In this document: positions 1 to 64,000 of the stretch, piece by piece
Position numbering within the stretch: position 1 is the first letter of the stretch
Layout of the letters: the number at the start of each line of letters is the position of its first letter
From: a virus
DNA length: 64,000 nt
IMG/VR virus record: IMGVR_UViG_3300020122_000155
Coordinates: 41,066-105,065 of that record
Strand: one strand, 5' to 3'
The notes under the pieces: generated by a model
What the model was told of the DNA's origin: nothing
Database searches by the model: none
Seen by the model: only the letters and a program-made list of their open reading frames with translations
Translations under genes and position numbers: made by a program

Positions 1-466
1 CCAGCAGTACATTTGCGCCCCCTGCCGTCCCCATATTCTGAAACGTCAGGTAGCTCATCGTCGGAGCGATTGCATGGAATACTCCCTCATCGCTGCCGGT
101 CATAATTAGAGTGCCGACCACCCCCAGCGTGTTTGATTGGCTCACTCTCCACTGCTCCCCGTCCGTGGTGGAGTTCATCTCGAACGAAAGCCCGTGCAGT
201 CCGCTGACAAGGATCTGAATGAATCCGAGCCCGCTGATCTCGTTGTCGGGGAAACCGTTCAGGCCGAGTCCCTGCTCATCGTTTCCGAGATCCTTGCCGT
301 ACAGCTTTTGCGGCGTGCTGACATTCGAGAATCCGTAGGCTGTTGTGAATCCGCCGTAGGACTGGCTTACGCCGAGCGTGCCGGTCGGGTTGTCGAAAAA
401 CAATGTAGTTGCGCTGGCCGTCATACTGATAGCCACCACTAAAAGTGCGAGTGTTATGTGCTTCAT
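1..466 (-). CDS. Secreted PEP-CTERM-like surface protein (3' end outside window)
   Basis: Hand translation MKHITLALLVVAISMTASATTLFFDNPTG...TAYGF...LYGK...DEQGLGL...DNEI...MNSTTDGEQW; signal peptide; GGAG RBS; open to window edge; the C-terminal sorting motif is not visible. Confidence 0.55.
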   Translation of the reverse strand, partial: MKHITLALLVVAISMTASATTLFFDNPTGTLGVSQSYGGFTTAYGFSNVSTPQKLYGKDLGNDEQGLGLNGFPDNEISGLGFIQILVSGLHGLSFEMNSTTDGEQWRVSQSNTLGVVGTLIMTGSDEGVFHAIAPTMSYLTFQNMGTAGGANVLL

Positions 467-480
467 ATTCATTCTCCGAA

Positions 481-675
481 TCATTTCAATCTGTCAATAC
501 GTCTGAAAACTTCGTCTACCCCAAGAAAGAGCCATGCACGGTCATGGTAGGCGTGAACCGCGAACTCGGCCTTAGCGTCATCAATCGTCTGCGCCTGTTG
601 TTTGCAGGCTGGCCAGAGGACATTCAAATCGATCTTTCGCAATCGTGCGTACCATAAACCGTAAAGCCAATTCAC
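481..675 (-). CDS. hypothetical protein
   Basis: ORF in tightly packed operon with overlapping start/stop. Confidence 0.6.
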   Translation of the reverse strand: MNWLYGLWYARLRKIDLNVLWPACKQQAQTIDDAKAEFAVHAYHDRAWLFLGVDEVFRRIDRLK

Positions 676-914
676 GAGGCGCTCCTGTCTCGGTTTATGA
701 TTGTATCAGGACCGATGAACCCCTTTAGCGAGTCGGCCAATGCCTGTTCGGTTTCCCCGTACATGATCATCAGGTCGATTTTGTAGGGGAGATTCAACTC
801 CTCCAAATGGAGATGGATTGGCTTCCCTTGCTGTAATCGCTCAACATTCCCGGCGCTGAGCCCTAGCCCGATCATCGTTCTCCCGTTTTCGCCGCTCGCC
901 GTGAACTTGATCAC
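672..914 (-). CDS. hypothetical protein
   Basis: AGGAG RBS before GTG; packed in operon. Confidence 0.7.
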   Translation of the reverse strand: MIKFTASGENGRTMIGLGLSAGNVERLQQGKPIHLHLEELNLPYKIDLMIMYGETEQALADSLKGFIGPDTIINRDRSAS

Positions 915-923
915 CCTACGCTC

Positions 924-1520
924 CTAATCCCAGTACTTGCTGGCGTCGCGCCACTCTGGATAGTGTTCATCCAGCCACGCCAAGGCTATTTTATCGTTAA
1001 CGTACTGCGCCGCCCAGCGCTCATTGTCGTTGGATACCGGCGTCTCTGGCGTCGAGAATATGACGGCCTTGCGGTCGCGGACATGAGCTACAGAGACTCC
1101 TCTCTTGCGAGCGTCTTCCCCATAGTCCGCCCCGTAGGAGTATCGGCGCGTTGCGTTAAGATGCGCGGAGCGATCATAAAACGCGGCCTTGTAGAACATT
1201 GCCGCCCGTTCACGCCCCTTGTCGTCCACTAGGTTAGACCACATCGAATGATCGGTTGGAATCTTCTTCCAGCCCTTCGGCAATTCGACGTAGGTGAACA
1301 TCGGATCGCCCTCGACGGCATCCATGAACTTAACGCCTGCCGCTTCTAGCTCCCGCTTGTCGTCATCGCCCATCCTAGATGGAAGAGTGTCGCTGCCAAC
1401 GAACGACCGCTGCCCTTGTGATTCTTGCCCCATGATTGCGCCGGATGCCCCGCGTGTCATCGCGTCCATAAGGAATCCGAGCGGATCATGTTCCGCCGCT
1501 GTGTTGATAGGTCGCTTCAT
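924..1520 (-). CDS. conserved phage hypothetical protein
   Basis: Start reassigned to MKRPIN; motif TDHSMWS..VDDKGRERAAMFYKAAFYDR. Confidence 0.7.
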   Translation of the reverse strand: MKRPINTAAEHDPLGFLMDAMTRGASGAIMGQESQGQRSFVGSDTLPSRMGDDDKRELEAAGVKFMDAVEGDPMFTYVELPKGWKKIPTDHSMWSNLVDDKGRERAAMFYKAAFYDRSAHLNATRRYSYGADYGEDARKRGVSVAHVRDRKAVIFSTPETPVSNDNERWAAQYVNDKIALAWLDEHYPEWRDASKYWD

Positions 1521-1522
1521 GT

Positions 1523-1762
1523 TCACGCCGCTTTCTTGGCTTTCTTCGGTTGCGCTCCACGTAGCTTCGCCCAGCGTGCCTTCTGTGCCCGCGATTGAGC
1601 CAACTTCTGCGCCGCCGTCCACTGCCTGCGCCCTGCCTTCTTGACTGGCGCTGTCGGCGTGCTGCTGAACGGACCGAACTCGAACACAGGTCCGCGCAAT
1701 AGCACGATGGCCTTGTCCAGCTTGTCTCGTTCCGCAATCAATAACTGAATAACATTGTTCAT
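1523..1762 (-). CDS. small basic putative nucleic-acid-binding protein (Acidobacteria-type)
   Basis: N-terminal coiled coil LIAERDKLDKAIVLL and basic tail AQKARWAK; GAAAGGA RBS. Confidence 0.7.
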   Translation of the reverse strand: MNNVIQLLIAERDKLDKAIVLLRGPVFEFGPFSSTPTAPVKKAGRRQWTAAQKLAQSRAQKARWAKLRGAQPKKAKKAA

Positions 1763-1786
1763 AAGTGTCCTTTCAAATCAAAATTC

Positions 1787-1899
1787 GAGAGCGCCGGTCG
1801 GAGGAGAACGACGCTCCCGCTCCGTCGTGGAAAATTCACCTGTGGGAGGCAAAACCACGACGGAGAAACTCTGCCCAGTTGCTTCCCCTGTACCGGGCT
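1787..1899 (-). ncRNA. candidate structured RNA with anti-SD (CCUCC) loops
   Basis: Intergenic; perfect 11-bp inverted repeat 1820-1830/1855-1865 plus two further hairpins. Confidence 0.35.
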
Positions 1900-1944
1900 A
1901 ACAGGTCAACGTCGCTAAACGGATGCCCTACAAATCACTTTGGT

Positions 1945-2115
1945 TCATCCGCCAGCCGGAACTTTCAGCGTATCCAGCATCATTTCGATCTCGTCCTTGA
2001 TTGATTTCAACGTAGCCTTCGTCGTTTCGCGGTCAACTGACGTGTCTGAAAACACATCATCGACAGCCGACTTCGCCGTCTCAAAGAGAATCTGGTGCTT
2101 GGACTTGCGGCCCAT
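1945..2115 (-). CDS. hypothetical protein
   Basis: Start reassigned to MGRKSK, directly after the upstream stop. Confidence 0.55.
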   Translation of the reverse strand: MGRKSKHQILFETAKSAVDDVFSDTSVDRETTKATLKSIKDEIEMMLDTLKVPAGG

Positions 2116-2116
2116 G

Positions 2117-2323
2117 TTACGCCGCCTGCTTCTTTTCGCGCGGTTTGCGCGGAGCCTTCCACCCAAGCTGGCGAAGCTCTGTGTTGATGGCCTCAATGCG
2201 CGTCTCGCAGTTCTGGCGCTCCGCAACCAATTCCACTTGCCGATTGACAAGAGCTTGCTCCGCCGCGTGCTTTTGCGCCAGCAATGCCGATGCCGTACTT
2301 CCTGCTTCGTTTTCTGTCTTCAT
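2117..2323 (-). CDS. coiled-coil hypothetical protein
   Basis: ATGA overlap with the upstream gene; heptad pattern. Confidence 0.6.
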   Translation of the reverse strand: MKTENEAGSTASALLAQKHAAEQALVNRQVELVAERQNCETRIEAINTELRQLGWKAPRKPREKKQAA

Positions 2324-3099
2324 AATCCGTTGCTCTCCATTTCTTTCAAAAATCTTGTGGCCTCTTCGCTGCGCTGATCGTCCACTCGACCCTCGCGCTG
2401 CGCGGCCAAAATCCTTTCTACATCCTCGTCAGTGATCGCGTCTTTATCGGCGACCACTTCGGGCTCTGGCGACAGCCGCGTGAATGGTCCGAACCGGCGC
2501 TCCAACTCTTCGCGCTTCGCCAGCATCACATCCACGAAGCTGCTTAACGCTGGACGCATCTTAGCGATCATCTCCTCGTCCCTGCGAACTCGGACTGCTG
2601 GCAGTGGCAACCGAGGATGGTAACTGAAAATGTCAATCCACTCTCGTTCATGGATCATCAGCCTGCCTTGAAGCTGTATCCGGTATTCGTCGTCAACCGT
2701 GTCGCCGAGCGCATAGGAAATTTGCGTGCTGAGTTTTGGAGCTTTCGCCTCCATGTCTCCGACCGTTCCAACAAGCCGATCAGGACTACATCCGAGCATC
2801 CCATCATCGGTCGTGAAAAATCCTCCGAGGGAAGTTTCCACATCGTTCAAGCATTCATACGCAGAAACGCACGCATCTTCCCACTCAATACCCCTCTCCA
2901 TCCACATAGACTGGTAATCATTTTCGTCGGGCTCTCCCGTTACCCATTCTCCGAGCAAGCGATACATCAACGCGGGAGCCTGCTTGGAAAGTTCGAGCTT
3001 TTTCGCGGTTATAATCCGGTGAAACTCCGAGCTACATGGTATTCCTAAACGGAGTTTTTTCCACTCTTCGCTTCGTGGCTCGACCGGATAGAAGATCAT
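2320..3099 (-). CDS. YqaJ/lambda-exonuclease-like recombination nuclease
   Basis: RSEEW..LRLG...SS, MERG..WE, GCSPDRLV, EAKAP, Y..QLQG motifs; start MIFYPVE at ATGA overlap. Confidence 0.9.
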   Translation of the reverse strand: MIFYPVEPRSEEWKKLRLGIPCSSEFHRIITAKKLELSKQAPALMYRLLGEWVTGEPDENDYQSMWMERGIEWEDACVSAYECLNDVETSLGGFFTTDDGMLGCSPDRLVGTVGDMEAKAPKLSTQISYALGDTVDDEYRIQLQGRLMIHEREWIDIFSYHPRLPLPAVRVRRDEEMIAKMRPALSSFVDVMLAKREELERRFGPFTRLSPEPEVVADKDAITDEDVERILAAQREGRVDDQRSEEATRFLKEMESNGL

Positions 3100-3698
3100 C
3101 TCGCCCTCTGCTGGAATCCCAGGACTTCTTCCAGCGGCCATCCGTAAGACAGCCTTGAAAAAATAGTTGCCCTTTTAACGCCCACCTTCCTCGACCATTG
3201 AGAAACTGTAAGCGTAGATCCCTCGAATGTAAGCCATCGATTAGCCCTAGTGTTATTGCTCTGCTCCTGCCGAGTCGCCCAACGAACATTCCCTGGCTGA
3301 TAGCCAAGGTTATTATCAATGCGATCCAGAGTCATTCCAGGGTTCGGCCTAACTCCTACGTCTGCTATGAAATTCTCATATTTCTTCCACCTATCGCATA
3401 CCTTTACGCCCCGCCCTCCATAGTAGGAGTAGCAAATATTTTTCGGGTTGGTGCATCGCTGCCACATCTCCCTCCATATGCCATTCTCCTTGTCCCTGTG
3501 TCCGCCATGCTTTATCCTGGATTCAATCTCCAGACACCCACACGATCTTGTTGACCCAGAACAAAGGTTTGACACCATGACAGAAGTGGTATTTCCGCAA
3601 TCGCACACGCATTCCCATTTGGTGTGCCCCTTTGCCCTACCAGCAAAGCGCACCAATACAAGCCGCCCGAATCTTTGTCCTGACCTATCCTTTATCAT
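3096..3698 (-). CDS. HNH homing endonuclease
   Basis: GQRFGRL, W.C.CDCG, SCGC, YGGRG.KVC.RW, TLDRIDN...Y.PGNVRWAT..EQ.NN. Confidence 0.9.
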   Translation of the reverse strand: MIKDRSGQRFGRLVLVRFAGRAKGHTKWECVCDCGNTTSVMVSNLCSGSTRSCGCLEIESRIKHGGHRDKENGIWREMWQRCTNPKNICYSYYGGRGVKVCDRWKKYENFIADVGVRPNPGMTLDRIDNNLGYQPGNVRWATRQEQSNNTRANRWLTFEGSTLTVSQWSRKVGVKRATIFSRLSYGWPLEEVLGFQQRAR

Positions 3699-4441
3699 GA
3701 CGGCCTTTTTCTCATCGCCTGCAATAAATTAACCGCCGCAGGAAACGCCGCACGGGGAATTTCCGCAAAACTCTTTGCGCCCATAGTCTCCAAAAACTTT
3801 GTAACTCGTTCTGGGGTCAAACTAATTTCATGAATAAGATCCTGGAGAGAGTCCAGTTGTTGCTGGGTCACGAAACTAACAATACTGTTGCCGTCCCGGT
3901 CGTCCGTGAATACTAAATTCCAGATCATCGCCTCCAGGTAGCGCCGCAGATAGCTAACCGACGATCCGAGCCCCTGAATGCCCGTCTTAGTCGCGCCACC
4001 CTTCGGCCCAGCAGTATCCAGTTCGCCGGTTAACTCATAGTCTTTTGAGAACCCGCCGACATGGAGCACCGTACAGCAGACCGTGGCGTACCCCTTGTCC
4101 GCTGGTTTGGAATTGAAGCTCAGCGCAAAGCCGTGCTTCGTATAGATCGGGCGGGCGATGGCGTCCACCGCTTCGAGGTCCGCAAATGTACTGTTGGTGC
4201 TCGGATTCTTGCGGTTCTTCCAAATAGGGGCCATTTCGCTCTGAGCAACACGCATCGCTTCGGAGAAAACCTTTTCAGCCTCGCGACGCTCCGCGCGCTC
4301 CTGAAGCTGCATGAATTGCGCGATGCGATCCGGGTCTACTGATGGATCACGGATTAAGCGCTCGATCATACTCAGCATGTCCGGCTGCTGGCGCTCCAGT
4401 GCGGCAGATTCGGCCAGCGTAAGTTGTTTTTCGTCGCTCAT
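3695..4441 (-). CDS. erf: ERF-family single-strand annealing protein
   Basis: NSTFADLE..D...RPI..KHGFALSF, GSSVSYLRRY motifs; next to exonuclease; start MSDEKQ. Confidence 0.85.
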   Translation of the reverse strand: MSDEKQLTLAESAALERQQPDMLSMIERLIRDPSVDPDRIAQFMQLQERAERREAEKVFSEAMRVAQSEMAPIWKNRKNPSTNSTFADLEAVDAIARPIYTKHGFALSFNSKPADKGYATVCCTVLHVGGFSKDYELTGELDTAGPKGGATKTGIQGLGSSVSYLRRYLEAMIWNLVFTDDRDGNSIVSFVTQQQLDSLQDLIHEISLTPERVTKFLETMGAKSFAEIPRAAFPAAVNLLQAMRKRPS

Positions 4442-4605
4442 TTTCCGTCCAGTCGCGAAAGTACGATGTCTTTCCACGTATCGAGAATCTCCTCGCGTAC
4501 TACGGAGTCGATCTCCTCCCACACATTTCCCAATCCGCTGCGGCCTTCGATGTCTTTCACGATGGCCTCAACGATCAGAGTGGCCTTGATTGCTTCTGCT
4601 GTCAT
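4438..4605 (-). CDS. hypothetical protein
   Basis: Start reassigned to MTAEAIK; overlaps neighbours at both ends. Confidence 0.6.
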   Translation of the reverse strand: MTAEAIKATLIVEAIVKDIEGRSGLGNVWEEIDSVVREEILDTWKDIVLSRLDGK

Positions 4606-5162
4606 CGACGGCCCCTTGCGCGATTCGCAATCACGCACCACGACTTCATCCAGCCGTCCTCTACGAGATACTTCTTGAACTTGCGGCTCAGCTTCGCGGC
4701 GTCCTTTGACGTGTCCGCGTTGAAGTGCCCCCAGATGTCGAAATAGATCGTGTCGTATCGAGCATCCTTCGGCGGATTCCACTCATAGATGTCCGCGTGG
4801 ATCACCTTTACCTGCGGGAAGTAAGGCCCAACCAGATCGATCACGTCCTTGTTTTTCTCGATGACCGTAACCGATTCGCTCTGCTCCATGATCGGATCTA
4901 GGATCAGGCCGATTCCCAATCCGGCGATCAGAACATGGCCGCAAGCCTCGCGGACAAAATCGGCGTTGGTCGCCCGTTCAAATTCGGCGTCCGTCATCAT
5001 GATCGAGCCGTTTACCAACAATCGCGCATACTTTTCTCGGTGGAGCGGCATACCGTGCAGCGCGCCCATCATGCGCTCTATTTTGCTCGGCTCATCGTGA
5101 ACCAATTCCGCCGTTCCGACCTTCCCCGGCTTCACGCGCTCGATAACATCCGTGTATTTCAC
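4602..5162 (-). CDS. class I SAM-dependent methyltransferase, spermidine-synthase-like
   Basis: VLIAGLGIG, VTVIEK..DVI, IHADI, YDTIYFDIW motifs; GTG start. Confidence 0.8.
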   Translation of the reverse strand: MKYTDVIERVKPGKVGTAELVHDEPSKIERMMGALHGMPLHREKYARLLVNGSIMMTDAEFERATNADFVREACGHVLIAGLGIGLILDPIMEQSESVTVIEKNKDVIDLVGPYFPQVKVIHADIYEWNPPKDARYDTIYFDIWGHFNADTSKDAAKLSRKFKKYLVEDGWMKSWCVIANRARGRR

Positions 5163-5323
5163 GCCTGTTTCCCTCTCCTGAAATCCCTCACCGCCGCCAG
5201 CCACGCCTCGTAACAAGTCACTCTCAACTTATTCCACAAATCCCCCATCTCCGTCCCGGCGCACTCTACTACTCGCCTGTCGGCAAGCAGGAAGCGTTCG
5301 CGGGCCTCTTGGAGTACGGTCAT
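5159..5323 (-). CDS. hypothetical protein
   Basis: Start MTVLQE; operon packing. Confidence 0.5.
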   Translation of the reverse strand: MTVLQEARERFLLADRRVVECAGTEMGDLWNKLRVTCYEAWLAAVRDFRRGKQA

Positions 5324-5544
5324 GCTGTTTTTCTCTGCGCCATCTCGCCCTCGATGAATTGCGCGATCTCCCGAAGACATCCGGCGTCAAAAACTGTTCC
5401 CTCTCCTGGCATAAAACAATAGCGACGCCACGAGTTGTACCACTTCACCCGACCGATTACGCAGCCATCGAGCGAGCAAACATCCCACAGGGAGGTTTTG
5501 CCGGTGATCGTCCCCTTGTTCTCGAACTTGAGGAAACTTTTCAT
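5320..5544 (-). CDS. conserved phage hypothetical protein
   Basis: Start MKSFLK; G.VKWY..WRRYCF.P..GTVFDAGCL motif. Confidence 0.65.
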   Translation of the reverse strand: MKSFLKFENKGTITGKTSLWDVCSLDGCVIGRVKWYNSWRRYCFMPGEGTVFDAGCLREIAQFIEGEMAQRKTA

Positions 5545-5882
5545 GCGGACCTCCGATCTCGCACGGGGAAGTAGTATACGTAATCGCGCCACGCCGATCT
5601 CTCTCGAAGTTGTGGCAAATTGGCAATGATCGCCTTCCGCGCGTCCTGGTACATGAACGGTGCGACTTCGAACGATACACGCTCTCCAAGAACCTCAGTC
5701 TGGAAGCTGATCCCGTTCACAGCCAAGCACTCCTTGATCGCCCGGTGCGCGTCCTGCGACTCGGTATGCACAACAACTACGGGCGCTTCGTCTTTCGCGC
5801 TGTGCGGATTGGCGCGGATTGCGGCTAGATCACGCTCGCAGCGCTCCTTGCTTTGATCTACAACAGTCAAAAATGGGCTCAT
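5541..5882 (-). CDS. hypothetical protein
   Basis: ATGA overlaps at both ends. Confidence 0.6.
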   Translation of the reverse strand: MSPFLTVVDQSKERCERDLAAIRANPHSAKDEAPVVVVHTESQDAHRAIKECLAVNGISFQTEVLGERVSFEVAPFMYQDARKAIIANLPQLRERSAWRDYVYYFPVRDRRSA

Positions 5883-6205
5883 GCGCCCTCCACTAGTTCG
5901 TGAAACTTGCGATCACCTTCGTCGGCTTCGCTGTACGCCTGCGGCTCCGGCATCAGGCCGAGCGTCATCAAAAGCTCGCACAACTCGTCGCGCGTTTCGC
6001 CTTTGCCCATCTCGACAAGGAACTCATAATCACATTCCCGCGTGCAGATCCACTTGCCCTTACTGAAAAAGACGGCGTAATAACCATCGGGCGTAAGGAA
6101 CACTTGATTGTCGTGCTCCTGCCACTTGAGAGAGAGCAGCGTTGAGCGAATGTTACCGTAGGATGCAGACGGCCAACCTTCGGGACAAATGGCAAGTGGG
6201 CTCAT
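5879..6205 (-). CDS. hypothetical protein
   Basis: ATGA overlap; GGAAGG RBS. Confidence 0.6.
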   Translation of the reverse strand: MSPLAICPEGWPSASYGNIRSTLLSLKWQEHDNQVFLTPDGYYAVFFSKGKWICTRECDYEFLVEMGKGETRDELCELLMTLGLMPEPQAYSEADEGDRKFHELVEGA

Positions 6206-6390
6206 GACACCTTCCTAACTGCGTCTATAATCTTGCGCCGCCTAGAAACATATCCCCGAAGGAATTTTTCAAGCGCATCAGAAATGGACATACCGTCAAT
6301 CGCAGCGATGCGCTTGGCGTCTAGCCATAATTGCTTGTCACGCAGGATAAACGTTCGATTGCCAAGCTGTTCCGCTGTTTTTCTCTTCAC
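6202..6390 (-). CDS. ribbon-helix-helix transcriptional regulator
   Basis: RTFILRDKQLWLDAKRIAAIDGMSISDALEKFLRGYV fits RHH; GTG lies 8 nt after the TACATT -10 box. Confidence 0.6.
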   Translation of the reverse strand: MKRKTAEQLGNRTFILRDKQLWLDAKRIAAIDGMSISDALEKFLRGYVSRRRKIIDAVRKVS

Positions 6391-6398
6391 GCATAAAA

Positions 6399-6450
6399 AA
6401 TGTACCACGTGAAGAAACTTATTGCAAGAGGAAAATTTTTATGTTTTACT
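6399..6450. promoter_or_regulatory. divergent promoters sharing a palindromic -35 (TTGCAA 6422-6427)
   Basis: Minus: TTGCAA-17-TACATT with TG extension. Plus: TTGCAA-17-TTTACT with TG extension. Sits at the strand switch. Confidence 0.6.
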
Positions 6451-6459
6451 GGTTCTTCC

Positions 6460-6684
6460 ATGAAGCGCTCACTCGGTCGCACGCTGCGAGAGATAAAAGA
6501 GCCCCGGCATAGTATGGTGCGCAATGAAGCATTTGAAATTCGCGTGGCACAAGCAATGCTTTTGCTCAAGGGTGGCGCAGATCCACGCGATTTGCGGGAT
6601 GAGCACGGTGGGGTTGTGGTGAATGATGCGCTGGAGCGCATAGCTGGGCGGAAAGAGGGTAGGTATGAGCGAGAACGGAAATAA
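6460..6684 (+). CDS. hypothetical protein
   Basis: First gene after the rightward promoter; start MKRSLG. Confidence 0.55.
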   Translation: MKRSLGRTLREIKEPRHSMVRNEAFEIRVAQAMLLLKGGADPRDLRDEHGGVVVNDALERIAGRKEGRYERERK

Positions 6685-7135
6685 TCACCTGACATTGCAG
6701 TTGACTGTACCGGCGCTGCTGAAGTTATTCGAAGGTGATCCCGATGTCGTCCTGCATATTCGCAAAGCGGCAGTCGCGGAGTTCACGCGGCGGAAAATCG
6801 GCACACTTCTGGATGCAGCATCCAAAGCGCTTGTGGAATCCGAAGTTGCAAAGCAGGTCGGTACCATCAAGGGCTATCCGGCAAAGATCACCTTGGCCGA
6901 GCCGATCTTGAATACGTTGAAGGAATCTTGTGCGACGGCGATGAAGGAGCACGAAAAGGCGATGTGGTCTTTGGTCCACAAGCAGATCGCCACGCAAATA
7001 GACGCGCACCTTGATTCTATCCAGGAGAAAGTTTCTGCCGAGGTTAAGCGCCGCATCGACTCTGAGATAACAGCGCGGATCAATACCGGGGTGCGTGAGC
7101 GTCTGGACGCAGTTATCAAGGCCGCGAAGGTATGA
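6665..7135 (+). CDS. helical/coiled-coil hypothetical protein
   Basis: RBS; operon packing. Confidence 0.7.
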   Translation: MSENGNNHLTLQLTVPALLKLFEGDPDVVLHIRKAAVAEFTRRKIGTLLDAASKALVESEVAKQVGTIKGYPAKITLAEPILNTLKESCATAMKEHEKAMWSLVHKQIATQIDAHLDSIQEKVSAEVKRRIDSEITARINTGVRERLDAVIKAAKV

Positions 7136-7320
7136 CGCCGACATCCCAATCTGAATCGCTCTACAACGTCGCAGAGCGCCTACGCGCCATCGCAGCCGAA
7201 GTGTGCGGATCGGTCCATATGCGGATTATTGATGAAGCGGCGACGGTCGAGAGGCTGGCAAAGGAACAGCGGCAGGCTCCTAGTCATGGGTTGCCGATGA
7301 AACCGAGGGGGAGAAAGTGA
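7132..7320 (+). CDS. hypothetical protein
   Basis: Overlaps neighbours at both ends. Confidence 0.55.
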   Translation: MTPTSQSESLYNVAERLRAIAAEVCGSVHMRIIDEAATVERLAKEQRQAPSHGLPMKPRGRK

Positions 7321-7712
7321 TTCAGCTTATCCTGCACCTTTTCGGAGATTACGTCACACAGTCCGATTGGATGGCGCAGAACAAAACCAAGAGCACGTGG
7401 GCCGCATTATGCCATGCGACGGTGTATTCCGCGCCGTTTTTATTTATCGGTAGCTGGAAGGCTCTGCTTGTGATCTGGTCCACGCATCTATTGATTGATC
7501 GCTTTCGTCTGGCACGCTATGTCGTGTTCGCCAAGAACTTCCTGATATTCGACGACTTCCACGCGAAGGGCTGGCCGCGTCCGAAGTGGAGCGATTGTAG
7601 CGCGACGGGTTATCCGAGCGCATCCCCTCCATGGCTGGCGGTGTGGCTGCTAATCGCCGCTGACAACACGATGCACTTGGCGATAAATTACGCCCCTCTT
7701 GGGTGGTTATGA
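7317..7712 (+). CDS. DUF3307-family membrane protein
   Basis: LHLFGDYVTQSDWMA..K, H..VY, THLLIDRF, ADNTMH. Confidence 0.8.
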   Translation: MIQLILHLFGDYVTQSDWMAQNKTKSTWAALCHATVYSAPFLFIGSWKALLVIWSTHLLIDRFRLARYVVFAKNFLIFDDFHAKGWPRPKWSDCSATGYPSASPPWLAVWLLIAADNTMHLAINYAPLGWL

Positions 7713-8200
7713 GCATTTATCGCTACACTCTTCGCCGCGAATGGAACGCGCAGAAGCGCGGCGTACTCAACTGGGTAATGTTAAATCCGAGCATGGCGGA
7801 CGACATTTTCGATGATCCGACAATTCGAAAGTGCATTGGCTTCACGAAACGATGGGGATTTTCCGGCTTGGTTGTGACGAATCTCTTCGCCTATCGCGCT
7901 ACGGACCCAAGAGACATGATCCGGGTAGCCCGAAAATCTTGGATGCTCGCCGAGGGTGAGGGGAATCGCGAGACGCTTTTGCGCGAAGCTGACGCCGCAG
8001 AGATGATCTGCTGCGCTTGGGGTAATAACGGCGGCATTAATGGGCGCGATTTGGAAGTTGTGTCGCTCCTCCATGAAACGCACGATCTTTACTGCATTCG
8101 GCGCACGAAGGAAGGCAATCCGGTGCATCCGGTGCGGGAATCATACACGGACGCGCCGGTCTTGTTCTATTCGTGCGTAGGAGAGCGGAAACATGCCTGA
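7709..8200 (+). CDS. DUF1643-family protein
   Basis: YRYTL.R.W, VMLNPS.AD...DDPTIRKC, NLFAYRATDP, AWG, G.P.HP. Confidence 0.85.
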   Translation: MSIYRYTLRREWNAQKRGVLNWVMLNPSMADDIFDDPTIRKCIGFTKRWGFSGLVVTNLFAYRATDPRDMIRVARKSWMLAEGEGNRETLLREADAAEMICCAWGNNGGINGRDLEVVSLLHETHDLYCIRRTKEGNPVHPVRESYTDAPVLFYSCVGERKHA

Positions 8201-8531
8201 CCGCCACGCATGGATAAAGCGAATCCGCAAGGGAGATGTGCTGGAGTCTCGCTCCGGTCGCTTGCGAATCGTTCGCTCTGTTTCGCACAGCGTAATCCCC
8301 GGATACGACATTCGGACGACCGTCATTTTCACGATCATGCGGTGCTCGTGGACGACTCGCTGCTACACGGTTTACACCGGCAACGATCTTGTCCAGATGG
8401 GATACAGGCCGGTCAAAGCCCGCGTCCGACTCGTAAAGCCGTTTGACAAGAAGATTGAGGCGGAGTTTAACCGCAAAGGGAATGCCAGCGAATGCGTGCT
8501 CCGCTGTTGCGACGTTGAAGGTATCGCGTGA
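8193..8531 (+). CDS. hypothetical protein
   Basis: GGAG RBS; operon packing. Confidence 0.6.
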   Translation: MPDRHAWIKRIRKGDVLESRSGRLRIVRSVSHSVIPGYDIRTTVIFTIMRCSWTTRCYTVYTGNDLVQMGYRPVKARVRLVKPFDKKIEAEFNRKGNASECVLRCCDVEGIA

Positions 8532-8764
8532 AACGCGGCGAGAGAATCTGGACCTGCGAGGTTTGCGGCAAAGAGGCTCCGTGGGGTGATGGATGGCAGT
8601 CCTATGGGTCAATTCGCAATGACGAGGGCGGCTTGCCTCCAATTGTGGTTTGCTCGCTGGCTTGCCGCGACGATCAGAAAACCAAGCAGTTGATCGAGGA
8701 GTACTGCGTTGTCGAAGCCGCGATGAAGAAGGAAGGCTATTTCCGTCGAGGACCGTGCCGATGA
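8528..8764 (+). CDS. small Cys-rich (zinc-binding) protein
   Basis: CEVCG...CSLAC. Confidence 0.6.
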   Translation: MKRGERIWTCEVCGKEAPWGDGWQSYGSIRNDEGGLPPIVVCSLACRDDQKTKQLIEEYCVVEAAMKKEGYFRRGPCR

Positions 8765-8773
8765 ACTTTTCTC

Positions 8774-8802
8774 TTGCAAAGCTCAAGGAAGAGGGTTAGA
8801 CT
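8774..8802 (+). promoter_or_regulatory. sigma70-like promoter, predicted leaderless start near 8810
   Basis: TTGCAA (8774-8779), 17 nt, TAGACT (8797-8802); ATG follows after 7 nt. Confidence 0.7.
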
Positions 8803-8809
8803 TTGAGGT

Positions 8810-9235
8810 ATGACGTAGGTGCAAGGTTCGCCAAACGAGCAGTACGTTTACATTTTTGTCCGCCAGGACATTTCCCTTCCTCAGCAGATCGTCCAATCCA
8901 ACCACGCAACGCTTTCCTTTTCTTCCCATCATGGCGTGGAGGGAATCCCAAACATTGTTCTTATCGGAGTCCCCAACGTTGCCGCACTGAAAGAGGCGTG
9001 CGCGTTGCTGTCGGCCAACCAGATTCCGCACTGGAGTTGGACTGAGCCGGATTTCAACCTGGGATTCACAGCCATTTGCACAGCCGCGATTAGCGGATCG
9101 GAGCGCCTATGTCTGGCGCACTACCGCACGTGGAAACCAGTTTTTCCCTCGTCAGCTAACTGCAAGCTGGCAGTCTCTAACACTGCTCATGCTGGGGCGG
9201 GTCCAGCCGAGGGAACCAATGCCGCTGTAGCTTAA
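8810..9235 (+). CDS. Pth2-fold (peptidyl-tRNA hydrolase II / PTRHD1-like) protein; in-frame TAG at codon 3 if started at ATG 8810, otherwise GTG 8819
   Basis: YIFVRQDI....QIVQS.HA, NIVLIGV, W.EPD....TAIC match the phage Pth2-like pattern; the last ~30 codons overlap the tRNA-like genes. Confidence 0.8.
9145..9218 (+). tRNA. non-canonical amber-suppressor-type tRNA (anticodon CUA)
   Basis: Acceptor TCCCTCG/CGAGGGA + A + CCA; D stem AGCT/AGCT; anticodon stem GCAGT/ACTGC with loop CT-CTA-AC; T stem GCTGG/CCAGC. Confidence 0.8.
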
Positions 9236-9290
9236 AGCAGAGCGCTCGCGCAAGCGATAGATGGAGGGTCGCGTCCTTCCAGCGGCACCA
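9221..9290 (+). ncRNA. tRNA-like RNA with a GCAA tetraloop in place of the anticodon loop
   Basis: Acceptor GCCGCTG/CAGCGGC + ACCA; D stem GCTT/GAGC; TCGC-GCAA-GCGA; T stem GGAGG/CCTTC. Confidence 0.75.
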
Positions 9291-9294
9291 GAAT

Positions 9295-9378
9295 GCTTCG
9301 GTAGCTTAAATGCTAGAGCGACCGGCGATCCTCACGGGTTGTCGGTAGATGGTGGTGAAAGGCCATCCCGGAGCACCA
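9295..9378 (+). ncRNA. tRNA-like RNA with an 11-bp anticodon-position arm and 4-nt loop
   Basis: Acceptor GCTTCGG/CCGGAGC + ACCA; D stem GCTT/GAGC; ACCGGCGATCC-TCAC-GGGTTGTCGGT; T stem GGTGG/CCATC; T-run follows. Confidence 0.75.
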
Positions 9379-9389
9379 TCATTTTTTTC

Positions 9390-9417
9390 TTGCAAATATT
9401 CTGGATCTGGTTATACT
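9390..9417 (+). promoter_or_regulatory. sigma70-like promoter of the Hfq-like/replication operon
   Basis: TTGCAA-16-TATACT. Confidence 0.6.
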
Positions 9418-9444
9418 TTTTACTATCCCGCAAGGATAATTTTA

Positions 9445-9498
9445 GCGATAGCCGCCAGCCTTGATCTGGCGGCATATCGCCAGCCTATCAAGGAGGCT
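9445..9498 (+). promoter_or_regulatory. 5' leader: two hairpins with complementary loops covering the RBS
   Basis: 14-bp stem with loop CCTTGAT; 5-bp stem with loop ATCAAGG; SD AAGGAGG lies inside hairpin 2. Confidence 0.6.
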
Positions 9499-9500
9499 TT

Positions 9501-9770
9501 TTGAACCAGCCGCTAAGAGCGCCTTTAGCATCTCCACCGCAGGCGCAACAAAAACCACCTGTCCCAATAAAGCCAAAGCCCAACGATCCCTTTCGAGAGC
9601 AGCTATCTCGTTTCAAGAAAAAGTTTGTTAGGGTCGTTACCACAGAGGGCAAATTTGAGGGTAAATTGATCTGCTTTGATTACGGATCTAAGGCCCTCGT
9701 GATCGAATCCGGCGACAGCCCGATACTGCTTTCCCACTACCATTCCATCGTGATAATCGATGGCCAATAA
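9501..9770 (+). CDS. Hfq/Sm-like RNA-binding protein
   Basis: DPFREQLSRFKKKFVRVVTTEGKFEGKLICFD parallels the Hfq helix plus Sm1 (DPFL..L.....V.....G.KL.G.I..FD); TTG start with AAGGAGG. Confidence 0.6.
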   Translation: MNQPLRAPLASPPQAQQKPPVPIKPKPNDPFREQLSRFKKKFVRVVTTEGKFEGKLICFDYGSKALVIESGDSPILLSHYHSIVIIDGQ

Positions 9771-10588
9771 TGAAGCGGCCCTGGATGCAATTGTACACTA
9801 GGGACTGGCTCGACAGCACGGAATTGAGGCGCTGTTCACCATTGGCTCGCTCCGTTTTAACGGACCTAATGTGCATCGCCCATGAGGGCGTCCCTTATGG
9901 GCATTTGACCGACAAAATCGGTCCATTAACGGACGAGTTTATGTCTTCGCGGTGCGTCGTACCGCTTCCGACATTCAGAAAAGCAATTCTGGAACTGCAA
10001 CAAGCAGAAAGACTTCACAAAGACGATAGCGGCGTCATGTTCATCAAGAGGATGGTCTTGGACGAGGACGTAAGGGTACGTAGGGCGGCTGGCGGCAAAG
10101 AAAGCATAGGCCACCCAAATACACACCCTCCAAAGACAAAAGAAGGGTACCCTTCTTTTGGAAATGACTCACGCGGGCGCGCGCCCGCTGACTCTGAATC
10201 TGTAAGTGAAGGTTTTATAAAATCAGAAAATCAGGAAGCGAAAACGGAACTCGTTTTGGCGAACGAGATCGATATGGTTTTGTTCGAGGAGTTGCTCGGT
10301 CTTTTTGTGGCGCTCGGTCGCGGGTTGACCATCGGCGACAAGATGCGATGCCAGAACGAGTGGTTCGCGCTGCAATCCGCCGAGCGGAAATTGGCACACA
10401 AATTCGCGATGCAGAACCTCGCCGACTGGCAAAGCCGGGAAACCAGCAAAATTGCCCAACCGTGGAACTATTTGCGCGAGCGCCATTGGGAGCGGGCGGC
10501 TCCGAGGATACTTGAGCGCACCCGACCGCCGACAAAAGCGCAGGAAGCGCACGAGCGGGCAGCTAGGGCATTCAGGGAGGGCACGTGA
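9770..10588 (+). CDS. phage replication initiator / replisome organizer
   Basis: KRPWMQLY.RDWL...LRRCS..AR....DLMC.AH...PYG.L and ..RMV.DE N-terminal domain. Confidence 0.75.
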   Translation: MKRPWMQLYTRDWLDSTELRRCSPLARSVLTDLMCIAHEGVPYGHLTDKIGPLTDEFMSSRCVVPLPTFRKAILELQQAERLHKDDSGVMFIKRMVLDEDVRVRRAAGGKESIGHPNTHPPKTKEGYPSFGNDSRGRAPADSESVSEGFIKSENQEAKTELVLANEIDMVLFEELLGLFVALGRGLTIGDKMRCQNEWFALQSAERKLAHKFAMQNLADWQSRETSKIAQPWNYLRERHWERAAPRILERTRPPTKAQEAHERAARAFREGT

Positions 10589-11103
10589 GAGACAAAATTA
10601 TCGATGGCGTCCGGGCGATGAGTTGTATCCCGTACTTCCCGCGCGATGAACATGCGCAGAGATCGATCATGGAGCAAGTTGCCCGGTTCGTGGATCGTCC
10701 AGAACGGATGGAATGGCTGACGGCGGCGGCGATTAGCGCTATGCGCGAGTGGAGCGGGGTCGCGGATTTGCGCGGCCTGTACTGTACGCGGTTCAAGCCA
10801 GCGGACGGGCATGAGGCTGACTGCCGATTGCCGGGATTCACCGCCGACGACAACGAAGCTGCGTACATCGAAGCGAAAAGCCGAGAAACCGAGCGGAAGA
10901 TGGTCGAATTTGGCGGCTTCGCGCACAGGCAAATCGAGGGGACCGTGATCGACGTTAGCGTGGCGATCAAGCCGATTGACCCTCCGCCGCGACCACGGAA
11001 AACCGTGAACCCGGTTACGATTCCGGCAACGCCAAAGCGCACGCCGGAGGAACATGAGGCCGAAGTGAAGCGGCTGGCGCAGGCGATAGGGATGGCGCTG
11101 TGA
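10585..11103 (+). CDS. hypothetical protein (possible helicase loader by position)
   Basis: GTGA overlap directly after the initiator; GGGAGG RBS. Confidence 0.6.
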   Translation: MRDKIIDGVRAMSCIPYFPRDEHAQRSIMEQVARFVDRPERMEWLTAAAISAMREWSGVADLRGLYCTRFKPADGHEADCRLPGFTADDNEAAYIEAKSRETERKMVEFGGFAHRQIEGTVIDVSVAIKPIDPPPRPRKTVNPVTIPATPKRTPEEHEAEVKRLAQAIGMAL

Positions 11104-11324
11104 AAAAGCTGGCGTGTTTGCTCGGATTCCACGACCACGAGATAACCAGAAAGTTCTTTTGGGGCAACGTTCATCGTGCGGAATTGCATTGCAAAAACTG
11201 TGGGAAACGGTTCGAGGGTATGGCCTGCGACGGGATCAACGTTGGCTATGTCGTTGCGGCTCCTTGCCCGTCCGATATTTGGCTGGCGTATGATCAGGGG
11301 CATTTTCGGGACGGTGGCGCATGA
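11100..11324 (+). CDS. small Cys/His protein (DUF1660-like)
   Basis: KKLACLLGFHD...CKNCG. Confidence 0.55.
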   Translation: MKKLACLLGFHDHEITRKFFWGNVHRAELHCKNCGKRFEGMACDGINVGYVVAAPCPSDIWLAYDQGHFRDGGA

Positions 11325-11626
11325 CGTTCACTGAAACCGCAGCCGCCATGCGCCGATTGGCAGACGGCATCGACAAAATCGTGAAGCAACAAGGACACGA
11401 CGCGGAAACAGGCAAGCCGAAGCCGATGCTCGACGGTGAAGCTGGAGTTGGCGGAGCGGCGCTGCTTTGCTACCTGCGGGATTGTGTGACGACGGCGGGA
11501 CGTGATTCGTGGGACCGGCCAACGTTGCTGGTTTTGCTGGAGACGATCAGCCGGGATGCGGAGATTTTTCCTTGTGGCGTTGGTGCAACGATGTGGGCGG
11601 CGGAGGACGAAGATGCCGAAGTTTAA
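11321..11626 (+). CDS. hypothetical protein
   Basis: ATGA overlap. Confidence 0.55.
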   Translation: MTFTETAAAMRRLADGIDKIVKQQGHDAETGKPKPMLDGEAGVGGAALLCYLRDCVTTAGRDSWDRPTLLVLLETISRDAEIFPCGVGATMWAAEDEDAEV

Positions 11627-11798
11627 GACTTGCAAAAACTGTGGATCGGCTGAGGATGTCGGAATCTTCGTTCGCAACTGTCCAGGATGCGGCGCGAAGT
11701 ATGAGCCGGATGAATGCACCTGTGGCCTTCACCTTGGAGAAAAACTAAAGCCGTATGTGGTGCCGACGATGGAAGAGATTCTGCGGGAGAAAAAGTGA
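11613..11798 (+). CDS. small zinc-ribbon protein
   Basis: CKNC...CPGC...CTC; GGAGG RBS. Confidence 0.55.
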   Translation: MPKFKTCKNCGSAEDVGIFVRNCPGCGAKYEPDECTCGLHLGEKLKPYVVPTMEEILREKK

Positions 11799-12772
11799 AC
11801 GAAGAACAAGAACTAGCCGGACTACTTGAGCAGCACAATAATCAGCCGCCGCGACCGAGCAACGTCGAGCTAGCGTCATCGCCGCCGATGCGAACCGGAA
11901 CCGATGTCGATTTCGCCCAGTGGCAGATTCTTTCGAACGGGAAGTATCGGCCAGGAGCAAAGACGCGAGAGAAGCTGCCTGCCGCCGTCTACCGCGCCGG
12001 TCAGGACGATTTCGGCCCGTTCCTGGAGCTAATCAGCCTTGTCTCTGACGACTTCGTAGAGCTTCCAGAACCGGCGCATATTCGCGTACTCGACGGCATT
12101 CGAAAGTTCTGGCGGTCGCGTGAGCGTTACGAAAAACATGGCCTGTTGTATAAGCGCGGCGTGCTTTTGTGGGGACCTCCAGGAGCCGGGAAAACGGTGT
12201 GCATTCACCTGCTGATGGCGGAGATCGTCAACAAGCATGACGGCATTGTTCTGCTGGCTGACAATCCCGATTTGACGGTGGCCGTCCTGCGATTCTTCCG
12301 CCGCATCGAGCCGACGCGCCCGTTGATTGTTGTGTTCGAGGACGTGGACGAAACCGTGAACCGATTCGGCGAACACTCCCTGCTTGCGGTACTCGATGGA
12401 GAACACCAAACGTCGAACATCGTCTATCTGGCGTCAACCAATTACCCGGAGCGCCTTGGTGCGCGGATCGTCAACCGTCCTTCGCGCTTCGATGAACGAA
12501 TCAAGATCGGTATGCCGTCGAGCGCAGCGCGGATGGGGTATCTCAAAAAAGCGATAGGGACCGGCGATGTGAATGTCGAAAAATGGTGCTTAGAGACGGA
12601 CGGAATGAGTATCGCGCATCTTCGCGAGCTTGTGGTTGCGGTGCTCTGCTTGGAGCAGGATTATGAGACTGTTCTTGCTCGGCTGAAGGCGATGGAAATC
12701 ATGCCAAAACCGGAGGATGGATTCAAACACGCGAAGTTTGGACTCGAAAACGCAATGCGTGGTTTACGATGA
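11795..12772 (+). CDS. AAA+ ATPase
   Basis: YKRGVLLWGPPGAGKT (Walker A), VVFEDVD (Walker B), STNYPE, RPSRFD; GTG start. Confidence 0.9.
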   Translation: MNEEQELAGLLEQHNNQPPRPSNVELASSPPMRTGTDVDFAQWQILSNGKYRPGAKTREKLPAAVYRAGQDDFGPFLELISLVSDDFVELPEPAHIRVLDGIRKFWRSRERYEKHGLLYKRGVLLWGPPGAGKTVCIHLLMAEIVNKHDGIVLLADNPDLTVAVLRFFRRIEPTRPLIVVFEDVDETVNRFGEHSLLAVLDGEHQTSNIVYLASTNYPERLGARIVNRPSRFDERIKIGMPSSAARMGYLKKAIGTGDVNVEKWCLETDGMSIAHLRELVVAVLCLEQDYETVLARLKAMEIMPKPEDGFKHAKFGLENAMRGLR

Positions 12773-13935
12773 ACGAAGCCGACTTGAAGATAATCGCCGA
12801 GCGCGAGGAGCGCGAAAAGACGCCGTGGATGTGGTGGCACTGGCAGAACCTCAACGACAAAAAGGGCGGCGGTCAAGGCTCTGGTTTGCGCCACGGTCGA
12901 TGCTGGTGGCACTTCCGCACGAAGAGTCGCAGGCCAGGGCCAACAATCCAGTTCTCTTGGAATCTGTGGTCGCATTTTTGCGGCATCGGAGTTGACTGGG
13001 ACGACGAGGATTTGACGTTCAGCGCCGCGTTCCCGCCGTTCGCGTTCTGGCTGTCGCTAAGCACAAATTTCGCGTGGATAGACAAGATCCTGCCGCACAA
13101 GGTTCTGTCGCCAAACTACCCGGACACCATCGTTGTCGATAAGCGCGAGATCGCGATAAAGATCCACAACGGCTGCGTCTGGATTCATCCATATTCGAAG
13201 TCGATGGAGTGGGTGAAGGCCGATCCGTGGTGGGTGCGTGGGGTCAGCTTCAGCATCAATCCGTTCGAAGCAAAACATCAGCGCCATGAAGTCCGGCGCG
13301 CCGATGGTTCTTGGGTGCCTTACGTCGGATCGTGGGAAGTTGGGCCGAGTCGCGGAGAGGGAATCGGCGGGCAGTTAGGTGGGAAGGAACCGGACGGACG
13401 CGAAGAGTTCAAGTATCCGTACACCTACGTTCGCAAAAACGGGGAGGTTCAGCAGCGAACGGCTACGGTGTTTGTTGACCGGCGTGCATGGCGTCCACGG
13501 TGCCTTCAGTGGACTTCGCTATTCGAGGATCAGCGCCAGTGCATCGACGTTTCCTTTGACGACGAAGTGGGCGAGCGCAGCGGATCGTGGAAGGGTGGCG
13601 CGGTCGGGTGCGGCTACGAGATGCTTCGCGGCGAGACGGCGGAAGAGTGCTTACGGCGCATGGAGCGCGAGAGGAAATTCTTGATGCGGTACATCGTAAT
13701 CTTTCAGCAGGTAGTCGGGAATTGGGAAATCTGCTACTCGTGGGACGGCGAGAAGTTCACGAACTACATCGATGCGAGGAGCCACGGATTTGAAACGCGC
13801 GGTTCGGATGATTTCAATATCGGAGTTTTGAAAAACGGACGCCTGATTTCATTTCGGTGGATGGATGAGGTTCTCGACTTTCCACTTTGCGAGATCGCGT
13901 TGCACATCGGACTGAAAGCGAACAAGGCAGCGTGA
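12769..13935 (+). CDS. Trp-rich phage hypothetical protein (possibly two fused genes)
   Basis: F..EVGERSGSWKGG motif; internal RBS and ATG at 13684. Confidence 0.7.
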   Translation: MNEADLKIIAEREEREKTPWMWWHWQNLNDKKGGGQGSGLRHGRCWWHFRTKSRRPGPTIQFSWNLWSHFCGIGVDWDDEDLTFSAAFPPFAFWLSLSTNFAWIDKILPHKVLSPNYPDTIVVDKREIAIKIHNGCVWIHPYSKSMEWVKADPWWVRGVSFSINPFEAKHQRHEVRRADGSWVPYVGSWEVGPSRGEGIGGQLGGKEPDGREEFKYPYTYVRKNGEVQQRTATVFVDRRAWRPRCLQWTSLFEDQRQCIDVSFDDEVGERSGSWKGGAVGCGYEMLRGETAEECLRRMERERKFLMRYIVIFQQVVGNWEICYSWDGEKFTNYIDARSHGFETRGSDDFNIGVLKNGRLISFRWMDEVLDFPLCEIALHIGLKANKAA

Positions 13936-14174
13936 GATTCTTCGCCGACAACGCGGACTACAGGAGGGCCTTAGCTATGGTCGATAGATCGCACTCATTC
14001 CCGCCAAAAGACGCTCCGACCTGCATTTTGTGCGGAGACATTGGGCTCAACGACCACGCGGGAACATGGAAGTTTTGTCTCTGTGAAGCCGGTCAGGAAC
14101 TACTCAAGGGCGATCCTGAAGCGGCGGCGCGCGCACAAGAGAAGTTAGACAGACTGGAGGGTTTGGTGAGATGA
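13932..14174 (+). CDS. hypothetical zinc-binding protein
   Basis: GTGA overlap; CILCGD.G...FCLC. Confidence 0.55.
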   Translation: MRFFADNADYRRALAMVDRSHSFPPKDAPTCILCGDIGLNDHAGTWKFCLCEAGQELLKGDPEAAARAQEKLDRLEGLVR

Positions 14175-14353
14175 CACAAGAAGCAGAAGTGGTTTTGATG
14201 ATTCGTGGATCGATTTCGACGCTCGACCCGGAGATGCAATCGCGCGTTCAGGACGCCTACAGCGCGATCATGCAATTGTCCGTGACGTATGGGCCTGAAG
14301 CGGCTGGCTTCGCAATCGCGCTGCGTGGCGCAGAAATGGCGGCAGCGGAATGA
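14171..14353 (+). CDS. hypothetical protein
   Basis: ATGA overlap; GGAGG upstream. Confidence 0.55.
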   Translation: MTQEAEVVLMIRGSISTLDPEMQSRVQDAYSAIMQLSVTYGPEAAGFAIALRGAEMAAAE

Positions 14354-14814
14354 AGTGTCAGGTTGCTTGGAAGTTCACGCGAGATGCCAATTGGGACGCA
14401 AAAATTCCCGTTGAGGGATGCGGACAAACCGCCACGCATCGGGCAATTTCAACGAACGGATCGGTGTTGAATATCGTGCAAGTCTGCGAGGAATGCGCGA
14501 TGCTGGCTGCGCCACTGAAGTATAAAACTGACCATTTTCAAGGCATGAAGGCCGGAGATCCGCTGTGGGCGATATTCCCGCCAATCCCTGATCCGACACG
14601 ATATAGCTGGCGACCAATCGCCGAAATGCATGAAGACTACGGGCCGTGCGTGGTGATCGACATTCGAGATCCCGGACGCCTAGCCATAGGCCACGTCTGC
14701 GACGTAGAGCGCGACTGGGAGGAGTGGGCGACCCATTTCACGCGAATAACGCCGCTCAGCAATGAAGAGGGCGAAGCGATGCTGGCCGAGCTAGAGAAGG
14801 AAACTCCGGCATGA
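14350..14814 (+). CDS. hypothetical protein
   Basis: Overlaps at both ends; WRPI.. motif. Confidence 0.6.
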   Translation: MKCQVAWKFTRDANWDAKIPVEGCGQTATHRAISTNGSVLNIVQVCEECAMLAAPLKYKTDHFQGMKAGDPLWAIFPPIPDPTRYSWRPIAEMHEDYGPCVVIDIRDPGRLAIGHVCDVERDWEEWATHFTRITPLSNEEGEAMLAELEKETPA

Positions 14815-15176
14815 ACGCCTTGCACGAATACACCACCACCGAAGTCTCCGCCGCGATTGGCCTTACTCCGCGCCAACTCCAATGGCTCGACGAAAGATCC
14901 ATCATCCAGCCGCGCCACATCGGGCACAAGCGCTACTACTCGACGCAGGAGGTCCGCGAAGCACGGTTAGTCGCAGAGCTTCGGAAGAAGGGCCTTTCGC
15001 TGCAAAAGTGTCGTGGCATCGTCAAACAGGTGCGGAATCGGTTGACGCACCCGGACATGTACGTCGTGACGGACGGCAAAAACGCCTTCGTTGACACGGA
15101 TTCAAAGCGCATTGTGAACATTTTCAAGGGCTCGAAGATCCCAATGCTGCTGGTTTTCTTGCCGGGGACCAAATGA
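14811..15176 (+). CDS. MerR-family HTH transcriptional regulator
   Basis: YTTTEV....GLTPRQLQWLDER.II.P...GHKRYYS..EV...ELRKKGLSLQ. Confidence 0.85.
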   Translation: MNALHEYTTTEVSAAIGLTPRQLQWLDERSIIQPRHIGHKRYYSTQEVREARLVAELRKKGLSLQKCRGIVKQVRNRLTHPDMYVVTDGKNAFVDTDSKRIVNIFKGSKIPMLLVFLPGTK

Positions 15177-15541
15177 CGCCAGAACAGAAGGAAATTCAAC
15201 GGCTGAGGAAGGGATGCCTAGCGGCCTATGTGCGCTCCGGGCATTTGGTGGGCACCGATGCAGAGTGGATGCTGGACAACTGGCTGGCGCTCGCGGAAGG
15301 GCGTATGCCGCCGCGTCCAGGTTGGCCCTTGGTAAGCCCCAAGGGTAGCATCCAGGCGCAAAATAACCTTTTGGACCGTCCGCGCCGAATCCCGAGCCGG
15401 GATGCTCGCGCGCGCCGCCGCCGCGAAATGCTGGAGAATAGCAGGTCAATCGTAAACAGAGACAATATGCGATCTTTTTGGGCGAGCTTATCGCCAGAGG
15501 ATCGGGCGAGGGAAGTAAATCGGAGAGTGGGCAGGGCATGA
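15173..15541 (+). CDS. hypothetical basic protein
   Basis: ATGA overlaps at both ends. Confidence 0.55.
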   Translation: MTPEQKEIQRLRKGCLAAYVRSGHLVGTDAEWMLDNWLALAEGRMPPRPGWPLVSPKGSIQAQNNLLDRPRRIPSRDARARRRREMLENSRSIVNRDNMRSFWASLSPEDRAREVNRRVGRA

Positions 15542-16251
15542 GCGAACCGCGCGAAAGGCCGATCCTTTTTTCTTCGCCGATGGTCCGCGCTATTCTATCC
15601 GGCGCTAAAGTTCAGACACGCCGGATCGTCAAGCCGCAGCCGGTGCGAGACCACGAATACCTTGGTGGGTGGGCGATCAAGACGAAGCGCAATGACGTGT
15701 CAGTCGCTAGTATCAACCAGGGCATCTATCCCGAAGCGTGCCCATACGGAAAAGTGGGAGATAAACTTTGGGTCCGAGAGGGGCTTCACCGGCCAGATGG
15801 AGATCCTTGGCTGTATCGCGCCGACGACTTGCCCGTGATGGTTGACAAGGCGGAAGAAACCGCGATGCTCGTTTGGGCGCACCACAAAGAGCAAGACTAT
15901 TGTCCCGGTATTCACGCGCCGCGTTGGGCCTCGCGCATCACGCTTGAAATAAGCGGCGTCCGCATCGAGCAATTGAATTGCATCACCGAAGCTGACGCAC
16001 TCGCCGAAGGCATCCATCGATTCAAATTGCCGAACGGAAATGTGTATGGATACGATCCGAATGGGACGCCAGGAAAGATGGTCATGGATTCGGCTACCGA
16101 CGCCTACGCCGCGCTCTGGGAGAAGATCAACGGAGCCGGTTCATGGAAGAACAACCCCTTTGTCTGGGTGGTTTCATTCAAACGAATTAAATGCTACGTC
16201 GAACCCGCGTTAAGCGCAAACGCACAAAGCCGCGCCGAGGGAGAATCGTAG
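15538..16251 (+). CDS. ASCH/PUA-like phage protein
   Basis: ERPILFS.PMVRAIL.G.K.QTRR, CPYG..GD.LWVRE, PRWASRITLEI..VR.E.L..I...DA.AEG, W..NP.VWVV.F. Confidence 0.8.
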   Translation: MSEPRERPILFSSPMVRAILSGAKVQTRRIVKPQPVRDHEYLGGWAIKTKRNDVSVASINQGIYPEACPYGKVGDKLWVREGLHRPDGDPWLYRADDLPVMVDKAEETAMLVWAHHKEQDYCPGIHAPRWASRITLEISGVRIEQLNCITEADALAEGIHRFKLPNGNVYGYDPNGTPGKMVMDSATDAYAALWEKINGAGSWKNNPFVWVVSFKRIKCYVEPALSANAQSRAEGES

Positions 16252-16526
16252 ACCGCGAACGCTTGGCGTGGACGGCGCTTCAGCCATGCTGGATAACCGG
16301 CGAGATTCCGGCGACTGTGCATCATGTACGTTTCTTCGGATCACCCAAAGACGATACGCGCACCATCCCCCTAGTCGCGCGGCTGCACATGCTCACGCAT
16401 GAAATCTCCGGTCAGTTTTGCATTGAACGAGGGAAACGAGTGTTCGAGGAATTTTGGGGCGTAAACATCGAGGACGGCGTTGCTAAGTATCAGCGGCTCT
16501 ACGCGGAGTTTTGCGGCAAAAATTAA
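16191..16526 (+). CDS. DUF968/Ref-like His-Cys nuclease-fold protein
   Basis: QPCWITG....HHVR....KDD..TIPL...H; second Cys positions degenerate. Confidence 0.55.
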   Translation: MLRRTRVKRKRTKPRRGRIVDRERLAWTALQPCWITGEIPATVHHVRFFGSPKDDTRTIPLVARLHMLTHEISGQFCIERGKRVFEEFWGVNIEDGVAKYQRLYAEFCGKN

Positions 16527-16530
16527 ATTA

Positions 16531-16558
16531 TTGACGAAGTGCAAAAATGGTGCATAAT
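16531..16558 (+). promoter_or_regulatory. sigma70-like promoter, leaderless
   Basis: TTGACG-16-CATAAT with AT-rich upstream tract; ATG 6 nt after the -10 box. Confidence 0.6.
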
Positions 16559-16564
16559 GAGTGC

Positions 16565-16756
16565 ATGGCAAAGCGCATCCCGGTATGGAGGAAAGATCAA
16601 AAGCTAGAGCGCTTGCATCCAAAGCCATTACGATCCCGCCTCAATCTTCACATTCCAGAATCGTTAAAAGATCGCCTGAGAATGCGAGCAGAGCGCGAAG
16701 GGGAGACCTTAACGGCGTGTGCTATTCGCCTACTCAAGGATGGCGTGCAAAGATGA
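16565..16756 (+). CDS. Arc-like ribbon-helix-helix regulator
   Basis: RLNLHIPESLKDRLRMRAEREGETLT....RLL. Confidence 0.75.
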   Translation: MAKRIPVWRKDQKLERLHPKPLRSRLNLHIPESLKDRLRMRAEREGETLTACAIRLLKDGVQR

Positions 16757-16765
16757 GGAGATTTT

Positions 16766-17056
16766 ATGAGCGAACAATGCGGGTGCCGGATCGAGACGAA
16801 CGGGGACAAAGAACGTGTATTCGGCAAGGAGTTAAAGATCGCCTACTGCCCCCTTCACCGAGCGGCAGATAAGCTGCTGGAAGCGTTGCGGAATTGTTTA
16901 TGCCAAACATGCGGTCATCGCTTTGGCTGGACGGAGCCGCATGGTCCAAGAGACTCGCAAAATATGAGAAGTGACTGGGCTAAGTGCTCGACTTGTAAAT
17001 TGCCACGCGCCGCCATCGCGCTTGCTGAAGGTGAGTCAGTGAAGGCGGGGAAATGA
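16766..17056 (+). CDS. Cys-rich hypothetical protein
   Basis: GAGGAG RBS; YCPLH.AA.KLLEAL...RAAIALAEG. Confidence 0.65.
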   Translation: MSEQCGCRIETNGDKERVFGKELKIAYCPLHRAADKLLEALRNCLCQTCGHRFGWTEPHGPRDSQNMRSDWAKCSTCKLPRAAIALAEGESVKAGK

Positions 17057-17655
17057 AATGGCGCATCGCAGGAATTGTGCTGGCGTGGCCTATTTCTACC
17101 GTCATTGTGTGGGGATTGCTTGCGATCACGGCACATTGTCAGGTCATGGCTACGATGGAGTTCATGTCGAGCGCGGGGACTGCGCCATTGATCGGGAGAG
17201 GTGTAGCGGCTGCGACGGTTAACATTCATGTCTGCCCCGTAGGGCCGCTTCCAGTGTCTTTCGACTGGCTGCGCTTCGAGTTCCCTGAGATTCGCTTGTA
17301 CAGCTTGGAGCAGCAATCAGCAATTCTTTCGCAGCGTGTGGCGGAATCTCTGCCTGCTAGAATCGCGAAGTGGGGCGGGCGCGCGGTCGAAGTAGGCGGC
17401 GTGGCGGTGCAAGCTGAGTCGGCACTGAAGAAATCTCCCTCGCAGGTGGGAACGGTGGCGACGGTTAGCGGGCTGGCGATCCAGCTTGCAGTGGCATGGG
17501 CGTCGAAGGATGTGCCGAAGTATGTGATTTCTAACCCAGTTCCGCAAACCCTGACGCTCAAGGATTGCGCGGATTACACCGCCTTAGCAGTTTATGGGAA
17601 AGCGCCTGCGGTGGTCGGCCCTAGGCGCGTGGACCCGATAGGAGTGAAGCCGTGA
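17053..17655 (+). CDS. membrane-anchored or secreted hypothetical protein
   Basis: Hydrophobic N-terminus; ATGA overlap. Confidence 0.6.
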   Translation: MKWRIAGIVLAWPISTVIVWGLLAITAHCQVMATMEFMSSAGTAPLIGRGVAAATVNIHVCPVGPLPVSFDWLRFEFPEIRLYSLEQQSAILSQRVAESLPARIAKWGGRAVEVGGVAVQAESALKKSPSQVGTVATVSGLAIQLAVAWASKDVPKYVISNPVPQTLTLKDCADYTALAVYGKAPAVVGPRRVDPIGVKP

Positions 17656-18188
17656 AATTCGCTTACGCAGACCCACCATATATCGGGCAGGCCAAACAGC
17701 ATTACTCACACGACCCGCTCTGTGCGGAAGTGGATCACCGTTTGTTGATAGACCGCTTGATGACGGACTTCCCTGATGGGTGGGCGCTGTCGGCCAGCAC
17801 GCCTTCTCTGTCTGTGATCCTGCCGATGTGTCCTCCAGGTTGGAGAATGGGCGCTTGGTGCAAATCGTTCTGCGCTTTCAAGCGCAACGTGCGGCCTGCC
17901 TATGCTTGGGAGCCTGTAATCTTCTACGGAGGCCGCAACCCGATGAATGGCCATCGGGCGGCTATTCCAGAGAAGAATGGCAAGCAGACGACCCCGAAAG
18001 ACTTCATTGTTGCGCCCATCACGCTTCAGAAGGGGTTAGTGGGAGCGAAGCCGATAACGGTTTGTCACTGGATTTTGGATCTCCTTAATTTCCAACAAGG
18101 CGACACGATGGAGGATCTTTATCCAGGAACGGGAGTGATGAGCATGGCTCTCGCCCAAAGAACAATAGTGGCCCTAGGATTAGCATGA
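17652..18188 (+). CDS. DNA amino-methyltransferase (N6-A/N4-C)
   Basis: YADPPY catalytic motif; K-P and DLYPGTG SAM-binding motif. Confidence 0.8.
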   Translation: MKFAYADPPYIGQAKQHYSHDPLCAEVDHRLLIDRLMTDFPDGWALSASTPSLSVILPMCPPGWRMGAWCKSFCAFKRNVRPAYAWEPVIFYGGRNPMNGHRAAIPEKNGKQTTPKDFIVAPITLQKGLVGAKPITVCHWILDLLNFQQGDTMEDLYPGTGVMSMALAQRTIVALGLA

Positions 18189-18379
18189 CAGCCAAGCGAA
18201 TTGCGGAGAGGGCGCTGGAACAAGGGCAAACGCAAGCCCTGCTTGGTAGAGAGGTGGGTAGCCTTTGTGTTCTGTTGGAGGCTTTTAATTTGATTGCGAA
18301 ATACGGAAATAATATTCCGCAGCGTTCATCCACCGAGCCCGCGAAGCCCGAAGCCACAAGGAACGAGGCCGGGAAATGA
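18185..18379 (+). CDS. hypothetical protein
   Basis: ATGA overlaps. Confidence 0.45.
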   Translation: MTAKRIAERALEQGQTQALLGREVGSLCVLLEAFNLIAKYGNNIPQRSSTEPAKPEATRNEAGK

Positions 18380-18627
18380 GCTGGAGCGCAGAATGCCTGC
18401 ATAGAATGTGTTCTGCCTGCAATTTTGAGGATTGTGAATGCAGGCATCATTTATTAGAGGCGATGGATGATGATGTGTCCACTGCGGATTATGTTGTAAC
18501 GGAGGTAAGTCAGGAAAGGGTTGTCTATGGCTACTGCATCTTGTGTGAAGCATTTGATGGATATAAGGCAGGCGTGATGCTGTGCGATGAATGTCAATCC
18601 GGCACATCCAGCGGCAAAGGGGAGTGA
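18376..18627 (+). CDS. Cys-rich hypothetical protein
   Basis: Several CxxC motifs; ATGA overlap. Confidence 0.5.
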   Translation: MSWSAECLHRMCSACNFEDCECRHHLLEAMDDDVSTADYVVTEVSQERVVYGYCILCEAFDGYKAGVMLCDECQSGTSSGKGE

Positions 18628-18628
18628 G

Positions 18629-18850
18629 ATGGCGGAAAATAGCAAGGTGCTGACGCGGGCGCAGTTGGATGTGATTAAGGACGAAGTTTGCTGCAACGAT
18701 GTTGTCATGTTACTTGCCTTCATCGAGGACCATCTCCTGCCAATATGCAAATTAGCAGGAAGCGATACAACGCATTATGCAGAAGGGGCTGGAGGGCTTG
18801 AGGATTTGCGTCGTAAAGCCAATCGCATTGTTCGCGAAGGGGGCTACTGA
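18629..18850 (+). CDS. hypothetical protein
   Basis: GGGGAG RBS; start MAENSK. Confidence 0.55.
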   Translation: MAENSKVLTRAQLDVIKDEVCCNDVVMLLAFIEDHLLPICKLAGSDTTHYAEGAGGLEDLRRKANRIVREGGY

Positions 18851-18851
18851 G

Positions 18852-19730
18852 ATGGCGGAACAAGCGGGAATGACGGAAGGGATGTCGGAGCGCGAGAAGT
18901 TTATTCGAGGGGCACAGTTCTGCATTCACGACGAAGATGCGGGAAATTATCTCATTGGTGTCATAGACGTAATCCGCGAGGATAGAAATCGCCTACGCTC
19001 CGAGAACGCGGCAAAGGACGAAGAGATTGCGCGGCTAGGATTCGCAGTACGGAACGTGATGGAAGCGACTGGCATCACATTGGATAATCCATCTGGAGAT
19101 CTGGCTGACGAACTAGCTAATGTCATGCAGGCGTTCATCATGGACAAATCGAACGACGTGAAAGCAGTCCAGGCGCAACTGGCCCAGGCCCGTAGGATTC
19201 CAGGATGCCCTGAAGGGATGCGGGTGGTAAAAATTGGTCCCTTGGTATTTTCAGATCGTGGGGATATTAGGCAGGCATGGCTGGAGCCCTCCGAAGAGGG
19301 CGCGGCCTCGCAATTTCACTACGACGTTTCGCGTGATGCGAGCGGCTCGATAAAGTTCCAAATCAACGAGTCGGATATTCCGCGAGCGTTTCATCCGCTG
19401 AATGCCGCTGAGAACAAGGGCTCCACTTCGCCCGTATCTGCTGAGGCCCCGGCCTGTACGGAATCCGAATCGGCCATCAAGTACAAACATCCCGGACCAG
19501 TGGGAACGAACTTCCTAGATGCAGAGCAAGCAGAGGCGATGGTTCGGCACATGATAGAAGGCCTACCATCCGTGCCAGCGGAGACGCCAAAGGTGAGCAT
19601 TGAATATCTCGGAGAAGTGTTCATGGAGACAGGGGGGTCTATTTATGGGAGCGATCAAGATCTTGATAATGGCATCCGTGCCGTAGCCCGCGCCTTGGGG
19701 TGCGAGGATCGAATCGAGGAGGAGAAATAA
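18852..19730 (+). CDS. mosaic hypothetical protein with coiled coil
   Basis: Start MAEQAG with GGGGG RBS; GTN.LDAEQAEAMVRHM.EGLP motif. Confidence 0.65.
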   Translation: MAEQAGMTEGMSEREKFIRGAQFCIHDEDAGNYLIGVIDVIREDRNRLRSENAAKDEEIARLGFAVRNVMEATGITLDNPSGDLADELANVMQAFIMDKSNDVKAVQAQLAQARRIPGCPEGMRVVKIGPLVFSDRGDIRQAWLEPSEEGAASQFHYDVSRDASGSIKFQINESDIPRAFHPLNAAENKGSTSPVSAEAPACTESESAIKYKHPGPVGTNFLDAEQAEAMVRHMIEGLPSVPAETPKVSIEYLGEVFMETGGSIYGSDQDLDNGIRAVARALGCEDRIEEEK

Positions 19731-19731
19731 G

Positions 19732-19914
19732 ATGCTCGGATTTCCGAACGCAGAACAGTTGAAGGCCATGGAGGTCGAAGGGATTCAGCAATTCCTAGAC
19801 GGCATCAGGGCGCAGATACCGCAGTTAGTCGCAGCGCTTGCGAAGCTGGGGGAGACGCATCGAGCACGGATTACCATGCCAGCGGACGGCAAGGGCGGGG
19901 TGATCGTGGAATAG
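19732..19914 (+). CDS. hypothetical protein
   Basis: GGAGGAG RBS. Confidence 0.55.
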   Translation: MLGFPNAEQLKAMEVEGIQQFLDGIRAQIPQLVAALAKLGETHRARITMPADGKGGVIVE

Positions 19915-19925
19915 GAGGAGAAGGC

Positions 19926-20231
19926 ATGAAATTCTTCGAGAACACTCAGAGGTTCGATCTAGCTGGCCGCTTTTCTGTGGAACAACGTCGCTTTGGATGG
20001 ATGCTAAGAAAGCACCCGAAGGCGAAGGGTATTTGTAGTAAGCGCGGGGCGCATTGGCAACTAATAGTTCATCATGACGGGTTATCTGATTTATCCGATG
20101 CTGACTTGGATGCCGTTCACGACGATGCCCTAGCGCGAGTGTGGTCGGTGATGCGGGCCATCGGAGAAGAGAAAAAGAGACGAGCAGAGCCCGTCCAAGA
20201 CGCAACGCTGACGGAGGCCGAAACGAAATGA
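19926..20231 (+). CDS. hypothetical protein
   Basis: GGAGGAG RBS. Confidence 0.6.
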   Translation: MKFFENTQRFDLAGRFSVEQRRFGWMLRKHPKAKGICSKRGAHWQLIVHHDGLSDLSDADLDAVHDDALARVWSVMRAIGEEKKRRAEPVQDATLTEAETK

Positions 20232-20557
20232 ACAACGCCGATAAATTGGCCTCAGGCAGCATCCCGGCTTCGCTCGAATCGGAGCAAGTTCGACAGCCGA
20301 CCAAGGTTGGCATCGCGGTTGAATGCGTGGTGTGCGGCCTTCGCAAGGTTCCGCGTGGAAGGTCAGCCCCGCTGGAAATGGCGAACTCGATGTGCGACTA
20401 CGAATGCCACGGCTATTATCAGAAGCCTTTCGTGGGCTGCTTATGGCCGGGAGAAACCGACGCGGATTTTGGTTATCCGTGCGGTGATGACGGAATAGTA
20501 GCTTTTGTGCCCTCCTCCTCAGTCAGCACCGAAGCGCAGAACGAGGCCATCAAATGA
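20228..20557 (+). CDS. Cys-rich hypothetical protein
   Basis: Start MNNADK; C.VC..RK.PRGRS.P...C...C.GY...LWPGE. Confidence 0.6.
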   Translation: MNNADKLASGSIPASLESEQVRQPTKVGIAVECVVCGLRKVPRGRSAPLEMANSMCDYECHGYYQKPFVGCLWPGETDADFGYPCGDDGIVAFVPSSSVSTEAQNEAIK

Positions 20558-20808
20558 GCGAATCGGCGTTAGGCGGTTGGGCAAATCATGGAGGCAAGGT
20601 AGCCGGATTATCGCAAGCCCTGGCGTGTCCGTTCTGCGGCGAACAGCCACTCATCGTTCCGTGGCATGGCGGCGGTCCGCGAAAGCGAAATGTGTTTTGC
20701 GCAAACGACACCTGCTTAGTGCAGCCGGGGGTTTGTGGGACTACTGAGAATCGTGCCCTTGAGAATTGGAACTATCGACCACCTAGGAAAAGGAGCGTAG
20801 CGGCATGA
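20554..20808 (+). CDS. Lar-family restriction alleviation-like protein
   Basis: LACPFCG...C...C...A...WN.R. Confidence 0.65.
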   Translation: MSESALGGWANHGGKVAGLSQALACPFCGEQPLIVPWHGGGPRKRNVFCANDTCLVQPGVCGTTENRALENWNYRPPRKRSVAA

Positions 20809-21008
20809 ATGACGAACAGCAATACGACTATGCCTTCTCCGTACCAATGGGAGAACCATCCGCAACACCCGGCGAAGAACGCATCGATGTAGATTACCGC
20901 ACTGCAGCATACGCAGAAGCGGGGCAGATAAACCCTGATCCAGAGGAGTGGTCTCTAGCCACTTCGGAACAGATCGCAGCCGTAAAAAAGGAGCATACTG
21001 AAGCATGA
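20805..21008 (+). CDS. acidic hypothetical protein
   Basis: AAGGAG RBS; ATGA overlap. Confidence 0.5.
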   Translation: MNDEQQYDYAFSVPMGEPSATPGEERIDVDYRTAAYAEAGQINPDPEEWSLATSEQIAAVKKEHTEA

Positions 21009-21352
21009 CAACATTCGCAGAGGCCGCAAAAGTGGCAAAGGAATGCGATGGCACGGCCAGTCCGCTGCCAGAGTATAGAAGCCACAAGCACGTTTACGCA
21101 CTTAAGATCAAGGAAGTTATTTCAGCGCCTAAGCCCACCATCGAAGAACTCGATGCAATTTTGAATGGCAACGGCCGCGAGGACATCGGGGGATTCATAG
21201 TCCCAGAAGATCGCTTTGCACCGATTGCAGTCAGTCGCGATTGGTTGTCGAAACATGAACCACAAGTTGGAGGCTATCTCGTATTTTACAAGGACGGCTA
21301 CCGCTCTTTTTCACCTGCTCAAGCATTCGAGGAAGGATACACACGAGTATGA
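21005..21352 (+). CDS. conserved phage hypothetical protein
   Basis: LP.Y.SHK.V.ALKI...P..GGY.V.Y.DGY.SFSPA.AFEEGY. Confidence 0.75.
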   Translation: MTTFAEAAKVAKECDGTASPLPEYRSHKHVYALKIKEVISAPKPTIEELDAILNGNGREDIGGFIVPEDRFAPIAVSRDWLSKHEPQVGGYLVFYKDGYRSFSPAQAFEEGYTRV

Positions 21353-22155
21353 GCACCATCCCCGGCACTTTTGCCCAACGACCGCCGACGCCCGCGACCT
21401 CGCCCTACGGCATGAGCGAGCTTTACCTATACGGCATCTTCACCCGAGCATCGGCCAAGGCTGCGGGACTGCCAGAGAGTTGCACGCCGCCGTTCAACCC
21501 GGCACTGCCCGTCAAGAACTGGGTGGCCCTCGATGTGGACGACACGGATGTGAACTCGTTCCTGACGCTCAAGACGGTCAAGATGGGCGATGTCAGCCAA
21601 GTTGTGCTCCCGGCCAAGTTCGTCCCGTTCCTGACGCAGGCGGGGCAGGCGAGCACGCTGAACCTGCCTGATGAAGCGGCGAGTTACCCGCCGTATGTGG
21701 TTGAGCCCACCGGAGCTTATGTGAACAACGGAGGGCCTATTAATCCTGAGTATTTGGCGACTCTGGAGCAGGCGCAGGAAATGCGTAAAGCGCTTGGCGC
21801 GGAGGGTGCGGCGATTGTGGCATGGCAACCGACCGGAGGGCCGGGAGGATTCCAGATCATCTATCCAGCAGATGAGCATCGCCGCTGGCTGCAATTCACG
21901 GACGGATTCGGCCAAGTCCAGACGGTGGGCGTGATGCTCCGCGCCATGAACCAGAACGGCGTAGGCGCTCCCGGTCAGTGGGTGAACGATGGCAAGACGT
22001 GGCAGTGGCTCCCGACGCACTCAGCGCCGTCTGACCCGCCGCACGGCCCGATCTTCCCGATGCCGATGGGCAGACTGCTGCCGGAAGAGAGCATTATCAC
22101 GGAGTTCTCAATCGGCCCGATGATTTCAAACTCGAAGTTGCCGCAAGGCGTGTAA
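21349..22155 (+). CDS. Pro-rich hypothetical protein
   Basis: Long ORF with high GC3; ATGA overlap. Confidence 0.75.
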   Translation: MSTIPGTFAQRPPTPATSPYGMSELYLYGIFTRASAKAAGLPESCTPPFNPALPVKNWVALDVDDTDVNSFLTLKTVKMGDVSQVVLPAKFVPFLTQAGQASTLNLPDEAASYPPYVVEPTGAYVNNGGPINPEYLATLEQAQEMRKALGAEGAAIVAWQPTGGPGGFQIIYPADEHRRWLQFTDGFGQVQTVGVMLRAMNQNGVGAPGQWVNDGKTWQWLPTHSAPSDPPHGPIFPMPMGRLLPEESIITEFSIGPMISNSKLPQGV

Positions 22156-22166
22156 GAATATTTTAT

Positions 22167-22319
22167 GCTGGCGTCAATCTTGATGATGAAGGATACGGGG
22201 CGTAGCGGTGAGGTTCCTTCGAAGTCCGACGCACGCCACAGGTAAGCAGCGTCAAAGAGACTGCAAGCACCTGATGGTGGAAACCTCAGCCGGGTTAGAA
22301 CCGGCACGCCAGCCAACCA
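22167..22319 (+). ncRNA. structured RNA with tRNA-like termini
   Basis: GCTGGCGT/ACGCCAGC closing stem; T-arm-like GCCGG-GTTAGAA-CCGGC; 3' CCAACCA; long internal helices. Confidence 0.55.
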
Positions 22320-22341
22320 ATTTTAGTAAAGAGGAGACCAA

Positions 22342-22578
22342 ATGTTAAAAACTGACCTGATCAAAGCAAAGCAGGACGTGGAGGCGGGGAATAGCGCCAT
22401 CCAAAACGCGATCAACCGCTACGGATCACTTCTCGCGGAAGATAAGCGGCAGCAGTTCTTTGATTTCCTGCGGCTATTACAGCCGGAGTCAATGGGTGGA
22501 ACGCACGGAAACGGTGTGCTAAACGAGTTCACGGCGGCGTTGCAGACGCTGATCGACTCGACGCCGGATGGGGAGTAG
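22342..22578 (+). CDS. hypothetical protein
   Basis: GAGGAG RBS. Confidence 0.65.
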   Translation: MLKTDLIKAKQDVEAGNSAIQNAINRYGSLLAEDKRQQFFDFLRLLQPESMGGTHGNGVLNEFTAALQTLIDSTPDGE

Positions 22579-22580
22579 CC

Positions 22581-22988
22581 ATGCGAGAACTTACAGACCA
22601 TATCGTGAGCGGCGATCAAGCTGTGCAGTTGAAGATCGAAGTTACTGACGAGCCGGGGGCTGGGGGCGCAAACCATCGATACGAAATAACGGGCTTCGAC
22701 ACCAAGCCTAATCCCTCCGCGAAGGATCGCGCTGGCTATATGTCCAGCTATTCGCGGGAGTTGGTGCTGTTTCAGAATGGCCCAATCAAAGAGGCTGGCG
22801 TAAACGGCATAACGCAAGAAGCGCTACTGGCTATTGTGATTGACCGCCTGCGGAGTTTCCAGGCTGGCCCGTTCGCTTGCCGCGAGAATGCAATCTCGTT
22901 GACCCATTGCGAGGAAGCGCTGATGTGGCTCCAGCGACGCACGGTCGCACGCATCAAGCGCGGCGTCGAAGGAACGAACGTAAAGTAG
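22581..22988 (+). CDS. tad1: Tad1-family immune-signal sponge (Thoeris anti-defence 1)
   Basis: G.GGA.H.Y, FQ.G, LL.IV.DRL.SFQAGPF..RENA..LTH.EEALMW..RR...R..R.V.GT closely matches Tad1. Confidence 0.85.
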   Translation: MRELTDHIVSGDQAVQLKIEVTDEPGAGGANHRYEITGFDTKPNPSAKDRAGYMSSYSRELVLFQNGPIKEAGVNGITQEALLAIVIDRLRSFQAGPFACRENAISLTHCEEALMWLQRRTVARIKRGVEGTNVK

Positions 22989-23003
22989 GAGTAGAATAAC
23001 CCC

Positions 23004-23135
23004 ATGCGAACCATTCTCTTAACCCTTCTCGCGGCCTTGCTGTTGAGCGCCGCGCCGATCCACTCCCAGCGGGACATCAACCCCTGCGGTAATAACTGGC
23101 CTCCGGTTTCGCCGTGTCCGGGGAGCGGGCAGTAG
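23004..23135 (+). CDS. small secreted peptide with two Cys
   Basis: Hand translation MRTILLTLLAALLLSAAPIHSQRDINPCGNNWPPVSPCPGSGQ-TAG; TAGAAT 6 nt upstream. Confidence 0.6.
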   Translation: MRTILLTLLAALLLSAAPIHSQRDINPCGNNWPPVSPCPGSGQ

Positions 23136-23141
23136 TCACCA

Positions 23142-23279
23142 ATGATTATAAAGGGAAAACACAAGGACTATCCAAAACTGTGGATTCTGCCACGTATTGA
23201 GTCAAACCCTTTTAGTATTGGTGTTGTGTGGCTTTGGTGGGGCATAATGCTGCTTAAGGATAGCAAGGAACACAAATGA
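23142..23279 (+). CDS. small protein with hydrophobic C-terminal segment
   Basis: MIIKGKHKDYPKLWILPRIESNPFSIGVVWLWWGIMLLKDSKEHK; ATGA overlap with the next ORF. Confidence 0.4.
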   Translation: MIIKGKHKDYPKLWILPRIESNPFSIGVVWLWWGIMLLKDSKEHK

Positions 23280-23431
23280 AATTCCATCCCTCATCCTCAA
23301 TAGGATGTGGTTGCGATCATCCGAAGACTGACCGCGATTCGGCTGAATGGATGGTATGTGCGGTCTGGCTTGCGCTCGCCTCTTTTGGGTGGGCGCAGGT
23401 CACCACAGTTCCACCCACTAGCGCAAAATGA
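23276..23431 (+). CDS. small membrane hypothetical protein
   Basis: AAGGA RBS; ATGA overlaps at both ends. Confidence 0.4.
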   Translation: MKFHPSSSIGCGCDHPKTDRDSAEWMVCAVWLALASFGWAQVTTVPPTSAK

Positions 23432-23691
23432 GACTGCATCGAGACAGCTATCACAGAGAGTTCGGCCAGCATTCCGGCATCCCGGAGTGCTGCATCGAGC
23501 ACTTCATCTCAGGAAACTACCTGGAGGGTTTCACCGAACACCTTGGCTACCGCCGATGCGATTCCTGTCGAGCCAGCGGGAGGATCGCGGAGATTCACAC
23601 TTGCTCGGAAGAATGCGCTCCGTTTTTGCGGAGCATCGGCATGAGCGAGGATGCGATTGAGGGGCACGTGTCGCGCTTGGTGTCCAAATGA
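23428..23691 (+). CDS. hypothetical protein
   Basis: G..SGIPECCI..F motif; ATGA overlaps. Confidence 0.55.
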   Translation: MRLHRDSYHREFGQHSGIPECCIEHFISGNYLEGFTEHLGYRRCDSCRASGRIAEIHTCSEECAPFLRSIGMSEDAIEGHVSRLVSK

Positions 23692-23963
23692 GACTCGCCC
23701 TGCTCGGCCTCTGGACCTCGGCGGCAATTTACGCTTGGTGGTTAATCTATCTTGAGGATGCTGACTCTGTACCTTCCTGGATTCAGCCAGTGATCGTGAT
23801 GTTAGCCGTGTCGGGAGTCGCAGCGCTCCCCTTGGTTTGGTTCTGTTTTCTTATGGACTCACTGGGAACTTCGCTTGATCCCCGCTCGCCAGCACCGCGT
23901 TCCCGCTCGTCAAGTACTGCGTCTGGAGGAGATAATCCCCTTGCCGCACATCCAGGCCGCTGA
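23688..23963 (+). CDS. small two-TM membrane protein
   Basis: ATGA overlap; 3' end overlaps the convergent late gene. Confidence 0.4.
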   Translation: MRLALLGLWTSAAIYAWWLIYLEDADSVPSWIQPVIVMLAVSGVAALPLVWFCFLMDSLGTSLDPRSPAPRSRSSSTASGGDNPLAAHPGR

Positions 23964-26900
23964 GCGAACAAGGACTGCTGGTGCAGGTGATCGTCGTCTG
24001 TGCCCCGTTGGGAGCCGTGAGGATCGCCCGGAACTTCGCCGCCCCGCTCACGCCCGATAACGAGAAGCTGATCGGATAGGTCTTCAGGTTCGCGGGCTGC
24101 ACCGGGCTCAAGCACGGGAAGCTCGCGCAAGTCCTAACCGCCTGATACGCGGGCTGCGTCGAGATTCCATCCATGAGCCCGTAATACTTTGGGCTGGCGA
24201 CGTTACCAGGAACGGTCGCGTAGGACCCCGTGGGCGGATTGTAATCCGGTAATCCTCCTGAGTTCGTCCATGCCGCCCCGAATAGCGCATCCCCGAGAGT
24301 CTTGAAGCCAGTCGTACCCGACAGTCTATACGCCCACGAGACGCCCCCGGCAGCTTCCTGCGCCGTCACACGTTCGCCGTAGGGCAAATTGCCGGAGTTA
24401 CAGGGATACGGATTGGCGGATGGCGGCGAGCAGTTCACAAACCCCGCGCCCTGCCACACCCCCTGAGTCGCCGGGTTGTAGCCCACATTCGCGATCCAGT
24501 TGGCATTGTCCGAAGCGTACCCGGCCAGCAATCCCGACACCGTGTTGCTGCAATTCGTGGGCACCCCCGGCGAGGTACAAGCGGTCGCCAAGGACGCGAT
24601 GGCAAAGCCTTCGGCCTCCAGCCCGCACATAAACGGCTGGCAGCCCCAACCGATATAGGGCACATCCGCGCCGCTGTTGAAGATCGCATATCCCTTGGCT
24701 CCTCCAGTCGTGCCTGAATAGTTCGCCGCGAGGTACAGATTCGAATTCCCGGCCTTGTTGGATGCGAACGTTGCGGTGAACGTGGAGCCGGTTACCCCGG
24801 ATGCTGTGACCAACTCGGTGTTGCTCCCATCCGCGTTCTGGCTGATGAGCGACACGCCGTTGGTGATCCCGGCCATGCTCGCGGGAGTGACTGTGCGAAT
24901 GCCAGCTGTGATCGAAGCTGAAATGGTCGTTGGCGTTCCCGTTCCGAGGATCAGGTGCGTCGCGTCCTTGAACACTGGGATGTAGAACGCGGAATCCCCG
25001 ACAGCATTGTTTGCCGGTCGCGTTCCGGGAGTTGGGAACATCCAAATCGTAGAAGTTGGTCCAAAGTTTCCGAAAGTTGTGCTTGTTCCCGTCACGTTAG
25101 GCGATCCGTTCACCACGCTCACCGAGGAGCCCGAGCCCCAGGAATTGCTGGTCCAGTAGAGAATCGGGAAATATGGGAATGCCCCATCCGCAGTATCTCT
25201 GGAGTTGGTAATGGCGTTATTCGTCACGTCCACCAACGCTTGTCGGCATGTATTCGCGTAGGAGTTCGGATCAAACAAGGCACACTGCGCGACCCGGATC
25301 ATGGCATAACCGAACTCTCTTTGATCGGTGTATAGATCGGCGATCTGAGTCAATCCCGCCTGGGTCAGCTTCGCGATGTCCGTTCCGAACACGTACTCCA
25401 ACCCGGTCCAATAGGAAGGCTGTCCATCGAGCGCGCGAAGAATCACGCCGGAGAGACCCAAAAGCCGCGAGGAGACCTGTCGCCCGGTCCCGTTTATCCC
25501 CGATGGATCGATTGTGGTTGTATACTCATCTCCGAGGTTGATAGCTGGTTGCCGGAACCATCGATCAGCGCGCGCTCTTGCTTGAGTAAGATCCGCCGCA
25601 AGACCGCTCTTAAAAGCCTTGTAATAGTCACCCAAAATGTTATCGTAGTAGTTCCCGTTGTTCTGAAAACTGTTGTAAGTGGGCCATGCTTGATTGTCGA
25701 GAGCGTACTGGACCCCGGACGAGGTTGGGTATCTCCATGCGAGTCCATTGGCCTGCTCGATCACCATGGAAGTATCCGAGTTGCAGCCCAGGATATTCAG
25801 TTGGTTCCGAATCGTCGGAAATGCCGTATTGGGCGCAGGCGTTGCGCTCCACGGCATGATGGTCATGTTGTTCTGAGCGATGTTCGCCGTCGTATAAGTT
25901 CCGATCACAAACCCAAGGAGCGCGTAGGCATTGTTCGCCACGGTTTGAATGGCGAGCGATCCGCTACCTCCGGTCGTAGCAGTCCTGATCTGAACCAATA
26001 AGCCGTTATAGGTTGGTGCGGCAATCCCAGTGCCGCCAATTGCGGTTTGAATATCTGCCCCTATCTGTGCCGGATTACGTGATCCGGTCGTTAGATTTAC
26101 AGTGATCGGAGAGCCACCGTCAAAGACCAATTTGAGAACGTTGTTACTGCCCGTCACGGTGTACGTGTCGGCTGTGTGGATTCCGGCAGATATAGATGCC
26201 ACGGCTCCTGCTTGCGCTGTCGGTTCTGTTGTTCCGCAAGCGCTTGTGAGGAATGTCGTTCCGCTCCCGACAAGGACGTATGAATTTTGAGTTGCCGTAA
26301 CCGTTCCGGCTTGTGCGTAATCAAAAAATGCGATTCCGTTCTGGAAGACCGATCCGCCATTTATCGAGGAAGTCTGAAAGTCCTGTGCCCGAAGACTCTG
26401 CTGGAGTCCGTGGAGCGTGTCGAATAACGGCCAATTAGCAACGGGACTCATCCACTTCTGGAGCGGCCCAAGCATGATGTCCGTGGCGGAGTTTGCGGGC
26501 AACGCCGCGCTGTTAATGGCGATATCGTTGGCATCGGTAGCCACCGTACCCATGTGCTGAGCAAGAACTCCAGTAGTTGGCGTCGCATCCGTAACGCTGA
26601 GTTGGAGGGTATAGTCCCCGGCAGTGAGCCCGTTCACCGTCGCACTTGCGGAGGTCCGCCCGGTTACAATCGGTGGCGCGATTGGATAAGAGAGAAATTG
26701 CCAGAACTGATTGGGTATCGACGAGCTAGCATCCGCCTGAGTGAACGAGGAGGATGAAGATACGGTCTGAGGGTTTCCTGCCCTCCATGTAGTCTGGGAA
26801 AGCGTAATTACCGGAATCGGATTTTGATAAAGCGTGGTGCAATAGCTCGTAGCGGTAGACCCACACGTCCCGGACGGCGTTGATGCGTCCGACATAACCG

Positions 26901-27531
26901 CTGTCCAACCGTTCCCCGAGGCATCAGTAAACGATCCATCGAATTTCCAGTGAACAAACCATGAGCCGGAGTTCAGCGGTCCAACATCTGCCGTTGCGGG
27001 CATCCTGGAATGCGGAGGAATCAGCGTGGTCCCGAAGCGGAAAAAATGGAACCGCTGAGTGGAAGTGTTTCCATTCTGAGCTAAGTAAATTCCGGCACTG
27101 TTCGATCCGGTAAAGCTAGTATATGCCTGTGCTTCAAAAAACTGCTCGACATTGTTTATGTCCCACGCCTCGCAGTAATCGGTCTTCGCCGTGCCAACCG
27201 AACCAGTATCATCGTGCATCAGGCGGACGTAGGCATACCCGTTCACAAAGGATGCTATCGGGATGTCGCACACTCCCGGCCCCACGTCGCGAAGAAACGC
27301 GATGCGAATGTACGCGCCGCTGGAATAGTCTAGTTCTATTCCTATAGCGTTCAATTCCGCAAGCGCACCGCTTCCTGGGCTAGTGATGTCCGATAGTTCA
27401 AACTCGGCGATGATCGCCTGGGAAGTCGTCTGCGCGGTGATGGAGCCGTTTTCCACGCGCACATTGGATAGCTTAATGCCCTGTCCGGCGAAGGCTAAGG
27501 CGGAAGCCAGTAGGCCGAGTATAGTCTTCAT
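23851..27531 (-). CDS. large secreted protein (LamG-like, PKD/Ig-like and helical domains)
   Basis: Signal peptide MKTILGLLASALAFAG; HWKFDG...DASGNG; GL..GDY.LQL.VTD; NYYD...AR.RAD.W. Confidence 0.85.
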   Translation of the reverse strand: MKTILGLLASALAFAGQGIKLSNVRVENGSITAQTTSQAIIAEFELSDITSPGSGALAELNAIGIELDYSSGAYIRIAFLRDVGPGVCDIPIASFVNGYAYVRLMHDDTGSVGTAKTDYCEAWDINNVEQFFEAQAYTSFTGSNSAGIYLAQNGNTSTQRFHFFRFGTTLIPPHSRMPATADVGPLNSGSWFVHWKFDGSFTDASGNGWTAVMSDASTPSGTCGSTATSYCTTLYQNPIPVITLSQTTWRAGNPQTVSSSSSFTQADASSSIPNQFWQFLSYPIAPPIVTGRTSASATVNGLTAGDYTLQLSVTDATPTTGVLAQHMGTVATDANDIAINSAALPANSATDIMLGPLQKWMSPVANWPLFDTLHGLQQSLRAQDFQTSSINGGSVFQNGIAFFDYAQAGTVTATQNSYVLVGSGTTFLTSACGTTEPTAQAGAVASISAGIHTADTYTVTGSNNVLKLVFDGGSPITVNLTTGSRNPAQIGADIQTAIGGTGIAAPTYNGLLVQIRTATTGGSGSLAIQTVANNAYALLGFVIGTYTTANIAQNNMTIMPWSATPAPNTAFPTIRNQLNILGCNSDTSMVIEQANGLAWRYPTSSGVQYALDNQAWPTYNSFQNNGNYYDNILGDYYKAFKSGLAADLTQARARADRWFRQPAINLGDEYTTTIDPSGINGTGRQVSSRLLGLSGVILRALDGQPSYWTGLEYVFGTDIAKLTQAGLTQIADLYTDQREFGYAMIRVAQCALFDPNSYANTCRQALVDVTNNAITNSRDTADGAFPYFPILYWTSNSWGSGSSVSVVNGSPNVTGTSTTFGNFGPTSTIWMFPTPGTRPANNAVGDSAFYIPVFKDATHLILGTGTPTTISASITAGIRTVTPASMAGITNGVSLISQNADGSNTELVTASGVTGSTFTATFASNKAGNSNLYLAANYSGTTGGAKGYAIFNSGADVPYIGWGCQPFMCGLEAEGFAIASLATACTSPGVPTNCSNTVSGLLAGYASDNANWIANVGYNPATQGVWQGAGFVNCSPPSANPYPCNSGNLPYGERVTAQEAAGGVSWAYRLSGTTGFKTLGDALFGAAWTNSGGLPDYNPPTGSYATVPGNVASPKYYGLMDGISTQPAYQAVRTCASFPCLSPVQPANLKTYPISFSLSGVSGAAKFRAILTAPNGAQTTITCTSSPCSLSGLDVRQGDYLLQTQYLTSGNAVLASGDQAKFPVSP

Positions 27532-28643
27532 AGTTGGGTCATCCTAAGATGACTGATGGGATTGTTCCCCGTCGATGAGTTGAAATCAATGCGAAATATC
27601 GTGGTAGCAAAATTGAAAGTTTGTGTCTGGTGCGATAGCGGCCAAAAGTTAACCCCGGCATTCGCAGACCATACCGAGCCCCAAGCATCTGCGAGACTAG
27701 CCGAGCCTATGGTTACTGAAATTGTGAAGAGCGCAGTGGTTGTGTCCTTTAGCGTGATGTTTGGAACTGACGGATTTGCAGGATCTCCAAAGGCTCCATC
27801 GATTTTCCAATATCCAGCGGCGGGTAAATCACAACGCCACGTTGCGGTAGTGCTGGCTGCAAGGTAACTCATACCTTGCAGCCGGTTGTCGCCACTGAGG
27901 TTATTGGCTCGATTTACAGAGGCTACCGATGCTCCGCCCGTTTCCCATCCGCATACCATCGACTGATTATTGGCATTTGTGAATATGTGAGGATAGGCCA
28001 TTGTTCCCAGGGTAGTTTGGTCTGTAGCATAGACCGCAAAGCCCTCTTCTCTAACAGTTCCTCCGGGTCCTCCTCCGAGGGTCGCGCTGGAACGGAAGTC
28101 GAACCCAAAGTCCAACTTTGTTCCACCCACGCTTCCATTGGAAGCCGCCGTGATCCGGCCTTTGGCGTCCACTGTCAGGTTGGTGCTGGTATAACTCCCT
28201 GGAGTAACAGCAGTGTTCGCCAGCGTAATCGCCTGCGATCCACTGCCGGGTCCTGCCGTAGCGTCTCCAGTAAGCTGAGTGATCCCGCTGCCACTCGTCT
28301 GCGGGTTTTGAAGCTGGAATTGAGTGCCATCTGGGATGACGCACATCCATGTACTCGCCTTGATATCATTAGCGACTAGCGCGACCGTTCCATTTTTAGT
28401 GATAGCAGTAGCCGTCAACGTCCCGTTTGGGGTCGTAATGGCCAAAGTTGGAGCCGCTCCCGTATTCGCTGCGCTTGCCTTCCAGCACACTTGCGGTTGG
28501 CCGGATGACAGCGAATAAGGCTGCGTGATGGTTACAGTCTGCGCTTGAGCGGTGCCGCCACCTGTGCCATAGAAAGAAATTAGGCCGGGAGTGGATTGTG
28601 CTAACGCCAACGACGAAGCGATCAAAAAGAGTATGGTCTTCAT
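27528..28643 (-). CDS. secreted fibre-like protein
   Basis: Signal peptide ...LALAQ; VTPGSYT..NLTVDAKGRITAASNG fibre motif. Confidence 0.85.
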   Translation of the reverse strand: MKTILFLIASSLALAQSTPGLISFYGTGGGTAQAQTVTITQPYSLSSGQPQVCWKASAANTGAAPTLAITTPNGTLTATAITKNGTVALVANDIKASTWMCVIPDGTQFQLQNPQTSGSGITQLTGDATAGPGSGSQAITLANTAVTPGSYTSTNLTVDAKGRITAASNGSVGGTKLDFGFDFRSSATLGGGPGGTVREEGFAVYATDQTTLGTMAYPHIFTNANNQSMVCGWETGGASVASVNRANNLSGDNRLQGMSYLAASTTATWRCDLPAAGYWKIDGAFGDPANPSVPNITLKDTTTALFTISVTIGSASLADAWGSVWSANAGVNFWPLSHQTQTFNFATTIFRIDFNSSTGNNPISHLRMTQL

Positions 28644-28646
28644 AAA

Positions 28647-31600
28647 TTATTTAGCGACGGCAGAACCTAGAACCTTTCCGCTTCCAAGGCGCACGCTTCC
28701 GCCGCCTGTCACCGAGCCAGATAATGGTGTAAACGCCGAACCATTCCATGCCCTTGCATAGAGTTGCTGAGTGCTGGAACCCCAGTCCTGTTCGTTAAAT
28801 GCAACCACTGGCTGAGAATTGTAGTAGGCAAGAGAAGCCCGCTGAACGGACCCGTAAAGAGCATCAGCGTTAAATGCAGTCCCCAGAAGCGCCCAGGAGG
28901 AAGTGAATTTCGCCACATATCCCTGAGCCCGTTCTTCTGAGGGCTCCCCGCTTACATAAGCATGAGGAGGTTGATATTCCACCCAAGCAACATATAGATT
29001 CGTACCGTCGCTTGCAATAGACGGATGAAAGGCCCAACCATTGCCGTTCGGGTCCTGGTTAATCGATCCGCTCCCGACCGTCGCCCACGCCCCGGCTGAT
29101 ACTTTTCGCACCCAAAGTTGGGCATTCCCGGCGAGCGTTCGTTCGGTAAAGGCTACATATGGCGTCCCGGAGACATAGATCAGCGACGGGTCGATGGCGT
29201 AGTTGTTTGCGTTTACATTTGCGATTCCTCCGCCCTGCACTGTCCATGCCGAACTGATATAGCAGGAAAGATGAACCTTGGCTTGCCCTGAGGTGATCAG
29301 ATCGCCATTATCGACCGTATAGTCGGCCCAAGTCACGCATGGGTGTGTTCCGTCGCTTGCAATTGCGTAATTCGGAGAGGCGGCGGTTCCGGTTGCATTT
29401 AGCGCTCCGCTGCCGACAAGCGTCCAGGCGCTTCCACTCCAGGAGTATACAAAAATTTGGTTGTGCGACGGCGGGGAGTTAGCTGTCGGAGTTTCAAACG
29501 TGGCCGCATAGGCCGTTCCACCAACGTCGGTAAATTGAATCCCTCCAGCACCTCCTGTCGAACTGGATTCGATCGCGAATGGTGCCGCGCAGTTCACACT
29601 AAAAGACGTACCGCTCGCTTGTGTCGCGAAGAGTAATCGGTTATTGCCCTGCGTTCCGTAGGTTCCCAGCCACCACACACCGCCAGCATAGGCAATTGTG
29701 GAATTATGCCACAGTCCGCCAGTCCCGCAGGAGCCGCTGAATGTAACCGTCCATGTTGTCCATGAAGATCCATTCCAAGAGTCAACATATGATGTGGGAA
29801 ACGGGGTTTGCGCGCCGACGTTAAATGGATCAGATAATTCGGAGCGGGATATATTGAGCAAGCTGTTGCCCGTCGAGGTCATAGGCTTCTGAGCCCAACC
29901 GTTCGTTGTAGTGGTTCGCGATCCCGTCTGCACTTCACTAACGAACGGATTGACGGCACTGACGATATTTCCTCCAACCGCTCCAGGAGAAGCGCCGAGG
30001 GTGATGCCAGGAGACGGTCCGGTGCCTCCGTAACGATAGAAATAGGTTGCTGCAAAATTCTGGCTGGCGGTAAAGGACGGCGAGTCGGCGTAGAACGCAC
30101 ACGACCCCGTGTTGCATGGAGGACTCACCAGGATGTGTATGTTGTGAACCGGATCATACGTCATGCCTTCCCACGGTGCGGCTGTATATACACTGGGCGT
30201 TGTCCCGCTGGGACTAAGCTGCGTCCACGCTGGAGAGGCGAGATTCATTGCCCAAAGATCCGTTACTATGCCGGTGCCACTGGATTCTCCGCAACTGCTT
30301 GCCTGACCTGCGCAGGCCCCACCGAATAAAAGCAGCACGTTATTGGTCGTGTCAATATCAATAGCTGCCCAACCGCGCCCGCTTGGAGGCGTGCCTGTTG
30401 GTTGAAGTTGTGTCCACGTCCAAGTGCTTGCCGAGTAGCACAGCTTGTATAACCCGTTTAAAAAATTCCCAGCGCCGGTAGTTCCGCCAAACAGATATCC
30501 ACATCCGTCGCCGGAATTGTAAGCGGTGGCCGTTGAGAATAGCAATCCAGGATCGGCATCGCAAGCACCGCCCCCAGCTTTGGTGCAGGCTGGAGATTGA
30601 GAAGTCCATGTATTTGACGTGATATTCCAGTTCCACACGCCACGACCGCCAGTCATCATCGTATAGGCTCCGTAACTGGGAATGAATTGAGACGATGGTT
30701 CAGCCGGGCGATCCGGGGATACGGTCGCTCCACTGGTCGAAAATGTTTGCTTCTCCAGACCTATTTGTGATCCGAGATCGTAAAGCCAAGTGCGGTAAAT
30801 CCCCTCAAATCCACTTGACCCGGAACCACAACACCAGCCCTCATGTGTATGGTTTGCGGTGTCGTAAGTTAACCAGAATCCGTCCTGGTGTCCGCTCTCC
30901 GGGAAGTGCTCATCGTGGTATGGCTCTGTACGTGCCATAAGCATCCAGTTGTTTAGTTCGTAATCATAGGCGAACACCGCATTGTTTGCTTCGCTATTCG
31001 CATCGTGATAGTTGCCCCAAAAGATGAGCTTGCTTAGATCTGGATTCCATGTTTGCTTGGTCCAGCCAGGATTTCCGATGGGGACGCCATGGGTTTGCAT
31101 CGTGTACCAAGTATTATTGGCGAGAGACGCCCACGCCTTGACCATGAAGTTCGCTGCGGTAAGATTTGTCTGTCCTCCGCAAGCGCTCGATGCTACGGTG
31201 ATGGTCTGCGTGGTGCCGCTGGGGGCCGGGAGGCCGGTTACTTCCGTAGCCGCCCACCAGTTCTGCTGTGTCGCGGGGTTTCCAATCCAGGTATTAGTGC
31301 CGGGGTCGAACCCGATGTTCTCGACCAAGGAAAGAGCGCTGGATGTAGCGCATTTCAGACGGTAAGCCGTGGCACCAGGGGGGACGTTAATGTTCACACT
31401 ATAGGTCGTGGTCCCGGTAACGCTTGTGATTTTGGCCAGCACGAGAGACTGTCCCGATGTGGCTGGTGCTGCCGTCCCGACGTTCGCGATCACATTTAGC
31501 ACCTGTGCGAACTGGTAATTGTTGAAGTCGTCAACGTTTCCGTCCGCCAAGACCCGTTGATAGGCCGTGAGAAACTTGTCCTTCCAGATCGAGACGGACC

Positions 31601-34316
31601 CATTGTAGAGGTTCTGGAAATAGTATCGATTCACGGTCGTTTCAATCCCGTTGTTCGGGGTCGGAGTGTAATAATCGAAGGTATTCCCGGTTGCAGCACA
31701 TCCGCGAGGGACATTGTTCGCAGCGTCAATTGCGAGATAGTAGCGGGCTCCTTGAGTAGCCCAGGACCCGGTTCCATCCTGATAATAGTCTTCGGTCAGT
31801 TCAAACTGGCTGGTCCCATAGATCAAGTCGAATGCCTCTGTGTAATATGTCCAACCGGACCCGAGTTCGTTTCTCAGTTCCCAAAGCCCCCCCTCAAGAA
31901 TGTCCTGCTGAAACGCACCCGCTATCCGGTACGGAGAGGCATTTGCGCAGATCGCCGAGCCTTCCGCTGTGGTGACGTTCTGATAAGTCCCTTGCTGCAT
32001 TCCACGGAGGCGGCTCACTCCCGCTTGATAGTTGTCCGCCGATCCGACGATGCAACCAGGAGGGTTCGTCCCTCCAGGAACAGCTACACAAAGATCCGGG
32101 TGGACTTGTTTCGTATAAACATTCTGGCCTTGCGTGGATACACCCGCCGCATCGGTAGAGTCACCCACTGAAGTCAGGAAGTTATGCGCTCGCGCTGCCC
32201 AGGAGGAGGCCACCCCGACTGAGCGCGGGTTGATATACCCGCCCTTATTCCCGTAGAGACCGGACCATGAACTGCTATAGAGATCAAGCGCCCCGGCTGA
32301 TGCCCCGACCGTGGACGTACCCACCGGAGAAATAGCATCATGAACATTCTCATCGCCAGTCAGGTAGTAGTAATCGAAGATCCCGTAAGCGTGGCAGTGC
32401 TCCTGCCCGCAGAAGTCCCACCGTCCCGACCAACCACCAGGATAGACTTGGGCTGCATTGGTCGGGGTGAACAGATTCGGATAGCCCCGCTGGTCAATAT
32501 CGCCAGTGTGCGATGACCATTGATCTCCGAGAAGGTAAGGGAAGCTAGTACACGCCACGAATCGATACCACTGCGCGGCGTTGATATAAGATCCGCCCCA
32601 TCCTCTACGGATGAAATTAAGCAGTTCAGACCAGTGAAACTCGATTTGATTCCCGCCTCCGCCGCCTTCCCATGAATAGTAAAGATACGCCAGAATCGGA
32701 TAGTTCGAGTTTCCGTCCGTGCCGAGATCGCGCCCAGTGAAGGATGCGCTAAAAGAGGGCTTCTGAGGGGCGAATGTAGCGAAGAAATTATCCTCCACGG
32801 ACGGCGCAACTAGCGCCCAATCGTTCTGGGTGGTGAGCGCGGCAGTTGTGTTGTACCACGTATACGCCGCGTGCCCGATCAAGGGAAGCTCGAAGGATAG
32901 GAAGTCATTAGCTGCAGACGATGGAAGAGAGGTGAAAAACTCCAGAAACGTATCGGACATTTTGCGTTCCTGCCATGCCTGATAGTAAAAACTCGTTCCT
33001 GTCCCTGGCCCTCCTGTTGGGTTTCCATTCTCACTGGCAAAAATACCAATCCGCACATCCGCCCCGCCGTTGTCGAACTCCAGAGAGCGAGGGCCATATG
33101 CCGCCATCTGATTCGAGCCGACAACCATGCCGACATTACTGGAGTTGTAAATCTCGCCCCATCCGGCAGGATAGGCAGACGTGCCGCCTGATGCTGTTGT
33201 ACTTCCTCCATTACGGACCAGATAGCCGGTGTCGGGGGTGTAGGCGGCGGGCAGCGCTACGGTGCCATTGGTCATGAAGTTGGACTGACCTTGGTACATG
33301 TACACGTTTGTCGTGCTGCTGACCGTCCCCGAGCACACGCCGGAAGTGCAAGCCGTGGGATCGGCTCCGAATTTCCAGTTCAACGTACCACTGATATTTG
33401 GGGTGATCTTCAGTTCATATGCGGCCATGCCCTTGAACGCGCTGGTGAGATTAGCGGTCGCGGAATACCCTCCATTTAGAATCGTGTTTGTAACCCGGAC
33501 CCACTGCTTGCCATAGTAGAAATAGAGTCGCACGACGAAAGTAGTATATGGATTCCCGCTCCCATCCTTCATCGTTCCGGTGATTCTGATAACCGCTTTC
33601 GCTGGACCGTTCTCCTCGATAGTTGCGGTGGAGGATGTGTCATTAGTCGAGGCGTAGACCGTCGTGCAGGTGCCACAGGCGCTGTTTCCCGCCGAGGGGC
33701 CGTGGAGCACGAGGCCTGCCGACGCGCCGGATGAAACAACCGTGGTGGAACCTATTTGCACCTGATGGATGATGTCAGTAGAGGCTTTGAGAATCGTGAA
33801 ACAGATCGCCGAGCCCGCGCCGCATGTCCCACCATTGGTTGAGACTGTAATCGTGGTTCCATTGTCAGTCGCTATCGTTCCCGATCCGCCAAAGTTTCCT
33901 GAGCCAGTATTGACGAGGGTATAGGACGTGTTGACCGCACCAGCGCTTACGCTTGCCTGAGTGTCTACCTCAACCCACTTGATATTGGTAGAGGCAGAAC
34001 ATGAAGTCGCAGGAGTGCCGGTCGGCGTTCCGCCGCCCCAGCAGGAAAGCACGCGGAACTGGCCAATCGATGCCCCGGTGATCCCGAGGCCAGAAGTAGA
34101 GTTGATGCCGTCTGCACCATTCGTAAGCGGAACGCCAAATGTCACCGGGTCATTTGTGCGAGCAATTCCCCCTCTCGTGGTGAAGGAGGGAGCGGTCGTG
34201 TTGGTAACCGTGCCGGTCGGATCTCCAGGATAGAGCGCTTCCTGGATGGTCAACTGTTGGCTGATCGTAGCAGCAAATAGAGGAAGTGCGAGCAGGAAGG
34301 AAAGTATTTTCTTCAT
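28647..34316 (-). CDS. very large secreted protein: PcRGLX/YetA-like lyase domains plus Kelch/beta-propellers
   Basis: Signal peptide; PVTFGVPL..QFRVL..W..IKWV.VD; EENGP.KAVIR; EH.H..G..DYYYLTGD; Kelch LFGG...WTQL.P.GTPPS repeats. Confidence 0.85.
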   Translation of the reverse strand: MKKILSFLLALPLFAATISQQLTIQEALYPGDPTGTVTNTTAPSFTTRGGIARTNDPVTFGVPLTNGADGINSTSGLGITGASIGQFRVLSCWGGGTPTGTPATSCSASTNIKWVEVDTQASVSAGAVNTSYTLVNTGSGNFGGSGTIATDNGTTITVSTNGGTCGAGSAICFTILKASTDIIHQVQIGSTTVVSSGASAGLVLHGPSAGNSACGTCTTVYASTNDTSSTATIEENGPAKAVIRITGTMKDGSGNPYTTFVVRLYFYYGKQWVRVTNTILNGGYSATANLTSAFKGMAAYELKITPNISGTLNWKFGADPTACTSGVCSGTVSSTTNVYMYQGQSNFMTNGTVALPAAYTPDTGYLVRNGGSTTASGGTSAYPAGWGEIYNSSNVGMVVGSNQMAAYGPRSLEFDNGGADVRIGIFASENGNPTGGPGTGTSFYYQAWQERKMSDTFLEFFTSLPSSAANDFLSFELPLIGHAAYTWYNTTAALTTQNDWALVAPSVEDNFFATFAPQKPSFSASFTGRDLGTDGNSNYPILAYLYYSWEGGGGGNQIEFHWSELLNFIRRGWGGSYINAAQWYRFVACTSFPYLLGDQWSSHTGDIDQRGYPNLFTPTNAAQVYPGGWSGRWDFCGQEHCHAYGIFDYYYLTGDENVHDAISPVGTSTVGASAGALDLYSSSWSGLYGNKGGYINPRSVGVASSWAARAHNFLTSVGDSTDAAGVSTQGQNVYTKQVHPDLCVAVPGGTNPPGCIVGSADNYQAGVSRLRGMQQGTYQNVTTAEGSAICANASPYRIAGAFQQDILEGGLWELRNELGSGWTYYTEAFDLIYGTSQFELTEDYYQDGTGSWATQGARYYLAIDAANNVPRGCAATGNTFDYYTPTPNNGIETTVNRYYFQNLYNGSVSIWKDKFLTAYQRVLADGNVDDFNNYQFAQVLNVIANVGTAAPATSGQSLVLAKITSVTGTTTYSVNINVPPGATAYRLKCATSSALSLVENIGFDPGTNTWIGNPATQQNWWAATEVTGLPAPSGTTQTITVASSACGGQTNLTAANFMVKAWASLANNTWYTMQTHGVPIGNPGWTKQTWNPDLSKLIFWGNYHDANSEANNAVFAYDYELNNWMLMARTEPYHDEHFPESGHQDGFWLTYDTANHTHEGWCCGSGSSGFEGIYRTWLYDLGSQIGLEKQTFSTSGATVSPDRPAEPSSQFIPSYGAYTMMTGGRGVWNWNITSNTWTSQSPACTKAGGGACDADPGLLFSTATAYNSGDGCGYLFGGTTGAGNFLNGLYKLCYSASTWTWTQLQPTGTPPSGRGWAAIDIDTTNNVLLLFGGACAGQASSCGESSGTGIVTDLWAMNLASPAWTQLSPSGTTPSVYTAAPWEGMTYDPVHNIHILVSPPCNTGSCAFYADSPSFTASQNFAATYFYRYGGTGPSPGITLGASPGAVGGNIVSAVNPFVSEVQTGSRTTTTNGWAQKPMTSTGNSLLNISRSELSDPFNVGAQTPFPTSYVDSWNGSSWTTWTVTFSGSCGTGGLWHNSTIAYAGGVWWLGTYGTQGNNRLLFATQASGTSFSVNCAAPFAIESSSTGGAGGIQFTDVGGTAYAATFETPTANSPPSHNQIFVYSWSGSAWTLVGSGALNATGTAASPNYAIASDGTHPCVTWADYTVDNGDLITSGQAKVHLSCYISSAWTVQGGGIANVNANNYAIDPSLIYVSGTPYVAFTERTLAGNAQLWVRKVSAGAWATVGSGSINQDPNGNGWAFHPSIASDGTNLYVAWVEYQPPHAYVSGEPSEERAQGYVAKFTSSWALLGTAFNADALYGSVQRASLAYYNSQPVVAFNEQDWGSSTQQLYARAWNGSAFTPLSGSVTGGGSVRLGSGKVLGSAVAK

Positions 34317-35092
34317 GGCTTGTAAGCGGCGATGACGCCATAGACAGAGGTATTACCTGTCGTCGTTCCGGCAGCGGTAAATGTTCCAGAACTGGTAGCA
34401 ATCTGGTGCCAAGTCACCATCTCATGAGCGCCACCATCAGTGACGGTATTATCTAGACCAAAAGGAGCTGTGACAGTGTAGGTATTAGAGAAGGCAAGCT
34501 GGTGTGAGAATCCAAGAACTAGATCATTAGAAACAGCAGCGGAATTGCTAGGGCCAATTGACCAGCCGAACGGACTACTACCGCTGACGGCCACGCCGAA
34601 GTCAAGTGCGGCCCCATCTGGTGCACAGTGATTGGTGCCGCAGGTATATTCGCCAACTTCAGCAACAGTATAGGTGGTGCCACCCGTAAACGTTATCGTG
34701 ATCGCATGGCTTGTTCCACCGCTGATATTGGAAGCTCGATAAATTGCTCCTGTTCCCTGTGCTCCTGCATTGCTGGCAGGGCCATAATCCGTTACCCAGG
34801 TATTACAGGGAGAAGCACACCCAGTATGCGTATCCGCAATCGACCAAGGGAGTTTCGCGCTTGGATCTGACGAGTTGTAGTAATCCACGATCTTAATGAT
34901 GATCGTATTCCCGGAGGTCGTAGAACTGCCGAATGTCAAAGTGATTGACGCTGCGGGGAAGGTGTTGCCAGTCTGAAGTTGCACCTGAGTAATGGACCCG
35001 CCGCCTCCACCCAATACATTCCCGCCCGGACCGGGAATGCGAACCTGTGCAAATACAGATAAACAGATGATCAATCCTAGGATAATCCTCAT
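34313..35092 (-). CDS. secreted beta-rich protein
   Basis: Signal peptide ...SVFAQ; G/T/S-rich. Confidence 0.8.
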   Translation of the reverse strand: MRIILGLIICLSVFAQVRIPGPGGNVLGGGGGSITQVQLQTGNTFPAASITLTFGSSTTSGNTIIIKIVDYYNSSDPSAKLPWSIADTHTGCASPCNTWVTDYGPASNAGAQGTGAIYRASNISGGTSHAITITFTGGTTYTVAEVGEYTCGTNHCAPDGAALDFGVAVSGSSPFGWSIGPSNSAAVSNDLVLGFSHQLAFSNTYTVTAPFGLDNTVTDGGAHEMVTWHQIATSSGTFTAAGTTTGNTSVYGVIAAYKP

Positions 35093-35094
35093 AG

Positions 35095-38000
35095 CTAGTT
35101 CACCGTGTAGACGACATGAACAACGAAAAACTTTGCCGTCCCGCCTGGAGTTCCGCTTACGAGTTCAAGATAGTCGCCTGCGTTAAGACCTGTATTTTGT
35201 AGTGTAGCGGAGCAGGTCGTCGCACCATTTATGCCTGTTGTTCCACCCGTATTGGAGCAGGCAATCCCGCCACTAGCCGCCGTTGCAAGGGCCGAGGAGA
35301 CGATGTTTACTATCGTACCGGCACGGTTTCTACCCACAATCACGTTGGGCGTCCCCGCGTCTGCGTTCACGTCCATCTCAACGATGGTCGCTGCGGCGGG
35401 GATAAAGCATACACGGGACTGGGGTCCCATCTGGCCGGAAGTGATTGCACTTCCCGATGTGTCATTGATTGGGATGTCGCAAACCCGGCGCGTATTGACC
35501 ACGGCCATTTTTGAAGAGGAGACGGCATTGGCCGCAATCGTTGTCGCAACGCTTCCGCTAGTCGTAACATCTCCTGTGAGATTTCCAACAGCTCCGGTTT
35601 GGGTGAAGACGCTCGTAACTGGCGCGCCTGGAATCCACGCCGCCACATTGGTACTCGTGATCGTCGGAGCGCCCGTCGTTGTACTCCATGTCGCTACCAC
35701 ATCGAGTGCCTGCGTTGCCGTCGTGTCGATGGTCCAGGTTGAACTGGTCTGCATCGCCGCTTCTCCCGGCGTCAGTGTGGAACCAGTCCCTTCAAAGATA
35801 CAGTTAGCAATCTGTGTTCCGCTTGCACCAGAGGTGCGTGTGGTTACCGCACAGCGAAGCCTCCAAACTCCGTTGGTGACAGAAGCGATCTGAACCACTG
35901 CGCCCGTCGTAATTCGCGGCGTTCCCCCGATGCTGAGGGCAATCGTCAGACTGGCCGGGGTCGCAGGAGTCGAGGAGAAGCCCTGCGCCACAAATTCAAG
36001 CACCTGCCCCGCCGTGAAGGTGTTCGCGGGAACCGTGGTCGAACCTGTTACGGTGCCGATCAGCGTGGTAGGGCTTGTGGCCGTTACGGTCGTGGAGTTC
36101 GTAGTCGAAAACAGGGTTGCGCCTGCCGTACCGCTTCCGCCCGATCCGCAAGCTGCTCCCGCTGTATCCAACTTGTAGTTTGACCCGCTCACAGTCCATT
36201 TCGCGCAATCGCCATTCCCAGGGGTGACTGTGAACTGGGGGATTTTTGCATCCGCGCTCGATTGTGCCGCGTGGAGCATGTTATTGGTCGAATCGTAACC
36301 GATCCCGCCGTTAACGGCAGTTGTCAATCCAGCACCTACTGGAATCTTGAGAGCGCTCGCTGCCGTGGACGCGCTCATGTCTAGAGTCATCGCAGCCGCG
36401 CCCGAGTTCGTGGTGTCTTTACGAACTACGTTCGATGCTAAGAATCCAGCATCAGCGGGAACGTTGGACGCCCCAAACGAGACGAGATCACCGTTTGTCC
36501 CGGAGAATGTTCCGCCGTTTAGCTTAGTGCAAGTCAACGTGAAGGAACTGCTTGCGCAATCACCACTGAGTTCTGCGGGGGTGGATTGCGTCTCTACGTT
36601 CGAGGAATTGGTAACACGGAAGAAACCCGTGCCTGCAACACCAGCTAGATCTAGCCTATAGGCCGTAACTGAGGTGGGGGCCTCGATAACAATGCTGTTC
36701 GCTCCCGGAGTGCTCGCAGTGCCCTGGTTGAATTGGGTTCCGCCAGCTACGCCAGAACCAGAACCCGTGGTCAAGGTTCCCGGAGTGGAGATGTTCCCGC
36801 TGCCGTCCATTGTGGCCGTCGCGGAGGGGGTCTGGATGGTCGTAGTTCCCCCGCCCGTCACAAGGGCCGTGCTGGTGAGTGAACCTGCGCCGACTACGGT
36901 GACAGTGCCAGAGCCAGTCGGAGTCGCGCACGCACCGTCTCCACGTAGGAAAGTGCTACTGGAGCAGGTCCCCGACCACAGCCCATAAACGTCTGACGCC
37001 GCCGCGTCCGAGATCGCTCCAGTGGTAGTAGTGTTCTTGACGATGCCGGTTCCGAGGGTGGCCCAATTTTGATTCGAACTCCCCAAAGTGAGCGTGGCGG
37101 TATTTGCAACTCCGGTGCCCCCTTGTCCGGGGGTGACAGCGGCATTCGTCGTCAATACCGTTGTCGATGCGTTGGGAAACGTATACGTCTTGGCCGAGGT
37201 AGCAGGTCCAGACACGGTGAAGAACGCATTTGCCGTTCCCCCATTGGCTGTCGGTAGGATGCCGGTCACCTTGGTCGTCAGATCAATAGTGGACGCGGCG
37301 ATGTCGGCGTTCACTACCGAACCAAAAGCGGGATTACCGGCTGCATTCCCATGCAGCAATGTAGTCGTAGTCCCCTGATTGGCGAATTGCGCTCCCGCAA
37401 GGGTGAGGGCAGTCCACGCAGCAGTTGTGGCGTTGCTCAGGAGCACGGTGTTGGCTGCGCCGATACCGAGCCGAGCGAGCGCCGGAGTTGCGTTGACCAG
37501 GAGGATGTCTCCTTGGGTAGTGAGAGGCGTATTAGCCAATGCCAGAGCGCCTGTGATTGTCGCTGCCGTGCCGGATGTGTTACCCGTCACATTGCCAGTC
37601 AGGTTTCCGCTGAAAGTGCCCGTGGTCGTTCCGGGGAGCGTGGGGCTGGTAGGAATTGATAGGGTGATTGCCCCGGTAGAAGCCGATGCTGTAATTTGAT
37701 TCGCTGTGCCAGTGATAGTAGTTGGAAGTGCCGTACAGGTTTCCGAGTTACCGGAAGCATCCACACCTAGGGGGAATTGACCAGCCGAACAATTCGTTCC
37801 ATTCGCCGCCAAAGCCGTCGCTGTCGTCGCCGCGATAGTACCGCTGCCCGACACTGCGAGGGATGCACCTGTACCTACGACCATTGCGGCTGTTGTATTA
37901 GTGGAGCCTGTAATGGCTGAGAAAGCATTTGATCCGCCGCCCGCACACGCAGATCCAGTGGCTAGACAGATTGCTCCCGAACCTGATACAGCCGTTCCTA

Positions 38001-39165
38001 GCGCCGTTGCTACGCCCGTCCCTAGCCCCGAGACTCCAGTGCTGATTGGCAATCCAGTGCCATTTGCCAGAGTAATCGTAGGTGCCGTTCCGAAGACCAA
38101 GGCCCCGGTTCCTGTTTCGTCCGTAACTGCCGCTGCTAGATTTGCGCTTGTCGGTGTCGCAAGGAAGGTACCTATCCCGGTTCCCATCCCTGATATGCCA
38201 CTAACCGGCACAGCCGTAGCCGTGATTGCTCCGCTGCCAGTAGCGGCAAGGGACGCCCCGGTTCCGACCACCATTGCCGCCGTGGTGTTCGTAGAACTGG
38301 TAAGCGCGGAAAACGCACCCCCCGAATACTGGGGGATATTCAGCGTGTTGGTGGCCTGGGTCCAGGTAGCTGCCCCACTAGAACCCGTTGTCGTCAGCGT
38401 AATTGGCAATTTTGTAAGATTAGAAGCATCTCCGCTTACTGGAGTTCCGAGCGCCGGAGCGATGAGGGTAGGCCCATTTGCAAAGACGAGTGCCCCCGTA
38501 CCAGTCTCACCGGTTACGCAGGCGGCAAGATTTGCGCTCGATGGGGTTATCAGCCACGTCACGCAGCCAGTTCCTATCCCGGACACTCCGGTACTGATCG
38601 GAAGCCCAGTAAGGAGTGCCGCATCTACGGCTGGTAGTTGCGCCGATCCATTTAGCTGAACCAGATTGTTCGCGCCTGTTCCGACCGTATACGAGGTTCC
38701 CCACGCGGCCCCGGTTGAATTGGCGATGCCAGAGCCAGGATAAACCGTGGGACCCGCTGGGCCGGTAGCTCCGGCTGGGCCAGTTGCGCCCGCCCCACCG
38801 TTGCTATTCACGTTGCAGTAGGCGTTCGAAACGCTGGATGCGAGCGTGACAGTCAGAGTCGCGATTGGTGTTGCCGCCGTGTAGGTATAGGAAGACACGC
38901 CCACCGATGTTTTGGTAGCGCCCGTCCCTGTGTAGCAGAGTATCTGCGCCGATGTGATCGTGGAAGCGGTAAGATTCAGCGTCGATAATGCTGGAGTCGC
39001 TGTTGCATCCACGACTACCGATGTGCCTGGACCGGCAACTGTGGCAGAAACCACATTGAGCGCCCCGACGCCGACTCCGCCGCCAGACGGAGGCGTAATT
39101 GTCTGCGCCCTTAGCGCGAAGGAAAAGGGGATAATCAATAGTAAGCGTTTTAGCATAATTGTCAT
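35095..39165 (-). CDS. long fibre-like protein with signal peptide and internal repeats
   Basis: ...FALRAQ; short collagen-like GATGPAGATGPAGP; repeated TPSSANLA..VT.ETGTGALVF, GLPISTGVSG and NTTAAMVVGTGASLA. Confidence 0.9.
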   Translation of the reverse strand: MTIMLKRLLLIIPFSFALRAQTITPPSGGGVGVGALNVVSATVAGPGTSVVVDATATPALSTLNLTASTITSAQILCYTGTGATKTSVGVSSYTYTAATPIATLTVTLASSVSNAYCNVNSNGGAGATGPAGATGPAGPTVYPGSGIANSTGAAWGTSYTVGTGANNLVQLNGSAQLPAVDAALLTGLPISTGVSGIGTGCVTWLITPSSANLAACVTGETGTGALVFANGPTLIAPALGTPVSGDASNLTKLPITLTTTGSSGAATWTQATNTLNIPQYSGGAFSALTSSTNTTAAMVVGTGASLAATGSGAITATAVPVSGISGMGTGIGTFLATPTSANLAAAVTDETGTGALVFGTAPTITLANGTGLPISTGVSGLGTGVATALGTAVSGSGAICLATGSACAGGGSNAFSAITGSTNTTAAMVVGTGASLAVSGSGTIAATTATALAANGTNCSAGQFPLGVDASGNSETCTALPTTITGTANQITASASTGAITLSIPTSPTLPGTTTGTFSGNLTGNVTGNTSGTAATITGALALANTPLTTQGDILLVNATPALARLGIGAANTVLLSNATTAAWTALTLAGAQFANQGTTTTLLHGNAAGNPAFGSVVNADIAASTIDLTTKVTGILPTANGGTANAFFTVSGPATSAKTYTFPNASTTVLTTNAAVTPGQGGTGVANTATLTLGSSNQNWATLGTGIVKNTTTTGAISDAAASDVYGLWSGTCSSSTFLRGDGACATPTGSGTVTVVGAGSLTSTALVTGGGTTTIQTPSATATMDGSGNISTPGTLTTGSGSGVAGGTQFNQGTASTPGANSIVIEAPTSVTAYRLDLAGVAGTGFFRVTNSSNVETQSTPAELSGDCASSSFTLTCTKLNGGTFSGTNGDLVSFGASNVPADAGFLASNVVRKDTTNSGAAAMTLDMSASTAASALKIPVGAGLTTAVNGGIGYDSTNNMLHAAQSSADAKIPQFTVTPGNGDCAKWTVSGSNYKLDTAGAACGSGGSGTAGATLFSTTNSTTVTATSPTTLIGTVTGSTTVPANTFTAGQVLEFVAQGFSSTPATPASLTIALSIGGTPRITTGAVVQIASVTNGVWRLRCAVTTRTSGASGTQIANCIFEGTGSTLTPGEAAMQTSSTWTIDTTATQALDVVATWSTTTGAPTITSTNVAAWIPGAPVTSVFTQTGAVGNLTGDVTTSGSVATTIAANAVSSSKMAVVNTRRVCDIPINDTSGSAITSGQMGPQSRVCFIPAAATIVEMDVNADAGTPNVIVGRNRAGTIVNIVSSALATAASGGIACSNTGGTTGINGATTCSATLQNTGLNAGDYLELVSGTPGGTAKFFVVHVVYTVN

Positions 39166-40712
39166 CGGGTTACACTCTTGCCACGAATTGTCACCTTCCC
39201 TCTAAGTTGTAGGTTTGCAGATGGAGGTAACGTCCACCCCGCGCCCCCATTCCAAAGCGTATCGCGATCAGCCGACGTAGCAGCAACGCTGGCAATCCCG
39301 TTTTCGTCGATAATACACAGGCATTGTTGCGCAGCGCCAACGCCATTCCCGCTGTGTTTGTTGGAACCTACCCAAAAAGGCAACGTAGAGGCGGCTGGGG
39401 TCAAGCCACTTAATACATGAGAACAAGATGCCGCTCCATGATCCAGATCGAGATGCAGAGTTTGGGCTGGCTGATCGAACCACACTATAACGAGATGGAA
39501 GCCTGTCGTATCAGTGAAAGGCACCGAGCAGTCTTGAAAACTGCCCGCATTGTTACCCATCAGGAAAAATAGATTACCTCCGGCGAGTTGCACCAGCCAA
39601 TCTATATTGGTATTGTTCTGATCGTAGAACCCCTCTATTGTCTGAGTGGGGCTCGTGTTCTGACTCTTTAACCAGAACCACGCAGTCTTAGAGTTGTTGC
39701 CAAACGTAAGATCTGAGGAATTGGGAGCCTGCACGCTCGAAACCGGCTGATTGTCCCAGGCTGCTACCCCATTATTGGCATATGGTCCCGGAGCCGCGAC
39801 GAACTGCGCCCCGTTCGCGATTTTAGCCGCGACCGCCCCCGGTTGCACATTTCGCGCGAAAGTAAAGCTAGTCCCATTGTTCACGGATGCGCTCATGATG
39901 GAGGTCGTCGCGTTGAACTGAGAGGCGATAAAGTACCACGTCCCCGTGCCGGGGGCCGTTCCAGCACCAATAGGCAATACGCCGTTTGCGTATAGCCCAT
40001 TGTCATTCCCGAGATCAATATTGAAGTTGTCGCTTGTCCCTTGGTAGTACAGAATTTCGCCCGTTCGAGGAGTGCCGGAAAGAGTAATCTGACCCCAGAT
40101 GATCGATTGCCCCCCGGATGGCTTCGTGTGCAAGTTGACCCAGCATCCGACGCTAAACGTGAAGTTCCCGCTCTGTAAATCAGCCGTGGGCGGATTGGCT
40201 TCAAGAAATGCGCCGGGTGTTAGCTGAGTGCCATTGCCGACCCCGAGCGGCCCAGTTACCTGCGTCGTAGTGCCGGATCGCGTGAGTGTGTTTCCCCGGC
40301 CCGTTGCATCGGCATACGTTGCAGAGTTGCTGGATTCGTTAAGCAGAAAATAAGCTACGGCATCCTGCAAACTGGTAGTGGTAGAGAATGGCCACTTTTC
40401 ACCCCCGGCGAGCGCTGCGAGTTCGGTTGGTGTGAACGCCCGATTCCACTTGCCACAATTGGCCAAGCTACCGTCGAGGTTTTGGGAGACGCCGCCCGAG
40501 TTGGCTCCAAGCCGGAAGGGAAGAGTGGAAGCAACCGCCCGCTGATCTGGATTCACCGTCAGCGTATGCCCGCGTCCCGTAGAGTCGGCATACGTATTCA
40601 GGACAGCTAGGCTTGCCGGAGCGGATTCATCATACTTCCAATAGGCGGTGATATTCGATGTAATTTGTGCAAACATCGGCACAGCCAATAGGAAGGTTAT
40701 TAGACGTTTCAT
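39162..40712 (-). CDS. secreted LamG/concanavalin-A-like protein
   Basis: ...PMFAQ; AYWKYDE..YADSTGRG.TLT repeated; FSVGCWV, WY.IA LamG motifs. Confidence 0.85.
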   Translation of the reverse strand: MKRLITFLLAVPMFAQITSNITAYWKYDESAPASLAVLNTYADSTGRGHTLTVNPDQRAVASTLPFRLGANSGGVSQNLDGSLANCGKWNRAFTPTELAALAGGEKWPFSTTTSLQDAVAYFLLNESSNSATYADATGRGNTLTRSGTTTQVTGPLGVGNGTQLTPGAFLEANPPTADLQSGNFTFSVGCWVNLHTKPSGGQSIIWGQITLSGTPRTGEILYYQGTSDNFNIDLGNDNGLYANGVLPIGAGTAPGTGTWYFIASQFNATTSIMSASVNNGTSFTFARNVQPGAVAAKIANGAQFVAAPGPYANNGVAAWDNQPVSSVQAPNSSDLTFGNNSKTAWFWLKSQNTSPTQTIEGFYDQNNTNIDWLVQLAGGNLFFLMGNNAGSFQDCSVPFTDTTGFHLVIVWFDQPAQTLHLDLDHGAASCSHVLSGLTPAASTLPFWVGSNKHSGNGVGAAQQCLCIIDENGIASVAATSADRDTLWNGGAGWTLPPSANLQLRGKVTIRGKSVTR

Positions 40713-40716
40713 TTGT

Positions 40717-42252
40717 TTATGGAGTTGAAGTTACTAGCAACATCCGATTTGAGACCGTTTCGGTGCCCGATGCGAACAAGCAATGTTGCACCTTGATGGT
40801 ATGGCTACCAGAGGCTAGGCTAGCCGCATACGTAGACTGACAAGCGGTAATGAAGTTGGCGTTGTTTTGGTCGCACTTTGTCAAAGTAGCCGAAACCAGG
40901 GAGCCATCCACGTTGAACTGGTTTTGCACTTCCGCGCCATTCTGATTTACCGAGAAAGAATAAAGGAATTGCGCCGCGATATTGGTAGTAGCTGAAAGCG
41001 TAAAGGTAACGCTATCTGGTGTGGTCAGGTCCACAAATGCCGTGCCACATAATGACGTGGTGGTCTGAGCCGTGGACACCCGTGAGACGCCGACCGGACC
41101 AAAGCCGCCGCCGCCGCCGCCCGTACCGGGATTGTTCACACTTGCAAAATAGTTTGTACCATCTGAAACCACGTAGGAATCCGAGGGAGCCGTAGCCGAC
41201 GCCGCGTTTAGGGTCAGGCTTGCGGTTCCCCCATTGATATTCTGCCCGCTTCGCGCGATGGTGACGACGCCGCTACCGTAATTAACAACTTTAATGCACT
41301 GCCCTGAAGCCGGTTGAGAACCGGACGCCACCAACGTAACCGTGAACGTCCCCGATGCTATGGTGATCGTTTTGCAACCAACAAAATCCGCCGCGAGTAC
41401 CTGATAAGTGCCCGTTTGGGCATTAGGGGCAAATAATACTACGGCACCGGTAGCCGTGTTCACGCTAGTAACAGGAGTTGCACCGCCAGAGACGGGCGTA
41501 CATGTAAGCACATGAGAAACGTAGGTTAGGGCATGAGCGCCATCACCCGCACATGCTGGAACCGCCTGCGTACCCGGAACCGCCGTTCCCGCCGTGAAGT
41601 TGCCAAAGATATTATCCGCCGAAATACTGGCCAAGCCACCAGCGGGCAACCCAGTGCCCAATGACAAATCAATCGTCGGAGCCGTGGCCCTCACCACATT
41701 TCCGGTACCCGTAAATCCCACTTGTGTAAGCGCCACGGTATTCCCCGTGGCTGTGCCCAATACGAATCCAGTAGCCGCCACGGATGGCCCTACCCACTGA
41801 AACGAAGTAGCAATGGAAGCATTCGCATAGATCGACCAAGCGTTTGCTGGGAACGTCCCCGGACCGGTGCCCTGAACCATATCTATTGCACCAGCCGCGC
41901 TACTTCCGACACCGCTACTAAGCGAACTAGGGCACGCGAATGCACCAGCCGTAAAAGTGCATCCCGTAAAGAAATTGGTCGTCGCCACACTCGAAGAGGC
42001 GTCACCGGGAGAAGGCGTAGGGGCCTTCAGCGTGGTCAACCCGGAAAGATCGATCAAGTTGAGACCTAAATTTACCACTGTATTAGCCACGCTTCCAATG
42101 GTGGTGCTCCCCGTATAGACGGCCAACTGTGTTACCGTTCCTGGCGAAACCGTACCACTCCCGCTTCCGCTCCCGCCAGATGGCGGCGTAATCCTCTGCG
42201 CGCGCAAGGCGACAACAAACACGAGCAGCGGTAAAAGTTTTAAGATTTTCAT
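40717..42252 (-). CDS. fibre-like protein with signal peptide
   Basis: ...ALRAQRITPPSGG, similar to the N-terminus of the 1356-aa protein; APTP..GD.S..VATT.F and VTSVN..TGAV fibre motifs. Confidence 0.85.
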   Translation of the reverse strand: MKILKLLPLLVFVVALRAQRITPPSGGSGSGSGTVSPGTVTQLAVYTGSTTIGSVANTVVNLGLNLIDLSGLTTLKAPTPSPGDASSSVATTNFFTGCTFTAGAFACPSSLSSGVGSSAAGAIDMVQGTGPGTFPANAWSIYANASIATSFQWVGPSVAATGFVLGTATGNTVALTQVGFTGTGNVVRATAPTIDLSLGTGLPAGGLASISADNIFGNFTAGTAVPGTQAVPACAGDGAHALTYVSHVLTCTPVSGGATPVTSVNTATGAVVLFAPNAQTGTYQVLAADFVGCKTITIASGTFTVTLVASGSQPASGQCIKVVNYGSGVVTIARSGQNINGGTASLTLNAASATAPSDSYVVSDGTNYFASVNNPGTGGGGGGFGPVGVSRVSTAQTTTSLCGTAFVDLTTPDSVTFTLSATTNIAAQFLYSFSVNQNGAEVQNQFNVDGSLVSATLTKCDQNNANFITACQSTYAASLASGSHTIKVQHCLFASGTETVSNRMLLVTSTP

Positions 42253-42254
42253 TA

Positions 42255-42731
42255 TTACTTGTCTTCGATCTTGACGGCCTCTGTTTTCGCCACGGCATCC
42301 GTTGGATGCTTGGGGGTCGCCGGTAGAATTTCCGTCGAAGTTGATGCGGATGCGGTCTTGCGCAACACAGCACCAGTTACTAGCGTTAAGAACGCTCCCT
42401 CCAGGTTGTTGATTAGACCATTCACAAACTGCAACTGCGTGGTATCGCCGCCGTGATGAAGGATATGCAGGTTATAGGACAGCAGCAACGCCCACACGAA
42501 GACCACCAAGTATTTGTCGGAACTATCGCGGAACCACATTCCCCAGAGCGGTTCACTCGGCTTGCTCACTATGACCGTGGAACTCGTTGGCGCTGCCGAT
42601 AAGGGCGATGCTGGCAGAGCCGGTGGAGTTTTTCGTCGAAAACAGATGATCCACCACGCCAAAAAAGCGACCAACAAAACCGCCTGTAGCCACTTAGCTA
42701 CCCATTCGTACTCTTTAAAAAAGTTCATCAT
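42255..42731 (-). CDS. membrane protein, holin candidate
   Basis: About 3 hydrophobic segments; lies downstream of the endolysin candidate. Confidence 0.55.
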   Translation of the reverse strand: MMNFFKEYEWVAKWLQAVLLVAFLAWWIICFRRKTPPALPASPLSAAPTSSTVIVSKPSEPLWGMWFRDSSDKYLVVFVWALLLSYNLHILHHGGDTTQLQFVNGLINNLEGAFLTLVTGAVLRKTASASTSTEILPATPKHPTDAVAKTEAVKIEDK

Positions 42732-42775
42732 AGAGTAATTAGCTCGCGCTCTCGGACGGTGCCATTGTTTTCATT

Positions 42776-42804
42776 TTGATTTTGGTCCCTTTCGTGCTTA
42801 CAAT
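42776..42804 (+). promoter_or_regulatory. promoter for the antisense membrane gene
   Basis: TTGATT-17-TACAAT; ATG 9 nt downstream. Confidence 0.55.
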
Positions 42805-42813
42805 CCTAGACAG

Positions 42814-43491
42814 ATGCCAACGCTTAGCCTGTCTGTTCTGCCGCTGATTTTTTCGCAGTTGACGATAGCGCTCCTGTTCCGCGCAATTCGTTGGAACATA
42901 CCAATAATCGGCTATCCCGCCTTTTTTGTTATGATTGCGTTCTTGGCGCTGCGATCCGTGGCATGGTTTGTCGCCCCATATTCGATCATCACCGATTTGT
43001 GGACGTGGTTCCCGATGGTGCAACTATTGGTAGTTCAGGAATCACTTTGGCAGACGGCTCCGTGGATTCTGGAGCTTGAAGCGCGCCCCTACATCTATAC
43101 TTTTTGCTGGGCGGTCGGTGCTTTTTTCTCGTTCCTTGTCGCGGACTATGGCTGGCACTGCCGGATCGAAATGGCGATGACCATGGCTCTCGTGGCGAGC
43201 TTGCTCTTGCTGCTTGTCACGGGAGGGCACCACCTTACGAGCGACCGTTTCATCTGGCACCAGACGTTTTTGATCATGTACACCGCCGCGTGCATGATGC
43301 CGAACCTCATTCCAAACTGGTTCGACAGCACGGCGCTAACGCAGATGATCCAGATCGTTAGCCTTGTCGGTTTCCACTGGAATCTCGAAGTTTTTGAACG
43401 ATCCGATCTTCGATGTCCTCTAACTCGTTTCGATGCTCCAGCCCGGAAATCCGTTGTCTTACCTGTTCGAGTTGCGACCCAACACGATTGA
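42814..43491 (+). CDS. multi-pass (6-7 TM) membrane protein, antisense to the late operon
   Basis: Hydrophobic throughout; own promoter; fills a gap in minus-strand coding. Confidence 0.65.
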   Translation: MPTLSLSVLPLIFSQLTIALLFRAIRWNIPIIGYPAFFVMIAFLALRSVAWFVAPYSIITDLWTWFPMVQLLVVQESLWQTAPWILELEARPYIYTFCWAVGAFFSFLVADYGWHCRIEMAMTMALVASLLLLLVTGGHHLTSDRFIWHQTFLIMYTAACMMPNLIPNWFDSTALTQMIQIVSLVGFHWNLEVFERSDLRCPLTRFDAPARKSVVLPVRVATQHD

Positions 43492-43693
43492 ATCCAGCTT
43501 TCGTTTCCTGAGAGTGCTTCTCTAGCGACTCCTGAATCTGCCGGAGTCGGCTCTTGCGGTAAAAGTTGAGTTTCAGGAAGCTGAGAATCGCAATGACGGC
43601 AGCGGATATCGCCCCAACTTTGTCAATATCCGGTGTCGTGTGGTTTGGATCTGGTGTCACCATTAGCGCATCAACTTCCTGTGGAGTCATCAA
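43358..43693 (-). CDS. single-TM coiled-coil protein (holin/spanin-like)
   Basis: AAGGAG RBS; TM segment followed by coiled coil. Confidence 0.6.
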   Translation of the reverse strand: MMTPQEVDALMVTPDPNHTTPDIDKVGAISAAVIAILSFLKLNFYRKSRLRQIQESLEKHSQETKAGFNRVGSQLEQVRQRISGLEHRNELEDIEDRIVQKLRDSSGNRQG

Positions 43694-43700
43694 TCTCCTT

Positions 43701-43871
43701 TCACTTCGCGAACAGCTTGTGACTGAGGACCGTCGCCACCAGCGTCTTGATGTCCGCTGGCGTCAATTGCATATTCGCCTCGTCAAGAAGTGCGAGGATG
43801 CCTTTCGTGATTCTTGCGGATGCTCCGTCTCCGCCTGGACCTCCAGGGGGGATCGGTGGGGGTGATGCCAT
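43701..43871 (-). CDS. small hypothetical protein
   Basis: MASPPPIPPGGPGGDG...KLFAK; AAGGAG RBS; TAATG overlap. Confidence 0.5.
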   Translation of the reverse strand: MASPPPIPPGGPGGDGASARITKGILALLDEANMQLTPADIKTLVATVLSHKLFAK

Positions 43872-44314
43872 TATGTATCTCCTTTTTTGTTGAAATCGGG
43901 CAGTACTGCGACTACGGTCATCTTCGTTTCGCCATCGGCGACGCGGCGACCGATGGCCGCGAGGTCAGCGTAAGACTTGAACGTTATGCAGCCATCCGAA
44001 CTTGCATTCGTGCCATCCGGTGCAACGTGATTTAGATTGCGAAGATGGAGAAAAAATCCGCCTCGTGGCGGCTCGCCCATATTGTTCGCAGGATCGGGTG
44101 TGAGCACGCATCCCAGGCTATGCACGGCGGGTTGCAGCTTGAGCGGACCAATTGTATAGACTCCTTGCGGCAAAGGCCCACGGTCGTGGATGAACTGGGA
44201 CGCCGGATTGTTCATATCCTCGCCGATAAGATTGTTCCCGGCGAGGCATCCAGTCACGAGAATAACCCCATTATCGTCCGTCCAGACGCCGGTTGGCTGT
44301 TCGTAAAACATCAT
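43871..44314 (-). CDS. Tlde1/DUF2778-like L,D-transpeptidase-fold peptidoglycan enzyme; endolysin candidate
   Basis: GPLP.G.YTIG, R.GFFLH...ASSDGCI (His...Cys). Confidence 0.75.
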   Translation of the reverse strand: MMFYEQPTGVWTDDNGVILVTGCLAGNNLIGEDMNNPASQFIHDRGPLPQGVYTIGPLKLQPAVHSLGCVLTPDPANNMGEPPRGGFFLHLRNLNHVAPDGTNASSDGCITFKSYADLAAIGRRVADGETKMTVVAVLPDFNKKGDT

Positions 44315-44517
44315 AGCTGCTTTTCTGTTTCTGCCCGCGCTAGCGCCGCAGCGACTTTCTCGCGATGCGTCTTCGACCGTAAATGCGAGAGCACCGACTG
44401 ATGACCAAGCGTTATGAATTTCGGCCCACCGCAGTCCTTACAGCGTAGAATGTCAGGGGCGACTCGTGTGAAGTGTGCGGCGACTAGCTCCGCGAAGTTG
44501 CGAACTAAGATTGCCAT
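44311..44517 (-). CDS. small C2H2 (U1-like) zinc-finger protein
   Basis: CKDC...HLRSKTH; TATAAT 7 nt upstream of ATG. Confidence 0.6.
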   Translation of the reverse strand: MAILVRNFAELVAAHFTRVAPDILRCKDCGGPKFITLGHQSVLSHLRSKTHREKVAAALARAETEKQL

Positions 44518-44531
44518 TCAAGGCATTATAG

Positions 44532-45680
44532 TCATACTTCTGTGTTCTGTGGAGAAGAAAATCCGAGACTTTTCAAATGCGTCGCTAATTCTGGTGGTAA
44601 ATTGTCATGATTCCCGAAATTCCGAGCGATAAGAGGAGCGTAATTAGCCCGTTTTGCTGGACTTGCCGCCGATGCCACCGCGAGAAGCTGGTCATTCGGC
44701 AGATCCTCAGCATCCTCCGGCTCTGGTAAAGATTTGTCTATGGCAGAACTTACCTCGTCGTGCGTTAAATGTCCGGCGTCCACTGCTTTTTGCGCAACAG
44801 CCTTAATTCTCCCGAAATTTCCGGGGTGGATCGTCTGAGCGTACTGGGCAATCTTGCCGAGCGCGTCTTGTGCCTGAGATCCTTTATCTGGGATATTGAA
44901 CGGCGTCGAGCCATGGCGGATTAGATAAACACCGGGAGCGAGTGGAGCTTTGTCGTCCAAATCGACATCAGAAATTTCCCATTCCCCTTGCTCATCGGGG
45001 AAAAGACGAGACACTGTTCCGGGAGCCTCGGATTTCTTGTCCATTTCTCCCGGCTTGATCGAAAAATCGTCCGGTGCCCCGTTAGCGAGCCACCCTTTCG
45101 TCAACTTAATTACTGAGGAGTGAATCGGAACACCAATTTTCGCGGTTGGATTTTCCGCTAGGCTCTGCATGACCCCGCGAATCGCCGGGAGCGCGCGCAT
45201 CCTATACTGATCGAATGATTCTCCTGGCCGCGTCGTGATTGCGCCCTGCCCTGGAATCACAGCACGGGGATTCTTTCGGATGAGGTCACGGATTTGCGCC
45301 TTTACCGCCTTCTCGGGTTGCCCCTCCAGGTTCCCCTGCGCCCAGGACTCTAGGCCCTGATCCGTGCTCACTGGCGGCGTTTTGGGATCGGCAGCAGCCA
45401 CTTCCTGCGCGGTTTGTGCAGTTCGAACGGACGGACTCGCTACGATCTTGTCTAAGCCGCCCTTCGCGGCGAGCTTTTGCCCGGTTTCCTGGACTTGCTC
45501 AACGCCTTCGGGAGAAAGGGCGTCTTCCGTGCTTGACCCCCGGTTTATGTCAATCCCCGATGCCGCCATCGCCGCCGTTTCTTGCGGTGTCGGCGGCGGA
45601 GCGTTGGGATCTACCTTGGGCGCAGTTTTCCTTGCGGCGCGCGCATTCTTGCGTTCAAATTTCGACCGTTTGATTGCCAT
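44532..45680 (-). CDS. histidine phosphatase superfamily protein, circularly permuted
   Basis: D.LSPEG.EQ, ASP..RT.QTA, G.LEG, GESF and IH motifs all precede VYLIRHGST.FN. Confidence 0.8.
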   Translation of the reverse strand: MAIKRSKFERKNARAARKTAPKVDPNAPPPTPQETAAMAASGIDINRGSSTEDALSPEGVEQVQETGQKLAAKGGLDKIVASPSVRTAQTAQEVAAADPKTPPVSTDQGLESWAQGNLEGQPEKAVKAQIRDLIRKNPRAVIPGQGAITTRPGESFDQYRMRALPAIRGVMQSLAENPTAKIGVPIHSSVIKLTKGWLANGAPDDFSIKPGEMDKKSEAPGTVSRLFPDEQGEWEISDVDLDDKAPLAPGVYLIRHGSTPFNIPDKGSQAQDALGKIAQYAQTIHPGNFGRIKAVAQKAVDAGHLTHDEVSSAIDKSLPEPEDAEDLPNDQLLAVASAASPAKRANYAPLIARNFGNHDNLPPELATHLKSLGFSSPQNTEV

Positions 45681-48600
45681 TATGGAGGCGGCATCCTTCC
45701 GCTGATTGGTTGTCCGAACACCGGCCTAGCTGGGGCAGGTGGTGCTGATTCTGCCGCCAACTTCGCAGCGTCACGCGCAGCCTTTTGCGTTTTTGCGTAC
45801 TCAAAAGCCTGCTCTAACGCCTCAGCGGGCGTCGGCGGTTCCGTTGGCCGAGCGAAAAGAGATGGTGGAGCGCTGTATTCGCGCGCGTCCTCAGCATATC
45901 GGGCTAGCGCCTCTGTCAATTCGCGTGTCGGGATCTGCTGGAAGCGCTTGGCCATCGTCACAACGTCGGGCGGGAACTCTTGCCCGAGCAATCCACCCTG
46001 CTTGAGATAGTTATCAATGCCCTTGTAGCCCTGTGCGCGCGTTTCCTCGATCAAATCCATTGCTTGATGGATTTTGGGCGTGATATTCCACTCTCCCGTT
46101 TCTGGATTGTCGATGCTGGCGAGATTTGCCGCTGATCGCTCGATTTTGTTCGTAATCTTGGGCGAAATCGTGTCGAGTTGCGCTGGATCGCGGAAGAACC
46201 GGCCCAATAGAAGCTTCGAAATGCGAGTCTGCCCATCTTTCGTGAGCACGTCATCCTTGGCATACGCCGCACGCTGCTGTGGCGTGATAACGCCGTCATC
46301 GATCAGCTTGTCCAGTACCTCTGTGCCGTTCTTCCCTTGGAGAAGTTGCGCCAGAGTCGTTCCCTCGCCAGCTTCATCGAGTCGCGCAGAGAGATCGTTG
46401 AGCGTACCGAGCGAAACCCGGCGCGAATCGGAGATTGCTTGCTCCGATGGCTTCAGCGCCGCCGTTCCGGTCTTGTTGAAATCCGTAATCGCGTGCCCCT
46501 TATTGACGATATCCTGATCGGAAATCTCGCGCACGAGCACCGGTTGCTTCATTTGCGCGATGGCTTGGGGGTCCTGTCCGTACTGCGCCGCCTTTTTCAT
46601 CAAAAGCGAGCGATATCCGAACGCATCCTTTGGGTCAGCGGCGTACACGCGATGGAGTTGCATCGTGCGCCCGTTTCCGCCGAGAGCGTTCCCTTGGCTG
46701 TCGATCAGGATTGGGCCATTGGCGGCATCCGGGTTGTCCGTGATGTGCAGGGACGGCTTGAAAAGCCCCTTGGTCGATTGAGAAGCGACTTTATTGCGGT
46801 CGCTGGAACTCGTATATGTGCGGTCGTTCTTGAGCGAGTACTTCGGATTCGGCTGGAACGTGTTCCCGTTGTGCGAAGCCTGGATGTCAACTAGTTCACG
46901 GACTTTGTACTGCGCTGGGAAGCTACGGCCTTCGCCGGGGATGAGGACTTCCGTAGTCGCTGGAGAGCTTGCGTCGAAGCTTGCTGGATTCGCGCCATTA
47001 TTCGCTTGCCCTTGTCCTCCGCCTTCAACTCCGGCAGCGGGTTGAGCGGCTTGGGCTCCGGCGCTTTCACCGGGGACTTGACCGATGGCGCTAGGGGTGC
47101 TCCCGGTGGCGGCATGTTCTGGCGAAACATTTGACGGATTCAGTATATCACCAGCGGCGGCTGGCGCAACCGGCTCCGCGTAAGCCAACGGCGCGTTGTC
47201 TTCTTGACGGACAATCGGACGAGCTTCTGGCTGTCGCACTTGCTGACCAGGAGCCTCGTCTAGATACATCGCCGGATTACCGTCTTCTTGTAGGGCAACG
47301 CGGCGACCGTTTAAAACCCCTTCGCGCATCGCTGGCGCTTCGGCTGGACGATTCGCCTTTGCGATTACCTGCCCAAAGTTTCTCGCCGCGCTTGGCGCAT
47401 CGGTCGTCCTGAAACGAGTTTGCGGCGTCTGCGACTCGCTCGAATAACTTACAATCTCGCCGGTCTCCGGGTCCACAATCGGCATCGCGTTCGTGACGCG
47501 CATTTGAGGCGCAGCGAGCGGATCGCCACCGACCGGCTGCATTTGTTGCGGGGGTGGAGGGAGGCTGCGGGCAGGCGGGAGTGTCCCAGGGCTTTGGCCC
47601 GGAGGGGCCGACTCGGTAGTGTAATATCCACCGCTGGGGGCAGTTGGATCAGTTACCCAGCGCGCCGTCGAAACATTGATCCCGCTGGGTTCTTCCATCG
47701 GCGAGACGGGCGGCGGCGGGGCTTCACCCGGCATCTTGATTGTGGGCGCTGGCAGTTGGCGCTCAGGCGGGATTCCCTCATTGCGAACACGCAGTCCTTG
47801 CGGAACAGTTGGCGGAATTGGACCGCTCGAATCGGGCGCGGCAGGCATTCTGACCGATCCTGGACCGAGCAAGCCAGCGGGAGGCGCGGCGGTCGGCATT
47901 GAAACCGGAGCGGGAGTAGGACCGCTGTAGTTATCAAACCCTTTCTTGATGAGCGCGTTGGTGGTTTGCTGTTCTTTGACGTATTTCGCCGCCGCGCGCG
48001 CGGCGAGGGCTCCGCCAATATCAACAGCAGCGCCAACTGGATTATGGGTTAAGCCTTTTATTAACCCTCTGCCCATTTGCAGACCAGCGCCGACCTTTCC
48101 GGCCTGTTCCATCAGGTTGTCGGGCTGCTGCCGTGCCGCGACGTTGCTTCTGCGTTGAAGCTGATCTTCGATGTTCATTAAAGCGCCGTAGCGACGCTTC
48201 AGTTCTGCCGGAGCCGCACCTTCCCCTTCGGGATCAATGGATTTGTAGATTGCATCGCGATATGCGCGAGCTTCTCCCTCTAATCCCGCGACGTATGGGT
48301 CTGAGGCGAGTGCAGCGCGTTGCGCAAGCGGGAACTTCGCATAGTAGGCGCGGAGTTCGGCATTTGTGGTCGCCAAGTAACTCTCAGCGGTTTCGAGCGG
48401 AACCTGCGTTCGGTACTTCGCCGCCGAATCGCGAATCGCCTGTGCCCCTTCGGGATTCTCAAACTCAAACTTGGGAGAAATCCCGGCAATGCGCGCTTCG
48501 GCAATCGGGCTTAGATCGACCTGAGTATTCCGCGCCTTCGCCGGACCCGCCGCCTGCTCGTACTGCTGCCAAATGTTGCGCTTTGCCTGTTGCGCCGCCG

Positions 48601-49471
48601 CAAGCGCGCTATCGACATCCTCGATTGGCCCCGTCTGCATCTCCGCAGCGACCTTCATCTCGGGGACTGCTAGGTGTAGATCGTCGGCGAAACGAAGGTT
48701 TGAGTTCCCCGGCTTAATGCCGCGCATCAGACTGTCGTGCCAATCAACCGGAAAGACCTTCTTGCTCGCCGCTGTTGCCATATCTCCGACAGCACTCTTG
48801 GCTTTGCCGACAACCTTCCCGACCGCCGTACCTTCCCCGGCACCAAGCGCAGCCCCAGCAGCGCCTACGACTGCTTTCCCGAGCGCACCAGCAACGTTCG
48901 GTGCGCGAGTTGGTCCGACTTGCCGAGGAGAAGCCGGTTCACCAACGGCAGTCTCAGCAATGTCCGCCGCCATTGGCCCAACTCCAGGAGTGAGTGCCGC
49001 AAGCCCATGCCCAGCAGCTTCGGAATAACGCCCCTGCTTCGCATAATCGACGGCCTGATTGAACTCATTGACATGTGATCCGATAACAGCATCGGCGACG
49101 CGCCCCTGCGGTCCCTTAACGGCATAGTTGGCCGCTCCGAGCGCAGCTTTCCCAAGGTTCCCCTGCATAACATCCGTTCCGATGTTCCCAAGTTCTTCCG
49201 TTCCAAGAGCACGCTTTGCTACCCCCGAGGCGGCATCCCAAACGCCGCCAAGAAAGCGACCGGCTGCGCTCCCCTGATCTTGCATGTATTGCGGATATTT
49301 TTGCTCAAGGGTAGACTTTGTGTCGGAAGCGGTCCCTGAAGGTGGCTGAAAGTGAGTAGATCGAACCTGATCCGCGAGAGCGGCATAGTCCACTGGAGAA
49401 GACGCAGAAGTAGCGGACTTCTGGCGAACTTGGTCCGCGATGGCGCTGTAATCAATAGCAGGGCTACTCAT
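45680..49471 (-). CDS. large internal virion/ejection protein with C-terminal DdrB-like ParB domain
   Basis: A/G/P-rich N-terminus with DY.A.ADQVR repeats; Y.V.EL.DI.ASH, NP.Y, GP.LI....ALGGNGR.M. Confidence 0.75.
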   Translation of the reverse strand: MSSPAIDYSAIADQVRQKSATSASSPVDYAALADQVRSTHFQPPSGTASDTKSTLEQKYPQYMQDQGSAAGRFLGGVWDAASGVAKRALGTEELGNIGTDVMQGNLGKAALGAANYAVKGPQGRVADAVIGSHVNEFNQAVDYAKQGRYSEAAGHGLAALTPGVGPMAADIAETAVGEPASPRQVGPTRAPNVAGALGKAVVGAAGAALGAGEGTAVGKVVGKAKSAVGDMATAASKKVFPVDWHDSLMRGIKPGNSNLRFADDLHLAVPEMKVAAEMQTGPIEDVDSALAAAQQAKRNIWQQYEQAAGPAKARNTQVDLSPIAEARIAGISPKFEFENPEGAQAIRDSAAKYRTQVPLETAESYLATTNAELRAYYAKFPLAQRAALASDPYVAGLEGEARAYRDAIYKSIDPEGEGAAPAELKRRYGALMNIEDQLQRRSNVAARQQPDNLMEQAGKVGAGLQMGRGLIKGLTHNPVGAAVDIGGALAARAAAKYVKEQQTTNALIKKGFDNYSGPTPAPVSMPTAAPPAGLLGPGSVRMPAAPDSSGPIPPTVPQGLRVRNEGIPPERQLPAPTIKMPGEAPPPPVSPMEEPSGINVSTARWVTDPTAPSGGYYTTESAPPGQSPGTLPPARSLPPPPQQMQPVGGDPLAAPQMRVTNAMPIVDPETGEIVSYSSESQTPQTRFRTTDAPSAARNFGQVIAKANRPAEAPAMREGVLNGRRVALQEDGNPAMYLDEAPGQQVRQPEARPIVRQEDNAPLAYAEPVAPAAAGDILNPSNVSPEHAATGSTPSAIGQVPGESAGAQAAQPAAGVEGGGQGQANNGANPASFDASSPATTEVLIPGEGRSFPAQYKVRELVDIQASHNGNTFQPNPKYSLKNDRTYTSSSDRNKVASQSTKGLFKPSLHITDNPDAANGPILIDSQGNALGGNGRTMQLHRVYAADPKDAFGYRSLLMKKAAQYGQDPQAIAQMKQPVLVREISDQDIVNKGHAITDFNKTGTAALKPSEQAISDSRRVSLGTLNDLSARLDEAGEGTTLAQLLQGKNGTEVLDKLIDDGVITPQQRAAYAKDDVLTKDGQTRISKLLLGRFFRDPAQLDTISPKITNKIERSAANLASIDNPETGEWNITPKIHQAMDLIEETRAQGYKGIDNYLKQGGLLGQEFPPDVVTMAKRFQQIPTRELTEALARYAEDAREYSAPPSLFARPTEPPTPAEALEQAFEYAKTQKAARDAAKLAAESAPPAPARPVFGQPISGRMPPP

Positions 49472-51543
49472 TTATGTTGTAGGGCGTTAATCTGGCGCTG
49501 AAATTCGTCGGCTTGAGCCTTAGTATCGAACGGATGTGTCGATCCATCGGGCGCTACTACCGTAAATTTTGATTTTGAAAGATCCGTCTTCCCCTGTGGA
49601 GCGTTCATCCCAGGAACGCCCTTCTCTAATCGACTGACCACCTGCTCGAATTTATTAAGCTGTTCCTGCATGTACTGCGTTGACGGACTCTTGCCGCTCG
49701 GGATCGTGTGGCGAATCGCATCGCGCATATCCATCGCGCCTTGGCCCATCCCGGCGAGACTTCTGATCGCCATCGCATTTTCGGACAATTGCGCAATCGC
49801 CTGGACCGCCTCTTGCTGTTGCGGCGTCATCGCTTGCGCTACTTCGCCCCTTAACCAAGTTTGAAGCGCGCTGTGGGGATCTGTGTCGCCCAGCGCGAGC
49901 GCCAACTGCGCGCGGGTGGTAGCATCCATTGTTCCGAGCCCCTGAATGGCCTTGCGCGCCGTCCCGATGTTGTAGTGCAAGTCTTGGAAGATCGCATTTT
50001 TGCTCATCGCGCGACTGCCAGCCCCAGCCGGAGCATAAAGGCCAGGATTGCGATTGATTTCCTCTGGATTCCTAAATTCTAATTCGCCAGTCTCTTTGTT
50101 AATGACCTGCTGTTCGCGACCACCGACAGAAACCTGCATCCGCTGAACTCCAGCCGTAGTTGTCGATGCCGGAGTCGGATTTGTAGCGAGATACCCGAGT
50201 GCCGCAGACTTTTCATCTGGGTCGAGATGTGTTGATCCTTGGATTGCGTGGTGCAGCGCGGTAATGTCGGTGTTCGCCTGTGCTGGGAGTTCTCCCGCCG
50301 CCGCTAGTTTGGATAGCGTCGATTGGAACGCCAATTTGGGACCTTCTGCTTTATTCTGTCCCTTTGCCCCTTCCTTTTGAATCTCTGTCAACGCCTTCGT
50401 CGCATTCTGGAACTCGCTGTGAGAGATCGGATCGCCCTCTTTCGCTCCGGGCAGGAACGGCAGAAGCGCAGCCGGTGCCGGACGCCATGCCGGAGGAACA
50501 ACAAAAACAAATCCTGGACGCTCAGGGTCGGGGATCGCTTCATATCCTGGTGGCCTTGGCTCGAAGGACTGCTGGTATGTGGCGTCAGCCTCACGACCCT
50601 TTAACCGGTCGGCAATAAACTTACGATTACGCTCGGACGTTTGAGCCTTGAGCCGATCCTCGATGGTAAGGCGCTGATTCTCACGCTTGTCCGCGTAGTC
50701 GGCAGCGAGCCCGCGTTTCTGCTCCGCCGTAGCCTCTTTTGCTTCGATGTTAGCAGCGGTGCTCGCAGCGGTATCCTCTTCCTTCTGCCGTTTCTCAAGA
50801 TCGGCTTGCTCCGCCAGATATGCAGCGTTCTGTGATGCCCACTTCGGATGAATAAGCTGATTCGCAATAGGACCAAACTTCGTCATCGACAATACGGCCA
50901 ATCCAAGACGCTGTGCCCAGTTGTTCGGTGCAGCGTCGGGACGTTTTAGCGCGGCCAATTTGTCGGCGGCGGACTGAGCTTCTGGCTTTGCAGCGGCGGG
51001 CGAGGTTGCTCCAGGAACTAGCGCCCCGGCTGGGAGAGTCTGCGTATTCGCTGAGGTCGCGGGACTCGCGGCAAACGCGCCCTGCGGAATTGCCTGACTT
51101 TCTGGCTGCACCGCTTCGGGATGATCGCGGAATGCTTCAGCCGCTCCAAGCGCGCCTGGGATTACGGTTGGGCTTCCATTCAGCGGCGGCAGCGCTACAT
51201 TGCTTGCGCCAACTTCGGCGTTCGTTGATCCACCGGGCGGCGGCATTCGGGCAGACTTGTCCTCTTTTGCGAGCGCACGCAGTCCGCGATAGCCTGTCTT
51301 CTCGGTGGGTAGGTCTACTCTTTGATTGTCGATTTGTCGTTGCTGCGAAGTGTCGTCAAGCGATAGCGGACGAATGTCATCGGGCTCCGGGGAAACTGGG
51401 TTTGGAGACTGTGCGGATGACTCCAAGGCATTAGGATTAAAAGCGTCGTCCTCGTTTAATTCTGGACTCAGTACGCCAGGAGACACGACCGGTTGCCGAC
51501 CGAATTGACTTCGATATCTTGACGGAAACGCCAATAATGCCAT
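49468..51543 (-). CDS. internal virion/ejection protein
   Basis: Low-complexity helical protein within the ejection gene cluster. Confidence 0.7.
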   Translation of the reverse strand: MALLAFPSRYRSQFGRQPVVSPGVLSPELNEDDAFNPNALESSAQSPNPVSPEPDDIRPLSLDDTSQQRQIDNQRVDLPTEKTGYRGLRALAKEDKSARMPPPGGSTNAEVGASNVALPPLNGSPTVIPGALGAAEAFRDHPEAVQPESQAIPQGAFAASPATSANTQTLPAGALVPGATSPAAAKPEAQSAADKLAALKRPDAAPNNWAQRLGLAVLSMTKFGPIANQLIHPKWASQNAAYLAEQADLEKRQKEEDTAASTAANIEAKEATAEQKRGLAADYADKRENQRLTIEDRLKAQTSERNRKFIADRLKGREADATYQQSFEPRPPGYEAIPDPERPGFVFVVPPAWRPAPAALLPFLPGAKEGDPISHSEFQNATKALTEIQKEGAKGQNKAEGPKLAFQSTLSKLAAAGELPAQANTDITALHHAIQGSTHLDPDEKSAALGYLATNPTPASTTTAGVQRMQVSVGGREQQVINKETGELEFRNPEEINRNPGLYAPAGAGSRAMSKNAIFQDLHYNIGTARKAIQGLGTMDATTRAQLALALGDTDPHSALQTWLRGEVAQAMTPQQQEAVQAIAQLSENAMAIRSLAGMGQGAMDMRDAIRHTIPSGKSPSTQYMQEQLNKFEQVVSRLEKGVPGMNAPQGKTDLSKSKFTVVAPDGSTHPFDTKAQADEFQRQINALQHK

Positions 51544-51560
51544 TTATTTTGTTTTCCCCA

Positions 51561-51593
51561 ATAAAAATGGCCGCGATATTACTCGCGACCATT
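51561..51593 (-). terminator. intrinsic terminator-like hairpin
   Basis: AATGGTCGCGA-GTAATA-TCGCGGCCATT followed by TTTATT on the minus strand. Confidence 0.55.
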
Positions 51594-51665
51594 ACCATGC
51601 CTATGGCTAACCACGGCTAACCCAAACTCACCAAGGCATCAACTCGCCTCAGCTTGGCTTGCCGC
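51594..51665. repeat. degenerate 5-bp periodic repeat tract
   Basis: Minus strand GGCAA GCCAA GCTGA GGCGA GTTGA T GCCTT GGTGA GTTTG GGTTA GCCGT GGTTA GCCAT. Confidence 0.5.
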
Positions 51666-51697
51666 CAACGTTAGCATGCCACACTTTGATCCAAAAG

Positions 51698-52282
51698 TTA
51701 CCGATTTACGCCGCTCGGTCTTAAAGGCACGTCGGCTCTTTCCGGCTTATATCTCGCTGAGGCATTCGGGCCGCTTGGCCTTCTCCATCTAGTTTTCATG
51801 CCGAGTCCTTGACCAAGCATCTCGCTACTAACTTTTTGTCCCGGCTGTGACAACAAAGGAAGCACCATCTCGGGCTGATGTTCTCCTACTAATGCGATTG
51901 TTGGCCGCGTCACGACGGCTCCGCTGCCCATCGCCTGAATTCCGTCCATGGACCCGCTGAATTGATCGCCCGCATCGAACGCAGCAGCACCCTGACCGCC
52001 GTAAGTATTGCTCTGCTGTTGCGGATCGCCGCCGACCTCATCCGCATAGCCGATTGGCTGTTGCATTCCTTCATCTTGTCCGGGCGGAGTTAGGGCCGGG
52101 TTCGCTTCCGCGACGGGGCTTCGGTCCATGTGAGTCGCAGGACTTGGATTCGCTGCTTGCTGTTGGGCCTGTCTGTAGCGATTTACGCCGCCTTGAATCG
52201 CCCTGCCGATTCCGCTGCGTTCGAGGCGATGCTGCGCGTAATTCTGCGCCGCCGCTCCGAGCCCTGAAAAGAATGCTCCCAT
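51698..52282 (-). CDS. putative internal virion protein
   Basis: G.VVTRPTIALVGE..PE.V.P motif. Confidence 0.65.
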   Translation of the reverse strand: MGAFFSGLGAAAQNYAQHRLERSGIGRAIQGGVNRYRQAQQQAANPSPATHMDRSPVAEANPALTPPGQDEGMQQPIGYADEVGGDPQQQSNTYGGQGAAAFDAGDQFSGSMDGIQAMGSGAVVTRPTIALVGEHQPEMVLPLLSQPGQKVSSEMLGQGLGMKTRWRRPSGPNASARYKPERADVPLRPSGVNR

Positions 52283-54118
52283 TTATGCGGCCTCCGAGTA
52301 TTGGAATGCTGGATCACCATCTTGCGGCTGCTGTTTTCTCTTATTGTAAGGAGTCCCAACAGGGCCGACCCACTCCGGTCCCTTTTCCGCAATTAAATGG
52401 ACTTCCGGTTCCGTCACCACGTCGCCTTTGGCTGACAAGAACGCGCCAGCCATGCTCGTGATGTCCTTGATCACGCTAGGCTGATTGGTCTTCATATTAC
52501 CGGCTGCGGCAGTCGAGGCATTCAGCCCACCCGTCTGCGTTCCGTAAGCAGATTGCTGTGCGCCCATCGCCTGTTGTCCGCCTTGCTGATTGTACTGCTG
52601 CTGACCGGCGACGCCTGCACGATAAGCATTCTGCCCAGCGATCTGCTGATTGCCAACCGCCTGCGCGCCGCCTGAAGTGAGTTGAGCGCTTCCGGTTCCC
52701 TGATTGTACTGAGTCTGGTTGACATTCGCCTGCGTCGCCTGACGATTTCCAGCGAGTTGCGCCGCGCGCGCCGCCGCCAACTGTTCGGCGGTTGCCTGCG
52801 CTCCGTACTGCTGATTCGTCATCGTGTCTTGCTGATTGATCGCGGTCTGTCCATACTGATTCGCGGCGTTGATTCCCGCTTGCCCGTAGGTGTTCGCCGC
52901 ATTGATCCCAGCCTGCCCTACGTTCTCCGCAGCACCAATGCCCTGAACGCCTGCGAGTTCGGCGGCACTCAAACCCTGCGTACCGGCCAAAGCCGCCGCC
53001 GCCTGCGCCTGCGATTGTTCGGTCGTCGCCGCGCCAGCCCGAAGTCCGGTTGCCGTCTGAACTGCGCCCTCGCGCTGAGCCTCGATCTGCGCTGCGCGGG
53101 TCTGCTGCGCCTGTTTCGCGGCGATCTCCGCGTTCGTTTCCGCTTCCCCTTGCTGAGAGGCTTCCTGCGTCTGCAATCGCGCATTGGCCGCTGCAATCGC
53201 TAGCGGAGACGTATTCCCAGCAGCAGCCGCATTCCGCTGAAGCTGATCCTCTGCCGTCCGGTAAGAATTTCCGACAGTCGTCCCGGCTGCGGTCTCCATC
53301 TCCTGAACGTCGGCATCGGTCAACTGCCGTTCGGTGTTGTTCGGATCGAAGGCCAATCCTGGATTGTTGACAGCCGTGTCGAGCTTCGAAAAGCCGGACT
53401 GCGCACCCTGCAAACCAGAGGCAAGTTTCCCGACCGCCGCACCGGTCCCCGTATTCAGAGTGTCGAGCGCTCCCTTGGTGTAGTTGGAATAATTCCCGAC
53501 TTGCCCAGACAGATTCTCTCCGTAAGCGCCGACTTGCGCACCGAGATTGGCTCCGTAGGAATTAAGCTGATCACCCTCGTTCTGAGTGCCTGTGTACGCC
53601 GCCTGAAGCGGCCTGTTAGGATCTCCCGCGATGCCTCCCTGCTCGCCTTGCGTCAGGAATTGCGAATTGAGCGCCCCCGGCGTCGTGTTGTACTGACTGT
53701 AATCGACGTTGATTTGGCCAGCCTGTCCAGGCGTGTAACCAGGATTCTGCTGTAGCTGTTTGAGAGCTTGAGCTTGCGCCTGATCGTATGTCGCCTGTTG
53801 AGGTCCATAGTAAGCGAGTTCTCCCTGCGCTTCCTGATTCAGTTGTTGGCCCTGTTGATTGATGTACTGCTGGTTGTTGTATGCCTGTTGAAGAATGTCG
53901 TTCTCGTCGTTGCCGGTGCCGCCCTGCCCGACATTGCTCCAAGTAGGATTCGCAACGGATGTAGGATTTGGCGCATTGCCGTAAACGCCGCCATAGGGCG
54001 AATTCGGCGGATTCAGAATCGAGTTCGGCGGAGTCAGAGCGGAGTCCTGCATCGCCTGCGGATTCTGCGATGCCAAGAATTGAAGATAGCTCGAATACGG
54101 GGTTGCGGCTGCGGCCAT
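52283..54118 (-). CDS. Q/A/G-rich ejection (pilot-like) protein
   Basis: Composition and position typical of podoviral ejection proteins; AAGGAG RBS. Confidence 0.75.
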   Translation of the reverse strand: MAAAATPYSSYLQFLASQNPQAMQDSALTPPNSILNPPNSPYGGVYGNAPNPTSVANPTWSNVGQGGTGNDENDILQQAYNNQQYINQQGQQLNQEAQGELAYYGPQQATYDQAQAQALKQLQQNPGYTPGQAGQINVDYSQYNTTPGALNSQFLTQGEQGGIAGDPNRPLQAAYTGTQNEGDQLNSYGANLGAQVGAYGENLSGQVGNYSNYTKGALDTLNTGTGAAVGKLASGLQGAQSGFSKLDTAVNNPGLAFDPNNTERQLTDADVQEMETAAGTTVGNSYRTAEDQLQRNAAAAGNTSPLAIAAANARLQTQEASQQGEAETNAEIAAKQAQQTRAAQIEAQREGAVQTATGLRAGAATTEQSQAQAAAALAGTQGLSAAELAGVQGIGAAENVGQAGINAANTYGQAGINAANQYGQTAINQQDTMTNQQYGAQATAEQLAAARAAQLAGNRQATQANVNQTQYNQGTGSAQLTSGGAQAVGNQQIAGQNAYRAGVAGQQQYNQQGGQQAMGAQQSAYGTQTGGLNASTAAAGNMKTNQPSVIKDITSMAGAFLSAKGDVVTEPEVHLIAEKGPEWVGPVGTPYNKRKQQPQDGDPAFQYSEAA

Positions 54119-54146
54119 TTTTGGAAGACTCCTTTTTAACGAACGC

Positions 54147-54719
54147 TTACACGAGTGGATTAGATTTCTTAGCGGGGACCTCGGGCCTGCCCGGAGCTTG
54201 CTGATCGTTCATCGGCGAACCCGGAGGGGTCATTCGAGGCCGAGCCTGCTCATTCTGCGGACCTTGAGGGGATTTTGGAGGTTCAGGAGCGCCCCATCGC
54301 TGTTCCCCGGATGGCCCACCCGGTTTGTAATTGTTGAAGCCGAGATTTGCTTGGCCGATTTGTTGATCGCCACCCTGTTGCAGCGGCGGGCGATCTGGCA
54401 TAACCTGATTCCCGCCCATCGGCGGTCCCATTTGCGGTCGCGGCGGCGGCATCATGTTCGGCCTGCCCATTGCGGCACCCTGAGCTATCCCTGGAGTTGC
54501 CGGAGCGCCCGGTTGACTCATCGCCATAACCGGGCGCGGCGGCAAGGATGGCATCCCTGTCATCGGCGGAGCGCTCGACGGCATCCCCGGTGTATCCGGC
54601 ATGGCAGGTTGCGCCGTAGTGATCGGAGGTTGCCCGACTTGATTCGGCATACCCATTTGCGGCGTCGGCGCGGGCATACGGCTATCGCGGCGCGGCGGGA
54701 TCTGTCCTTGAGGCGGCAT
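54147..54719 (-). CDS. Pro/Met/Gln-rich disordered protein
   Basis: Start reassigned to MPPQGQ; fills a gap in the operon. Confidence 0.55.
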   Translation of the reverse strand: MPPQGQIPPRRDSRMPAPTPQMGMPNQVGQPPITTAQPAMPDTPGMPSSAPPMTGMPSLPPRPVMAMSQPGAPATPGIAQGAAMGRPNMMPPPRPQMGPPMGGNQVMPDRPPLQQGGDQQIGQANLGFNNYKPGGPSGEQRWGAPEPPKSPQGPQNEQARPRMTPPGSPMNDQQAPGRPEVPAKKSNPLV

Positions 54720-54727
54720 TGCTGGAT

Positions 54728-55036
54728 TCACTGTGGGCCTGCTTTCTTTTTGTCGGTCGGTTGAGTTGGCGGATCGGGGATACGAGATACCGTCATTGTG
54801 TCCGGGTTGATCTTGCACTTTTCCAGAGCAAGTTTTTGCGCGTCGCAGATTGTCTTGACGAGAGCGTGTTCCTCGACGCCGAGCGCGTTAAGTTTCAACT
54901 GATTAATCTCCGATTGAAGGGCGAACACCTGCTTCTTTAGGATGAGAATTTGAATGTCCTTCTCCTGATCCGGTGCGATCTTCGTGTCTTGTGCCGATGC
55001 GATGGCGATACCGAGTAATAGAAAAAGGTTTTTCAT
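54728..55036 (-). CDS. small secreted coiled-coil protein
   Basis: Signal peptide MKNLFLLLGIAIASAQ. Confidence 0.65.
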   Translation of the reverse strand: MKNLFLLLGIAIASAQDTKIAPDQEKDIQILILKKQVFALQSEINQLKLNALGVEEHALVKTICDAQKLALEKCKINPDTMTVSRIPDPPTQPTDKKKAGPQ

Positions 55037-55377
55037 GGGGTTTTAAATTCTGCTCCTGTGAACTTCATGGGCATCACCTTAGCTCCGTCAATGCTTGTCG
55101 CGTCTACCAAAAACACCGAGACAGTGTTAGTGCCGCTGGACGTAGAGAACTGCGTTGCACTATGTTGCAGCCCGTCCGCCGTGCGGTAAGAGAGCGTTAT
55201 AGAGTAGGCGTCGCTGCCAGATTGATCGTAAATCCACACCTGCACCATCGGAGGCGTATTGCCAAAGGGCATAATCTGCCGGATTGGAGACTGCGACCCC
55301 AGATTGAAAGTTGAAACGTTGCCGGGTTGCGCGAAGGCAAGGCCAGCAAAAAGGAAAAGAGCGCTAAGTTGTTTCAT
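55033..55377 (-). CDS. small secreted protein
   Basis: Start reassigned to MKQLSALFLFAGLAFAQ. Confidence 0.65.
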   Translation of the reverse strand: MKQLSALFLFAGLAFAQPGNVSTFNLGSQSPIRQIMPFGNTPPMVQVWIYDQSGSDAYSITLSYRTADGLQHSATQFSTSSGTNTVSVFLVDATSIDGAKVMPMKFTGAEFKTP

Positions 55378-58015
55378 ATCTAAATTGCCCTTCAAAGGTA
55401 TAGGCATGTCCGCTAAGAGCGTTGGTATAGCTGGTACAAGTTGATCCGCTGATGGTAAAATACCAAATACCGTTAAAACTTCCGCCATCCAAAGCTACAA
55501 GGGTGATAACTTGATCCGTGCTTACCGTTGCAGCCGGGAGCGTAAACGTAGCAGGTGCAGCCGCCCCGGTTCCGGTGAACTTGATGCGTACATCGACCCA
55601 TTTCCCGGCCTGCTGTTGAAATGCAGAGGAAACAGAAGTTGAGGTTAACCCGCCAATCGTGGGGCTGTAGGAAGATGATGCCCCCGGTTCTGTCAGGGTA
55701 AGCGTCACTGCTCCCGTTGAAGGACCAGCGGGGCTCAATTGCGGGCCACCTGTTCCGCTGTTGGTTACCGAAAGACTGCTAACCCCGCTGGTCGAAAGAT
55801 TCGTCCATCCAGTGTTTCCGCTGCCGGTAGCCTTGTACCAGAGATTTCCCGCAATATCCAAATAAATCGACCCCGGTTGCGCTGAAACGACGGTGTTGGG
55901 AGAACCATTCCCCGAGTAGATCCCCGACCCGACTACGGTTCCGCTGGCGAAGTTGGAGAAGTTGGAAAATATAATGTTCCCGGTATCGAGACGCACCGTG
56001 AACACGTCGTTCCACGCACCGCCGCTATTGGTGCTGAATTGCAAGGTAAGCGCGTCCTGACCGGTCAGTCCATGTTGCCAGCGAGCGCGATTAACACCAA
56101 GATTGTTCCCGAATCCCAGCGCCCCAAGATTGCTAGTGGTATCGAAATATAACCGTGGAGTCAAAATGCCCGCGATGTCATCCCGCACCAGCAGGTAAGA
56201 GGTCGCTGGATTTGTTCCATTCGCATTGGTCGCAGCGCCGATCATCACTTCCAACGCTGCTGCCGCCAGCCTCAGAAACATCGCCTTCGTTGAAGCCGCC
56301 GTGCTCGTCTTTATCCAGTTTGGGAATGTCGCGCTTCGACTGTTGACGGCTAAGAATCCACCTTGGGTATCTGCGCCGAAATTGATCGGGTCTAAGGTTA
56401 TGATGTTCGGGCCACCACTCGGGAAGCTCTGATTGATCTGGAGCGCCCCCGCCATCACTTCAACGGCATTTCCAGGAACGCATACATACCGACTAATGAG
56501 TGACTGCGTAAGAGTGTTGAATTGAATGTTGTCTAGGATGGCGGTCTGCCCCTGAGAGAACACATTCCCGATGACAACGGGATTACCCGCGTCGATTTGT
56601 ACTGCCTTCTGAACAGTAACTTGAGTATCTACGCTTTGTAGATCCCCCGAACTTCCGGTATTGAAGTGAACCCCTATGCCAGCCGACTCAATGTGAATTT
56701 GCCCGACGCAATGGAGCGCCCCGTTGCTGAAATCGATTGCAGCCCCATACCCACAAATGAATCCTCCCTGGCCGTAGACCGTGCCGCGAATAATAGTTGT
56801 CGCCAATGCATCGAATCCGACGATCCCGCGCACTGTGTTATCGATGAACGCGGAGTTGGACGGGAAGATCCAGGGATTCTCGACAATCCAATTGACGCAA
56901 CCAAATGGATCTCCTGCGCTCGATGCCTGCACTCCGTATTTCAGCCAGTTCACTACAGTAACGCGAGTGAGTCCACTGTTTTCCTGAAGAGCATCGCAGA
57001 AAATACCAATGGAACCAGCGACGTGACAGCAGTCAATCCGCACATCCTCCAATCGCGTGAAGAATGCAATCGCAGAGTCGGACGCGAAGGTTCCCGTCAT
57101 TCGCCAAGCCGCAGTGCTCGATGGAAACGCAACCGCATCGAGATAGAAAATTGTTCCTCCACCGTGCATTCCCTTCAACGTGACACACTTCTTATGGTTG
57201 ATAGCCGCGCTGATGAGATAGCGCCCACTCGGAGCCCACAGATTATACCCACCATCAGAGCTTGCAGATGGCACCACCATCGCACTCGCAGTATCGATAG
57301 CCGCCTGCACCGCCGCCGTGTCATCGGTACCAAAATACCCCGGCGCGGCGACCGTGGTTGCGCCAGCATTCACATTTAACGTAACTTGGCCGCTATTTAC
57401 ATAGGTGGCAATCGTTGCCCCGAGAGGGTATGCCCACACCGTAGCCGTCCCAAAAAACACTCCCACCGGAGCGCCGGTATTGACTATTTTGATGCGATAG
57501 TAGCGATAAGTAGGTGGCGTCTCAATATAGGAATCGGATGCCGCCAAAGGCGTAAGCCCAACGGGTCCATGAACGCTTACCTCGCCCGCGAAAACCGCTG
57601 AGTTTGACCCAAATACCTGCCACGTGATGCCATTTGCGGAGCAGTTCCCGGCAAATCCTACCTTGGTTCCAACTCCCTGAGTGTCAATGGTGAGCGCCAC
57701 CGCCGCCGATCCGGTTCCGGCGAAAGATCCAACGGTTTCACTAACGAAATGAATCGCAGTACCGCTTGACGCAGCCCCGTAAATGATAATCCGCTTCCCG
57801 ATGTCGCCATTAGTGGCAGGAATAGCTGGCGTCGTTGGGGTTCCGGGAACCGCAGCCTGCGGAGGAGTAAAGGGCGGACCGGAAACAAGGTTGACAATCG
57901 GCGATCCAGCAGTTGTGGAAAGGATCGTCGCCTGCGTATCCCCCATTGCCCCGAACATTCTAAGGGAAAGATGATCGCCACGTAGATTGTCTAGTGATTG
58001 CTGAGAATACGCCAT
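55364..58015 (-). CDS. tailspike / depolymerase with pectin-lyase-like beta-helix
   Basis: FGA.GD...(insert)...TDDTAAVQAAID, P.GRYLIS; G.GSP...V.A.PGSIY...LW.K..G.GNTGW. Confidence 0.8.
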   Translation of the reverse strand: MAYSQQSLDNLRGDHLSLRMFGAMGDTQATILSTTAGSPIVNLVSGPPFTPPQAAVPGTPTTPAIPATNGDIGKRIIIYGAASSGTAIHFVSETVGSFAGTGSAAVALTIDTQGVGTKVGFAGNCSANGITWQVFGSNSAVFAGEVSVHGPVGLTPLAASDSYIETPPTYRYYRIKIVNTGAPVGVFFGTATVWAYPLGATIATYVNSGQVTLNVNAGATTVAAPGYFGTDDTAAVQAAIDTASAMVVPSASSDGGYNLWAPSGRYLISAAINHKKCVTLKGMHGGGTIFYLDAVAFPSSTAAWRMTGTFASDSAIAFFTRLEDVRIDCCHVAGSIGIFCDALQENSGLTRVTVVNWLKYGVQASSAGDPFGCVNWIVENPWIFPSNSAFIDNTVRGIVGFDALATTIIRGTVYGQGGFICGYGAAIDFSNGALHCVGQIHIESAGIGVHFNTGSSGDLQSVDTQVTVQKAVQIDAGNPVVIGNVFSQGQTAILDNIQFNTLTQSLISRYVCVPGNAVEVMAGALQINQSFPSGGPNIITLDPINFGADTQGGFLAVNSRSATFPNWIKTSTAASTKAMFLRLAAAALEVMIGAATNANGTNPATSYLLVRDDIAGILTPRLYFDTTSNLGALGFGNNLGVNRARWQHGLTGQDALTLQFSTNSGGAWNDVFTVRLDTGNIIFSNFSNFASGTVVGSGIYSGNGSPNTVVSAQPGSIYLDIAGNLWYKATGSGNTGWTNLSTSGVSSLSVTNSGTGGPQLSPAGPSTGAVTLTLTEPGASSSYSPTIGGLTSTSVSSAFQQQAGKWVDVRIKFTGTGAAAPATFTLPAATVSTDQVITLVALDGGSFNGIWYFTISGSTCTSYTNALSGHAYTFEGQFRYETT

Positions 58016-58297
58016 TTAATAAGTAACTGGAACGCCGTTAATCGTCACGAAGTTGTCGGTGGAACTGCCGGTATTGATCACTAGGCTTGCATTGTTATTG
58101 ACCGCTGTTGCAAGTTCGTTAATTGATCGCTGCAATGCATTAAGCTGATTCTGTACATTGTTGAGCGCCTCAGCCACCATGTTGAGCGCTTGCTCCGAAT
58201 CTAAGCCCTTCGAAAAGGCGGCAATCTGCGCAACCTTGTTTTTGATCGCGCCAGCCGACGATTGTGAGATATTTACTGTGACCGGTGAGGTTCCCAT
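58016..58297 (-). CDS. small coiled-coil tail protein
   Basis: Lies between the nozzle-like and tailspike genes. Confidence 0.65.
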   Translation of the reverse strand: MGTSPVTVNISQSSAGAIKNKVAQIAAFSKGLDSEQALNMVAEALNNVQNQLNALQRSINELATAVNNNASLVINTGSSTDNFVTINGVPVTY

Positions 58298-60484
58298 TTA
58301 GCGCATCGCGAATGTTTCTGTGTAGTACGCTCGGATCAGGCTCATCTCAGCCCACTGATCGACGGCGTTGGTAGAAAAGCGAATAGACTGTTGCTCGCTC
58401 ATCAAAAACCACTGGACTAAAAATTCTTGACCTGGAGTCTGCGAGACCGTGAGTGGTGACTGCGCTGGAACAATTGAAGGCGAACCATCGAGCCCATTTG
58501 CAAGGAAAGATAATCCGCCTACCCCAAACGCTCTGAAGTGCATCCCATGGAAAAAATGCATCGTCTGCGTCTGGTCTGCCAGACCGGGCGTCAGATTAGT
58601 TTCGTAAATTAAGTTGATGGCAGTGGGTGTCACTCCATCCATGGTCACGTCGCGATAAGGAAGCAGTTCCGTACCATCATTCTGCCGAATGAAGGCTCCG
58701 CCAAAGGACTCGTTGTAGGGCGCATACCAGACTTCCTGCAATGCCTTAGGAAGATTTTGAACAACCGCAACCGCGCCCGGAGAATATCCGAACCCAGTCG
58801 CCTGAGAACTGCCCATGGAATTGAGCGAGTACTTGATCGTTTCCGGCGTGTCCCCTTCCGTGTAGTCCCATGTCAACTGATGCGTCGAACTCTGCGGACG
58901 GATAGTCGCTCCGACCACCGGCTGCGATACGGAAGCGAAGAGAAAGGTGTTTGGACCGGTGACGGCAATCACTCCTGGACCCAACTCATTTATCATTACG
59001 GCTATCGACTGCGGATACAGGTGAGGCTTGTCAGTCGTGGTGATCGTCCAGATATTCACCCCCGCAGAAACGGCTGAGGCAACTTGGGTATTCAGCGGAG
59101 CAATTACGATGAACCGCTTATTCAGTTGATCATCGACCACCTGAACCTGCGTTGGAATCATCCAATTGATGCGGCCCCAATCCGGTTGCTGATAATAACT
59201 CAGCGGCAGCGCCGGGAAAATCCCGCCTTGGAAAATGTAGAACCCACGATCAGCCGCGATTGCTGCATACCCGAGAGAGGGATTGACCGTGATACAGGTC
59301 GGAGAAAGAACGCCAATCGATCCATCGACCTTCTGTGCGGGAGTCCACTTTACCGGGACATCTCCGCTGTCCTCTATGCTGTAAAATGCGGTCTGCGTTC
59401 CGAGATAACAAACGCCGCGAAGGGAAAATCCAACAATCGCCTGCGCGTTCCCTTCCAGGTAAATGCCGTGCTGATCCGCCGTGATGTACTGAAACGCATT
59501 CTGCTCACTGAAGTACGTTACCGGGAACCCGGCCCCGTCAATCGTCACATAAGCCATGCGGCTTGAATACGTGAAGATGTTGCTCGGAAAGAACGGTGGC
59601 GTCCCGCCAACAGATGAAGCCAGCAAGTTTTGATTCTGAGAAAGATCAGTGCCGGTCGCGGCAAGATCAAAGTCGCTGATCGAGATCGTAATGACCGTTG
59701 GATTCGCGCAATTCCCAACTGCTCCGGGAACCGCATAATACGTGTTCGGATTGGCGACCGTCGCCATCACGATCTGAAACGTCGCTGGAGATCCGAGATA
59801 GCCCGCTCCCGGTAGCGCCCCCGAGATCGTCAGTTGGATGTTTTTACCGCCCGTCGAAGTAAACGTGATCGGAGTAAACTTGCCGCCGCTATCGACCGGG
59901 CAAAGCTTTCCTGTGTATCCGTTTCTCGTGGTGAAGATGTATCCGATCCGATGCGCGCCAGCCGTGCAAAGCCCCGCTCCAGTCTCAGCCGCAGCGATAG
60001 TGTTCTGGATCGGAGCCGCGAAAAGATTGTCGAGCCCAACGTTGTATCCATACACCTGCCCGCTGTGCGAACTCAGTTTCCCGCCCGCGTCGTAAAACGC
60101 TGCGTAGAGGCGTAGTCCTGTACCGACGCAACTTGCACCAGCCGCTCCTGTCGTCGGAAGCGAGAACGAAGTGAAGCCCGGAGTCGGATATTGTTCCCAG
60201 CCAAGTAGCCCCGTTGACGGAGCATAGTACATCAAGAGTGAAAGTTGCTGCGCCGGAGATCCCGCCAGTACAAATGCCCAGTTATAAAGTGACGTTACTG
60301 CGCCGTGCGATGAGTCCGTGAAAACTACCGAGTGGCCCAGCCGAGTTCCCACGCTACCGTGAATGAATGTGGCATTGCATGAAAGCAGCGCATTCCCATC
60401 GGGAACGGCGTAGTCATCCAACCTCAAGTTACTACCGTTCCATACGTTAATTATTTTTTGGGCGACCCCAGGGAATAGTGCCAT
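58298..60484 (-). CDS. tail nozzle / stabilisation protein (tubular protein B / P22 gp10-like)
   Basis: Size, beta-rich composition and position; IG..SP..I and RG.YIF.G motifs. Confidence 0.65.
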   Translation of the reverse strand: MALFPGVAQKIINVWNGSNLRLDDYAVPDGNALLSCNATFIHGSVGTRLGHSVVFTDSSHGAVTSLYNWAFVLAGSPAQQLSLLMYYAPSTGLLGWEQYPTPGFTSFSLPTTGAAGASCVGTGLRLYAAFYDAGGKLSSHSGQVYGYNVGLDNLFAAPIQNTIAAAETGAGLCTAGAHRIGYIFTTRNGYTGKLCPVDSGGKFTPITFTSTGGKNIQLTISGALPGAGYLGSPATFQIVMATVANPNTYYAVPGAVGNCANPTVITISISDFDLAATGTDLSQNQNLLASSVGGTPPFFPSNIFTYSSRMAYVTIDGAGFPVTYFSEQNAFQYITADQHGIYLEGNAQAIVGFSLRGVCYLGTQTAFYSIEDSGDVPVKWTPAQKVDGSIGVLSPTCITVNPSLGYAAIAADRGFYIFQGGIFPALPLSYYQQPDWGRINWMIPTQVQVVDDQLNKRFIVIAPLNTQVASAVSAGVNIWTITTTDKPHLYPQSIAVMINELGPGVIAVTGPNTFLFASVSQPVVGATIRPQSSTHQLTWDYTEGDTPETIKYSLNSMGSSQATGFGYSPGAVAVVQNLPKALQEVWYAPYNESFGGAFIRQNDGTELLPYRDVTMDGVTPTAINLIYETNLTPGLADQTQTMHFFHGMHFRAFGVGGLSFLANGLDGSPSIVPAQSPLTVSQTPGQEFLVQWFLMSEQQSIRFSTNAVDQWAEMSLIRAYYTETFAMR

Positions 60485-60558
60485 GTTATAATTAAAAAAG
60501 GTCGCGCAGCGCTTGGAACGCCGCAGCGACCGACCAAAAAGACCCGTTAGGAGGGGTC
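60484..60558 (+). promoter_or_regulatory. extended -10 promoter and two-hairpin leader of the HNH gene
   Basis: TG-T-TATAAT (60484-60492); hairpin GGTCGC...GCGACC; hairpin GACCC-GTTAGGAG-GGGTC containing the SD. Confidence 0.5.
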
Positions 60559-60561
60559 GAA

Positions 60562-61182
60562 ATGGCTACTCTAATATTACTCCATAAGCGAAAGCTTCAG
60601 AAACTTTTGACGGAGATAAAGCGTCGCTGCAACAATCCTCGTCACCCCGCCTTCGCCGATTACGGCGGGCGCGGAATAAAAGTGTGCCAGGAGTGGAGTC
60701 GTGGAAGTGCTGCATTTGTTAAATGGGCCAACGGCAATGGATATATCCCCGGCCTGTCGATAGACAGATACCCGGACAAAAACGGGGATTATTCTCCATC
60801 GAATTGCCGATTCGCTACAAGCGTTGAGCAAAACAGAAATACGAGATCCAACTTATCAATTTCGGCTTTTGGGGAAACGAAGTTGGCCTGCGAGTGGGGC
60901 GAAGATAGACGATGCGTTGTTACATACCGCACTTTTTTGAAACGTTTCCATGCTGGGTGGGCACCGGAGCCCGCCATGATTACACCATCTCATCATGTGC
61001 CCCAAAATGTGGCCCTTGAGATTTACAAAATGCTGAAGAGGGGAAGCGACAGCGGCATTGAAGTAGCTGATAAATTCGGGGTGTCAAAAACCGTGGTATA
61101 CCGAATTGCGGCTGGCGTCTACCACAAAGCTATCGGAATGAAGCCGCTGGCATTTGATGGATACCGATGGAGAAAGCGTTAA
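60562..61182 (+). CDS. HNH homing endonuclease with C-terminal HTH, antisense insertion
   Basis: RC.NP....YGGRGIKVC.EW, LSIDR..D.NG.YSP.NCR.AT..EQ.RN; EVADKFGVSKT.V.RI. Confidence 0.85.
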   Translation: MATLILLHKRKLQKLLTEIKRRCNNPRHPAFADYGGRGIKVCQEWSRGSAAFVKWANGNGYIPGLSIDRYPDKNGDYSPSNCRFATSVEQNRNTRSNLSISAFGETKLACEWGEDRRCVVTYRTFLKRFHAGWAPEPAMITPSHHVPQNVALEIYKMLKRGSDSGIEVADKFGVSKTVVYRIAAGVYHKAIGMKPLAFDGYRWRKR

Positions 61183-61227
61183 GGCGGAGGATGGCAAGGA
61201 CGACCACCCTCCGCTGCGGCGGGAGAA

Positions 61228-62556
61228 CTACTCAGAGAGACATTGGAACACGGTGCCATCATAGATCAAACTCATGATGGAACCGGAGGCGTGAACGACA
61301 GCGAGATCATTTGCAGGGTTGCTGGACTTCTTGATACTCTTTACGCCAGCGGCATTCAAGTTGAGCGTGTTCGCTCCGGCTTGAGTCGTGTGAGCGATCT
61401 TGAGGTAGATCAGCAGTCCAGCGGCCAACGGTACAGCCGCTCCGGTCGAATCGAGCAAAGCGGCCACCAACGCGTTGTTCGCACCGGTTTCCGTGCCGAT
61501 ATAGTTCGATGCGATGTAGTTAGTGGTAGGCCCGGTCGTCGTGCTTGCGCCGGTCGTGTTGACCGTTGGAGCGGTGGAGGAATCGCCAGCGAGCCCTGTG
61601 TCTGTGAAGGTCTGCGTACCAGACGTTGCCGCCAAGGTACCAATGAGTCCCGTGGTGGATGGCGTTCCTCCTGCGGCAGTTCTGTAGATTTTATAGCTGG
61701 CCGCTCCAACAACTGAGTTCCACGTAACCTTAACGCTGTTGACGCTCGTGAGAGTGGCATTGGCGGTGGTCGTGGTTCCAGCGGATGACGCAGCGGTTAC
61801 GCCACCTGCCGAGTTTACGGCTACTATCTTGTAAGAAATAGTTGTGGCCCCAGCGGTTCCCTGTGGCGTGGCAACGACATTCACTGGAGTCAATAGCGGC
61901 GTAGAAAAATTTCCCGTCGCGATAAGTCCGCTCGTATTTACGGTCGGCGCGGTCGTCCCGTCACCGGCCAGTGCCGTGTCATTGAGGCTGTAGGTAGCAG
62001 GCTGAAGTCCGGTCGTTACAACGGTCGTCGATGCTACCGTCCCGATTAGACCTGTCGTGCTCGGCGTGGTTCCGGCTACCGTTCGATACACGTCATAGAA
62101 TGCAGCGCCGCTCACGCTCGCCCAAGTGATGACGTTGTAATTCGCAGAGGTCAGCGTCGCGTTGCCGGTAGTGGTCGATCCAGCCGCCGATGCAGGACTG
62201 GTTCCAAGCGTCGCGCCAACTCCGTTTCGCGCCACAACAACATATGTCCACGTTACTGCGCCAGCCGTCCCGACATTGGTGATCGTCGGAGCCGCAGGAG
62301 TCGCCAGTTGGACCAGTTGCAGATCAAATGCCAAAACCCCGTTCGGGTTGCGCAAATATGTCTGGTTGTTAGTGTCAACACCGATCAGATAGTGAATCTT
62401 CCCAGTTCCGGCTGCGTTGTCTTCGAACTCAAGCCAGTTGTTCGGCTTCGAGTCATCGATCATGTAACGGTCGGTGGGTGCGATAACGCCGCCCTTTACG
62501 AGCCAAGGCAGGCGGGCCGCAGAGTTTGCGTTCGGTATTCCGTTGTTGTATCCCAT
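61228..62556 (-). CDS. virion structural protein with two FN3-like repeats
   Basis: Duplicated GTAGA.T..Y.VVA.N..G...TT.NATLTS.N...TW..V.GA..Y..YRT..G.TPSTTGLIGT. Confidence 0.8.
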   Translation of the reverse strand: MGYNNGIPNANSAARLPWLVKGGVIAPTDRYMIDDSKPNNWLEFEDNAAGTGKIHYLIGVDTNNQTYLRNPNGVLAFDLQLVQLATPAAPTITNVGTAGAVTWTYVVVARNGVGATLGTSPASAAGSTTTGNATLTSANYNVITWASVSGAAFYDVYRTVAGTTPSTTGLIGTVASTTVVTTGLQPATYSLNDTALAGDGTTAPTVNTSGLIATGNFSTPLLTPVNVVATPQGTAGATTISYKIVAVNSAGGVTAASSAGTTTTANATLTSVNSVKVTWNSVVGAASYKIYRTAAGGTPSTTGLIGTLAATSGTQTFTDTGLAGDSSTAPTVNTTGASTTTGPTTNYIASNYIGTETGANNALVAALLDSTGAAVPLAAGLLIYLKIAHTTQAGANTLNLNAAGVKSIKKSSNPANDLAVVHASGSIMSLIYDGTVFQCLSE

Positions 62557-62624
62557 TGTGACTTATCAATCCTTTGTGTCCAAAATGTTATTGATCGGAG
62601 CTTCGAGATCGCTCGAAACTATTT

Positions 62625-62942
62625 CTACTTCATTACGCCCTGAGTTATAAACCCGTGCCAGCCACAGCCTCCCGTGGCTTTGCCGTCCTTTTCGGAGATG
62701 CAGTTGATGGATGGCGTGATCGTTGGCCGCTCCATGTTGCCATCCCATTGCCAGACACAAAGAGCATCTGGGTTTGGTCGATCAATAAACTTTGGCCCGA
62801 GAAGAACGGCGCATCGCTTCCCGTTTGGGCAGACGAACAAAATGTGAGCCGTGTTTTGGTATCCCTCCGTCGTGCCGAGGTCGATATCAAACGAACCGAT
62901 AGGTTCGTCATCCGGCCATTCGTCCCGGCTGTCGCGCTGCAT
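62625..62942 (-). CDS. DUF6527-like small protein
   Basis: F.CP, W.WDGN.ERPT.TPSIN...C.WHGFI..G; start MQRDSR. Confidence 0.65.
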   Translation of the reverse strand: MQRDSRDEWPDDEPIGSFDIDLGTTEGYQNTAHILFVCPNGKRCAVLLGPKFIDRPNPDALCVWQWDGNMERPTITPSINCISEKDGKATGGCGWHGFITQGVMK

Positions 62943-62958
62943 CTGTCCGGGCTCTGGA

Positions 62959-63909
62959 TTAGCCAAGAATTGCGTCTCCAAACCTTGTCCGCTTGTCGCG
63001 GAAGGGAAGTCTGCGCCGCTGTGGTCCGCGCTGCATCGTTGCGACTTGAATGCGGATGAAGTCCCCGAGCAGTCCACCGGTACACGATTCCCCACCGGTT
63101 CCATAAGCCTTCGCGTAAAGTTCATCCCCGCGCGCAGGCCACGCATTCGAATAGGCTGCGTTTGCCGCCGTCGCTACGGAAAGGAAGTCGATGCAGTTGT
63201 CTATGTTAATGTTTTGGTTGGTTATCGTCGGTGGAGTTCCTGAAGCCCAGTATGTGATCCGAAGTTGCTGAATCCCGGTCGTCCCGCGAAACTGCATTGT
63301 CTCGTCGATCCAAAGATATTGCTCAAGGTACTGCGTTGGGATTCCATCAAGTCCTTGAGCGGTGAGGTCAATCGGAACTACCTCGGTAAACCTCGATGTG
63401 CTCTGGATCGTTGCAATGCCGCCCGTCCCGACCACGCCGTCGTTCATCGACCCGTTCAAGGAGAAGTGATCTGCATCGATAATCGTGAAAAACCAGTTTC
63501 CCCATGGCTGCGTTGTTCCCAAAACGCCGCTGATTTGACCGCCAACGGTCTGCCCTGCTGTTCCGAATCCATGCCCAACGGCGTGAACCACAATAGGCGT
63601 CGCGGCACTCGTGTCCGTGATCGTAACCGCAGCCTGCGCCGGACGCTCCTCAACCATCTCCGGCTCCGCCATATCGGTGATTCCGAAATTGGCCGGATTG
63701 AGCACGGTCGTCCTCGCCGGAAGGTTCACGTAAACAACGCGCTGGACCCTCTTGCTAGATCCCATCAAACAGTTGAACAATTTCCTGTAACTCTCTGCAA
63801 ACAATGGCTGTAACGCCGTATTCGTCCAAACTGCGCCGCCCGTGACTTGCGTATCATGCAGCCAGAACCGCGAAGCGTCGAACACTTGTTGTAGGGTGTT
63901 TACAGCCAT
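62959..63909 (-). CDS. head-tail adaptor-like structural protein
   Basis: Position; TL..V....R..L.D N-terminus; inserted beta module. Confidence 0.6.
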   Translation of the reverse strand: MAVNTLQQVFDASRFWLHDTQVTGGAVWTNTALQPLFAESYRKLFNCLMGSSKRVQRVVYVNLPARTTVLNPANFGITDMAEPEMVEERPAQAAVTITDTSAATPIVVHAVGHGFGTAGQTVGGQISGVLGTTQPWGNWFFTIIDADHFSLNGSMNDGVVGTGGIATIQSTSRFTEVVPIDLTAQGLDGIPTQYLEQYLWIDETMQFRGTTGIQQLRITYWASGTPPTITNQNINIDNCIDFLSVATAANAAYSNAWPARGDELYAKAYGTGGESCTGGLLGDFIRIQVATMQRGPQRRRLPFRDKRTRFGDAILG

Positions 63910-63925
63910 TGCTTAGATCGTCCTT

Positions 63926-64000
63926 TTAGCCAGCGACCGGCTGAGGCTTGTGCGGCTGTTGCGCCGCCGCGAGCACCGCCGCTGGATTTACGCGGTTGCC
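63926..64000 (-). CDS. 3' end of an upstream late gene (truncated by window)
   Basis: ...GNRVNPAAVLAAAQQPHKPQPVAG-TAA. Confidence 0.4.
   Translation of the reverse strand, partial: GNRVNPAAVLAAAQQPHKPQPVAG

What the first reader, a model, noticed from the sequence alone, without database searches (positions are those of the whole stretch)
8774..9378. Candidate new system: Pth2-fold gene coupled to an amber tRNA and two anticodon-less tRNA mimics
Seen: one compact unit of promoter (TTGCAA-17-TAGACT), ATG-ACG-TAG, Pth2-like ORF, three back-to-back CCA-ended cloverleaves (9145-9218 with CUA; 9221-9290; 9295-9378) and a T-run. Known: Pth enzymes recycle peptidyl-tRNA and N-acetylated aminoacyl-tRNA (the product of GNAT toxins such as TacT). 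Several anti-phage effectors attack tRNA (anticodon nucleases PrrC and AriB; CCA-pyrophosphorylating toxSAS such as CapRel). Inference: a phage translation-rescue or anti-defence module in which the RNAs act as decoys or partners and the protein recycles or binds them, with expression gated by tRNA state. Caveat: the canonical Pth2 GK and DAGxT motifs are replaced (QQ, EPD), as in PTRHD1-like proteins, so it may bind tRNA rather than hydrolyse.
Basis: partly seen in the sequence, partly recalled or inferred. Interest (0 to 1): 0.95.

Follow-up and report, generated by a model that had tools for sequence, protein, structure and literature searches.

The report
Suppressor-tRNA-gated phage Pth2 cassette
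A complete 105-kb soil phage with the normal genetic code carries one compact unit: a tRNA-hydrolase-like gene whose third codon is the stop UAG, the phage's only tRNA (a UAG reader), and two tRNA look-alikes that cannot read codons. Dozens of phages, lab-grown ones included, share the stop-plus-tRNA pairing, which gives the puzzling suppressor tRNAs of such phages a concrete, testable target.

Summary
At 8774-9388 lie a promoter, ATG-ACG-TAG in frame with a 108-aa Pth2-fold domain, a tRNA(CUA), two CCA-ended cloverleaves with hairpin-capped anticodon arms, and a T-run.

The gate is strongly supported by comparison:
- About 20 metagenomic phages and 10 deposited phage records (9 cultured) keep an early in-frame TAG before this gene.
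- A CUA tRNA is present wherever I could look.
- One phage has TGA with a UCA tRNA.
- Three homologues without an early stop have no suppressor tRNA.

The window is not TAG-recoded, and this is the phage's only called tRNA.

Two further features are real but unexplained. In 17 of 19 related loci the ORF has no stop before the downstream tRNA. The two mimics keep their pairing in strain variants, and GCAA-capped look-alikes recur in other cassettes.

The anti-defence or decoy role and hydrolase activity are untested, and the catalytic Lys is absent. No RNA data exist.

I found no paper describing the circuit. This scan has already noted it in at least 136 other genomes, so it is a class, not a one-off.

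The parts
8774..8802 (+). Promoter: -35 TTGCAA, 17-nt spacer, -10 TAGACT. It ends 7 nt before the ATG, so the mRNA is probably leaderless.
   Evidence: Sequence. Below the scan tool's threshold. Supported by position: relatives have TTGACA-16/18-TAnnnT 6-9 nt before their ATG.
8810..8818 (+). Gate: ATG-ACG-TAG in frame with the ORF, so UAG is codon 3.
   Evidence: ATG-NNN-TAG or slightly longer leaders are conserved in about 20 metagenomic and 10 deposited phages. It is the only such leader with a promoter in the window, and the genome shows no excess of TAG leaders.
8819..9144 (+). Pth2-fold protein domain (108 aa). The conserved part ends near ...YRTWKP at about 9139.
   Evidence: pLDDT 93.7. 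Foldseek finds Pth2 structures 3erj, 2zv3, 1q7s, 1wn2 and 1xty. 53 homologues. 23 of 53 weakly match PF01981. 11 of 14 strain substitutions fall at third codon positions.
9145..9235 (+). Continuation of the open frame through tRNA 1 to TAA 9233-9235, inside RNA 2. There is no stop before the tRNA.
   Evidence: The same holds in 17 of 19 related loci.
9145..9218 (+). tRNA(CUA) amber suppressor with an encoded CCA and an atypical elbow. It is the only tRNA that ARAGORN finds in the whole 105-kb phage.
   Evidence: No substitutions in strain variants. 16 such CUA tRNAs beside the gene covary at 19 of 21 pairs.
9221..9290 (+). tRNA look-alike 2: acceptor, D and T arms plus ACCA, with the anticodon arm reduced to a 4-5 bp stem capped by GCAA.
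   Evidence: Rfam RF00005 at 41.8 bits with a 4-nt loop. Fold. In strain variants G20>A and U38>G keep or add pairs, and the fold goes from -28.8 to -32.1 kcal/mol.
9295..9378 (+). tRNA look-alike 3: acceptor, D and T arms plus ACCA, with the anticodon arm replaced by an 11-bp stem and a 4-nt cap.
   Evidence: Fold z = -4.2. All four strain substitutions lie in stems and all keep pairing. Its T stem GGUGG/CCAUC is shared with tRNA-Lys(UUU) genes of related cassettes.
9382..9388 (+). T-run after the last acceptor stem, probably the end of the transcription unit. The next promoter lies at 9390-9417.
   Evidence: Sequence. Promoter TTGCAA-16-TATACT called.

Best explanation
This is a self-contained phage cassette in which a divergent Pth2-fold protein is made only when the cassette's own amber-suppressor tRNA reads through a UAG at codon 3.

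Proposed course of events:
1. One promoter gives a leaderless or nearly leaderless transcript: AUG-ACG-UAG, Pth2-like ORF, tRNA(CUA), look-alike 2, look-alike 3, T-run.
2. RNase P and 3' trimming release three CCA-ended RNAs (inferred).
3. Ribosomes start at the 5' AUG. They either terminate at UAG through RF1 or, if charged tRNA(CUA) is available, read through and make the protein. Its level therefore follows suppressor activity (inferred from comparison; no experiment).
4. The protein acts on the acceptor end of tRNA, as a peptidyl- or acyl-aminoacyl-tRNA hydrolase with altered chemistry or as a binder (inferred from the fold alone).
5. The most likely purpose is to match a tRNA-recycling or rescue activity to the amount of stop-codon read-through, or to feed back on it (inferred).

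Two features add a second coupling between translation and tRNA processing, but their role is open. The ORF runs into the tRNA without a stop, and the two look-alikes cannot decode.
For: Fold:
- The AlphaFold2 model has pLDDT 93.7. The top 12 listed Foldseek PDB entries are Pth2-family or Pth2-like. 23 of 53 relatives weakly match PF01981.

Gate:
- An in-frame ATG-NNN-TAG, or 3-8 sense codons and then TAG, lies directly before the domain in the window, in about 20 non-redundant IMG/VR and metagenome loci, and in RsoM2USA, Serratia BF, CBB, Arash, XacN1, Xoo-sp13, RAS14, ME3, fHe-Yen9-03 and LR756511.
- The codon after the stop is often not a start codon (AAT, AAC, ACC, ATC, ATT). The first canonical start then lies inside or after the essential first beta strand.
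- In cultured phages the Shine-Dalgarno sequence is placed for the leader ATG. In soil phages the -10 box ends 6-9 nt before that ATG.
- The base after the stop is a purine in all 29 leaders (A in 26, G in 3).

Pairing with the tRNA:
- A CUA tRNA lies directly 3' in most soil loci.
- Exactly one CUA tRNA is present in each of five cultured phages whose tRNA regions I fetched. ME3 has one annotated. XacN1 has two, whose targets its authors could not find (PMC5852040).
- L008 has ATG-CAT-TGA together with a tRNA(UCA).
- Homologues with ordinary starts (L007, RaK2, Hallingskeid) have no suppressor tRNA.

Not recoding:
- Long late genes end in TAG. TAG-bridged frames are not in excess.

Selection:
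- 11 of 14 ORF substitutions in strain variants are at third codon positions, and the tRNA has none.
Against: - No expression, processing or charging data exist. No RNA run holds the stretch.
- In this window codon 4 is GTG with GAGG 10 nt upstream. A transcript from further upstream could therefore start translation there and bypass the gate. L001 and L002 have ATG at that place.
- The window's own promoter is weak by consensus (8 of 12).
- The CUA tRNA has a non-canonical elbow and fails the Rfam tRNA model, so its decoding ability is inferred, not shown.
- The Pth2 catalytic Lys is replaced by Gln or a variable residue, and the window protein itself does not reach any Pfam hit. Hydrolase activity is therefore uncertain.
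- The TGA/UCA match rests on a single phage in my own data.
- A gate whose only visible target is the cassette's own gene does not explain why the phage keeps a suppressor at all.
Confidence: 0.6

Rival explanations
1. ATG-ACG-TAG is a separate two-codon mini-ORF, either bar-like or a simple upstream ORF. The Pth2-like protein is started independently at the next codon (GTG 8819 here) by its own ribosome-binding site or by re-initiation. The neighbouring CUA tRNA has nothing to do with its translation.
For: In the window GTG follows the TAG and GAGG lies 10 nt upstream. L001 and L002 have ATG after the TAG. Two-codon minigenes are known to cause peptidyl-tRNA drop-off in lambda (own knowledge), which would fit a Pth-like gene thematically.
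Against: - In most relatives the next codon is ATC, ATT, ATA, AAT, AAC or ACC, with no ribosome-binding site of its own.
- Leader length varies from 2 to 9 codons.
- The stop type matches the suppressor anticodon (TAG with CUA, TGA with UCA).
- Homologues without an early stop lack suppressor tRNAs.
- The leaderless geometry requires the 5' AUG as the start.
Confidence: 0.1
2. The phage uses a genetic code in which TAG is a sense codon, so the early TAG is just one recoded codon among many.
For: Phage suppressor tRNAs are typical of TAG-recoded phages (own knowledge; Borges et al. 2022). TAG is the least used stop among long ORFs: 8 of 47.
Against: Long late genes end in TAG at 35095, 55364 and 61228. 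Reading TAG as sense does not join ORFs more than reading TAA or TGA as sense does. Only this gene has the leader.
Confidence: 0.03
3. The two anticodon-less cloverleaves are decaying tRNA pseudogenes (former tRNA-Lys copies) without a function. Only the gene and the CUA tRNA form the working unit.
For: Their sequences are not conserved across distant cassettes, and only 4 of about 20 loci have sealed or shortened arms. Their D and T loops lack the canonical G18G19 and T54-Psi55-C56, and three strain substitutions fall in the T loop of RNA 2. Related cassettes have an ordinary tRNA-Lys(UUU) in that slot.
Against: - All 6 stem substitutions in strain variants keep or improve pairing, and the variant folds are more stable.
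- The caps are closed 4-nt loops, one of them GNRA, not random damage.
- CCA is encoded.
- GCAA-capped CCA-ended look-alikes recur independently in L006 and L015.
- Other phages hold similar capped forms: L098, L072 and L051.
Confidence: 0.2

Closest known systems
Phage-encoded suppressor tRNAs and stop-codon recoding (code 15 and code 4 phages; Borges et al. 2022, own knowledge). CUA and UCA tRNAs of standard-code jumbo phages XacN1 (PMC5852040) and Atu_ph07 (PMC6102473).
   Same: A phage brings its own stop-reading tRNA, and in-frame stops make some genes depend on it.
   Different: Here the genome keeps the standard code and TAG ends ordinary genes. The only visible target is one small gene, always at its first codons, often in the same transcript as the tRNA. 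The XacN1 authors looked only for C-terminal read-through and found no target.
prfB (RF2) autoregulation through an early in-frame UGA (own knowledge)
   Same: A termination-related factor carries an early in-frame stop, so its synthesis reports on how efficiently that stop is read.
   Different: prfB is rescued by a +1 frameshift, and the product itself recognises the stop. Here the rescue is by a suppressor tRNA, and no link between the protein and UAG recognition is shown.
arfA non-stop mRNA regulation by tmRNA (own knowledge; review PMC8012679 listed, not read here)
   Same: An ORF whose stop is removed by RNA processing would give a non-stop message, so the product would accumulate only when rescue is saturated. 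Here 5' processing of the tRNA would cut off the stop.
   Different: The cut would be made by RNase P at a tRNA, not by RNase III at a hairpin. Nothing has been tested, and cultured-phage homologues have ordinary stops.
Archaeal and eukaryotic Pth2 / PTRH2 and Pth2-like proteins (PF01981; 3erj, 2zv3, 1q7s, 1xty, 2gax)
   Same: The same alpha/beta fold. The R-x-D-L...Q-x-x-H-A helix motif and a conserved Asp and Thr in the C-terminal half are kept.
   Different: The Lys of the GK motif is missing. 'DAGxT' is replaced by 'EPDxxxGxT'. The window protein is below all Pfam thresholds. The family is specific to phages and gated by a stop codon.
Non-decoding tRNA mimics (bacterial YrlA tRNA-like domain, viral tRNA-like structures; own knowledge)
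   Same: tRNA-shaped RNAs that keep the acceptor/T-arm side but cannot decode.
   Different: These are free-standing genes inside a tRNA operon with an encoded CCA. The anticodon arm is sealed by a tetraloop, and they sit next to a Pth2-like gene. No partner protein is known.

Membership tests
PTH2 peptidyl-tRNA hydrolase (PF01981) | Pth2 alpha/beta fold | tested here: met
   AlphaFold2 model with pLDDT 93.7. The top 12 listed Foldseek PDB entries are Pth2-family or Pth2-like; probability 1.00, TM 0.6-0.72.
PTH2 peptidyl-tRNA hydrolase (PF01981) | Sequence match to the family profile above the curated cut-off | tested here: not met
   The window protein has no Pfam hit at E <= 1. 23 of 53 relatives match PF01981 only weakly, best E 2.4e-5. 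The profile against the PDB finds a Pth2 chain at E 0.008.
PTH2 peptidyl-tRNA hydrolase (PF01981) | Catalytic Lys of the G-K motif before the Q-x-x-H-A helix (role recalled from the literature) | tested here: not met
   The HMMER alignment to 24bt_A puts Q-Q opposite K-K, with the G deleted. That column is Q, H, D or M in relatives.
PTH2 peptidyl-tRNA hydrolase (PF01981) | Catalytic Asp and Thr of the D-A-G-x-T segment | tested here: inconclusive
   D78 and T88 are invariant in 53 sequences. I could not make a residue-level superposition on a solved Pth2.
PTH2 peptidyl-tRNA hydrolase (PF01981) | Hydrolysis of the peptidyl-tRNA ester bond | not testable with these tools
   Needs an enzyme assay or pth(ts) complementation.
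Amber suppressor tRNA | Cloverleaf with a 7-nt anticodon loop, U33 and anticodon CUA | tested here: met
   ARAGORN. Fold shows loop CUCUAAC. CUA is invariant in 16 cassette tRNAs, with 19 of 21 pairs covarying.
Amber suppressor tRNA | Canonical tRNA elbow (G18G19, T54-Psi55-C56) and a match to the general tRNA model | tested here: not met
   No RF00005 hit at E <= 10 for 9145-9218. The T arm is 6 bp with a 5-nt loop, and the D loop has no GG. L004's first CUA tRNA shares this T arm.
Amber suppressor tRNA | Reads UAG in vivo | not testable with these tools
   Supported only indirectly, by the conserved early TAG, the TGA/UCA match and the controls.
Stop-codon-recoded phage (TAG as sense) | In-frame TAG in many genes and TAG not used as a stop | tested here: not met
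   TAG ends 8 of 47 long ORFs, including three large late genes. No excess of TAG-bridged frames.
Canonical tRNA (Rfam RF00005), for RNAs 2 and 3 | Cloverleaf with a 7-nt anticodon loop able to present an anticodon | tested here: not met
   RNA 2 passes RF00005 at 41.8 bits, but its loop is the 4-nt GCAA. RNA 3 has an 11-bp stem with a 4-nt cap and no Rfam hit.
arfA-type non-stop regulation | The mature mRNA lacks the stop codon because of processing, and the product is controlled by tmRNA | not testable with these tools
   Only the anatomy is shown: no stop before the tRNA in 17 of 19 loci. No RNA ends are available.
lambda bar-type minigene | A two-codon ORF whose expression sequesters tRNA as peptidyl-tRNA | not tested
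   The sequence form ATG-NNN-stop is present. Leader length varies from 2 to 9 codons and the last sense codon is not conserved, which argues against sequestration of one specific tRNA.

The most novel reading that the evidence does not exclude
The cassette is a translational homeostat with two coupled sensors.

1. UAG at codon 3 measures suppressor activity against RF1.
2. Because the ORF has no stop, read-through ribosomes run into the suppressor's own precursor. Either they hinder its RNase P processing, which is negative feedback on tRNA output, or they meet an RNase-P-cut non-stop end. In the second case the Pth2-like protein escapes tmRNA tagging only when ribosome rescue is saturated, which is ArfA-like logic.

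The sealed, tRNA-Lys-derived look-alikes would be non-decoding partners or decoys. They would present an acceptor end to the Pth2-like protein or to host enzymes and toxins that act on tRNA 3' ends.
Probability: 0.2. Interest if true: 0.9.

Novelty: new variant of a known kind. Interest (0 to 1): 0.8.

Why it matters
- Suppressor tRNAs in phages that keep the standard code have had no known target. The XacN1 authors say so explicitly.
- Here the target is a conserved small gene of the translation-rescue world, present but unannotated or truncated in well-known cultured jumbo phages (Serratia BF, CBB, RsoM2USA, ME3, Arash, XacN1). The idea can therefore be tested at once with ordinary phage genetics.
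- It would add a natural, tRNA-operated translational gate to known phage regulation.
- It would correct gene calls in many genomes.
- It would open two further questions: what a Lys-less Pth2 fold does, and what sealed tRNA look-alikes are for.

Tried and rejected
Only their ORF tails, which translate tRNA-like sequence, were seen.
- Sequencing runs: no RNA holder was listed. Only soil DNA contigs could be laid, so nothing can be said about expression or processing.
- The promoter scan did not call the window's promoter.
- Rfam does not recognise the CUA tRNA or RNA 3.
- Single-protein IMG/VR scans with the L008 (TGA-type) and Serratia BF proteins found only near-identical records. The TGA/UCA match therefore stays at one phage in my own data.
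- Neighbouring genes of the window (Sm-like 9501-9770, zinc-ribbon 8528-8764, DUF1643-like, DUF3307-like) have no counterparts in the related loci. They are not part of the cassette.
- TAG recoding of the whole phage is rejected.
- A first, slow version of my tRNA-like detector timed out. The faster one scores some normal tRNAs as 'stem 7, loop 3', so I counted only arms whose total length differs from 17 nt.
- Five literature searches found no description of the circuit or of sealed tRNA mimics.
- No complex prediction was run, because the partner is RNA.

Full report
**What is there.**
The window is bases 41066-105065 of a complete 105,065-bp virus record with 127-bp terminal repeats and 55% G+C. 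Soil metagenome runs hold parts of the stretch. Between 8774 and 9388 the + strand holds, in order:
- TTGCAA, a 17-nt spacer and TAGACT.
- Seven bases further, ATG-ACG-TAG.
- In the same frame, GTG 8819 and an open frame to TAA 9233-9235.
- A tRNA with anticodon CUA at 9145-9218.
- Two further cloverleaves at 9221-9290 and 9295-9378.
- Seven T residues.

All three RNAs end in ACCA. Rfam calls the second RNA a tRNA (41.8 bits), although a 4-nt GCAA loop replaces its anticodon loop. The third RNA has an 11-bp stem with a 4-nt cap (fold z = -4.2). Rfam does not recognise the CUA tRNA at all. That tRNA has one base between the acceptor and D stems, a 6-bp T stem and a 5-nt T loop. ARAGORN finds no other tRNA in the whole phage.

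**The protein.**
Pfam finds nothing for the window protein. An AlphaFold2 model built on 53 homologues is confident (pLDDT 93.7). The top 12 listed Foldseek PDB entries are Pth2-family or Pth2-like: 3erj, 2zv3, 1q7s, 1wn2, 1rlk, 1xty and 2gax, with TM about 0.7. Of 53 relatives, 23 touch PF01981 weakly.

The N-terminal motif reads FVRQD-x-x-L-x-x-Q-I-V-Q-S-N-H-A. A profile alignment to a solved Pth2 places Q-Q where Pth2 has K-K after a Gly. The Lys held to be catalytic is therefore absent. D78 and T88 are invariant. In strain variants about 95% identical, 11 of 14 substitutions in the ORF fall at third codon positions. It is a real, selected protein of the Pth2 fold with altered chemistry.

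**The gate.**
I collected these relatives:
- 9 IMG/VR loci and 19 metagenome loci, partly the same phages.
- One more found by chance through a D-arm pattern (L083).
- 12 deposited phage records.

Nearly all have an ATG, one to eight sense codons and then TAG, in frame and directly before the conserved first beta strand. The most common second codon is ACA, ACG or ACC; CCT, CAT, TTG, CTG, AAG and ACT also occur.

The codon after the stop is ATC, ATT, ATA, AAT, AAC, ACC, GTT, GTG or ATG, so it is often not a start codon. The next canonical start then lies inside the fold. In the cultured phages a Shine-Dalgarno sequence sits 6-8 nt before the leader ATG. In the soil phages a TTGACA-16/18-TAnnnT promoter ends 6-9 nt before it, which is the geometry of a leaderless mRNA and needs a 5' AUG. 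The base after the stop is A in 26 of 29 leaders and G in 3. From memory of the classical context studies, this is the context that favours suppression.

Annotators missed or truncated the gene in RsoM2USA, Serratia BF, K64-1, the Eneladusvirus group and Arash.

**Pairing with a suppressor tRNA.**
- In the soil clade a CUA tRNA follows the gene directly. Sixteen of these tRNAs have unrelated bodies, an invariant CUA and 19 of 21 covarying pairs.
- Five cultured carriers whose tRNA regions I fetched each have exactly one CUA tRNA. ME3 has one annotated 500 nt upstream.
- XacN1 has two. Its authors wrote that they could not identify genes targeted by these suppressor tRNAs.
- One phage (L008) has ATG-CAT-TGA and a tRNA(UCA) instead.
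- Three homologues with ordinary starts have no suppressor tRNA: L007 (SD + GTG), RaK2 and Hallingskeid.

The window is not recoded. Large late genes end in TAG, and reading TAG as sense joins nothing. No other gene has such a leader. Read-through by the phage's own tRNA is therefore the best reading. A separate mini-ORF with independent initiation remains possible for this window alone, because GTG with an upstream GAGG follows the TAG.

**No stop before the tRNA.**
The conserved domain ends at about 9139 and the tRNA starts at 9145. The first in-frame stop lies inside RNA 2. In 17 of 19 related soil loci the first in-frame stop lies inside or beyond the first downstream tRNA or tRNA-like gene. 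The median distance is 35 codons after the domain, against 19.5 and 7.5 in the other two frames. The tails of database homologues translate tRNA sequence.

L007 shows the same feature with an ordinary start and a tRNA-Arg, so it is independent of the amber gate. Cultured-phage homologues have normal stops.

Cutting at the tRNA 5' end would leave a non-stop message. Alternatively, translating ribosomes would invade the tRNA precursor. Both are inferences, and no RNA data exist.

**The look-alikes.**
- Strain variants change RNA 3 at four stem positions and RNA 2 at two. All six changes keep or create pairs (U.G to C-G or U-A, C.U to C-G). The variant folds are more stable. Three further changes fall in the T loop of RNA 2.
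- Their acceptor stem (GCCGCUG) and T stems match the tRNA-Lys(UUU) genes that occupy this slot in L001, L004 and L010. They look like sealed derivatives of a tRNA-Lys with a changed elbow.
- Comparable RNAs occur in other cassettes. L006 5538-5611 has a 6-bp stem and a GCAA cap, next to tRNA-Lys and CUA tRNAs. L015 716-769 is a mini form with a GCAA-capped hairpin and a CCA end. L002 3325-3394 has a shortened arm. Other phages hold similar forms (L098, L072, L051).
- Related cassettes also hold tRNAs with 8- and 9-nt anticodon loops (L009, L008).

The look-alikes are selected structures, but they are not a constant part of the cassette. Their job is unknown.

**Prior knowledge.**
Five full-text searches found no description. 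This scan has noted the amber- or opal-gated Pth2 gene in at least 136 other genomes and sealed mimics behind Pth2 in several. Those are unchecked AI notes. I re-derived the gate, the controls and one TGA/UCA case independently here.

**Verdict.**
The gate is well supported by comparison but has no experiment behind it. Enzyme activity, decoy or anti-defence roles and the non-stop logic are open.

What this window adds to the class:
- A minimal complete phage whose only tRNA is the suppressor.
- The systematic absence of a stop before the tRNA.
- Strain-level evidence that the two sealed look-alikes are under structural selection.

Noticed in passing
window 9501-9770 (+), own promoter 9390-9417: An 89-aa ORF right after the RNA array has a weak Sm/LSM-like match (PF21166 LSM12_LSM, E 3e-4, below cut-off). 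An Sm-like RNA binder next to tRNA-like RNAs would be worth a fold. It is not conserved in the related loci.
   Followed up: partly
L006 1055-1405 and L008 2137-2526: Two jumbo-phage contigs (332 kb and 143 kb) carry permuted tmRNA genes 0.5-1.6 kb upstream of their stop-gated Pth2-like gene. The tags are ANAPKAMAAHA and ADASALPMAA.
   Followed up: no
L009 3516-3590, L008 3310-3387, L003 3370-3456, L009 3426-3507: These tRNAs lie directly behind the Pth2-like gene and have 8-nt (CCUCUAGU) or 9-nt (GGAGGUUGA) anticodon loops or over-long anticodon stems. They may be frameshift-type or non-decoding tRNAs.
   Followed up: partly
L002 3860-3966, L018 762-864, L006 5820-5920: CUA-anticodon tRNAs (shown for L002 and L018; L006 5820-5920 was not folded) with very long variable arms (about 100-107 nt in all). 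ARAGORN misses them but Rfam finds them. Several unrelated tRNA bodies have thus been turned into amber suppressors.
   Followed up: partly
L029 (RsoM2USA 68.9-69.2 kb), L030 (Serratia BF 286.1 kb), L107 (fHe-Yen9-03), L100 (Arash gp84c), L105 (RAS14), L031/L104 (XacN1 ORF364, Xoo-sp13_327): In deposited cultured-phage genomes the gene is unannotated, truncated or given a late start because of the early TAG. In XacN1, Xoo-sp13 and RAS14 the gated protein is a fusion of a roughly 180-aa N-terminal domain with the Pth2-like domain.
   Followed up: partly
L115 (Salmonella phage Arash, record 49173-49247): ARAGORN reads anticodon CUA for a tRNA that the record annotates as tRNA-Phe.
   Followed up: no
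L098, L072, L077, L051/L074, L085, L061/L066/L099 (IMG/VR): A D-arm pattern search (GTAGCTTAAA...AGAGCG) turned up many phage tRNA-shaped genes whose anticodon arm is a short capped hairpin (GAAA, AAC, UAAA, GGCC) or is truncated. Most have no Pth2-like gene in the fetched stretch.
   Followed up: partly
window 23851-63909 (-): A long run of very large late genes (up to 1889 aa) has almost no PHROG matches. The phage is far from described groups.
   Followed up: no
window 7317-8200 (+): Upstream genes match phrog_6676 (DUF3307-like membrane protein) and phrog_3230 (DUF1643-like). They are not part of the cassette.
   Followed up: no

What the first reader, a model, noticed from the sequence alone, without database searches (positions are those of the whole stretch)
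9120..9235. Pth2-like ORF has no stop before the tRNA, so processing would create a non-stop mRNA
Seen: the Pth2-like fold appears to end near ...LAHYRTWKP (~9139). The frame stays open through all of tRNA 1 and stops only at TAA 9233-9235, inside the D arm of RNA 2. Known: arfA mRNA is truncated to a non-stop message so that ArfA accumulates only when tmRNA rescue fails. Inference: 5' maturation of the tRNA at 9145 would leave a stop-less mRNA, making the protein tmRNA-controlled. Ribosomes crossing the tRNA could also compete with its maturation.
Basis: inference. Interest (0 to 1): 0.8.

Follow-up and report, generated by a model that had tools for sequence, protein, structure and literature searches.

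The report
Stop-less phage gene reading through tRNA
A small phage gene for a peptidyl-tRNA-hydrolase-like protein has no stop codon of its own and is read straight through the tRNA gene behind it. About 45 related phages keep this layout, so cutting out the tRNA must leave a message without a stop, which looks like a built-in control rather than an accident.

Summary
ORF 8819-9235 folds as Pth2 up to W105 (9131-9133). It has no in-frame stop before the CUA-anticodon tRNA (9145-9218), reads through all of it, and ends at TAA 9233-9235 in the D arm of a second tRNA-like RNA.

In this one locus that is not beyond chance (about 0.27). In about 100 fetched related loci it is. One deep clade (42 of 46 loci, 35 of 38 sequence clusters) keeps the frame open through the whole first CCA-ended RNA. 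The other two frames are open in 26 of 76 cases. The abutting RNA has been swapped (tRNA-CUA, Arg, Thr, 52-nt mini tRNA-likes), and the tail is always at least 30 codons.

tmRNA control itself remains untested. An open frame through the entire RNA is not predicted by the simple non-stop model.

The family also carries a conserved early in-frame stop (ATG-NNN-TAG), and relatives carry phage tmRNA genes.

This scan has already reported the same architecture on other DNA (for example e1-3754324 and e1-5807917). I found no publication describing it.

The parts
8774..8802 (+). Promoter-like TTGCAA-17 nt-TAGACT, ending 7 nt before ATG 8810 (inferred)
   Evidence: Read. It scores 8 of 12, below the scanner's threshold. 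The same TTGCAA box recurs at 9390-9417. Many relatives have a TAnAnT hexamer 5-9 nt before their ATG.
8810..8818 (+). ATG-ACG-TAG: probable true start, with an in-frame amber as codon 3 (the gate)
   Evidence: 69 of 74 unique related loci have ATG, 1-11 sense codons, then TAG in frame just before the domain. 56 have exactly ATG-NNN-TAG, several with a good Shine-Dalgarno sequence.
8819..9133 (+). Pth2-fold domain (residues 1-105, ending at the conserved YRxW aromatic residue)
   Evidence: Model pLDDT 89.9. The 12 best Foldseek PDB matches are all Pth2/Bit1. 53 homologues.
9134..9232 (+). 33-codon tail: 4 spacer codons whose last base is tRNA 1 position 1 (9145), then tRNA 1, a 2-nt spacer and the first 12 nt of RNA 2
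   Evidence: Predicted coil, pLDDT about 60. The tail peptide is not conserved among relatives because register and RNA differ.
9145..9218 (+). tRNA 1: anticodon CUA, 7-bp acceptor stem, A73, encoded CCA, non-canonical D and T loops. Its 5' end is the expected RNase P site, which lies inside the ORF
   Evidence: ARAGORN. Cloverleaf minimum-energy fold, -30.7 kcal/mol. Not reported by the Rfam tRNA model.
9233..9235 (+). TAA, the first in-frame stop, in the D arm of RNA 2
9221..9290 (+). RNA 2: CCA-ended tRNA-like RNA with a GCAA tetraloop in place of an anticodon loop
   Evidence: Rfam tRNA, 41.8 bits, with a 4-nt loop. Fold.
9295..9378 (+). RNA 3: CCA-ended tRNA-like RNA with an 11-bp arm and a 4-nt loop in place of the anticodon arm. 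Its 3' part overlaps a hairpin followed by a T-run
   Evidence: Fold z-score -4.2. Acceptor-plus-NCCA scan. T-run read.

Best explanation
The missing stop is a selected feature of a phage translation-rescue cassette. One short transcript (inferred) carries four things in order: an amber-gated start (ATG-ACG-TAG), a Pth2-fold gene with no stop of its own, a packed array of three CCA-ended RNase P substrates, and a terminator. The reading frame runs through the whole first RNA, so message and tRNA precursor are the same molecule with mutually exclusive fates. A ribosome that gets past the amber codon melts tRNA 1 and makes the protein with a 33-residue disordered tail. Each RNase P cut at 9144/9145 releases tRNA 1 and leaves a Pth2 message that ends, without a stop, 4 codons after the domain. 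Ribosomes on that message stall at its 3' end and go to trans-translation or to alternative rescue factors. I take control of the protein to be the most likely selected function. Under that reading, Pth2-like output is set by the race between translation and processing and by the cell's rescue capacity, as in arfA, on top of the requirement for amber suppression. Shown: the geometry, its conservation and the fold. Inferred: co-transcription, RNase P cleavage, tagging, and which consequence is under selection.
For: (1) There is no in-frame stop before or within tRNA 1. (2) Among 46 loci where an RNA abuts the gene, 42 keep the ORF frame open from the domain end to the end of the first CCA-ended RNA. 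By sequence cluster this is 35 of 38, against 26 of 76 for the other two frames (Fisher p=1.6e-9). Background tRNAs from the same loci are open in 16-51% of cases, depending on register. (3) The state marks one deep clade with few reversions. Within it the first RNA has been exchanged: tRNA-CUA, Arg-TCT, Thr, and 52-nt mini tRNA-likes. It always starts -3 to +25 nt after the last conserved residue, so what is conserved is a processing site at the end of the domain. (4) The read-through state persists in L010, L018 and L096, which have neither an amber gate nor a suppressor tRNA. This argues that it concerns the protein or message rather than the suppressor alone. (5) The tail is at least 30 codons, not conserved in sequence, and predicted disordered. 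That parallels the destabilising C-terminal tail of full-length ArfA (PMC8012679). (6) Context: eight related loci carry a permuted tmRNA (RF04321, 60-91 bits) 1.3-2.8 kb upstream of this gene. PTH2-like genes, tmRNA and RF1 are known to sit in phage tRNA arrays (PMC5966550). The SsrA system is reported to cope with read-through caused by suppressor tRNAs (Ueda 2002, listed in PMC8012679; I have not read that paper). (7) After the first RNA ends, frame 0 meets a stop as quickly as the other frames do (median 38 nt, against 51 and 31).
Against: There are no expression data of any kind. Cleavage at 9145, tagging and protein stability are all untested. tRNA 1 is non-canonical and is not reported by Rfam, so even its processing is an inference from its acceptor stem, T arm and CCA. 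A non-stop model needs no open frame inside the tRNA, yet that is what is conserved. In L027, L033 and L034 the tRNA starts inside the codon of the conserved aromatic residue. More distant homologues, including those of cultured jumbo phages, work with an ordinary stop. So do exceptions inside the clade (L039, L050, L063). The loci are related, so the p-values overstate independence. This complete phage genome has no tmRNA of its own.
Confidence: 0.4

Rival explanations
1. Ribosome masking controls the RNA, not the protein. The amber at codon 3 senses suppressor activity. When tRNA(CUA) is plentiful, ribosomes pass the gate, run through the tRNA sequence and keep it unfolded. That blocks RNase P and so lowers further tRNA maturation, giving homeostasis of a potentially harmful suppressor.
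For: The amber gate is conserved in 69 of 74 loci. The gate codon matches the neighbouring suppressor: L012 has a TGA gate and a tRNA(UCA). In most loci the first or second RNA that the ORF traverses or enters has anticodon CUA. The frame is open through the first RNA.
Against: A stop anywhere inside the tRNA would mask it equally well, so a fully open frame is not predicted either. L010, L018 and L096 read through tRNA-Arg with no gate and no suppressor. In L028, L042 and L073 the ORF stops before it reaches tRNA(CUA). More distant relatives have the gate but no overlap.
Confidence: 0.25
2. Neutral compaction. The stop was lost once when the tRNA array came to abut the gene. The open frame persists because the RNA sequence is constrained, and stop-less products are simply wasted.
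For: The read-through state may have arisen only once or twice. Long open frames across several tRNAs occur by chance in these arrays: 27 of 103 background tRNAs lie in a frame of at least 100 codons. This locus alone is within chance (about 0.27).
Against: For the same first RNAs, the used register is open in 35 of 38 clusters while the others are open in 34%. The RNA partner and the spacer length have changed many times while the frame stayed open, with spacers of 1, 4, 7, 10 and 13 nt. Single-base changes could create a stop in the spacer (for example AAA 9134), yet reversions are rare across a clade whose proteins are only about 50% identical.
Confidence: 0.15
3. The tail itself is what matters. 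At least 30 residues of any sequence serve as a linker or degron, or let the whole domain leave the ribosome tunnel before termination.
For: No locus in the read-through clade has a tail under 30 codons. In the 12 loci whose first RNA is short, frame 0 has no stop before +88, against 8 of 12 and 5 of 12 for the other frames.
Against: Tail sequences and C-termini are not conserved. More distant homologues have tails of only 4-27 residues. The tail is predicted to be coil. There is no known precedent for Pth2.
Confidence: 0.1
4. The ORF is not really translated past the domain. Ribosomes are blocked by the folded tRNA, or the RNAs are made from their own promoter, so the overlap has no consequence.
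For: tRNA 1 is a stable cloverleaf (-30.7 kcal/mol). No expression data exist.
Against: No promoter-like site was found inside the ORF. The spacer is only 11 nt. A frame that is never translated would not be kept open.
Confidence: 0.07

Closest known systems
arfA of E. coli and other proteobacteria (programmed non-stop mRNA, PMC8012679)
   Same: A processing site lies inside the ORF, upstream of the stop. The cleaved message has no stop. Uncleaved mRNA gives a longer product with a non-functional tail. The gene product belongs to ribosome rescue and peptidyl-tRNA recycling.
   Different: Here the processing signal is a whole tRNA gene (an RNase P substrate) that is itself a product, not an RNase III hairpin or a terminator. 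The protein has a Pth2 fold and is unrelated to ArfA. There is an additional amber gate at codon 3. Control by tmRNA has not been shown.
tRNA punctuation of mitochondrial mRNAs (my own knowledge, Ojala et al. 1981)
   Same: [quoted passage not shown]
   Different: Mitochondrial ORFs end in T or TA, which polyadenylation completes to TAA. Here most junctions fall on a codon boundary, and the window leaves TT, so added A residues cannot create a stop. Here the frame also continues through the tRNA to a real stop.
PTH2-like genes inside phage tRNA arrays (cluster C mycobacteriophages, PMC5966550)
   Same: A Pth2-family gene is embedded among phage tRNA genes, alongside tmRNA and release-factor genes.
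   Different: That paper reports no missing stop, no read-through of a tRNA and no early amber. Cultured jumbo-phage homologues that I checked (ME3, Arash, RsoM2USA) are 35-37% identical, and the gene is followed by other genes, not by a tRNA.
Autoregulatory in-frame stop of prfB (RF2) (my own knowledge)
   Same: An early in-frame stop whose read-through depends on the activity of a translation factor or tRNA that is functionally linked to the gene.
   Different: prfB uses a +1 frameshift at UGA and senses RF2. Here a suppressor tRNA encoded in the same unit would decode UAG.

Membership tests
Pth2 / PTRH2 (Pfam PF01981) | Pth2 alpha/beta fold | tested here: met
   AlphaFold2 model with pLDDT 89.9. 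The 12 best Foldseek PDB matches are all Pth2/Bit1 (3erj, 1q7s, 2zv3, 1rlk, 1wn2, 1xty), TM about 0.7, probability 1.0.
Pth2 / PTRH2 (Pfam PF01981) | Match to the Pfam model above its gathering score | tested here: not met
   No Pfam family at E<=1. Only one of 53 homologues carries a precomputed PF01981 hit. A profile search against PDB sequences gives a peptidyl-tRNA hydrolase at E=0.85.
Pth2 / PTRH2 (Pfam PF01981) | Catalytic Lys and Asp (K18 and D86 of S. solfataricus Pth2, recalled from my own knowledge) | tested here: inconclusive
   The Asp (D78, in the EPD motif) and a downstream Thr (T88) are invariant. In the HMM alignment, the Lys pair of the PDB enzyme aligns with His-Gln of the family consensus (Q22-Q23 in the window).
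Pth2 / PTRH2 (Pfam PF01981) | Hydrolysis of peptidyl-tRNA | not testable with these tools
   Needs an enzyme assay.
arfA-type programmed non-stop mRNA | A processing or termination site inside the ORF, upstream of its stop, conserved among homologues | tested here: met
   The 5' end of an RNase P-type substrate lies -3 to +25 nt after the domain end, with no stop before it, in 42 of 46 loci.
arfA-type programmed non-stop mRNA | The message is actually cleaved there in vivo | not testable with these tools
   No RNA run was listed.
arfA-type programmed non-stop mRNA | The product is SsrA-tagged and accumulates only when trans-translation fails, and the full-length form is unstable | not testable with these tools
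   The only available evidence is a disordered, non-conserved tail.
Mitochondrial-type tRNA punctuation with an incomplete stop | The ORF ends in T or TA, completed to TAA by polyadenylation | tested here: not met
   In 26 of 38 clusters the RNA starts at a codon boundary. The window would leave TT.
Canonical elongator tRNA (Rfam RF00005), for tRNA 1 | Cloverleaf with a 7-nt anticodon loop and an acceptor stem followed by NCCA | tested here: met
   ARAGORN. The minimum-energy fold is a cloverleaf.
Canonical elongator tRNA (Rfam RF00005), for tRNA 1 | Score above the Rfam gathering threshold, with conserved D-loop GG and T-loop TTC | tested here: not met
   There is no RF00005 match at 9145-9218 even at E<=10, while RNA 2 scores 41.8 bits. 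The D loop is AACUGCA and the T loop is GGCGGGU.
TAG-recoded (code 15) phage | In-frame TAG in many genes, with ORFs fragmented under table 11 | tested here: not met
   ORFs of up to 1,889 aa are intact under table 11. TAG ends 17 of 83 long open frames, and reading TAG as sense rescues no convincing gene.

The most novel reading that the evidence does not exclude
Maturation of a tRNA is itself the regulatory event. RNase P excision of the phage's suppressor tRNA turns the upstream Pth2-like message into a non-stop mRNA. The enzyme would then accumulate only when amber suppression is active (the gate at codon 3) and trans-translation is saturated. This would be an arfA-like AND-gate that lets a phage measure and repair the ribosome-stalling damage its own suppressor tRNA causes.
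Probability: 0.25. Interest if true: 0.85.

Novelty: new variant of a known kind. Interest (0 to 1): 0.7.

Why it matters
Protein genes almost never read through a complete tRNA gene on the same strand. Here that layout is kept across a deep clade of soil phages even though the tRNA partner is exchanged. If cleavage and rescue behave as the geometry implies, this would be the second natural design, after arfA, in which a gene's own message is deliberately made stop-less. It would be the first in which the cut is the maturation of a functional tRNA. Together with the conserved amber at codon 3, it gives the orphan suppressor tRNAs of standard-code phages a concrete target. It also links suppressor tRNAs, Pth2-like enzymes and tmRNA into one testable rescue module. 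The cassette is about 600 nt long, so it can be moved into E. coli and tested directly.

Tried and rejected
1. RNA evidence: no RNA holder was listed for 8500-9500, so read laying could not be used.
2. Pfam and PHROGs gave no useful name for the ORF.
It was repeated with the tighter alignment A2.
4. Completion of a stop by polyadenylation, as in mitochondria, is rejected because most junctions are codon-exact.
5. Whole-genome TAG recoding is rejected.
6. A phage-encoded tmRNA in this genome was not found with ARAGORN, RF00023 or RF04321.
7. An internal promoter for the RNAs was not found by the consensus scan.
8. A conserved C-terminal degron in the tails is rejected because the tail ends differ between loci.
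9. Re-initiation at the codon after TAG, in place of read-through, is unlikely. That codon is mostly ATT, ATC, GTT or GTC.
10. Literature searches found no description of an ORF reading through a tRNA or of an amber-gated Pth2. The library is limited to open-access papers and preprints.

Full report
**What is in the sequence.**
The window is the last 64 kb of a complete 105,065-bp virus record with direct terminal repeats. The frame starting at GTG 8819 stays open for 138 codons, to TAA 9233-9235.

ARAGORN finds one tRNA in the whole phage, at 9145-9218. It has anticodon CUA, a 7-bp acceptor stem, A73 and an encoded CCA, and its minimum-energy fold is a cloverleaf.

Two more CCA-ended cloverleaves follow, after spacers of 2 and 4 nt. 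RNA 2 (9221-9290) matches Rfam tRNA at 41.8 bits but has a 4-nt GCAA loop where the anticodon loop should be. RNA 3 (9295-9378) has an 11-bp arm in that position. A T-run comes next.

**The protein.**
Pfam gives nothing. An AlphaFold2 model built on 18 homologues is confident over residues 1-108 (pLDDT 89.9). Its 12 best PDB matches are all Pth2/Bit1 structures (TM about 0.7).

The last conserved residue is W105 (9131-9133). In a model of the full 138 residues, the last 28 are coil with pLDDT about 60.

The Asp and Thr of the Pth2 active-site region are invariant. The Lys position aligns with His/Gln, so the enzymatic activity is unproven.

**Is it more than chance?**
In this locus alone it is not. 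Thirty-three stop-free codons at 55.5% GC have a probability of about 0.27 (my arithmetic).

I therefore fetched 100 related loci: 16 viral, 4 genomic and 80 metagenomic. Of these, 74 are unique around the gene. Every locus was anchored on the codon aligned with W105.

The loci fall into two groups:
- **Ordinary stop.** In about 28 more distant loci the gene has an ordinary stop 12-126 nt after the anchor, and ARAGORN finds no tRNA within about 200 nt downstream of the anchor.
- **Abutting RNA.** In 46 loci a tRNA or a mini tRNA-like RNA starts -3 to +25 nt after the anchor. These RNAs were recognised by ARAGORN, or by a 7-bp acceptor stem followed by NCCA.

In 42 of those 46 loci the ORF frame stays open to the end of that first RNA. 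By sequence cluster the count is 35 of 38, while the other two frames over the same stretch are open in 26 of 76 cases (Fisher p=1.6e-9). Background tRNAs from the same loci are open in 35%, 16% and 51% of cases for the three registers.

On a maximum-likelihood tree the read-through state marks one deep, well-supported clade with few reversions. Inside that clade:
- The first RNA has been exchanged repeatedly (tRNA-CUA, Arg-TCT, Thr-GGT/AGT, odd-looped tRNAs, 52-nt mini tRNA-likes).
- Spacers of 1, 4, 7, 10 and 13 nt keep one register.

In the window the register is the one in which the canonical U8-A9-G10 of a tRNA would be an in-frame TAG. This tRNA has UCA there.

A control shows that long open frames across tRNAs do occur by chance in such arrays. 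They occur at the per-frame rate already used as the null.

The loci are related, so the p-values are optimistic. Even so, the pattern is hard to explain without selection against a stop before or inside the first RNA.

**Two further regularities.**
First, once the first RNA has ended, frame 0 meets a stop as quickly as the other frames do (median 38 nt, against 51 and 31). The constraint therefore ends there.

Second, no read-through locus has a tail shorter than 30 codons. In the 12 loci whose first RNA is short, frame 0 has no stop before +88, against 8 of 12 and 5 of 12 for the other frames. I have no firm explanation for this minimum length.

**Context that changes the reading.**
In 69 of 74 loci the domain is preceded in frame by ATG, 1-11 sense codons and TAG. 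Fifty-six have exactly ATG-NNN-TAG, several with a good Shine-Dalgarno sequence. The window has ATG 8810-ACG-TAG.

The codon after the TAG is mostly ATT, ATC, GTT or GTC, so read-through is more likely than re-initiation.

L012 has a TGA gate and a tRNA(UCA). L010, L018 and L096 have neither a gate nor a suppressor tRNA, yet still read through a tRNA-Arg. The missing stop is therefore not simply an appendage of suppression.

The phage itself uses the standard code.

Eight related loci, seven of them with an ordinary stop before any tRNA, carry a permuted tmRNA (RF04321, 60-91 bits) 1.3-2.8 kb upstream of the gene. The window's genome has none.

PTH2-like genes, tmRNA and RF1 in phage tRNA arrays have been reported before (PMC5966550). 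Cultured jumbo-phage homologues (35-37% identical in the three I looked at) are followed by other genes, not by a tRNA.

**Mechanism.**
What follows from the geometry is this. If the unit is one transcript, then every mature tRNA 1 leaves a Pth2 message that ends without a stop 4 codons after the domain, and every ribosome in the tail keeps tRNA 1 unfolded. Co-transcription is likely: no internal promoter-like site was found and the spacer is 11 nt.

Which consequence is selected is an inference. I favour control of the protein (arfA-like, PMC8012679) for four reasons:
- The conserved element is a processing site at the end of the domain, whatever the RNA is.
- The state survives without a suppressor tRNA.
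- The tail is long, variable and disordered, like the destabilising tail of full-length ArfA.
- The neighbourhood is a ribosome-rescue toolkit.

Against this reading: the model does not require an open frame inside the tRNA. One lineage would lose the conserved aromatic residue on cleavage. Relatives manage with an ordinary stop.

The rival reading is that ribosomes passing the amber gate mask the suppressor tRNA and so limit its maturation. It explains the gate well. It fails for loci without a suppressor, and for loci where the ORF stops before tRNA(CUA). Neutral compaction and a functional tail remain possible.

**Earlier work.**
I found no paper describing an ORF that reads through a tRNA gene or an amber-gated Pth2.

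This scan has reported the same architecture on other genomes (e1-3754324, e1-3288186, e1-5807917, e1-3634854). Other notes on this window describe the amber start and the tRNA mimics. My counts were made independently on loci fetched here, and they agree with those notes.

Noticed in passing
window 8810-8818; loci L001-L100: ATG-ACG-TAG lies in frame directly before the Pth2-like domain. An early in-frame TAG is conserved in 69 of 74 related loci, 56 of them as codon 3. The gene therefore seems to need amber suppression by the neighbouring tRNA(CUA).
   Followed up: partly
L012:3200-3600: This relative has ATG-CAT-TGA as its gate and a tRNA with anticodon UCA 207 nt after the domain. No CUA tRNA was found within 3 kb. 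Gate codon and suppressor anticodon appear to change together.
   Followed up: partly
window 9221-9290 and 9295-9378; for example L004:2549-2600, L028, L042: These are CCA-ended tRNA-like RNAs without an anticodon loop. Many relatives have a 52-nt mini form: a 7-bp acceptor stem, a tetraloop hairpin, a T-arm-like hairpin and NCCA. They are packed 1-10 nt apart in arrays and look like RNase P and CCA-enzyme substrates of unknown use.
   Followed up: partly
L009:1656-1858, L082:1047-1271, L012:2170-2435, L090:517-738, L100:713-932, L013:1321-1516, L077:1087-1314, L039:591-842; L104: Phage-encoded permuted tmRNA genes (RF04321, 60-91 bits), with tags such as AKAPKALAMAAAA, lie 1.3-2.8 kb upstream of the Pth2-like gene, mostly in relatives whose gene has an ordinary stop. 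One read-through phage (the L001 record) has one 47 kb away.
   Followed up: partly
window 9145-9218: tRNA 1 has no GG in its D loop and has T loop GGCGGGU. ARAGORN draws a 6-bp anticodon stem and a 3-nt variable loop. The Rfam tRNA model does not report it at all. Positions 8-10 are UCA, not UAG, which keeps the overlapping ORF open.
   Followed up: partly
window 8774-8802 and 9390-9417: Two similar promoter-like boxes (TTGCAA, 16-17 nt, TAGACT or TATACT) flank the cassette. The first ends 7 nt before ATG 8810, which suggests a leaderless message. Many relatives have a TAnAnT hexamer 5-9 nt before their ATG.
   Followed up: no
window 7703-8197 and 9501-9767: The neighbouring genes are a DUF1643 protein (E=4.9e-39) upstream and an 89-aa ORF with a weak LSM-domain match (PF21166, E=3e-4, below the cut-off) just downstream of the RNA array.
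   Followed up: no
L099:46-1786; L014:593-868 and 5329-5565: Open frames of 100-125 codons run through three or four consecutive tRNA genes in the arrays of related phages. The number is roughly what the per-tRNA openness predicts, so this is probably chance.
   Followed up: partly

Follow-up and report, generated by a model that had tools for sequence, protein, structure and literature searches.

The locus described here comprises a gene for a Pth2-like protein that opens with an in-frame amber codon, an amber suppressor tRNA, and two CCA-ended, tRNA-shaped RNAs without an anticodon, RNA1 and RNA2 (Table 1). It lies in a window, that is, the whole stretch of 64,000 nucleotides that was analysed, which spans positions 41066-105065 of an IMG/VR record; this record, of a soil phage, is 105,065 bp long and has direct terminal repeats. 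The G+C content is approximately 55%. Genes around the locus are small, closely spaced and located on the plus strand, and the matches of the neighbouring genes are to phage families to which no function has been assigned (DUF1643, DUF3307, an AAA ATPase and an Acb3-like domain). The idea that the genome is recoded was rejected, because long ORFs under the standard code cover 89% and TAG terminates 18 of the 109 long ORFs.

Table 1. Positions of the features in the window (position 1 is the first base of the window)
Feature	Position	Length	Strand	Basis
Putative promoter-like site (TTGCAA-17 nt-TAGACT), just 5' of the ATG	8774..8802		+	Read from the sequence
Amber gate ATG-ACG-TAG (start, one sense codon and in-frame TAG of the Pth2-like gene)	8810..8818		+	
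Pth2-fold domain	8819..9142		+	AlphaFold2, Foldseek, profile search
Amber suppressor tRNA, anticodon CUA, encoded CCA	9145..9218		+	ARAGORN
RNA1, CCA-ended tRNA mimic, arm of 4 bp + GCAA	9221..9290	70 nt	+	Fold, Rfam, model R3
RNA2, CCA-ended tRNA mimic, arm of 11 bp + UCAC	9295..9378	84 nt	+	Fold, model R3
Seven-T run, 3 nt past the CCA of RNA2	9382..9388		+	Read from the sequence

The putative promoter-like site upstream of the gate matches 8 of 12 consensus positions, the threshold of the scan being 9 of 12, and its -35 hexamer recurs at a promoter-like site that the scan did report (9390-9417). The latter is the next such site, and it begins after the seven-T run. This run, which was not called by the terminator scan, probably represents the end of the transcription unit. 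Between the Pth2-like gene and RNA2 neither a promoter nor a terminator signal was seen, and the spacers are only 2 nt (suppressor to RNA1) and 4 nt (RNA1 to RNA2) long. Location on the same strand and in the same operon, in a layout that recurs in phages, supports a physical tie between the two RNAs and the Pth2-like gene. An Hfq-like neighbour at 9501-9770 was discarded: its LSM/LSM12 match is weak and below the Pfam cutoff, it has no counterpart in the related loci, and a comparison with the sequences of solved structures gave nothing significant (E 0.1 only).

The Pth2-like ORF (8819-9235) stays open through the suppressor tRNA and stops at the TAA at 9233-9235. Alone, it gave no match in Pfam. 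An AlphaFold2 model based on 82 sequences reached a pLDDT of 95.8, and the top 12 Foldseek matches of this model in the PDB were 11 chains of the Pth2 family (archaeal) or human Bit1, plus Atu0240, with TM scores of 0.68-0.75 and E values of 4e-5 to 5e-4. A profile search against the PDB matched the peptidyl-tRNA hydrolase 24bt_A (E 5.8e-5), and the Pfam family PTH2 (PF01981) was weakly matched by five of ten family members (best E 0.012). The model thus allows us to predict a Pth2 fold with confidence, as the preliminary description had proposed, and the profile match to the PDB suggests homology in sequence as well. The R-x-D and Q-x-x-H-A motifs align with those of Pth2. A further Pth2 motif, GK, contains a catalytic Lys; at this position the present family has Gln in the alignment, and the chemistry of the enzyme is therefore uncertain. 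The family is large, with 2122 cluster representatives at E<=1e-3 in a library of 1.8 billion proteins. A metagenome scan with the protein gave no match above 57% identity, except for a 1.9-kb fragment that carries residues 1-45 at 100% identity and breaks off inside the gene; the fragment is probably from the same phage. BLASTN of positions 8700-9800 against GenBank phages gave no match.

The three codons in front of the domain had been taken for an upstream minigene with a Thr (ACG) sense codon. They are directly in frame with the Pth2-like ORF, so that a free-standing 'Thr minigene' had to be given up in favour of an amber-gated, in-frame start of the Pth2-like gene. A gate of this kind, an ATG followed by 0-8 codons and a TAG in frame before the conserved domain, is present in about 33 of 46 related IMG/VR loci. 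The stop in these loci is always TAG, never TAA or TGA, and the codon after it is usually a non-start codon (ATT, GTT, CTG, AAG or GTA). Ordinary starts occur in a more distant Pth2-like sub-family, and in the nearest clade, which includes the window, the Pth2-like frame stays open as far as the next tRNA. The two-codon minigenes of lambda bar consist of an ATG, a sense codon and a stop, and cause drop-off of peptidyl-tRNA, which is cleared by Pth. The present element resembles them in having an ATG, one sense codon and a stop, but differs in that the stop is always TAG, is in frame with a conserved domain lacking a start of its own, and adjoins a CUA tRNA. For these reasons we regard it as a read-through gate and not as a free-standing minigene.

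The same gate is found in three cultured phages, namely Acinetobacter phage ME3, Ralstonia phage RsoM2USA and Salmonella phage Arash, in whose GenBank records the gated gene is truncated, missing or split. In ME3, a gene annotated as 'tRNA-OTHER, anticodon CTA' lies 450 nt upstream of the gated gene. No sealed mimic was seen within 2.5 kb of the gene in any of the three. Judging from the sequences, synthesis of the Pth2-like protein would depend on the reading of the amber codon by the suppressor of the operon.

The suppressor is the sole tRNA that ARAGORN calls in the whole 105-kb genome; with default settings, neither RNA1 nor RNA2 was called. It folds as a cloverleaf, with a non-canonical T loop (GGCGGGU) and no GG in the D loop; the Rfam tRNA model did not report it at E<=10. 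Replacement of the D-loop GG by GC was verified in RNA1 and RNA2. Non-canonical T and D loops are thus common to the three RNAs of this locus, whereas those of the mimics in jumbo phages are canonical; the elbow is therefore not a constant feature.

RNA1 and RNA2 each have a 7-bp acceptor stem that opens with G1-C72 and C2-G71 and is followed by A73 and an encoded CCA. Their 4-bp D stems are identical, the linker is UAGAU in both, and the T stem of 5 bp carries a 7-nt loop (GUCGCGU or UGAAAGG), so that the canonical elbow, composed of a GG D loop and a T-psi-C-type T loop, is absent. Neither RNA has the usual anticodon loop of 7 nt, in which U33 and a purine at position 37 flank the three anticodon bases: in its place stands a 4-bp helix capped by GCAA in RNA1, and an 11-bp helix, including four G-U pairs, capped by UCAC in RNA2. 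With arms of this construction neither RNA can decode. All of these features (stems, D arm, linker, CCA and sealed arms) had been noted in the preliminary description, and all were found again in the sequence.

The minimum free energy folds are cloverleaves of -28.8 kcal/mol (z=-1.6) for RNA1 and -35.3 kcal/mol (z=-2.8) for RNA2, the latter value becoming -40.0 kcal/mol when RNA2 is taken from its correct first base. The Rfam tRNA model (RF00005) matched RNA1 with 41.8 bits (E 2e-7; gathering score 29), and aligned it with a 4-nt insert in place of the 7-nt loop. RNA2 was not matched by this model at E<=10 in the region 8700-9500, and in the Rfam scan the two RNAs matched no family other than tRNA. 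Between RNA1 and RNA2, acceptor pairs 3, 4 and 6 and the third pair of the T stem have exchanged both bases, and pairing is preserved throughout; the acceptor, D and T stems of both RNAs are free of mismatches. The arm of RNA2 exceeds the normal 17-nt arm by 9 nt and yet forms a perfect 11-bp helix; random decay would not yield such an arm.

Independent support came from other phages. An alignment (A8) was made of 11 sealed-anticodon RNAs of other phages, and a covariance model (R3) was derived from it without any sequence of the window. In A8, 97.5% of the cells are paired (90.9% of those of the sealed helix), and every pair of the sealed helix (six) and of the acceptor stem (seven) shows changes in both partners. 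The observed values were not reached in any of 500 shuffles, and sliding the partner strand lowered the pairing to approximately 50%. NCCA is encoded in 11 of 11 members of A8, and both RNAs of the window have ACCA. R3 recovered RNA2 (46.4 bits, E 2e-11) and RNA1 (41.4 bits, E 7.5e-10), and these were its only matches at E<=1 on both strands of the 64 kb; the adjacent CUA suppressor was not found. Because R3 contains no sequence of the window, this constitutes an independent test of class membership: RNA1 and RNA2 belong to an undescribed class of anticodon-less, CCA-ended tRNA mimics of phages. An exact-pattern scan of IMG/VR for the D-arm and linker signature common to RNA1 and RNA2 gave none. 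The intact stems, the compensatory changes and the covarying family from other phages establish that RNA1 and RNA2 are, as first supposed, non-decoding tRNA-shaped RNAs under selection for shape, and not decayed tRNA genes.

A general tRNA-body model (R2) was applied to the loci that flank the Pth2-like gene in other phages. In the first 46 sources (45 loci plus the window) it found 139 tRNA-like RNAs, all 139 on the strand of the gene, and a further 42 were found in metagenome loci. A tRNA-like RNA is present in the flanks of 56 of 71 non-redundant loci, and in 23 of 68 loci one starts within 150 nt downstream of the gene. CUA suppressors (n=61) are by far the most common class; nearly every locus has at least one, and in nearly all gated loci one lies within 2-3 kb of the gene. 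Clean sealed-anticodon RNAs are known from at least 12 lineages, where the sealed arms take the form of 6-7 bp capped by GCAA, GAAA, CUCG or AUAC, or of long arms with internal loops and a GAAA cap. A tRNA-like RNA with a 6-nt loop lacking U33 was also found in one of the nearest relatives (locus L013). Only about one-third of the gated loci have a clean sealed mimic within 3 kb, and the hydrolase therefore does not strictly need one. When the ORFs of all loci were clustered, no conserved protein family was found around the Pth2-like gene besides itself. The candidate conserved partners, an IMPDH-like protein, a late-transcription coactivator and a cell-wall hydrolase, proved to form lineage-specific clusters.

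The association was also apparent within single genomes. In four jumbo phages (332-463 kb), each with 30-50 tRNA genes in several arrays, the region within 3 kb of the Pth2-like gene contains 27 tRNA-like RNAs, including 10 CUA suppressors and 11 non-decoding RNAs. The arrays away from the gene that were sampled contain 150 tRNA-like RNAs, with no CUA suppressor and approximately seven non-decoding or odd forms. Both suppressors (Fisher p 1e-9) and non-decoding RNAs (2e-6) are thus enriched in the island. A permuted tmRNA or a tRNA-Lys(UUU) is also found near the gene in several relatives.

In the loci closest to that of the window, whose Pth2-like proteins are 50-59% identical, the second slot is usually occupied by a normal CUA suppressor, and a conserved CCA-ended RNA of about 50 nt directly follows the first suppressor. 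The elements of this mini-RNA are an acceptor stem of 7-8 bp, one hairpin with a GNRA cap, a second, short one with a loop of 6 nt, and NCCA, and double changes occur in 13 of the 15 pairs of the family. Only this aligned family was used, since a crude count of hairpins with 'stem + NCCA' gave 80 per strand without discrimination. The preliminary description had held that its interpretation would fall if close relatives had normal anticodon loops at these positions with random decay. The first part of this proved to be mostly so, the second slot holding normal CUA suppressors, but random decay was not what was found, the relatives having conserved non-decoding mini-RNAs instead. From the cloverleaf mimics to the mini-RNAs, a stable helix, a single-stranded NCCA end and an adjoining hairpin resembling a T arm are constant.

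Several known kinds of RNA resemble RNA1 and RNA2 in part. Phage tRNAs and CUA suppressors (RF00005) have the same cloverleaf, 7-bp acceptor stem, encoded NCCA and place in a tRNA operon, and probably also share the maturation enzymes. RNA1 and RNA2 differ from them in having no 7-nt loop, U33 or anticodon, and in T and D loops that are off consensus. The CUA suppressors of TAG-recoded phages differ further, since the present genome uses the standard code. The tRNA-like domain of tmRNA likewise has an acceptor stem, a T arm and CCA but no anticodon, and tmRNA genes stand beside the same Pth2-like gene in related phages. In contrast to RNA1 and RNA2, tmRNA has a tag reading frame and pseudoknots and has no D stem. 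ARAGORN with its tmRNA search and the Rfam scan detected no tmRNA in the window, and the G3-U70 alanine identity pair is absent.

YrlA and other Y RNAs (RF02553) are non-decoding, have a tRNA-like module and are found in phages. YrlA has the module in permuted form, with a loop closing the acceptor-like stem and with the ends of the RNA in a Ro-binding helix. The topology of RNA1 and RNA2 is the opposite, with free CCA acceptor ends and a sealed anticodon arm. The mascRNA of MEN-beta and the TMERs of gammaherpesvirus 68 are cloverleaf-like, non-decoding and processed by tRNA enzymes, and the TMERs are virus-encoded and uncharged; these RNAs are eukaryotic and nuclear, receive their CCA after transcription, and have no link to a hydrolase or a suppressor. 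No sequence or model match to either was found in the Rfam scan.

How the locus might work can be outlined as follows. A single transcript would start at the promoter-like site (8774) and end at the T-run (9382), and RNase P together with 3' trimming would release the suppressor, RNA1 and RNA2 as discrete RNAs. The suppressor would read the UAG that forms codon 3 of its own message, so that the Pth2-like protein would appear only once the suppressor works. RNA1 and RNA2 would act through the half that they have in common, namely the acceptor stem, the T arm and the single-stranded A-CCA. This is suggested by their inability to read codons and by the different lengths of their sealed arms. A role set by the distance between anticodon and CCA, as in the decoding sites of the ribosome, is unlikely, given that the length of the sealed arm ranges from 4 to more than 11 bp. 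Our tentative reading, to which we give somewhat less than an even chance, is that RNA1 and RNA2 are non-decoding ligands that act through this acceptor, T-arm and CCA half, most likely on the co-transcribed Pth2-like hydrolase. As look-alikes of its substrate that cannot be consumed, they might tune, limit or direct it. The hydrolase is rated the likeliest partner because it is the only conserved gene partner, lies in the same operon and depends on the suppressor. Enzymes that act on the acceptor end bind this same half of tRNA. Bacterial Pth1 accepts the CCA-acceptor-T domain by itself as a full substrate moiety and makes no contact with the anticodon arm (PMC3488237). Against the ligand reading weigh the structural unrelatedness of Pth1 and Pth2, the competition that uncharged mimics would face from the large pool of cellular tRNA, the absence of a clean sealed mimic near many gated genes, the Gln in place of the Lys of the GK motif, and the inconstant elbow.

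A broader reading seems possible, but we would not call it likely: the locus may be a module of translation control, in which the suppressor licenses the Pth2-type hydrolase, and the mimics or mini-tRNAs either regulate or guide the hydrolase in trans or shield the acceptor end of the suppressor. If this is true, the mimics would represent a new functional class of tRNA-derived regulatory RNA.

The mimics may instead be decoys against host defence, which would offer a CCA-ended acceptor helix to toxins or immune effectors of the host and thereby spare the suppressor and other tRNAs. Attackers of the acceptor end include nucleotidyltransferases of the MenT/AbiEii type and pyrophosphokinases of the CapRel type, and phage tRNA arrays are thought to offset defences that target tRNA. 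Cloverleaf mimics and mini-RNAs have only the acceptor stem and NCCA in common. Moreover, tRNA-Lys(UUU), which is a known target of anticodon nucleases, is present in the islands of loci L005 and L008. In the window, an Acb3-like anti-CBASS domain is located 3.4 kb downstream. We consider this explanation unlikely, however: no toxin partner was identified, a stoichiometric decoy must outcompete the entire tRNA pool, and it would be left unexplained why the mimics go specifically with the Pth2-like gene and the CUA suppressors.

The tight packing of the locus could also mean that RNA1 and RNA2 are modules for processing or stability in cis, with no role in trans, which recruit RNase P and 3' trimming, or block exonucleases or end transcription, and so define the ends of the suppressor and of the Pth2-like mRNA. 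The 2- and 4-nt spacers, the seven-T run after RNA2, and the lack of a stop codon in the Pth2-like ORF before the tRNA, where cleavage would set the 3' end of the mRNA, are all compatible with this. Most mimics elsewhere, however, sit between other tRNAs and have no T-run, for which reason a terminator role was rejected as a general explanation. Two full cloverleaves also exceed what processing needs, although an encoded CCA is a determinant for RNase P, and the other tRNA arrays of jumbo phages are almost devoid of such elements. We therefore hold a purely cis role to be distinctly unlikely.

Charging of the mimics by a synthetase that is blind to the anticodon, either for non-ribosomal transfer or with the effect of tying up the synthetase or EF-Tu, is in our estimation quite improbable. 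Acceptor stems are indeed conserved within sub-families, for example the ACGCGGG type, to which a normal CUA suppressor (L055:657) belongs as well, and synthetases that accept CUA suppressors tend to tolerate changes in the anticodon. Against this, G3-U70, a long variable arm and G-1 are absent in all mimics checked, mini-RNAs of about 50 nt would be poor synthetase substrates, and no aminoacyl-transferase gene is conserved nearby.

That the RNAs are functionless, decaying duplicates of the suppressor tRNA gene is very improbable: the second slot of the nearest relatives is mostly an ordinary CUA suppressor and some mimic sub-families share acceptor stems with suppressors, but the stems are without mismatch, the long arm of RNA2 is perfect, the changes between the copies are compensatory, sealed arms covary over independent lineages, and sealed forms are concentrated at the island. 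We give hardly any credence to Y-RNA-like partners of a phage Ro60/Rsr-type system, for although a YrlA-like match (32.5 bits) and permuted tRNA-like RNAs occur about 13 kb upstream in the same genome, RNA1 and RNA2 do not match YrlA (RF02553) at E<=10 in 8700-9500, they end at the acceptor stem and not in a Ro-binding helix, and TROVE genes were not seen in the jumbo-phage islands. A primer or antisense role was also discarded: matches of the suppressor, RNA1 and RNA2 to the genome are only 12-15 nt long and mostly at chance level, and wherever the orientation of the gene could be judged they are in the same sense as the transcript and not antisense to it.

Non-decoding look-alikes of tRNA are already known in the form of tmRNA, Y RNAs, mascRNA and viral tRNA-like structures. 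Phage RNAs that combine a whole tRNA body and CCA with a sealed anticodon seem not to have been described as a family. Rfam 15 contains none, and in a search of the full-text literature neither such mimics nor a phage Pth2 behind an amber gate were found; papers on jumbo phages mention genes for Pth, tmRNA and tRNA nucleotidyltransferase in general terms only. The finding also bears on annotation: GenBank records of cultured phages omit, truncate or split the gated gene, and the mimics are passed over or wrongly labelled by standard tRNA finders. For the amber gate, the cultured phages ME3, RsoM2USA and Arash offer laboratory systems. The fixed company of a CUA suppressor and an amber-gated Pth2-like gene points to an unrecognised form of translation control or protection in phages, including those that use the standard code.

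About 33 of the 46 related IMG/VR loci share the gate of the Pth2-like gene, in which ATG, zero to eight codons and TAG precede the domain, and so do the cultured phages ME3, RsoM2USA and Arash, in each of which the gene is mis-annotated. In the window the gate presumably depends on the CUA suppressor, which has GGCGGGU as its T loop, a D loop without GG and C at position 9, and was not reported by the Rfam tRNA model at E<=10.

No stop codon separates the Pth2-like ORF from the suppressor tRNA (window 9120-9235), and the terminator of the ORF is the TAA at 9233-9235, within RNA1, the CCA-ended tRNA mimic just after the suppressor. The same ORF likewise lacks a stop ahead of the tRNA in the nearest clade (the related phage loci L002, L003 and L013-L018). 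Excision of the tRNA would leave the Pth2-like message as a non-stop mRNA.

Several related islands encode CUA suppressors with a type II body adjoining type I CUA suppressors, which indicates that a single phage carries amber suppressors of differing identities. Directly 3' of the gated Pth2-like gene in another locus (L021:3326-3400) is a tRNA-like RNA with CUAC inside a 9-nt anticodon loop.

Immediately 3' of the first suppressor lies, in seven loci, a 'mini-tRNA' in which an acceptor stem is combined with two hairpins, one capped by a GNRA loop and the other short, its loop being 6 nt long; 13 of the 15 pairs in this family show covariation. The ungated Pth2-like sub-family has an ACCA-ended RNA 17-203 nt 3' of the gene, with a T arm and a GGAC or AGAC junction like that of tmRNA; four of these five RNAs contain the motif CUAAAGG.

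The virus record itself (G000:C1) has a further, odd cluster of tRNA-like RNAs, which includes a tRNA body without most of its acceptor stem, a tRNA-Arg(UCU)-like gene with an insert of about 110 nt, and a permuted T-arm/acceptor-hairpin/D-arm unit with a YrlA match of 32.5 bits. Downstream in the window, a 388-aa ORF suggests an anti-defence neighbourhood, because it contains an Acb3 (CBASS inhibitor) domain.

Coordinates of the Pth2-like gene, its neighbours and related RNAs
Feature	Position	Strand	Remark
Pth2-like gene	window 8810-9142		opens ATG-ACG-TAG, amber codon in frame
CUA suppressor	window 9145-9218		sole decoding tRNA of genome
388-aa ORF	window 12769-13935		Acb3 domain, E 1e-36
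Odd tRNA-like RNA cluster	G000:C1:36614-36975	minus	~4 kb ahead of window
Type II CUA suppressors	L004:3860-3966, L005:5820-5923, L017:3446-3551, L020:5073-5177, L051:4081-4187		long 8-bp variable arm (Ser/Leu/Tyr-like)
CCA-ended 'mini-tRNAs'	L013:3407-3457, L014:3381-3432, L015:3369-3420, L016:3381-3430, L017:3390-3441, L026:3307-3351, L003:2839-2882		~50 nt
CCA-ended hairpins	L005:5613-5647, L006:3706-3755, L008:4089-4138		resemble 'mini-tRNAs'; 3' of mimics
Short ACCA-ended RNAs	L031:3320-3385, L033:1001-1068, L036:3512-3582, L037:3347-3421, L040:954-1034		ungated Pth2-like sub-family
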